Assembly: GCA_964535855.1 (NCBI GenBank)
Contig: CAZHVH010000041.1
Coordinates: forward strand, 1-14,259
Source of the DNA: an uncultured bacterium
GTDB lineage: Bacteria; Poribacteria; WGA-4E; B28-G17
Length of the DNA stretch: 14,259 nt
Direction of reading: 5' to 3'
Shown piece after piece: positions 1 to 14,259 of the stretch. The translations under genes were made by a program, and so were the position numbers. The notes under the pieces were generated by a model. The model had not been told where the DNA came from. It searched no databases and was given only the letters and a program-made list of their open reading frames with translations. Positions within the stretch are counted from its first letter, which is position 1, and every line of letters starts with the position of its first letter.

Positions 1-154
1 CCCGATCGGAGCCATCCTCATCAGGTATTCGATGTCATTCAGCGACTCCTCCCTCACGGAGAGAGCCGCCAGGGTATATATGAGGATCATAGCGCTCATC
101 ATCTCACTGGGTAATCCTATAATATCGGGGATGCGCATGTCAAGCCACCGCCGC

Positions 155-183
155 TTGACAGGTAAGCCAAAATCGGTTAGAAT
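155..183 (+). promoter_or_regulatory. Sigma70-type promoter upstream of the FAH-family gene: -35 TTGACA (155-160), 17-nt spacer, -10 TAGAAT (178-183)
   Basis: Read directly from the sequence: TTGACAggtaagccaaaatcggtTAGAAT. The -35 is a perfect hexamer, the -10 matches TATAAT at 5 of 6 positions, and the spacer is exactly 17 nt. It lies about 35 nt upstream of the ATG at 218, which is preceded by the purine-rich gggaagggacgggag. Confidence 0.5.
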
Positions 184-217
184 TATCCAGTCTAAATTCC
201 CAGGGAAGGGACGGGAG

Positions 218-1147
218 ATGCGCATTATCCAATTTTTCTTGCCTGGAGAGGGGAAAAGGGTAGGCGTTCTGGCCACGGACGGTAGGGTTATCGATATCAC
301 CACCGATGAGATCTCCAGCACCCTGCGACTTCTACAGATAGCGGAATCGGAGGGCGTAAGCCTAAACGTGATAGCGGCGGAGATGGAGGAGGAAATCTCG
401 CTTAAACATCCCGATAAGGAGGAGCTCCCCCGGATCACATTTCCCGAGCTTGATGTCCAACCCCGCGACAGTGTGCCTCATCTCCTCATCCCGATAGACC
501 CACCTGAAGTTTGGGGGTGTGGCGTCACATATTTCAGAAGTGCCGAGATGAGAGACATCGAAACGGAAGGAGATATCTACTCCAGGGCTTACAGAGCTGA
601 AAGGCCTGAGATCTTCTTCAAGGCCACCGCCTCCAGATGCGTCGGGCCAAATGAGCCGGTGTGCATACGCAGCGATTCGATCCATACCGCCCCTGAGCCT
701 GAACTCGCCTATATCCTCGACGGCAAGGGAAGGATTATCGGATATACGATAGCCAACGATATGTCGGCCTGGGACATAGAGAGGGAAAACCCGCTTTATC
801 TGCCCCAATCGAAGATTTACAGGGGATGTTGCGCTCTGGGGCCGATGATCGTCACCACATCCGAGATACCCGATCCTATGGACCTGAGCATAACCTGCAG
901 GATTATAAGGGAAAATGAGATAATTTTTGAAGGTGAGATCAACACATCTCAGATGAAACGATCGATAGATGAGATCAACGAATATCTGCTTCGGGACAAC
1001 CCGATCCCGACAGGCACGGTCGTGATGACGGGAACCGGAATCGTCGCCCCTAAGGATCTACCCTTAAGAGATGGGGATGTGGTGGAAATCGAAATCGAGG
1101 AGATAGGGGTTCTGAGCAACCCCGTTCGTAAGCTCGAACCTATTTGA
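218..1147 (+). CDS. Fumarylacetoacetate hydrolase (FAH) family protein. Candidates include 2-keto-4-pentenoate hydratase, 2-keto-3-deoxy-sugar-acid dehydratase or an oxaloacetate decarboxylase-like enzyme; the exact substrate is unknown.
   Basis: The ORF track's frame opens at 32, but residues 1-62 look non-protein-like. The FAH-typical N-terminus MRIIQFFLPGEGKRVGVLATDGRVIDIT begins at the ATG at 218, which has GGGAG immediately upstream. The C-terminal half carries FAH-fold signatures: EPELAYILDGKGRIIGYTIANDMSAWDIE, MTGTGIV, and GDVVEIEIEEIGVLSN. Confidence 0.75.
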   Translation: MRIIQFFLPGEGKRVGVLATDGRVIDITTDEISSTLRLLQIAESEGVSLNVIAAEMEEEISLKHPDKEELPRITFPELDVQPRDSVPHLLIPIDPPEVWGCGVTYFRSAEMRDIETEGDIYSRAYRAERPEIFFKATASRCVGPNEPVCIRSDSIHTAPEPELAYILDGKGRIIGYTIANDMSAWDIERENPLYLPQSKIYRGCCALGPMIVTTSEIPDPMDLSITCRIIRENEIIFEGEINTSQMKRSIDEINEYLLRDNPIPTGTVVMTGTGIVAPKDLPLRDGDVVEIEIEEIGVLSNPVRKLEPI

Positions 1148-1164
1148 GATCGAGAGGTCTTGAG

Positions 1165-2166
1165 GTGGAGGGGAAATTTAAAGTCGTGGCAACGGATGCA
1201 GGGAGGTTCGCTCCGAAGGTCGAAAGCGAGATCCTCGCGAAGCTCGGCGCGGAGGTGATCCCGGCCAGGTTTAAGGATGAGGACGAGCTTATCCAAAACG
1301 TTCGAGACGCCGACGCTATCCTCAACGCCGTGACCAAGATTACCAGGCGCGTGATAGAATCACTTCAAAAGTGTAGGGTTATAGTTCGATACGGTATAGG
1401 AGTCGACACGATAGACATACCGGCGGCAACCGAGCACGGGATATGTGTGGCGAACGTCCCTGATTTCTGCTGGGAGGAGGTATCGGATACGGCGATGAGC
1501 TTGATCCTGGCCGTATCCCGTAAGGTCGTATACATGAATAACCTGGTCAAAGAGGGCATATGGAGCAGGTCCAAGGCCGCCCCCATTCACAAATATCAGC
1601 TCCAGACCCTCGGGCTGCTCGCCTTCGGAAACATACCTAGAACCCTGGTAAAAAAGGCCAGACCTTTCGGATTCAAAAGAATTATATCCCATGACCCATA
1701 TGTATCCCAGGAGGTCTTCAGGCAATACGGTGTGGAGCCGGTGGATTTCGAGACGCTTCTGAGGGAGTCGGACATACTCTCGATTCATACCCCGCTGACG
1801 GAGGAGACATATCATATAATCGGCGAGCGTGAGTTGAGGATGATGAAGCCCACGGCCTATCTGATAAACACCAGCCGCGGTCCGGTTATAGATGAGAAGG
1901 CCCTTTGCAGGGCCCTCTCTGAGGGGTGGATCGCCGGAGCGGGATTGGACGTGATGGAGAAGGAGCCTCCCGACAGGGACAATCCGCTTCTGAAACTTGA
2001 TAACGTCGTCATAACGCCTCATTACGGCTCATACACCGAAGAGGCATATCACGAGCTGAAGGTCAAGGTGGCGGAGAACGCTGCCGCCTGCCTGAGGGGA
2101 GAGCTTCCGAAATACCTGGTCAATCCTGAGGTGGTGCCTAAGCTGAAATGGCTGAAGAAAAGATAA
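1165..2166 (+). CDS. D-isomer-specific 2-hydroxyacid dehydrogenase family protein (PGDH/CtBP-like, NAD-binding)
   Basis: The catalytic Arg/Glu/His triad is present: NTSRGPVID, GLDVMEKEP and ITPHYGSYT. There is a Rossmann beta-alpha-beta with a terminal Asp (KRIISHD), but its glycine-rich loop is the atypical AFGNIP rather than GxGxxG. The start is uncertain. The GTG at 1165 has a GAGAGG Shine-Dalgarno 8 nt upstream. The alternative TTG at 1144 overlaps the upstream stop as TTGA but has no Shine-Dalgarno. Confidence 0.8.
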   Translation: MEGKFKVVATDAGRFAPKVESEILAKLGAEVIPARFKDEDELIQNVRDADAILNAVTKITRRVIESLQKCRVIVRYGIGVDTIDIPAATEHGICVANVPDFCWEEVSDTAMSLILAVSRKVVYMNNLVKEGIWSRSKAAPIHKYQLQTLGLLAFGNIPRTLVKKARPFGFKRIISHDPYVSQEVFRQYGVEPVDFETLLRESDILSIHTPLTEETYHIIGERELRMMKPTAYLINTSRGPVIDEKALCRALSEGWIAGAGLDVMEKEPPDRDNPLLKLDNVVITPHYGSYTEEAYHELKVKVAENAAACLRGELPKYLVNPEVVPKLKWLKKR

Positions 2167-3587
2167 ACGTCTATCAGAATCCGCTCGTCCAGAGGTACTC
2201 CAGCGAGGAGATGCTTCGCAACTTCTCTCCTCAGAGGAGAGGGGAGATCTACAGGGAGCTTTGGATAGCGTTAGCTGAGGCAGAGAGGGAGCTGGGACTT
2301 CCTATAACCGAGGAACAGATAGAGGAGATGCGGAGGCACAAGAGCGATATAGATTTCGAGGAGATAGCGCGGGAGGAGCGCAGGATAAGACACGACGTGA
2401 TGGCACACATACGAATTTTTGGCTCACAATGTCCAAAGGCCAAGCCGATAATACATTTAGGAGCGACCAGCGCCTTCGTCGGGGATAACGCCGATCTCAT
2501 CCAGATGCGGGACGGGTTGAAGATACTGAGGGCGAGATTGGTGAACCTGATAGCCGCTCTGCGCGATTTCGCTCTGAGATATCGCGATCTGCCGACGCTC
2601 GGCTTCACTCACTTTCAGCCCGCTCAGCCGACGACCGTCGGCAAAAGGGCGACGTTATGGCTTCAGGATTTCGTGATGGATTATCACGAGATCGTGGGCA
2701 GAATCGAATCACTCAAGTTCCGTGGCGTCAAGGGCACAACGGGAACACAGGCCAGCTTTGTGAGGTTGTTCGGAGGGGATGAGGAGAAGGTCAAGAGGCT
2801 CGATCAGATGATCACTCGTAAGATGGGTTTCAGTGAAAGCTTTATCGTAACCGGACAGACGTATACCCGGAAGGTGGATGCTCAGATCGCCTCCGCTCTT
2901 TCCGGTATAGCGCAATCGGCGCACAAGTTCAGCAACGACATCAGGCTGTTGCAGCATCTAGGGGAGGTCGAGGAGCCTTTTGGGAAGAGCCAGGTCGGCT
3001 CATCCGCGATGGCTTATAAACGAAATCCGATGCGATGTGAGAGGATAGGGGCGCTTTCCAGATATGTGATCACATTGGCTCAAAGCCCTTATTTCACCGC
3101 TGCAAGCCAGTGGTTGGAGAGAACGCTGGATGACTCGGCCAACAAGCGGCTTTCGATACCGGAGCTCTTCCTAGCAACTGACGCCGTTCTGCTGGTATGC
3201 ATCAACGTCGCCCAGGGGTTGAAGGTATATCCCGAGGTGATAAGACGACATCTCGAGGAGAAGTTGCCCTTTATAGCGACGGAGGATATCCTCATGGAGT
3301 CGGTTAGAAGAGGAGGGGACAGGCAGGAGCTGCACGAGAGGATAAGAGGATACGCCATGGAGGTCACCCTGCAGATGAGATCGGGAGGTGAGAATGACCT
3401 GCTGGAGAGGATCGCCGCTGATAGCTCCTTCGGACTCTCCATGGAGGAGCTCAGGGAGATGATGATCCCCGGCAGATTCGTCGGTCGGGCGCCGTCACAG
3501 GTCGTCGAATTCATAGAAAGGGAGGTCGACCCTATAATTCAGCGAGACAGAGAGCTGATAGGCGCCGGGGTAGAACTAAAGGTGTGA
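2148..3587 (+). CDS. purB: Adenylosuccinate lyase (long, roughly 480-aa form)
   Basis: The N-terminus is NPLVQRYSSEEM...LWIALAEAERELGLPI. The fumarate-lyase signature is GSSAMAYKRNPMRCERI, against the adenylosuccinate lyase consensus GSSxMPxKxNP. Length and overall order fit PurB. It overlaps the upstream gene by 19 nt. Confidence 0.9.
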   Translation: MAEEKINVYQNPLVQRYSSEEMLRNFSPQRRGEIYRELWIALAEAERELGLPITEEQIEEMRRHKSDIDFEEIAREERRIRHDVMAHIRIFGSQCPKAKPIIHLGATSAFVGDNADLIQMRDGLKILRARLVNLIAALRDFALRYRDLPTLGFTHFQPAQPTTVGKRATLWLQDFVMDYHEIVGRIESLKFRGVKGTTGTQASFVRLFGGDEEKVKRLDQMITRKMGFSESFIVTGQTYTRKVDAQIASALSGIAQSAHKFSNDIRLLQHLGEVEEPFGKSQVGSSAMAYKRNPMRCERIGALSRYVITLAQSPYFTAASQWLERTLDDSANKRLSIPELFLATDAVLLVCINVAQGLKVYPEVIRRHLEEKLPFIATEDILMESVRRGGDRQELHERIRGYAMEVTLQMRSGGENDLLERIAADSSFGLSMEELREMMIPGRFVGRAPSQVVEFIEREVDPIIQRDRELIGAGVELKV

Positions 3588-3596
3588 GGTAACGCC

Positions 3597-4691
3597 ATGT
3601 TTTTCAGAAAAAAAGATGAGATGGAGATAAAACTGGCCTCAGGTAAGAACGACATATCGCCTGAAGCCTGCCTCAAGAGCATCATTGCCTCCCTGCTGCA
3701 GATAATAGGGATCTACGCCAAGGAGGGGGAAGGGCTCGAGACCTCCAAATACAAGCAGCAGCTCAGGGACATATCCATGAAACTGAAGGAGATCGAGGAT
3801 ATATTCGAGTTGAACCAGCTTAAGAACGATCTCACCCGACTTATCCTGAGACAGAAGGAGGCCGAGAGGATCTACGACGAAAAGAGGATATCGGAGCTGA
3901 AGGAGATAATAAGGCTTTTGATAAAGGCCCTTAACAAGTTTCTCTCCGATGACAAGGAGTTCAGTCAGGGAGTCGAGAAGGACATATCGAGACTGGAGGG
4001 GGCTTCGAGGCTGGAAGACATAAGGCTCATCAAGCAAGAGCTCTCACAGGTGGTGGGACAGTTGCAGGAAAGGCTTAAGGAGAGACAGAGCAGGCTGGAG
4101 AAAACGGCGGATGAACTGGCCGTTAGGGTGGTGGAGTTGGAGGAGAAGCTTTCTCAGATGACGGAGGAGGCGTTGATCGATGAGACGACGAAGCTCTTCA
4201 ACAGAAGGGCGCTCATGCGAAGGCTGGAGGAGGAGATAACCAGGTTCAACGTGACCAACATCCCGTTCTCCCTTGTCATATTCGACGTCGACCATTTCAA
4301 GCAGGTCAACGATGAGCACAACCACTTGATAGGCGATAAGGTGCTCTATATGGTTGGCCGGATAGCCAAGGAGACCTTCAGGGCGGACGACTTCGTGGCC
4401 AGAATGGCCGGGGATGAGTTCGCCGCTATGCTGTTCGGCAGCACCGGCACCGATAGCTGGAATGCCGTTGAGAGGTTGAGGAGCAACATAGCTAAGAAGG
4501 TCTTCAAATATGAGCGGGATGGCAAACCGGTGAGCATAAAGATAAGCATAAGCGCGGGGGTGGCATGGGTGAGAAGCGATGATACGCCGGAGACTCTCTT
4601 GGAACGGGCGGATAAGGCGATGTATCTGGCCAAACAGAGGGGGAGAGATCAGGTCGTCCCGGAATCCGAACTCAAGGAGGAGGGGGAATGA
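3597..4691 (+). CDS. Cytoplasmic diguanylate cyclase-like protein: N-terminal coiled-coil region of about 190 aa plus a C-terminal GGDEF domain with variant AGDEF active-site motif and an RxxD I-site
   Basis: GGDEF-domain landmarks are [47 protein letters not shown] (RxxD five residues before A-G-D-E-F, codons 4407-4421), [10 protein letters not shown] and [16 protein letters not shown]. Residues 1-190 are heptad-rich and charged ([30 protein letters not shown]...) with no TM segment and no recognisable sensor fold. Confidence 0.85.
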
Positions 4692-5476
4692 TAGTATATG
4701 AGGTCGGGGTGGCCCTCATCGCTGTTATCGTCCTGGCATACATGTCCATGAAGATACTTCGCGAGTATGAACGTGGAGTGGTTTTCAGGCTCGGTAAGCT
4801 CCATAAGGTGAAAGGGCCGGGGTTGGTCTTCATCATCCCATTCATAGATAGGATGGTGAGGGTATCGCTGAGGGTCAACGCCGTGGATGTGGAGGAGCAA
4901 GACGTCATAACCTCGGATAACGTCTCCGTTAAGGTGAACGCCGTCCTCTACTATAGGGTCGCCGATCCGGCCAACTCCGTCGTCGAGGTTGAGGATTACC
5001 AGTTCGCTACCACTCAGGTTGCTCTCACCGCCCTTAGGAGTGTCATCGGGAAGTTCGAGCTAGATGATCTCCTTTCCAAAAGGGAGGTGATAAACGAGGA
5101 GCTGAGCAGAACCGTTAAGGAGCATGTCGATCCCTGGGGGATATCAGTCTTGGCTGTTGAGGTTAAGGACGTGGATCTACCTGATGAGATGAAGAGAGCG
5201 ATGGCAAAGCAGGCTGAGGCGGAGAGGGAGAGAAGAGCCAAGGTTTTAAACGCTCAAGGTGAATATGAGGCCGCCGAAACGTTGCTCAAAGCCGCCCAGA
5301 CCATACAACAGAGTCCCACGGCCGTGCAACTGAGATTCCTTCAGACACTGATCGAGGTGGCGTCGGAGAACAACTCCACCATAGTATTCCCCTTACCTAT
5401 AGACCTATTAAGGCCATATCTTGCAAAAGAGGGGACAAAGGAGGTCGGTGCGAAAAATGCCAACGGGCAGAATTAA
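4688..5476 (+). CDS. SPFH/band-7 (stomatin/prohibitin-like) membrane protein
   Basis: An N-terminal TM helix ([16 protein letters not shown]) is followed by the stomatin signature [11 protein letters not shown], then [13 protein letters not shown] and a C-terminal coiled-coil ([20 protein letters not shown]). The start overlaps the GGDEF gene stop as ATGA. Confidence 0.9.
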
Positions 5477-6263
5477 ATACTATAACAGCCAGAAGGGATT
5501 CGGCTTTATCGCCCAGGACAGCGGGGAGCAAGATCTGTTCATGCACATCTCCTCCGTCAGAAAGCATGAAGGGGAGATACAACCGGGACACTTCGTCTAT
5601 TATGAGATAGGACAGGGCCGCAAAGGCTTGGAGGCCAAGAATATCATAGTATCATCCCGTAAGATAGACGAGAGCAAGCTTCAGGAGATTCTGAAACCCA
5701 GACGCCGAGCCCCTCGCCCCAAAGGCAAAGGAGGGCCGAAACAGCCTCAGAAGCAGGCTCAGCCGACACAACCTCAGGTGAAGAAAAAGAAAAAATTGAT
5801 CCCGGATGACGCCTACATGATCAAGCAGGCCAAAAACCAAACGCCCATGGTCTTCGAGATCTACGACCATCCTCACCTCAAATGCCTGGTCAAAAAGAAA
5901 TACAAATACGATATCGATCTCCTCATAGACGGAGAGGTCAAGCGATTCTTCATGCACGACATCAAGTTCTGCTATAAGGTGCGGGACGAGGAGAAGGTCA
6001 AACGGGCGATCAGTTACGACGAAGAGGTGAGATCACAAAATCTCAAGGCGATCATACCCCGCAAGGAGAGATACAAGATCCCGGATGAGGAGCTGAAGAA
6101 GGCATACAAGGAGGAAAAGCCGATAATGCTGGTCATGCGAGGCGGCGAAGTGATAATCGGCACGATAGAATGGTATTCGAAATATGCCATCAAGGTTAAC
6201 CTCCCAATAGGAGGTTCCGTGCTGGCATTCAGACATGCCGTCTATAAATTCCAGAGCCTGTGA
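5457..6263 (+). CDS. Cold-shock-domain protein with Lys/Pro/Gln-rich basic linker and a C-terminal extension of about 155 aa ending in a putative Hfq/Sm-like motif
   Basis: The CSD carries RNP1 KGFGFI and an RNP2-like DLFMHI ([34 protein letters not shown]...[14 protein letters not shown]). The linker is [34 protein letters not shown]. The C-terminus is [45 protein letters not shown], against Hfq [26 protein letters not shown]...MVYKHAIS. The start is at ATG 5457, with an AAGGAGG Shine-Dalgarno 11 nt upstream; the track's TTG at 5421 is unlikely. It overlaps the SPFH gene by 20 nt. Confidence 0.7.
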
Positions 6264-6271
6264 GATTTAAG

Positions 6272-7297
6272 ATGAGAGTTGTCGTCTACGGATCAGGGGC
6301 CTTCGGCTTCGCATTAGCGAAATACCTCGGTGATAAGTTCCGAATGGATAAGGCGGTGGAGATCTGTCTCTACGATAGGAATGAGGATCTGATCTCTCAC
6401 ATCAAAACCGCCCGAACCCACCCCGTTCATTATCCGGATATCCCCCTTCCCATGAAGGTGAAACCCACCTTTGATATCAAATGCGTCCGGGAGGCCGATT
6501 TGATAATACTGGTCGTTCCGAGCCAGTCCCTTAGATCGGTCTCGAGGGAGTTCGCCGGATATGTCCCCCACAAAGCGACGGTGCTCAACGCCACAAAGGG
6601 GTTGGAGCTGGGAAGCTGTAAGAGGCCATCACAGGTCATAGGCGAGGAGCTGAGCAAGGCTAACTTTAAAGGTGAGATAGCGACCTTCTCCGGAGGAACG
6701 ATAGCGTCGGAGATGATCATGGGAGCAGCACTGGGGGCGGAGATCGCATGTCCGAACAGAGAGGTGGCGAGATGGCTTCAGGGATTCATGGCCAGCGACA
6801 GGCTCAGAATATATGCTAATACGGATATCGTAGGCGTGGAATATGCCGGGGCCTTCAAAAACGTTATCTCCATCGGAGCGGGGATCTCCGACGGGTTGAA
6901 CAACCCCTGGGGCACCAAGACGCTCCTCATATCGCGGGCGTCAGCCGAGGTCAAGAGGCTGGCGTTAAAGTTAGGCGCTCAGCCGCATACCTTCTCCGCC
7001 GAAAGCCAGGCTTGGTGCAACGATCTGTGGATGAGCTGTATGGGTAACACCAGAAACAGATATTTCGGGGAGCTTATCGGAAGGGGATTATCGGTCGAGG
7101 AGGCCCTCAAGGTGATGAGCCATGAGAGAAAGCTGGTCGAGGGGTATTACACCACGAAATCGGCCTATCAGCTCGCTCAGGAACATGAGGTGGACGCGCC
7201 GATCATCAAGGCCGTCCACGATGTCCTTTATCTCGGAAGAGACCCGCTGGAAGCGATGAGGGAGCTTATGTCCCGTTCGCTCAAATTCCTCAATTGA
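6272..7297 (+). CDS. gpsA: NAD(P)H-dependent glycerol-3-phosphate dehydrogenase
   Basis: The N-terminal Rossmann segment is MRVVVYGSGAFGFALA, followed by TDIVGVEYAGAFKNVISIGAGISDGL and GNTRNRYFGELIGRGLSVEEA. These match GpsA's conserved blocks TDVVGVE.GGALKNVIAIAAGI.DGL and ...RNRRFG..LG.G. The start is most likely ATG 6272, 8 nt after the upstream stop. GTG 6260 is the alternative. Confidence 0.85.
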   Translation: MRVVVYGSGAFGFALAKYLGDKFRMDKAVEICLYDRNEDLISHIKTARTHPVHYPDIPLPMKVKPTFDIKCVREADLIILVVPSQSLRSVSREFAGYVPHKATVLNATKGLELGSCKRPSQVIGEELSKANFKGEIATFSGGTIASEMIMGAALGAEIACPNREVARWLQGFMASDRLRIYANTDIVGVEYAGAFKNVISIGAGISDGLNNPWGTKTLLISRASAEVKRLALKLGAQPHTFSAESQAWCNDLWMSCMGNTRNRYFGELIGRGLSVEEALKVMSHERKLVEGYYTTKSAYQLAQEHEVDAPIIKAVHDVLYLGRDPLEAMRELMSRSLKFLN

Positions 7298-7310
7298 GGG
7301 GGAGATTGAG

Positions 7311-8207
7311 GTGAACGATCTGGATGAGATCAGGGAGATCATAGATAGGCTTAAATCCCTCGTGCAGGAGGGTAAGATCGACCCGAAAACCCTTCTGGCT
7401 GAGATAGGCGGCGAATCGAAAGGCGAAGTGAGGGAGATAAATCTGGAGGAGATAGCAGCCGAGGAGAGCGAGGCGCAATCTTACTTCTTCGGAGAGGAGA
7501 TCCGGTTCGCTGCCGAAGACTTCGAGCCTTATTCGGAGGAAATCCGCCGTTGTATGCCCTTCGGGCTCGAACCACACATACTGCTGCCCAGAAGCTTCAC
7601 ACCCCAATCGCAATACCCCGGCTGGCGCGTCAGGATGGAGAAATGGGTCTACACGCGGATCGAGAACGAGGAAATGCCGCCGGAGACGATAAACCTCTCC
7701 CCATACTTCGATACGGCGGCCCTCGTGCTGGTAGACACCCGGATGAAGCCGGACTATCAAAACGGCAGACAGATGTACCGGAACGATTCCGACTTTTTGG
7801 GAAAGATCATAGGCCAGATGAGGGAAAACGGCGTCATACCGAGGCGGGGATATATAGAGAAAGGGTCCAGATATGCTATTTCGTGGACCGAGATACATAG
7901 GTTCATTCTGCCTGAATTGGCGAAGCTGCTGGGGCTGAAGAGGGATCAGATTAGGCTGCCAAGGCTCGTGGAGTTCTGTTTCTTAAGCGACTGTTTCTAT
8001 CCGCAATGGTATCAAGGTAACACATGGGAGTGGTTCGAGGACAATGTGAGGTTCGGCAGTAGGGAGGAGAAGCTCTTCGGAGGCAAGTTCAGTTTTGCCA
8101 CCATGTCAACATCGGTCTACACCAACTGGCCGGAGGCGAGAAGCGACAGGATAGGCTTTCGCCCTCTTATCCTCCTCGGCAAACTCGATCGATGGAAGCT
8201 GGGGTGA
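7311..8207 (+). CDS. Cytoplasmic FGE-sulfatase (SUMF1/EgtB-C-terminal-like) domain protein with an acidic N-terminal extension of about 85 aa; no Cys at the position of the FGE copper-binding Cys pair in my alignment
   Basis: It begins at a GTG with a GGGGGAG Shine-Dalgarno 8 nt upstream. FGE-domain blocks are visible: AISWTEIHRF...RLPRLVEFCF (cf. SUMF1 VSWNDAVAYC...RLPTEAEWEY), GNTWEWFED (cf. GNAWEWTSD), KLFGGKFSF (cf. RVKKGGSYM) and RSDRIGFRP (cf. NLGFRCA). There is no signal peptide. Where FGE has its CxxxxC, this protein has FATMSTSVY. Confidence 0.45.
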   Translation: MNDLDEIREIIDRLKSLVQEGKIDPKTLLAEIGGESKGEVREINLEEIAAEESEAQSYFFGEEIRFAAEDFEPYSEEIRRCMPFGLEPHILLPRSFTPQSQYPGWRVRMEKWVYTRIENEEMPPETINLSPYFDTAALVLVDTRMKPDYQNGRQMYRNDSDFLGKIIGQMRENGVIPRRGYIEKGSRYAISWTEIHRFILPELAKLLGLKRDQIRLPRLVEFCFLSDCFYPQWYQGNTWEWFEDNVRFGSREEKLFGGKFSFATMSTSVYTNWPEARSDRIGFRPLILLGKLDRWKLG

Positions 8208-8213
8208 TAGCCG

Positions 8214-10061
8214 ATGCCCAACCTCTTCGCATACGGAATGCTCATGAACGACTCCATAACCAGACGCGTCACGGGAAAGGTTTTCCCGAAAAAGAGGGCC
8301 ATACTTGAGAATTACGAGAAGATAATGCCCGGAACAGGATACTCCTATATCCTTCCAAAAGTTGGTTCCACCGTGGAGGGATATATACTGTATGGGATCG
8401 ACGAGGAGACCATAACGAAGATAGATCGATACGAGGCGGAGGGAGACCTATATGACCGGAAGGAGGTGGAGGTGATCGTTCAAGGCCGACGTGAGAGGGC
8501 CTATGCCTATGTGGGAAACCTGCACGGACTGAACAAATTCTTCGGACCCGAGGTCTACACGGATGTGAGGATCAAGGAGTATCTCGAGAGGAAGCTGAAG
8601 GATCTGACCGACCTGGAGGATCAGGAGAGCACAGATCTCGTCCACAGGGCAAAGGCCGAGCTGCTGGGCGATAAGATAGAGGCGCTCATCTCAGCCCATT
8701 TTCGAAGATCTGCCGATCTGAGATATCTGATAGATAAGATCCTCTACAAGCCCTCCCTCCCGACCTTAGAGGGCGTCAAATCCGATCCGGAGGCATTGAG
8801 GTACGCCAACGCCTATATCAAATTGATGGTCAAGCACGTGATCTTCAACCAGCTTGAACGTATGATCAACAATGCCTTCGCCGGCGAGATCACCGTGAAT
8901 CCTAAATTCCATGAGAGAACGCTCTCCAATCTCGTCGCTCTCATATTTATGAACAGAAAAAGCATTGCCGTGGAGAAGATCATGGAGGCGATCGGGGCTA
9001 ACAGGCTGAGCATGGATAAGGATTATCTGGAATATACGGTGATGGGAATCAGGATAGCCGATATGATCTTCGACCCGATGGAGATCAAGGAGATCATCGA
9101 ATGGGTGAGAGGGCACAGGCATCCGGGCAGAGTTCCCCTCGGTGCTGAAATCGAAATGAGCGATATAGGGGCGAGGGCCGTTGATGCGCTGCCGGGAGAG
9201 GACAACAGATATGATAGCTTCTACTACTTCAACGACTTCGATCTGCTACATAGATGCTGGAAACTCGGAGGACATGTGGACGATCATTCAGGCGTGGAGG
9301 AGCCTGAAGGACGAACGAGGGGATTCTTCGAGTATTCACTGGGGAAGATCGGCACGATAGGCGATTTCTCCAAGCCGGTCACAGACGATCCATGGGTGTT
9401 GAACCAGTTGATAAATCAAGCCGTGCTCTTCGCTGACATCCTGCCCCACAGCTTCCATATCACCCTCGACGCTCAAGGCGAACCGGATATGTCACGCTCC
9501 AGCGATCCGGAGCTTCTGATCTGCCTGTTGCTTCTGTGTGGCGATATAGAGCCGGATAAAGGCGGACATCTTCATGAAAACAGGATCTGCAATTGTGAGA
9601 TAATCGATAAATACGGCAGATTACACTTCAGCGATGAAAACGTCCACTTCGCCTCGGAGGAAGACAAAGAGGAGGGGTTCATAGGGCGGTCAAGGAGAGC
9701 GAACCTGATCGAATACAAGTTCATGAGGCTCAAGAGCAATCATAACTACGAGCCCTTCATCCTAGCCTTAAAGGGGTTCCAGCTCGGATACAACCCCAGA
9801 CCTTTGGGCTCCACTTTCAGATCCTTGGATGAGTTCAAATTCCCCGAGATCGAGGCTCTAAGGGAATGGGCGGAAAGACCTCAACCTCTGTCTAGATCCA
9901 TCCTGATGGAATTCCTTCGGCTGGTGAGAGAAGGGCTGATGAGGGAGAACGAGGGGAAACCTGCCCATCCGATCGATTACATAGAGTATAACCTCAAAAA
10001 GATCGAGAGGAAATTAGACGAGGTGAATGAACTGATAAAATCGAGCGGAAGGAGGGGATAA
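8214..10061 (+). CDS. Large uncharacterised protein: N-terminal gamma-glutamyl cyclotransferase-like domain (YtfP/AIG2/GGACT family, residues 1-105) plus a C-terminal region of about 510 aa of unknown fold with a Cys cluster
   Basis: The N-terminus aligns block-for-block with E. coli YtfP. MPNLFAYGML matches MRIFVYGSL, ENYE matches DNYQ, GSTVEGYILYGIDEETITKIDRYE matches GTVHGEVYRIDNATLAELDALR, and EAEGDLYDRKEVEV matches the catalytic-Glu block GGEYARQLIQ. The remainder has no motif I recognise: no Walker A, no nuclease and no kinase signature. A Cys/His patch, ICLLLLCGDIEPDKGGHLHENRICNCEI, sits at residues 437-461. The start is 4 nt after the upstream stop, and the stop overlaps the argC start as TAATG. 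Confidence 0.6.
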   Translation: MPNLFAYGMLMNDSITRRVTGKVFPKKRAILENYEKIMPGTGYSYILPKVGSTVEGYILYGIDEETITKIDRYEAEGDLYDRKEVEVIVQGRRERAYAYVGNLHGLNKFFGPEVYTDVRIKEYLERKLKDLTDLEDQESTDLVHRAKAELLGDKIEALISAHFRRSADLRYLIDKILYKPSLPTLEGVKSDPEALRYANAYIKLMVKHVIFNQLERMINNAFAGEITVNPKFHERTLSNLVALIFMNRKSIAVEKIMEAIGANRLSMDKDYLEYTVMGIRIADMIFDPMEIKEIIEWVRGHRHPGRVPLGAEIEMSDIGARAVDALPGEDNRYDSFYYFNDFDLLHRCWKLGGHVDDHSGVEEPEGRTRGFFEYSLGKIGTIGDFSKPVTDDPWVLNQLINQAVLFADILPHSFHITLDAQGEPDMSRSSDPELLICLLLLCGDIEPDKGGHLHENRICNCEIIDKYGRLHFSDENVHFASEEDKEEGFIGRSRRANLIEYKFMRLKSNHNYEPFILALKGFQLGYNPRPLGSTFRSLDEFKFPEIEALREWAERPQPLSRSILMEFLRLVREGLMRENEGKPAHPIDYIEYNLKKIERKLDEVNELIKSSGRRG

Positions 10062-11107
10062 TGGTTAAGGTGGGAATCGTCGGGGCGTCGGGATATACCA
10101 GCAGTGAGCTGCTAAGGTTTCTACTGTCACATCCCGAAGAGGTCAAAATCGAGATACTCACCTCTCAGACCTATGCCGGAGAGCGGATCGATAAGGTCAT
10201 ACCCAATCTTCGGGGATTCATGGATCTCCGCTTCGAGAGATTTGATCCCGATGAGGTCGCATCCAGATGCGATATAGTCTTCCTTGCCCTTCCCCACAAA
10301 GTCGCCATGCAGTTCGCCCCGCCACTTCTGGAGAGAGGGGTGAGGGTGATAGACTTCAGCGCGGACTACAGGCTGAAGGACGTAAAAACATACGAGAGAT
10401 GGTATGGCGTCGAACACACATCTCCTCATCTGATTAAGAGGGCGGTCTACGGATTGCCCGAGTTACACAGGGAGGAGATAAAGGATGCGCGCCTCGTCGC
10501 CAACCCCGGATGCTATCCCACGGGCGCTATACTGGCCGCCGCCCCCCTGATGAGGCGCGAGGGGATCGTGGATAGATCTCTCGTGATAGTCGACGCCAAA
10601 ACCGGAATCTCAGGGGCGGGCAGGAAACCCTCCGACAGAACGCACTATCCTTCCCGGACGGAGAACTTCGAGCCCTATAACGTTATGGCGCACAGACACT
10701 CGCCGGAGATGGAACAGGAACTGAGCCTTATCGCCTCAGAACAAGTCCTCGTGGCCTTTACACCACATCTGGTGCCGATGAGCAGGGGTATACTGAGCAC
10801 CCTCTACTTCAGGATGACCGGGGCTGTTTCCACGAAAGAGCTGCTGGAAATCTATAGGGAATTTTACAGATCGGAGCCGTTCATCAGGGTGCTGGATAAG
10901 GGCGAGCTTCCATCGACGAAGGCGGTCTACGGGAGCAACTTCTGCGACATAGCCGTCCTAGCGGATGAACGGACGGGCACCGTGGTCGTCATGTCGGCCA
11001 TAGATAACCTCGTGAAGGGCGCCTCAGGTCAGGCGTTGCAGAACATGAACCTGATGTGTGGGTTCGATGAGAGGGCGGGGCTCAACCTAGCCCCTCTGAT
11101 GCCGTAG
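10061..11107 (+). CDS. argC: N-acetyl-gamma-glutamyl-phosphate reductase (an ArgC/LysY-type semialdehyde dehydrogenase)
   Basis: Conserved blocks are MVKVGIVGASGYTSSELLRFL, the active-site Cys in LVANPGCYPTGAILA, TGISGAGRK, HRHSPEMEQEL, FTPHLVPMSRG and AIDNLVKGASGQALQNMNLMCGF. A GGAGGGG Shine-Dalgarno lies upstream. Confidence 0.92.
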   Translation: MVKVGIVGASGYTSSELLRFLLSHPEEVKIEILTSQTYAGERIDKVIPNLRGFMDLRFERFDPDEVASRCDIVFLALPHKVAMQFAPPLLERGVRVIDFSADYRLKDVKTYERWYGVEHTSPHLIKRAVYGLPELHREEIKDARLVANPGCYPTGAILAAAPLMRREGIVDRSLVIVDAKTGISGAGRKPSDRTHYPSRTENFEPYNVMAHRHSPEMEQELSLIASEQVLVAFTPHLVPMSRGILSTLYFRMTGAVSTKELLEIYREFYRSEPFIRVLDKGELPSTKAVYGSNFCDIAVLADERTGTVVVMSAIDNLVKGASGQALQNMNLMCGFDERAGLNLAPLMP

Positions 11108-11684
11108 ACGTCCTTATCACGCGTTCCTCCGTTATGATCACATCCATTCGTATATCCCAATCCTCGTTCGGTACCTTATCGACGATCTGGAATTCATATG
11201 CCAGCCCCACAAAAAGCGCGTTCGAACACAGCGGTAGGAATCTATCGTAATATCCTCCCCCGTATCCGATCCTATATCCTCTCGGATCAAATCCCACGCC
11301 GGGAACCACGACGACATCTATCAAGCTGGGATCGACCCGCTGTCCCTTCTCCCTCGAGGGCTCAGGTATGCTGTATTCGCCATCCACTAGATCATCGGGG
11401 ATCCTGTTCACCGTGTAGGGCAGGATTCTCCTCTGAGCTCTATCGACCACCGGGGCACAGACCATCTTGCCCATCCTCAGAAGCTCCCTGCCCAGCTCGT
11501 AGGTATCCACCTCGTTCCTTACGCTGATGTAGATCATCACCACGTTGAATCCCTGCTCCTCCGTTAGCTCGATGAACCTGTATCGTATCTTGGAGCTCCT
11601 CCCGATCACCTCATCAGGGCTAAGCGCCCTGCATTTCCTCAGTATTCGCCTGCGCAGTTTATCTTTTGCTTCGGCTGAACCCAT
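11082..11684 (-). CDS. 5-formyltetrahydrofolate cyclo-ligase (MTHFS family)
   Basis: KDKLRRRILRKCRALSPDE...VVMIYISVRNEVDT...IDVVVVPGVGFDPRGYRIGYGGGYYDRFL is the characteristic glycine-rich C-terminal block of the family. An AGGAGG Shine-Dalgarno lies 10 nt upstream of the ATG at 11684. Its 3' end overlaps the argC 3' end by 26 nt, in convergent orientation. Confidence 0.85.
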   Translation of the reverse strand: MGSAEAKDKLRRRILRKCRALSPDEVIGRSSKIRYRFIELTEEQGFNVVMIYISVRNEVDTYELGRELLRMGKMVCAPVVDRAQRRILPYTVNRIPDDLVDGEYSIPEPSREKGQRVDPSLIDVVVVPGVGFDPRGYRIGYGGGYYDRFLPLCSNALFVGLAYEFQIVDKVPNEDWDIRMDVIITEERVIRTSTASEGLG

Positions 11685-12225
11685 GATGTCCGAGCCTCCT
11701 ACCGACGTTCCAGTACTCTCCTAGAACGAAGACCAGCGGGTTAAGCTTCCCGGGAATGATTCCCCCTCTCTCGTCGAGCACCTCCTCATCGACGTGTATG
11801 GCGACCACCTCACCCATGAAGAAGTCGTGATATCCTATCGGCTGGACGGATTTCAACACACATTCGACGTTGATGGGGCACTCCTTTATCAGGGGCGGTT
11901 TGACTACGGAGGCGGGCAGAGGCGTCAGGCCGAACCTATCGAATTTATCCACATCTCTGCCTGAAACGCACCCGCATCCGTCCACCTTCTCCGCCAGATC
12001 GGCCGTCGGGAAGTTCACGACGAATTCTTTCGTCCTTCTTATCAGGCCGTTTGAGTATCTTTCAGGGGCTATGGCAAGCATCATCATCGTCGGGTTGGCG
12101 ATACACGGATGTGCTACCTCGGCCAGGGTGATTATGTTCGGCCTGCCCTCCTCGTCAACGCACGTGATGAGGGCGGCAGGGGTCGGATAAACTATTCGCC
12201 TCGGCGACATCCTGACCTTGCTCAC
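11659..12225 (-). CDS. Flavin reductase-like (FMN-binding split-barrel, HpaC/NADH:flavin oxidoreductase family) protein
   Basis: YPTPAALITCVDEEGRPNIITLAEV...MMMLAIAPERYSNGLIRRTKEFVVNF matches the Flavin_Reduct domain pattern. The start is GTG at 12225, with AGGAGG 6 nt upstream. The in-frame ATG at 12210 is the alternative. It overlaps the downstream 5-FCL start by 26 nt. Confidence 0.75.
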   Translation of the reverse strand: MSKVRMSPRRIVYPTPAALITCVDEEGRPNIITLAEVAHPCIANPTMMMLAIAPERYSNGLIRRTKEFVVNFPTADLAEKVDGCGCVSGRDVDKFDRFGLTPLPASVVKPPLIKECPINVECVLKSVQPIGYHDFFMGEVVAIHVDEEVLDERGGIIPGKLNPLVFVLGEYWNVGRRLGHHGFSRSKR

Positions 12226-12235
12226 ACCACACCTC

Positions 12236-13474
12236 CTATGCCCTGCTTTTTGTTGATAGCCCCTCGCTCACCTTTCTGATAGCCCTTGCTATATCGGCTA
12301 TATCCTCCTCGTTCATGAACTCGTTTACGGATATGGTGATAAGCCTGTCGAGGACCGACTCGGCGACGGGGCATAATCCCTCGGTGTATTCGACCTTAGC
12401 TGAGGTATACCTGCAGTTGAAAGGGCAGTCCGAATCGCCGTAGATCTTCTTATTCCTCACCGCCTCGTGACACAGAAAGATGGGTTTGCCGATATAATGC
12501 GCCCCGGCCGGTATGCCCTCGGCGGAGAGGGCTTTCGCGAACTGACTGGCGGTGAAAGGTGCATCTTCATCGACGACCATCCCGTAGTACCAATACACGC
12601 ATCGACACCCATCCAAAACCCTCTGCGGCTTGACACCCCCGACATCCGATATCATCTCGCTGAGCATGTCTCCGAGCCTGTTCCTGGTCTCGGTCACCCA
12701 CTTGACCTTCCTCAATTGCGCGATTCCGACGGCGGCCTGTAGCTCCGTCATCCTGTAATTCATCCCGAACATGGCGTAATGCCTGGGCCCTGAGACCCAT
12801 CTCTCCCATCCCTTATCGACGAAGATCGCCCCGCGGTCACCGTATTCGTCGTTATCGGTTATCGTCATTCCCCCGTCGCCGGTTATCATATGCTTGCTCT
12901 GTTGGAAGCTGAAACAGCCTATATCCCCTATGGTGCCGGTCAGCTTGCCCTTATATGAGGCCAGATGAGCCTGGGCGCTGTCTTCCACGAGAGCGATCCC
13001 ATGTCTACGCGCAACCCGGAGAAGTCCGTCCATGTCGGATGGGTTTCCGAAGAGGTGAATCGCTATGATCGCCTTCGTTTTCGGGGTGATCTTACGTTCG
13101 ACGTCGTCGGGGTCGAGGTTGAAGGTATCCGGCTGGATATCGGCGAAGACCGGTATGGCGTTTTGGGCGAGGATAGGTATAACCGTCCCTATATCCGTTA
13201 TCGGCCCGGTTATAACCTCATCGCCGGGGTTGAGGTTCAGCATCGCCATCGCCACGTGTATCGCAGCCGTGCCGGATGTGCTGGATACGGCCCTTTTGAC
13301 GCCGTAAAGCTGGGCGAACTTCTCCTCGAACTCCCTGACCCTCGCCCCTCGGAAGAGGTTGCCGGAATCTATCACCTTCCTCAGCTCCTCGAGTTCCTCA
13401 TCTCCCACCTTCTTGACGGGTGGAAACGGCCTGTCCCTTACAGGTTTGCCACCGTCTATGGCCAGCTTTTCCAT
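12236..13474 (-). CDS. DegT/DnrJ/EryC1/StrS-family PLP-dependent aminotransferase (keto-sugar or inosose aminotransferase-like)
   Basis: SSTSGTAAIHVAMAM, DEVITGP, ALVEDSAQAHLA, and the PLP-lysine block DIGCFSFQQSKHMITGDGG are present. The C-terminal half is DegT-typical (AQLRKV...). A GGGGAGAGAGAG Shine-Dalgarno lies upstream of the ATG at 13474. Confidence 0.85.
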   Translation of the reverse strand: MEKLAIDGGKPVRDRPFPPVKKVGDEELEELRKVIDSGNLFRGARVREFEEKFAQLYGVKRAVSSTSGTAAIHVAMAMLNLNPGDEVITGPITDIGTVIPILAQNAIPVFADIQPDTFNLDPDDVERKITPKTKAIIAIHLFGNPSDMDGLLRVARRHGIALVEDSAQAHLASYKGKLTGTIGDIGCFSFQQSKHMITGDGGMTITDNDEYGDRGAIFVDKGWERWVSGPRHYAMFGMNYRMTELQAAVGIAQLRKVKWVTETRNRLGDMLSEMISDVGGVKPQRVLDGCRCVYWYYGMVVDEDAPFTASQFAKALSAEGIPAGAHYIGKPIFLCHEAVRNKKIYGDSDCPFNCRYTSAKVEYTEGLCPVAESVLDRLITISVNEFMNEEDIADIARAIRKVSEGLSTKSRA

Positions 13475-13511
13475 CTCTCTCTCCCCTTTGATAGAAGATT
13501 GACAACTCTAG

Positions 13512-13540
13512 ATTATAGATGAATCACCTCGCTTAGTCAA
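13512..13540 (-). promoter_or_regulatory. Sigma70-type promoter for the minus-strand aminotransferase operon: -35 TTGACT (13535-13540), 17-nt spacer, -10 TATAAT (13512-17)
   Basis: The reverse complement reads TTGACTaagcgaggtgattcatcTATAAT, a perfect -10 box with a 17-nt spacer. The predicted TSS is about 30 nt upstream of the ATG at 13474. Confidence 0.55.
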
Positions 13541-13576
13541 CGTCCGGGGTGAGCCAAGATCGACCCACGATTTCCG

Positions 13577-13605
13577 TTGACAAGGAAAGAGAGATACGTT
13601 ATATT
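13577..13605 (+). promoter_or_regulatory. Sigma70-type promoter for the LamG-like gene: -35 TTGACA (13577-82), 17-nt spacer, -10 TATATT (13600-05)
   Basis: TTGACAaggaaagagagatacgtTATATT. An AAGGGGGT Shine-Dalgarno at 13631-38 lies 7 nt before the ATG at 13646. It diverges from the minus-strand promoter 37 bp away. Confidence 0.55.
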
Positions 13606-13645
13606 TATCTCGTCATTCGGATATTCTAAAAAGGGGGTAGCGAGG

Positions 13646-14259
13646 ATGATAACAAGGATATCTATGGTATGTATGAGCCTGGTGGTCGTCGGCTTGCTCT
13701 TTGCAAGCTCTGGTTACGCCAAGATAGACCCTGGAACCGTCGTCGGTTTATGGCTGTTCGACGAGGGAAAGGGCAAGACGGTTGAGGATATGTCCGGAAA
13801 CGGAAACGACGGAACGCTTATGGGCAATCCCAAGTGGATCGACGGCAAATTCGGAAAGGCGCTGGAGCTGGATGGCGATGGCGATTACGTCGACTGCGGC
13901 AACGCCGACAGTCTAACCATGGAAAACGAGATAACGGTCATGTTCTGGGTCAAGACCAAGAAGAAGATGGCAGACATGTGGGCCGACAGGCAGGTGATAG
14001 TTGGAAAACACTACCTCGAATATGAGGTTGGGATCTACCCGCAGGGCCAGATCCATACATATACCAATGACGGCACCGGCGGCGGTTATGACGAGGGAAT
14101 CATGGCCTCCATGGTCGAGGAGCTGGGGGAGAACGATTGGGCGCTTAACAAATGGTATCACATAGCCTGGACCCTTGAAGGCAACCACGAGGTCGCCTAT
14201 GTGAATGGGGTGAAGATAGGAGAGCACAACAAAGCGCATAAGGGTACCAAAAGGCTAAC
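13646..14259 (+). CDS. Secreted concanavalin-A-like lectin/glucanase-fold (LamG-like jelly-roll) domain protein, 3'-truncated by the window end
   Basis: My own translation from the ATG at 13646 gives MITRISMVCMSLVVVGLLFASSGYA|KIDPGTVVGLWLFDEGKGKTVEDMSGNGNDGTLMGNPKWIDGKFGKALELDGDGDYVDCGNADSLTMENEITVMFWVK...WYHIAWTLEGNHEVAYVNGV. It has a Sec signal peptide, then the classic LamG_3 pattern W.FDEG.G....D.SGNGN.G.L.G...W..G..G.AL.LDG.GDYV. The ORF track lacks it because no stop codon falls before 14259. Confidence 0.75.
   Translation, partial: MITRISMVCMSLVVVGLLFASSGYAKIDPGTVVGLWLFDEGKGKTVEDMSGNGNDGTLMGNPKWIDGKFGKALELDGDGDYVDCGNADSLTMENEITVMFWVKTKKKMADMWADRQVIVGKHYLEYEVGIYPQGQIHTYTNDGTGGGYDEGIMASMVEELGENDWALNKWYHIAWTLEGNHEVAYVNGVKIGEHNKAHKGTKRL

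Follow-up and report, generated by a model that had tools for sequence, protein, structure and literature searches.

Among the general RNA chaperones of bacteria, Hfq and the cold-shock proteins have been studied best, and as a rule the two are separate small proteins. The cold-shock domain (CSD) is an OB-fold single-strand binder. The Sm rings of eukaryotes have passed from a homomeric to a heteromeric form. A two-repeat Hfq in Novosphingobium was reportedly noted by Sun, Zhulin and Wartell in 2002; a paper that cites this work (Sun et al. 2002) says only "two hfq genes". Poribacteria, to which the DNA analysed here belongs, are an uncultivated phylum that includes sponge symbionts.

"Augmented" Sm proteins have been described previously in the form of zinc-finger-Hfq fusions encoded on Thermococcus and Methanococcus plasmids (Mura et al. 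2013, PMC3710371, citing Krupovic et al.). In the full-text literature that we searched, neither a CSD-Hfq fusion nor a tandem Hfq within one chain is described, and the search for Poribacteria together with Hfq returned one paper, on FlgV, an unrelated protein with two transmembrane helices. A preliminary description of the present DNA had proposed a CSD joined to an apparent Hfq/Sm-like domain, a combination that it considered undescribed. The novelty of the combination agrees with our literature search, whereas the relation to Hfq has partly been recorded before, since CSD-less relatives already carry the name Hfq in automatic annotation. Here, we show that the encoded protein consists of a CSD, a basic flexible linker and two back-to-back Hfq-like (Sm-fold) domains in one chain.

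Gene, cold-shock domain and linker

In the window, which is the whole stretch of DNA analysed (14,259 nucleotides), the CSD-Hfq gene lies within a long series of closely spaced and often overlapping housekeeping genes on the same strand. Their order is FAA hydrolase, 2-hydroxyacid dehydrogenase, adenylosuccinate lyase, a GGDEF protein, an SPFH/HflKC-like protein, the CSD-Hfq gene, gpsA, two unknown genes and argC. The CSD-Hfq gene and its product have the following features:

5438..5444, + strand: Shine-Dalgarno-like AAGGAGG, 12 nt 5' of the ATG (read from the sequence)
5457..6263, + strand: whole gene with CSD, basic linker and tandem Hfq-like module, 268 codons plus stop (open reading frame and translation)
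5457..5654, + strand: cold-shock domain, residues 1-66 (Pfam CSD, NCBIfam and PDB matches)
5493-5510, + strand: RNP1 KGFGFI, residues 13-18 (read from the translation)
5532-5549, + strand: DLFMHI at the RNP2 position, with LFMHI as residues 27-31
5655..5795, + strand: basic low-complexity linker, residues 67-113 (47 residues), presumably disordered (composition)
5805..5978, + strand: N-terminal Sm/Hfq-like unit (N-unit), residues 117-174, helix 117-126 plus five strands (AF2 model)
5952-5978, + strand: Sm2-like stretch MHDIKFCYK of the N-unit (sequence)
5979..6083, + strand: inter-unit connector, residues 175-209, conserved, with two short helices and a PxxPRKERY motif
6084..6260, + strand: C-terminal Hfq-like unit (C-unit), residues 210-268, five strands after a helix at 210-218, with the Sm1 glycines G230 and G235
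6228-6242, + strand: Sm2 motif FRHAV of the C-unit (sequence)

The peptides quoted in the preliminary description are all correct, whereas two of its coordinates need a small correction: 6251 is the end of the C-terminal segment, and the upstream one spans 5877-5981. The open reading frame starting with the ATG at 5457 shares its N-terminal residues with the homologues P0001, P0003 and P0152. Between the CSD-Hfq gene and its counterpart on a syntenic JGI metagenome contig (L002), 50 codon differences are synonymous and only four are non-synonymous, all of them conservative K/R exchanges, indicating a real gene under strong purifying selection. A promoter and terminator scan around the gene gave signals at or below chance level and nothing convincing, and no Rfam families or tRNAs were found in the window.

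The gene order of the window is kept in the closest relatives only; most other Poribacteria loci have a downstream CxxCxxCC-domain gene in common. Neither the neighbourhood of the CSD-Hfq gene nor those of the other Poribacteria loci point to RNA metabolism or to a dedicated operon. Further downstream, these other Poribacteria loci carry ORFs with sequence resemblance to RecJ and RelA/SpoT. An origin of the CSD-Hfq protein in a defence system was also considered and rejected, the PADLOC matches being to the CSD only.

By profile score, residues 1-66 are a full member of PF00313 and an ordinary CSD (E=5.4e-16, 58.7 bits against a cut-off of 27 bits), with residues 3-64 covering positions 2-64 of the 66 profile positions. 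The same region is matched by the NCBIfam CspE and CspD models (E 1e-13 to 5e-15) and by cold-shock proteins in the PDB (E=3e-11). Its RNP1 and RNP2 motifs align, with their aromatics, to the same motifs in the cold-shock proteins 5xv9 and 5o6f, so that the canonical CSD with KGFGFI and DLFMHI at the RNP positions was correctly recognized from the sequence at the outset. Judging from ~40% identity to solved Csp structures, this part would fold as a five-stranded OB-fold barrel.

The K/Q/P/R-rich linker (K12 Q7 P7 R5) has a net charge of +14 and no family match, in line with its initial designation as a basic low-complexity segment between the CSD and the C-terminal region. Across 78 orthologues, its length ranges from 42 to 124 aa (median 93), 72% of its residues are disorder-promoting, the sequence is not conserved, and the net charge has a median of only +3. 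The variable length and unconserved sequence indicate that the linker behaves as a flexible tether, and the difference between the orthologue median and the value found here indicates that its strong basicity is lineage-specific.

Relationship of the C-terminal module to Hfq

Taken alone, the CSD-Hfq protein remains below the curated thresholds for Hfq. It scores 12.5-14.1 bits with the Pfam Hfq model and 14.9-16.4 bits with Hfq_1 against a cut-off of 27 bits, and 12.3-13.8 bits with TIGR02383 against 61.7. The single-sequence E-values are 0.04-0.1 (Pfam Hfq, PF17209), 0.01-0.03 (Pfam Hfq_1) and 0.04 (TIGR02383), and a single-sequence PDB search retrieved Hfq and the Hfq-like protein MJ1435 at E ~0.4. 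All of the sub-threshold Hfq matches cover the same residues, ~205-263.

A word-indexed protein search returned two relatives only, one of which is a 170-aa protein made up of the C-terminal region alone, and a two-sequence profile already ranked Hfq and Hfq-like chains at the top of the PDB (E ~1e-3). An exhaustive HMMER search revealed 330 family representatives at 50% identity, including 134 with E<=1e-10. We aligned 116 copies of the module and divided the alignment into N-unit and C-unit halves. With the C-unit profile (41 sequences), 37 Hfq or Hfq-like PDB entries came ahead of everything else (E 3.6e-8 to 1e-4), with alignments that span the helix, Sm1 and Sm2. The N-unit profile produced six PDB matches, all to Hfq or Hfq-like proteins, the best being S. 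aureus Hfq (E=0.0019). Individually, 29 of 42 relatives match Pfam Hfq at E<=0.01 (best 2.8e-11), and ten match Hfq_1. Since its own sequence is sub-threshold, the Hfq homology of the CSD-Hfq protein is established only by the family profile and the relatives.

When the two profiles were compared with each other, they matched with 95-97% probability (E 3e-8 to 1e-10). Because both halves match Hfq and each other, the module represents an internal duplication of an Hfq-type Sm domain. The profile searches therefore lead to Hfq and essentially nothing else, with no unrelated family of unknown function among the results, and the upstream repeat, initially perceived as a weaker echo of the C-terminal pattern, turned out to be a true second Sm/Hfq-like unit.

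The structure of residues 115-268 was predicted with AF2 using a 42-sequence alignment, and this model supersedes an earlier one from a two-sequence alignment (pLDDT 52), which was good for secondary structure only. The model of the isolated module has a pLDDT of 97.2 and a pTM of 0.91 and presents an N-terminal helix followed by a five-stranded bent sheet, twice, as expected from the Sm fold suspected in the preliminary description. In model numbering, the N-unit (pLDDT 97) comprises a helix at 3-12 and strands at 16-21, 24-34, 38-43, 46-51 and 55-60, and the connector has helices at 61-70 and 75-78. The best structural neighbours of the model are bacterial Hfq proteins, which form rings, and not monomeric LSm domains; two structure-comparison methods pick Hfq specifically, above LSm, SH3 and OB folds. 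Against a viral fold library, the only matches were noise at high rmsd and phage proteins with a single barrel. In the family, the connector residues D188 (72%), L196 (72%), P198 (73%) and R205 (96%) are highly conserved, and this conservation, together with the pTM value, suggests that the two predicted barrels are held in a fixed, defined geometry.

For a residue-level comparison, the sequences of E. coli Hfq and S. aureus Hfq were aligned to the unit profiles; the S. aureus and C. crescentus alignments agree. The C-unit keeps the Sm1 glycines G230 (99% of the family) and G235 (97%) and the pore-proximal aromatic Y243, equivalent to Hfq F42 and Y/F/W in 94% of the family. Its F258-R259-H260-A261-V262 corresponds to Hfq Y55-K56-H57-A58-I59, with H in 92% and R/K in 82% of the family, so that the Sm1 and FRHAV Sm2 motifs originally read from this single sequence are upheld family-wide. 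Relative to E. coli Hfq, the C-unit keeps three of the four uridine-pocket residues (Q8, F42, K56 and H57), namely as Y243, R259 and H260; the unconserved Q8 position is occupied by P209.

Other Hfq surfaces are largely lost. The distal-face ARN positions are replaced (Y25 by V226, T/V in the family; I30 by E231; K31 by V232). As both Q8 and these distal-face residues are unconserved, canonical A-rich (ARN) binding is unlikely. At the arginine rim (R16, R17, R19), only K218 is basic in the CSD-Hfq protein, and 61% of the family have K/R at the R19 position. The N-unit has Y151 in place of F42 (95% Y/F in the family) and keeps H167, whereas the Lys equivalent to K56, present in 94% of the family, is Met166 here: this lineage reads MHDIKF where relatives have KHDIKY or KLDIKY. 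This change may affect half of the putative pockets. The Sm motifs of the N-unit are kept only in part, with G/A/C at the G34 position. Across the module, the most conserved positions are the equivalents of the inter-subunit pore-pocket residues of Hfq (F42, K56, H57). The C-terminal module is homologous to Hfq, with the predicted fold and the Sm motifs, and yet is not a canonical Hfq.

Distribution and domain settings

A genome scan covering one genome per species with the peptide pattern [KM][HLT][DNQ][IV]K[YF][CL]YK identified 80 loci, of which 78 are titled Candidatus or uncultured Poribacteria and two "uncultured bacterium"; this near-exclusive result overstates the restriction of the family, since the scan was limited by its pattern. 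At 77 of the 80 loci, the module is preceded in frame by a CSD motif; among all module-bearing ORFs, this holds for 78 of 82. The four ORFs that have no upstream CSD are a contig-end truncation, the paralogue L005, one short ORF and a non-Poribacteria TARA contig. The 77 single-ORF fusion loci come from independent assemblies, many of them complete chromosomes, and the in-frame CSD makes the fusion the standard form in the phylum. Hence, throughout Candidatus Poribacteria, a conserved chromosomal gene normally has the CSD-linker-tandem-Hfq form. The closest scan locus (89% identity) is in a Guaymas Basin MAG, which also carries the CSD-less L005 (Pfam Hfq E=9e-5).

Across its 330 representatives, the module of ~150 residues has proved mobile in evolution. 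Some proteins consist of it alone; in others, it follows a basic low-complexity N-terminus or one or two CSDs, precedes an XRE-type HTH or is present in several copies, with three or four units per chain in P0070, P0090 and P0112. CSD fusions of clearly different sequence are represented by P0036 and P0037, and a CSD-less member by P0165 from a Myxococcota MAG. P0081 has a different domain order, with GmrSD, Hfq units and a C-terminal CSD, and P0011 is a version with two CSDs. The independent recurrence of the pairing in these two proteins suggests that the two domain types work well together. Several CSD-less relatives are named "sRNA-binding regulator protein Hfq" by the JGI and NCBI pipelines, and the CSD fusion orthologues are annotated only as "CspA family cold shock protein". 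With this label alone, current annotation misses three quarters of the protein.

Possible mode of action and comparison with known systems

Comparison across the family shows three putative nucleic-acid-binding elements in one chain, with conservation centred on the uridine-pocket positions. The best explanation, to which we assign a probability of about 60%, is a three-part nucleic-acid-binding protein, probably an RNA chaperone or RNA-binding regulator, with a pseudo-hexamer as its hypothetical assembly. Single-stranded RNA, probably U-rich, would be bound by the Hfq-like units in putative proximal pockets that involve the F42-equivalent aromatic of each unit and R259/H260 of the C-unit. The tethered CSD may capture or melt adjacent single-stranded RNA, and the basic linker could provide non-specific electrostatic contacts, as the arginine rim does in canonical Hfq. 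A canonical one-domain homohexamer is excluded because the chain holds two Sm units. As Hfq pockets form between adjacent subunits and each chain supplies two units, a trimer is the simplest and most economical assembly; hypothetically, it would close into a pseudo-hexameric ring in which two non-equivalent kinds of pocket alternate and from which three CSDs hang. A more elaborate version of this scheme is tentative. It pictures Poribacteria, together with some scattered lineages elsewhere, as users of a single-chain RNA chaperone of the "melt-and-match" kind, in which a pseudo-hexamer with six pockets of two alternating types would be served by three tethered CSDs that feed or unfold the RNA, and the same module would act as a portable nucleic-acid-sensing cassette in HTH regulators and GmrSD-type defence nucleases.

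The main competing explanation concerns the assembly. The tandem module may instead be a closed, non-ring pseudo-dimer, comparable to tandem Tudor/SH3 domains, Gemin6/7 or the LSm domain of EDC3, which does not oligomerise, and the protein a monomeric or dimeric multivalent binder of single-stranded RNA. Small beta-barrels that share a chain frequently contact each other through interfaces of their own (bioRxiv 10.1101/140376), the high pTM describes the isolated module as a self-contained, rigid two-barrel body, and the conserved 35-residue connector, with R205 as its most invariant residue, is absent from canonical Hfq. The relatives with three or four units per chain also fit poorly with a simple trimer of tandems. 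However, the module resembles ring-forming Hfq more closely than monomeric LSm domains, and the strongest conservation at the pore-pocket equivalents is most easily explained by the persistence of Hfq-like inter-unit pockets. On balance, we consider the closed pseudo-dimer a credible minority view. A different function, with the CSD-Hfq protein acting mainly on DNA as a nucleoid-associated, ssDNA-binding or transcription-linked regulator and not as an RNA chaperone, appears improbable; that relatives carry the module joined to XRE-type HTH domains or GmrSD nucleases would fit a DNA, general nucleic-acid or ligand-sensing role as well as RNA chaperoning.

The Hfq likeness could also be a generic small-beta-barrel or chance match, or the fusion a product of assembly or gene calling. 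Such explanations might appeal to the weak E-values of the protein on its own (0.01-0.1) and to the metagenomic type of the window, the closest matches of which are a JGI metagenome contig and a MAG. Against chance, the family profiles, the 29 matching relatives and both structure-comparison methods all single out Hfq; against an artefact, the ORF is found as a single unit in 77 of 80 independent assemblies, with overwhelmingly synonymous codon changes across its whole length. Artefact or chance explanations are effectively excluded.

The preferred reading, a three-part RNA-binding protein, makes the gene product a candidate global RNA-binding protein for Poribacteria, of moderate to high relevance to specialists in RNA biology. 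A conserved natural fusion suggests that CSD and Hfq activities may be physically coupled, and it offers a ready-made system for studying how single-strand capture or melting by a CSD could cooperate with strand matching by Hfq. The covalent Sm duplication parallels, in bacteria, the eukaryotic step from homomeric to heteromeric rings and might create two non-equivalent pocket types per ring.

Compared with bacterial Hfq (PF17209; C. crescentus 6gwk, S. aureus 1kq1, E. coli 3rer), which has one Sm unit per chain, the CSD-Hfq protein has two with a 35-residue connector, lacks the C-terminal tail and possesses an additional N-terminal CSD and basic linker. It also lacks the conserved Q8 and the distal-face ARN residues and falls below the curated cut-offs. 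MJ1435 from Methanocaldococcus jannaschii (2qtx, 5dy9) is the second-best match of the C-unit after C. crescentus Hfq (E=5e-8) and shares NGEV..G....S.YEI.......L.VFKHAI with the family consensus almost residue for residue. Unlike the CSD-Hfq protein, it is a single-domain homohexamer of 71 residues with neither a CSD nor a duplication.

CspA, CspB, CspE and multi-domain CSD proteins have in common with residues 1-66 a canonical CSD with RNP1/RNP2 aromatics. A typical bacterial Csp is a single-domain protein of ~70 residues, whereas in the CSD-Hfq protein the CSD makes up a quarter of the chain and is tethered to two Hfq-like domains. The CSD-less tandem-Hfq proteins (for example P0165, P0016 and P0122) contain the same two-unit module and keep the Y151, K166, R205, G230, G235 and RHA positions; instead of the CSD, they have an N-terminal basic low-complexity stretch, a repeated helical motif or no such extension. 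Among "augmented" Hfq proteins, the closest precedent is the zinc-finger-Hfq of archaeal plasmids, which likewise combines an N-terminal nucleic-acid-binding domain with a C-terminal Hfq-like domain. It differs in having a C2H2 zinc finger, a single Hfq domain and a plasmid or mobile-element location, in contrast to the CSD, the tandem module and the phylum-wide chromosomal gene described here. The CSD-Hfq protein combines two familiar RNA-chaperone folds, one of which is covalently duplicated, in a new architecture that extends across the phylum.

Putative pocket residues and a CSD-less copy of the module

Among the 116 aligned family members, the N-unit lysine corresponding to the proximal-pocket residue K56 of E. 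coli Hfq is 94% conserved. In the window protein, this position is occupied by Met166 (window 5952-5954), a replacement common to its closest relatives P0001, P0003 and P0152. The substitution may therefore have altered half of the presumed Hfq-like pockets of this lineage.

The metagenome-assembled genome (MAG) closest to the window, Candidatus Poribacteria B28_G17, which also contains the related locus L003, carries a paralogue of the tandem-Hfq module with about 45% identity:

L005:5405-6157, CSD-less tandem-Hfq paralogue (Pfam Hfq, E=9e-5)

Thus, at least some Poribacteria carry two tandem-Hfq proteins. Several CSD-less members of about 250 aa found in the protein searches (P0153, P0156, P0165 and P0168), including one from a Myxococcota MAG, begin with a pair of helical repeats of about 25 residues each (for example, GLPRNLAFQVAMGNLTLSDALKKL ... 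LQRSLATQIAMGQVSLEDVLRK), and the same N-terminal pair is present in P0024, P0029 and P0033, which belong to this CSD-less group. The repeats gave no Pfam match in P0153, the one member scanned, and may represent an undescribed small domain.

Domain fusions in the family

Two large relatives combine Hfq-like units with GmrSD-type endonuclease domains (DUF262/DUF1524, type IV restriction-like): P0070 (1142 aa) with four module matches, and P0081 (849 aa) with two module matches and a C-terminal CSD. The nuclease parts of both proteins matched Orf5, HEC-06 and mREase_IV in PADLOC. In P0081, a probable defence nuclease, Hfq units and a CSD have been joined in a second, independent way.

A subgroup of the family has acquired XRE-type helix-turn-helix (HTH) domains, with Pfam matches showing a CSD, the tandem Hfq and a C-terminal HTH_3 domain (E=2e-14) in P0005, and, in P0137, two HTH domains C-terminal to the module. 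In such proteins, the RNA-chaperone-like module would share one polypeptide with a DNA-binding domain. By sequence resemblance, P0006, P0007, P0009 and the related locus L004 also appear to encode XRE-type HTH domains. Further variants include two CSDs in P0011 and HEAT repeats in P0030.

Genomic neighbourhood of the CSD-Hfq gene

The CSD-Hfq gene lies within a run of genes on one strand, together with three neighbours of interest:

32-11107, + strand, eleven consecutive genes with start/stop overlaps or very short gaps
4688-5476, + strand, SPFH/Band-7 protein gene, HflK/HflC-like (TIGR01933, E=1.7e-26, under the equivalog cut-off)
7311-8207, + strand, 298-aa conserved protein of unassigned function downstream of gpsA (no Pfam or NCBIfam match)
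8214-10061, + strand, 615-aa conserved protein of unassigned function downstream of gpsA

The gene junctions (for example, 1144/1147, 2148/2166, 4688/4691, 5457/5476, 6260/6263 and 10061/10061) suggest a single long co-transcribed block of housekeeping genes without functional relation. Scanning for consensus elements revealed no sigma-70-like promoter in the vicinity of the CSD-Hfq gene. The 298-aa and 615-aa proteins are both retained in L003 and in L002, a syntenic JGI metagenome contig; in the 615-aa protein, nothing is recognisable except a GGACT/AIG2-like gamma-glutamyl cyclotransferase domain at the N-terminus (E=4e-17).

The gene directly 3' of the CSD-Hfq gene in 62 of 79 Poribacteria loci encodes a cysteine-rich protein with a domain predicted to chelate zinc or iron (PF03692, E=4e-4):

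L006-L082, about 6390-7150 (locus coordinates), cysteine-rich CxxCxxCC-domain protein, about 210-250 aa

Open reading frames that, by sequence resemblance, look RecJ-like and RelA/SpoT-like often lie further downstream.

On the upstream side, the SPFH/Band-7 gene shares a 20-nt overlap with the CSD-Hfq gene, an adjacency repeated only in the closest relative, L002, and absent from other Poribacteria. The proximity of an HflK/HflC-like gene is curious, because in Proteobacteria hfq is located in the hfq-hflX-hflK-hflC cluster.

Follow-up and report, generated by a model that had tools for sequence, protein, structure and literature searches.

A fused cyclotransferase and predicted carboxylate-amine ligase beside a fixed member of a DGR variable-protein family in a Poribacteria-type locus

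The adjacent genes ORF8 and ORF9 are best read as two independent genes, a reading to which we assign a probability of about 0.6: ORF9 would be a bifunctional gamma-glutamyl ligase/cyclotransferase, and ORF8 a ligand-binding protein of the DGR type that is fixed and non-hypermutating. Both lie on the forward strand of the window, i.e., the whole stretch of 14,259 nucleotides analysed here, and ORF8 is surrounded by a string of housekeeping genes. ORF8 (7311-8207, +) has a GTG start and encodes 298 aa; its TGA stop (8205-8207) is followed by 6 nt and then by the ATG of ORF9 at 8214 (8214-10061, +, 615 aa), whose TAA stop (10059-10061) overlaps the argC ATG at 10061 in the sequence TAATG. The flanking genes are gpsA (6260-7297, +; Pfam NAD_Gly3P_dh_N, E 3e-31, and NAD_Gly3P_dh_C, E 4e-37) and argC (10061-11107, +; Semialdhyde_dh, E 2e-34, and Semialdhyde_dhC_1, E 1e-62). 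Sequence and Pfam bear out the initial annotation in these coordinates, junctions and flanks, and it was right to call both proteins uncharacterised. It had also proposed translational coupling, and the tight spacing is real but not special: all ten plus-strand genes between 32 and 11107 overlap or are separated from their neighbours by no more than 13 nt. Since the whole string is equally packed, the ORF8/ORF9 spacing tells little about function.

In ORF9 a GGACT domain is followed, within one chain, by a helical linker and then by a carboxylate-amine ligase domain; the ORF9 family is widespread and uncharacterised. We recovered 82 homologues, and relatives are present in 352 species genomes, with hosts in Poribacteria, Planctomycetota, Omnitrophota, Auribacterota, Zixibacteria, KSB1 and others. 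The opening GGACT/AIG2-like gamma-glutamyl(amine) cyclotransferase domain, already recognised in the initial annotation, is confirmed by Pfam PF06094 at residues 4-102 (8223-8519, +; E 4e-17, 63.3 bits for a cut-off of 22.8). Its YGxL motif (Y7, G8 and L10) and the candidate catalytic Glu, E76 in EAEGDLY, are kept in 73-76 of 79 homologues. According to DSSP on the AF2 model of the protein (pLDDT 88.2, pTM 0.79), residues 118-301 (8565-9116, +) form an all-helical linker or lid with helices at 118-133, 141-177, 198-222, 236-259 and 271-301. No specific structural match was found for this segment, which may lie inside the 374-column Foldseek alignment to Dop. The ligase domain, with a predicted glutamine-synthetase fold, occupies residues 302-530 (9117-9803, +), and a C-terminal helical bundle is modelled at residues 544-614 (9843-10055, +; helices 544-554, 561-576 and 587-614, pLDDT >95), where W552, F567, G574 and L575 are invariant. 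A cysteine patch pointed out earlier at 9522-9596 (C437, C442, C459 and C461) does exist in the sequence, yet of the four residues C437 alone is conserved (75/79); position 442 is Gly or Ala in 76/79 homologues, and C459 and C461 vary freely.

The region after the GGACT domain is unusually long, as had been noted, and was thought to match nothing over about 510 aa. Structure searches indicate otherwise: within the C-terminal 500 aa the model has the glutamine-synthetase/GCL/PafA fold of a carboxylate-amine ligase domain, with Dop/PafA and GCL as the nearest structures. On the first core strand of this domain (model strand 309-315) lies the GhExE signature G310-A-E312-I-E314 (9141-9155, +), whose G310, E312 and E314 are shared by all 79 members; hhalign sets the ORF9 segment PLGAEIEMS against TLGIELEMQ of E. 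coli YbdK. [quoted passage not shown] Acidic residues on strands 2 and 3 and two arginines are also invariant, and together with GhExE they make up the pattern expected for phosphotransfer. Strand 4 reads H-S-x-H, compared with a superfamily consensus of [HD]x[NH], and strand 6 reads [EQ]x[KQ]xxR, compared with Ex[RK]xxD. None of the 79 members matches the curated ligase profiles GCS2, Pup_ligase, Gln-synt_C or Amidoligase_2, and no Pfam, NCBIfam or PHROG model matches this half of ORF9. The ligase assignment therefore rests on predicted structure and motifs.

We hypothesize that ORF9 is a cytoplasmic bifunctional enzyme. Its ligase domain would use ATP to activate a carboxylate via an acyl-phosphate and then couple it with an amine; the analogy of GCL, GS and PafA suggests that this carboxylate is most likely the glutamate gamma-carboxylate. 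The GGACT domain, which keeps YGxL and the candidate catalytic Glu, would act as a cyclotransferase, breaking a gamma-glutamyl-amine bond by cyclisation to release 5-oxoproline and the free amine. ORF9 would thus both attach a gamma-glutamyl group to an amine and take it off again, a protect/deprotect or tag/untag logic such as that of butirosin biosynthesis (BtrG) and of phage amidoligase and GGCT cassettes. One objection is that two activities directed at the same bond would run in a futile cycle, and they would have to be kept apart in time or by substrate.

ORF8 is a non-diversified member, within a Poribacteria-type clade, of a DGR variable-protein family. Close homologues form only three clusters (95, 74 and 61% identity), while profile searches extend the family to 394 representative proteins at E<=1e-3, of which 252 reach E<=1e-10. 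Many members adjoin a reverse transcriptase (RVT_1, E 1e-22) and bAvd (E 3e-20): RT or Avd is found in 21/56 family loci, and in 16/33 when the count is limited to loci whose flanks reach at least 2.5 kb. DGR-linked members carry VR/TR pairs of about 120 nt at their 3′ ends, with mismatches at TR adenines in 17/18, 21/22, 19/21, 20/23, 18/20, 23/27 and 21/27 cases in the seven pairs, and the VRs of these seven homologues align to ORF8 residues ~245-290. The protein itself begins with a poorly conserved N-terminal arm (residues 1-44; 7311-7442, +), helical in a low-confidence model (pLDDT 45 for ORF8) and invariant in 6/44 columns among four orthologues; no signal peptide is seen in the sequence. 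The family core follows (residues 45-235; 7443-8015, +), defined on family alignments with the motifs FFGxEI, HxLP, PGWxVxP, DxRxKPxYxxGxQxY, SRFxIS and RLPRxIEFN, and Pfam, PDB and profile searches of this core returned no match.

The last segment, residues 236-290 (8016-8180, +; GNTWEWFED...LFGGKFSF...RSDRIGFRP), corresponds to the VR of the DGR-linked homologues and weakly resembles the C-terminal segment of the FGE-type C-lectin fold. The initial annotation aligned ORF8 with the formylglycine-generating enzyme over two blocks and a terminal GFRP. When the ORF8-family profile is compared by hhalign with 11 aligned FGE sequences, the similarity is supported over the final ~55 residues alone, GNTWEW to GFRP (ORF8 236-289 against FGE/SUMF1 211-284; probability 33-38%, P ~3e-4, controls 0.1-0.3%), and not over the ISW/RLPRLVEF block. 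Searches of Pfam, NCBIfam, PADLOC and PHROGs at E<=1 give ORF8 no match to FGE-sulfatase, the result that the annotation itself had named as refuting, or to other families, and none of 76 family members matches FGE-sulfatase, EgtB or DinB. An FGE-type motif series that lacks the Cys pair agrees with the earlier view that ORF8 is not a sulfatase maturase. The EgtB/OvoA-like enzymatic role suggested for it fits poorly with a family of variable, ligand-binding proteins. FGE-type C-lectin folds are known in DGR variable proteins (PMC5006420). We propose that ORF8 is a fixed ligand-binding protein rather than an enzyme partner, its C-terminal segment being the one that carries VRs in relatives. In the Poribacteria-type lineage this stretch is fixed: among orthologues of 61-95% identity, 31/46 columns are invariant. 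It is very improbable that ORF8 is still an active target on which an RT/TR cassette at another place in the genome acts in trans. In favour of this are the strong DGR linkage of the family, seen in the frequency of RT or Avd beside its members, and the ability of DGRs to act on remote targets; however, RT, Avd and TR are absent from the 14 kb of the window, and from the +/-8 kb around the gene in two orthologous loci. Moreover, F256, K259, F262, Y270-W273 and E275-R280, variable in DGR-linked homologues, are identical in orthologues of 61% identity.

The two genes had been presented as a two-gene module, and neighbourhood analysis does not sustain this. Among 89 loci with ORF9 homologues, an ORF8-like gene, gpsA or argC is adjacent only in 5 Poribacteria-type loci, and among 58 ORF8-family loci an ORF9 homologue occurs only in 2, again Poribacteria-type; the adjacency is absent from the 84 other ORF9 loci and the 56 other ORF8-family loci. 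They are not a conserved pair, and we read them as evolutionarily independent genes that are neighbours in one lineage only. An ergothioneine-like pathway, in which an FGE/EgtB-like ORF8 forms or binds a gamma-glutamyl-cysteine adduct and ORF9 removes Glu, is largely refuted by this and by the lack of any FGE-sulfatase, EgtB or DinB match in ORF8 and 75 relatives. The tight adjacency in the window and in Poribacteria-type relatives, the weak FGE-type similarity at the ORF8 C-terminus and the real GGACT domain were in its favour; however, close spacing is common to the entire string, membership in a DGR target family points to ligand binding and not catalysis, and ORF9, with a ligase domain of its own, needs no partner for gamma-glutamyl bond formation. 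The idea of gamma-glutamyl chemistry survives within ORF9 alone. On the other hand, the gpsA-ORF8-ORF9-argC block is kept in every recovered Poribacteria-type locus, in three distinct contexts (L005/L006, L007/L008 and L010/L090/L091) in addition to that of the window, at 61-74% ORF8 identity and with different outer flanks, which leaves room for a lineage-specific functional link. The Poribacteria-type ORF8 could have become a subunit of ORF9 with a regulatory or substrate-recognition role, a C-lectin-type protein that supplies a PafA/Dop-like ligase-amidase with a specific protein or ligand. The junction between the genes (a 4-nt overlap in L005, a 6-nt gap in L007 and the window), the fusion of ORF8-type domains elsewhere to AAA_5 ATPases, a Ser/Thr kinase and HAD, where they would act as sensor or adaptor, and the structural proximity of the ORF9 ligase domain to the protein-modifying Dop and PafA are all consistent with such a role. 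We nevertheless consider it improbable: with all the evidence drawn from a single narrow clade, common descent accounts for the synteny equally well, the ORF8 family and ORF9 are not seen together in the loci outside the Poribacteria type, and unrelated neighbours are packed just as tightly.

Two further readings concern ORF9 itself, and both are unlikely, though less so than any partnership with ORF8. Its C-terminal domain might be a Dop-like amidase with ATP as cofactor or a regulatory pseudo-ligase, in a purely catabolic protein that turns gamma-glutamyl amides or peptides into 5-oxoproline. In Dop, the same fold can work as an amidase and not as a ligase. The invariant GhExE, acidic residues and arginines, as expected for phosphotransfer, speak against this; however, Dop keeps the same residues, so they do not discriminate between ligase and amidase. 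The other reading places the ORF9 substrate, tentatively, in the cell envelope, such as a stem peptide of peptidoglycan, or else an amino-sugar or lipid-linked glycan, as was proposed for phage cassettes; a phage gamma-glutamyl amidoligase and GGCT cassette has been described (PMC5498523). A GT2 glycosyltransferase is immediately upstream of the ORF9 homologue in 19/75 loci, and a large membrane GT-C-like protein (matching PMT_2 in L009) precedes it in 27-28 Planctomycetota and Omnitrophota loci. Other neighbours include alanine racemase (7), Asp/Glu racemase (2), heptosyltransferase (3), Amidase_2 and SpoIID, and in the window gpsA is two genes upstream, with ORF8 in between. However, a single phylum contributes most of these loci, which makes synteny by descent likely, and in other clades the gene adjoins those of central metabolism (HMGL-like synthase and aconitase, malate dehydrogenase, APRT, Gln/Glu-tRNA synthetase, argC). 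A BFVD fold search returned GGCT matches only and no phage amidoligase.

Compared with known systems, ORF8 has a short resemblance to the SUMF1-EgtB-PvdO family at its C-terminus; it differs from that family in lacking a profile match and the Cys pair and in its unmatched N-terminal two-thirds, and the window holds neither a sulfatase gene nor a DinB domain. Another likeness is to DGR variable proteins with an FGE-type C-lectin fold, such as Mtd and TvpA: homologues of ORF8 carry a 3′-terminal VR of ~120 nt, with adenine-specific TR mismatches and an adjoining RT and bAvd, and the C-terminal series GNxWEW...GGS...GFR resembles that of FGE. Unlike the DGR-linked proteins, ORF8 sits among housekeeping genes, its VR-equivalent stretch is fixed, and RT, Avd and TR are lacking in its vicinity; Pfam FGE-sulfatase does not recognise its family.

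ORF9 differs from the actinobacterial PafA and Dop in having no Pup_ligase profile match and no Pup-like ORF, and the proteasome and Mpa genes are absent from every locus examined; we know of no N-terminal GGACT domain in PafA or Dop. In relation to GshA, GshAB, plant GCL and YbdK/GCS2, sequence and profile similarity is insignificant (hhalign 1.4% and 0.7%), the domain context is different, and the motifs of strands 4 and 6 deviate. By profile, fold and motifs, the N-terminal 110 aa resemble human GGACT (3juc), A. thaliana AIG2-like (2jqv) and BtrG; unlike ORF9, the characterised GGACT-type members matched in the PDB stand alone at ~115-285 aa, with YkqA containing a pair of cyclotransferase domains. 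The new CAL family (Iyer, Burroughs and Aravind 2008), later Pfam Amidoligase_2, and the phiEco32-type phage cassette place GS-fold ligases next to AIG2-family cyclotransferases. In the ORF9 family a single chain of 600-680 aa unites these activities through a helical linker of ~190 aa, the ligase half has diverged too far for Pfam, NCBIfam and PHROG models to recognise it, the hosts are Poribacteria, Planctomycetota and others rather than Firmicutes or phages, and glutamine-amidotransferase or ATP-grasp partners are missing. As in those systems, there is no Pup-like small ORF nearby, the first strand carries GhExE, and a GS-fold ATP-dependent amide ligase is paired with a GGCT/AIG2 cyclotransferase.

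ORF9 (8214–10061, + strand, ATG start, 615 aa) holds two catalytic-type domains with conserved active-site residues, and their fusion is constant across the family. Residues 4–102 match the Pfam GGACT family (PF06094; E 4e-17, 63.3 bits, cut-off 22.8), a match shared by 79/79 homologues, and this N-terminal domain is of GGCT fold. The 79-homologue profile retrieved AIG2 proteins only from the PDB (Arabidopsis AIG2-like 2jqv, E 2.6e-16; 2g0q, E 6.6e-15), PHROGs returned gamma-glutamyl cyclotransferase for ORF9 (E 3e-8) and the BFVD viral fold library gave GGCT matches alone. The homologues keep the YGxL motif (Y7 and G8 in 75/79, L10 in 76/79) and the EAEGDLY block (E76 in 73/79, G77 in 79/79), with E76 aligned to the EG of 2jqv. 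Judged from the alignment, YGxL is a candidate substrate-binding motif and E76 a candidate catalytic Glu of the GGACT/AIG2-like family. The opening YtfP/AIG2-type domain proposed in the initial annotation, including the glutamate of EAEGDLY, is thus borne out.

The rest of the protein had been described as an extension without counterpart. This holds for curated sequence families: Pfam, NCBIfam, PADLOC and PHROGs matched GGACT only and left the remainder of ORF9 unmatched, and at E ≤ 1 neither ORF9 nor a single homologue among the 79 matched GCS2, Pup_ligase, Gln-synt_C or Amidoligase_2. It does not hold at the level of motifs and model, where the extension is recognizable as a ligase-type domain. 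In the predicted model, this C-terminal domain (residues 302–530) forms a saddle-shaped antiparallel sheet with helices on the convex face, and the invariant family residues fall on its strands. [quoted passage not shown] In ORF9, strand 309–315 bears G310-A-E312-I-E314 (GhExE / Ex[EH], core strand 1), with the glycine and both glutamates present in 79/79. D356 (strand 353–356, at which H358 also sits) and E373 (strand 371–376) are invariant (79/79), strand equivalence being taken from strand order in the model. Strand 411–419 carries P-H412-S413-x-H415 (76, 79 and 78 of 79), a polar-x-His (S413-x-H415) or H-x-x-H arrangement that departs from the canonical [HD]x[NH] spacing. The region of strand 496–501 reads [E/Q]500-x-[K/Q]502-F503-x-R505, with Arg replacing the Asp of Ex[RK]xxD, and both R457 and R505 are invariant in the family.

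On the model, ORF9 appears to match the GhExE and strand-2/3 acidic motifs cleanly and the remaining superfamily motifs approximately, and we assign its putative C-terminal ligase domain to this superfamily (GS fold: GS, GCS1, GCS2, PafA/Dop). Since no curated sequence model detects the domain, it would form, at the sequence level, a branch of a known superfamily that has gone unrecognised. Alignments by hhalign with single E. coli sequences were insignificant (YbdK 1.4%, GshA 0.7%); the one with YbdK set PLGAEIEMS on TLGIELEMQ, and the GhExE register alone was drawn from it. We also considered a conserved Cys/His metal site, because a C-x4-C...C-x-C/His patch had been pointed out in the extension. 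It was rejected as a family feature because only C437 is conserved (75/79), C442, C459 and C461 not being kept.

A word-indexed search returned 82 ORF9 homologues of 600–686 aa, with GGACT in all but a few truncated ones, and scanning a single genome for each species placed relatives in at least 352 species genomes. Their hosts, mostly uncultured phyla, include Poribacteria, Omnitrophota, Auribacterota, Coatesbacteria, KSB1, Zixibacteria, Victivallales and Verrucomicrobia, Spirochaetes, Acidobacteriota, Thermodesulfobacteriota and Planctomycetota, the last contributing the largest share of genomes. A profile search with the C-terminal domain only revealed no other architecture, just fragments and frameshift-split genes (e.g., at locus L151), from which we conclude that the GGACT–ligase fusion is obligatory. 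The record of the closest homologue (P0001, 91% identity) names "Candidatus Micrarchaeota archaeon" as its source and all other relatives are bacterial, one at 70% identity coming from Poribacteria; the archaeal label is probably a binning error.

The surroundings of ORF9 homologues differ among clades, and no partner is universal among 75 neighbourhoods, in which the immediate neighbours include GT2 (19), HMGL-like (9), alanine racemase (7), Peptidase_S49 (7), malate/lactate dehydrogenase (7), NUDIX (6) and PRTase (5) genes. At 27–28 loci of Planctomycetota and Omnitrophota, genes for a ~870-aa membrane protein and a GT2 directly precede the ORF9 homologue on its strand (L038–L089, e.g., L058 2567–5173 and L038 4071–4814; L009 2101–4197; L013), the membrane protein of L009 having a PMT_2 match; a class-I aminotransferase is often found farther upstream. 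Auribacterota show the order sigma-70, APRT, ORF9 homologue, Gln/Glu-tRNA synthetase, and Phycisphaerae a divergent radical-SAM gene and a convergent DJ-1 gene. In Zixibacteria, KSB1 and Coatesbacteria (L021–L029, L032; e.g., L025 4532–5929, 7824–8345, then aconitase), the ORF9 homologue is preceded by an HMGL-like synthase gene; a conserved, uncharacterised gene for 170–190 aa with no Pfam match starts 3 nt past the stop of the ORF9 homologue, and a full-length aconitase follows. A link to LysW or another amino-carrier protein, for which argC and the HMGL-like/aconitase neighbours were considered, was discarded: no carrier ORF is present, and the HMGL-like gene with a full-length aconitase presumably resembles a citrate-synthase/aconitase pair more. 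Overall, the context leans mildly towards the cell envelope and mildly towards glutamate or central metabolism, in neither case decisively. In the window itself, a DegT/DnrJ/EryC1-type sugar aminotransferase gene (12236–13474, − strand, E 5e-95) lies on the opposite strand, 1.1 kb beyond argC and about 2.2 kb past the ORF9 stop. It is interesting beside the glycosyltransferase neighbours seen in other phyla, and may be a coincidence.

The neighbouring ORF8 (7311–8207, + strand, GTG start, 298 aa) had been read as a formylglycine-generating enzyme (FGE)-like protein. No FGE-sulfatase (PF03781) match was obtained at E ≤ 1, with Pfam or NCBIfam, for ORF8, none of 76 family members matched the Pfam profile, and ORF8 has no match in Pfam, NCBIfam, PADLOC or PHROGs. 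An hhalign comparison of the ORF8 family with a single SUMF1 sequence gave 0.5%. With an 11-sequence FGE alignment, assembled from plasmid records, it gave 19–38% (P 3–5e-4 at 33–38%) over the C-terminal 55 aa (the last 52–53 columns) only, ORF8 236–289 lying on SUMF1 211–284, while reversed and unrelated controls gave 0.1–0.3%. A likeness to FGE is at most weakly indicated, for the C-terminal ~55 aa, and the proposed pairing of ISW...RLPRLVEF with VSW...RLPTEAEWE was not reproduced. The absence of the FGE Cys pair was confirmed, as the ORF8 segment aligned with SUMF1 ...GGSYMCHRSYC... has no Cys, and so was the absence of a nearby sulfatase: Pfam detected neither a sulfatase nor a DinB gene in the window. 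A sulfatase gene convergent on argC does occur in a relative at 80% identity (L007 10884–12281, − strand; L008 4219–5583, − strand), and a radical-SAM/SPASM gene 2.5 kb beyond it (L007 13474–14580, + strand) is possibly an anaerobic sulfatase maturase. The best PDB hit of the ORF8 family profile was the non-significant 5aoh_A (E 1.3). Its label reads "Spore coat protein CotH", yet human SUMF1 hits it at E 6e-7; a labelling error or an FGE fold of the protein may lie behind this.

The identity of ORF8 became clearer from its wider family. The word-indexed search found only three clusters (95, 74 and 61% identity), all of Poribacteria type, and a profile run exhaustively against 1.84 billion representatives returned 394 proteins at E ≤ 1e-3, 252 of them at E ≤ 1e-10, mostly 250–330 aa long; the ORF8-type domain is also C-terminal in some AAA_5 ATPases, a HAD hydrolase and a Ser/Thr kinase. 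A locus search with a 13-sequence alignment gathered 58 metagenomic loci. Outside the two Poribacteria-type loci, the remaining 56 often hold more than one family gene. At 18 loci, a ~346-aa protein encoded a few hundred nt downstream is a reverse transcriptase (RVT_1, Pfam, E 1e-22), a bAvd accessory protein (E 3e-20) is found in 8 loci and a vWA protein in 12. A reverse transcriptase or Avd is present in 21/56 loci, and in 16 of the 33 with at least 2.5 kb of flank. The spacer preceding the reverse transcriptase holds a copy of the final ~120 nt of the family genes, and mismatches between this gene end, the variable repeat (VR), and its spacer copy, the template repeat (TR), fall almost all at TR adenines: 17/18 in L129, 21/22 in L101, 19/21 in L114, 20/23 in L113, 18/20 in L117, 23/27 in L142 and 21/27 in L140 (78–95%). 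Adenine-specific mismatch is the hallmark of diversity-generating retroelements (DGRs), and the ORF8 family is thus a DGR variable-protein family.

The VRs of the DGR-linked homologues align at ORF8 residues ~245–290, the very stretch noted before as FGE-like. Published structures place DGR variable proteins such as Mtd and TvpA in the FGE subclass of C-type lectin folds (PMC5006420). The ORF8 model, made from four sequences, has a pLDDT of 45 and is unusable. ORF8 is most likely a ligand-binding protein. At some metagenome DGR loci (among L094, L096, L100, L112 and L121), two or three paralogous ORF8-family targets occur, and some targets are 680–920 aa long, an AAA_5 ATPase preceding the ORF8-like domain in the same chain and a vWA protein being encoded nearby; these resemble the MoxR–vWA conflict/sensor systems reported as DGR targets.

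ORF8 itself is a fixed gene that is not being diversified. Pfam detected neither a reverse transcriptase nor Avd in the window genes that were scanned, the upstream genes have orthologues in L005 (a Poribacteria-type locus) that fall into non-RT families, and a direct-repeat search of the window found no TR and no repeat involving 7990–8207. The orthologous loci L005 and L007 lack RT, Avd and TR as well. The VR-equivalent stretch has 67% invariant columns compared with 53–57% in the core (orthologues down to 61% identity), and all four ORF8 orthologues agree at the positions where DGR-linked homologues vary. A scaffold used for DGR hypermutation can persist, then, as a fixed gene without RT in a housekeeping string, which bears on the origin or domestication of DGR targets; the DGR-linked relatives come from low-GC groundwater and sediment metagenome contigs.

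Do ORF8 and ORF9 form a functional module? The initial annotation argued so, in part from their spacing, and its coordinates are correct: the ORF8 TGA (8205–8207) is followed by 6 nt and the ORF9 ATG, one base is common to the ORF9 TAA (10059–10061) and the ATG of argC (10061–11107, + strand), and the flanking assignments of argC and gpsA (6260–7297, + strand) are backed by Pfam. The coupling is not distinctive, though. Ten consecutive, functionally unrelated + strand genes between 32 and 11107 each overlap the next or lie within 13 nt of it, in the order FAA-hydrolase-family, 2-hydroxyacid dehydrogenase, adenylosuccinate lyase, GGDEF, Band-7, cold-shock-domain, gpsA, ORF8, ORF9 and argC (Pfam on the window genes and on orthologues in L005). 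Since all ten are packed alike, apparent translational coupling is a property of a compact genome and no evidence of a functional pair; start/stop overlap is here a genome-wide compaction feature and a poor indicator of functional linkage. Within this string, the gene at 5421–6263 (+ strand), kept upstream of gpsA in L005/L006, encodes a product of 280 aa in which a cold-shock domain at the N-terminus (E 5.8e-16) and a Lys/Pro-rich linker are followed by a C-terminal part with weak Hfq-like matches (Hfq_1 E 0.031, Hfq E 0.12); it could be an unusual CSD–Sm-like RNA-binding fusion.

The order gpsA–ORF8–ORF9–argC is kept in Poribacteria-type loci despite differing outer flanks (L005/L006, L007/L008, L010, L090, L091). 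An ORF8-like gene, gpsA or argC is beside the ORF9 homologue in 0/84 other ORF9 loci, and an ORF9 homologue in 0/56 other ORF8-family loci, which makes the pairing lineage-specific. Neither the two-gene module, whose adjacency is confined to Poribacteria-type loci, nor an ergothioneine-like gamma-glutamyl pathway built from ORF8 and ORF9 is supported. A local functional link inside this clade, with ORF8 as an adaptor, is conceivable, and the synteny within one clade is what speaks for it; no other positive support was found.

For ORF9 alone, the two domains suggest opposed reactions. In the superfamily, ATP phosphorylates a carboxylate, which is then ligated to an amine (PMC2588565). By analogy, the GS-fold domain of ORF9 would do the same, the carboxylate probably being the gamma-carboxylate of a glutamate, and the GGACT domain, going by the properties of its family, would convert a gamma-glutamyl-amine to the free amine and 5-oxoproline. 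Because these reactions are opposed, a pathway intermediate or macromolecule probably receives a gamma-glutamyl group from ORF9 and later loses it again through the same protein. Less likely alternatives are an envelope substrate and a GS-fold domain acting as a Dop-like amidase, in which case all of ORF9 would be catabolic. We regard as very improbable a bolder version, in which the family is a non-actinobacterial counterpart of pupylation enzymes with a GGACT "eraser" and the Poribacteria ORF8, a domesticated DGR-type C-lectin, is its specificity subunit. If true, proteins or parts of the envelope would carry isopeptide marks of gamma-glutamyl-lysine type (or analogous gamma-glutamyl-amine marks) that a PafA/Dop-like domain writes or erases. 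The Pup ligase/depupylase system has Pup and a proteasome/Mpa; in contrast, the window holds no Pup-like or LysW-like small ORF (Pup-like C-terminal GGQ or GGE), and no proteasome or Mpa genes occur at any locus examined.

The install-then-remove role remains our preferred reading of ORF9. Neither the ORF8 nor the ORF9 result overturns current understanding. The components and their pairing are of kinds already known. What is new is the recognition of a ligase domain in a widespread family publicly annotated only as "gamma-glutamylcyclotransferase", with two-thirds of the protein unannotated; its obligatory fusion to the cyclotransferase; and the identification of its FGE-like neighbour as a fixed gene related to DGR targets. 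BtrG of butirosin biosynthesis is a precedent for the install/remove logic proposed for ORF9, and gene neighbourhoods and phage cassettes with a ligase and AIG2 are precedents for its pairing of activities. ORF9 extends this ligase and cyclotransferase theme from Firmicutes and phage gene neighbourhoods to an obligatory fusion.
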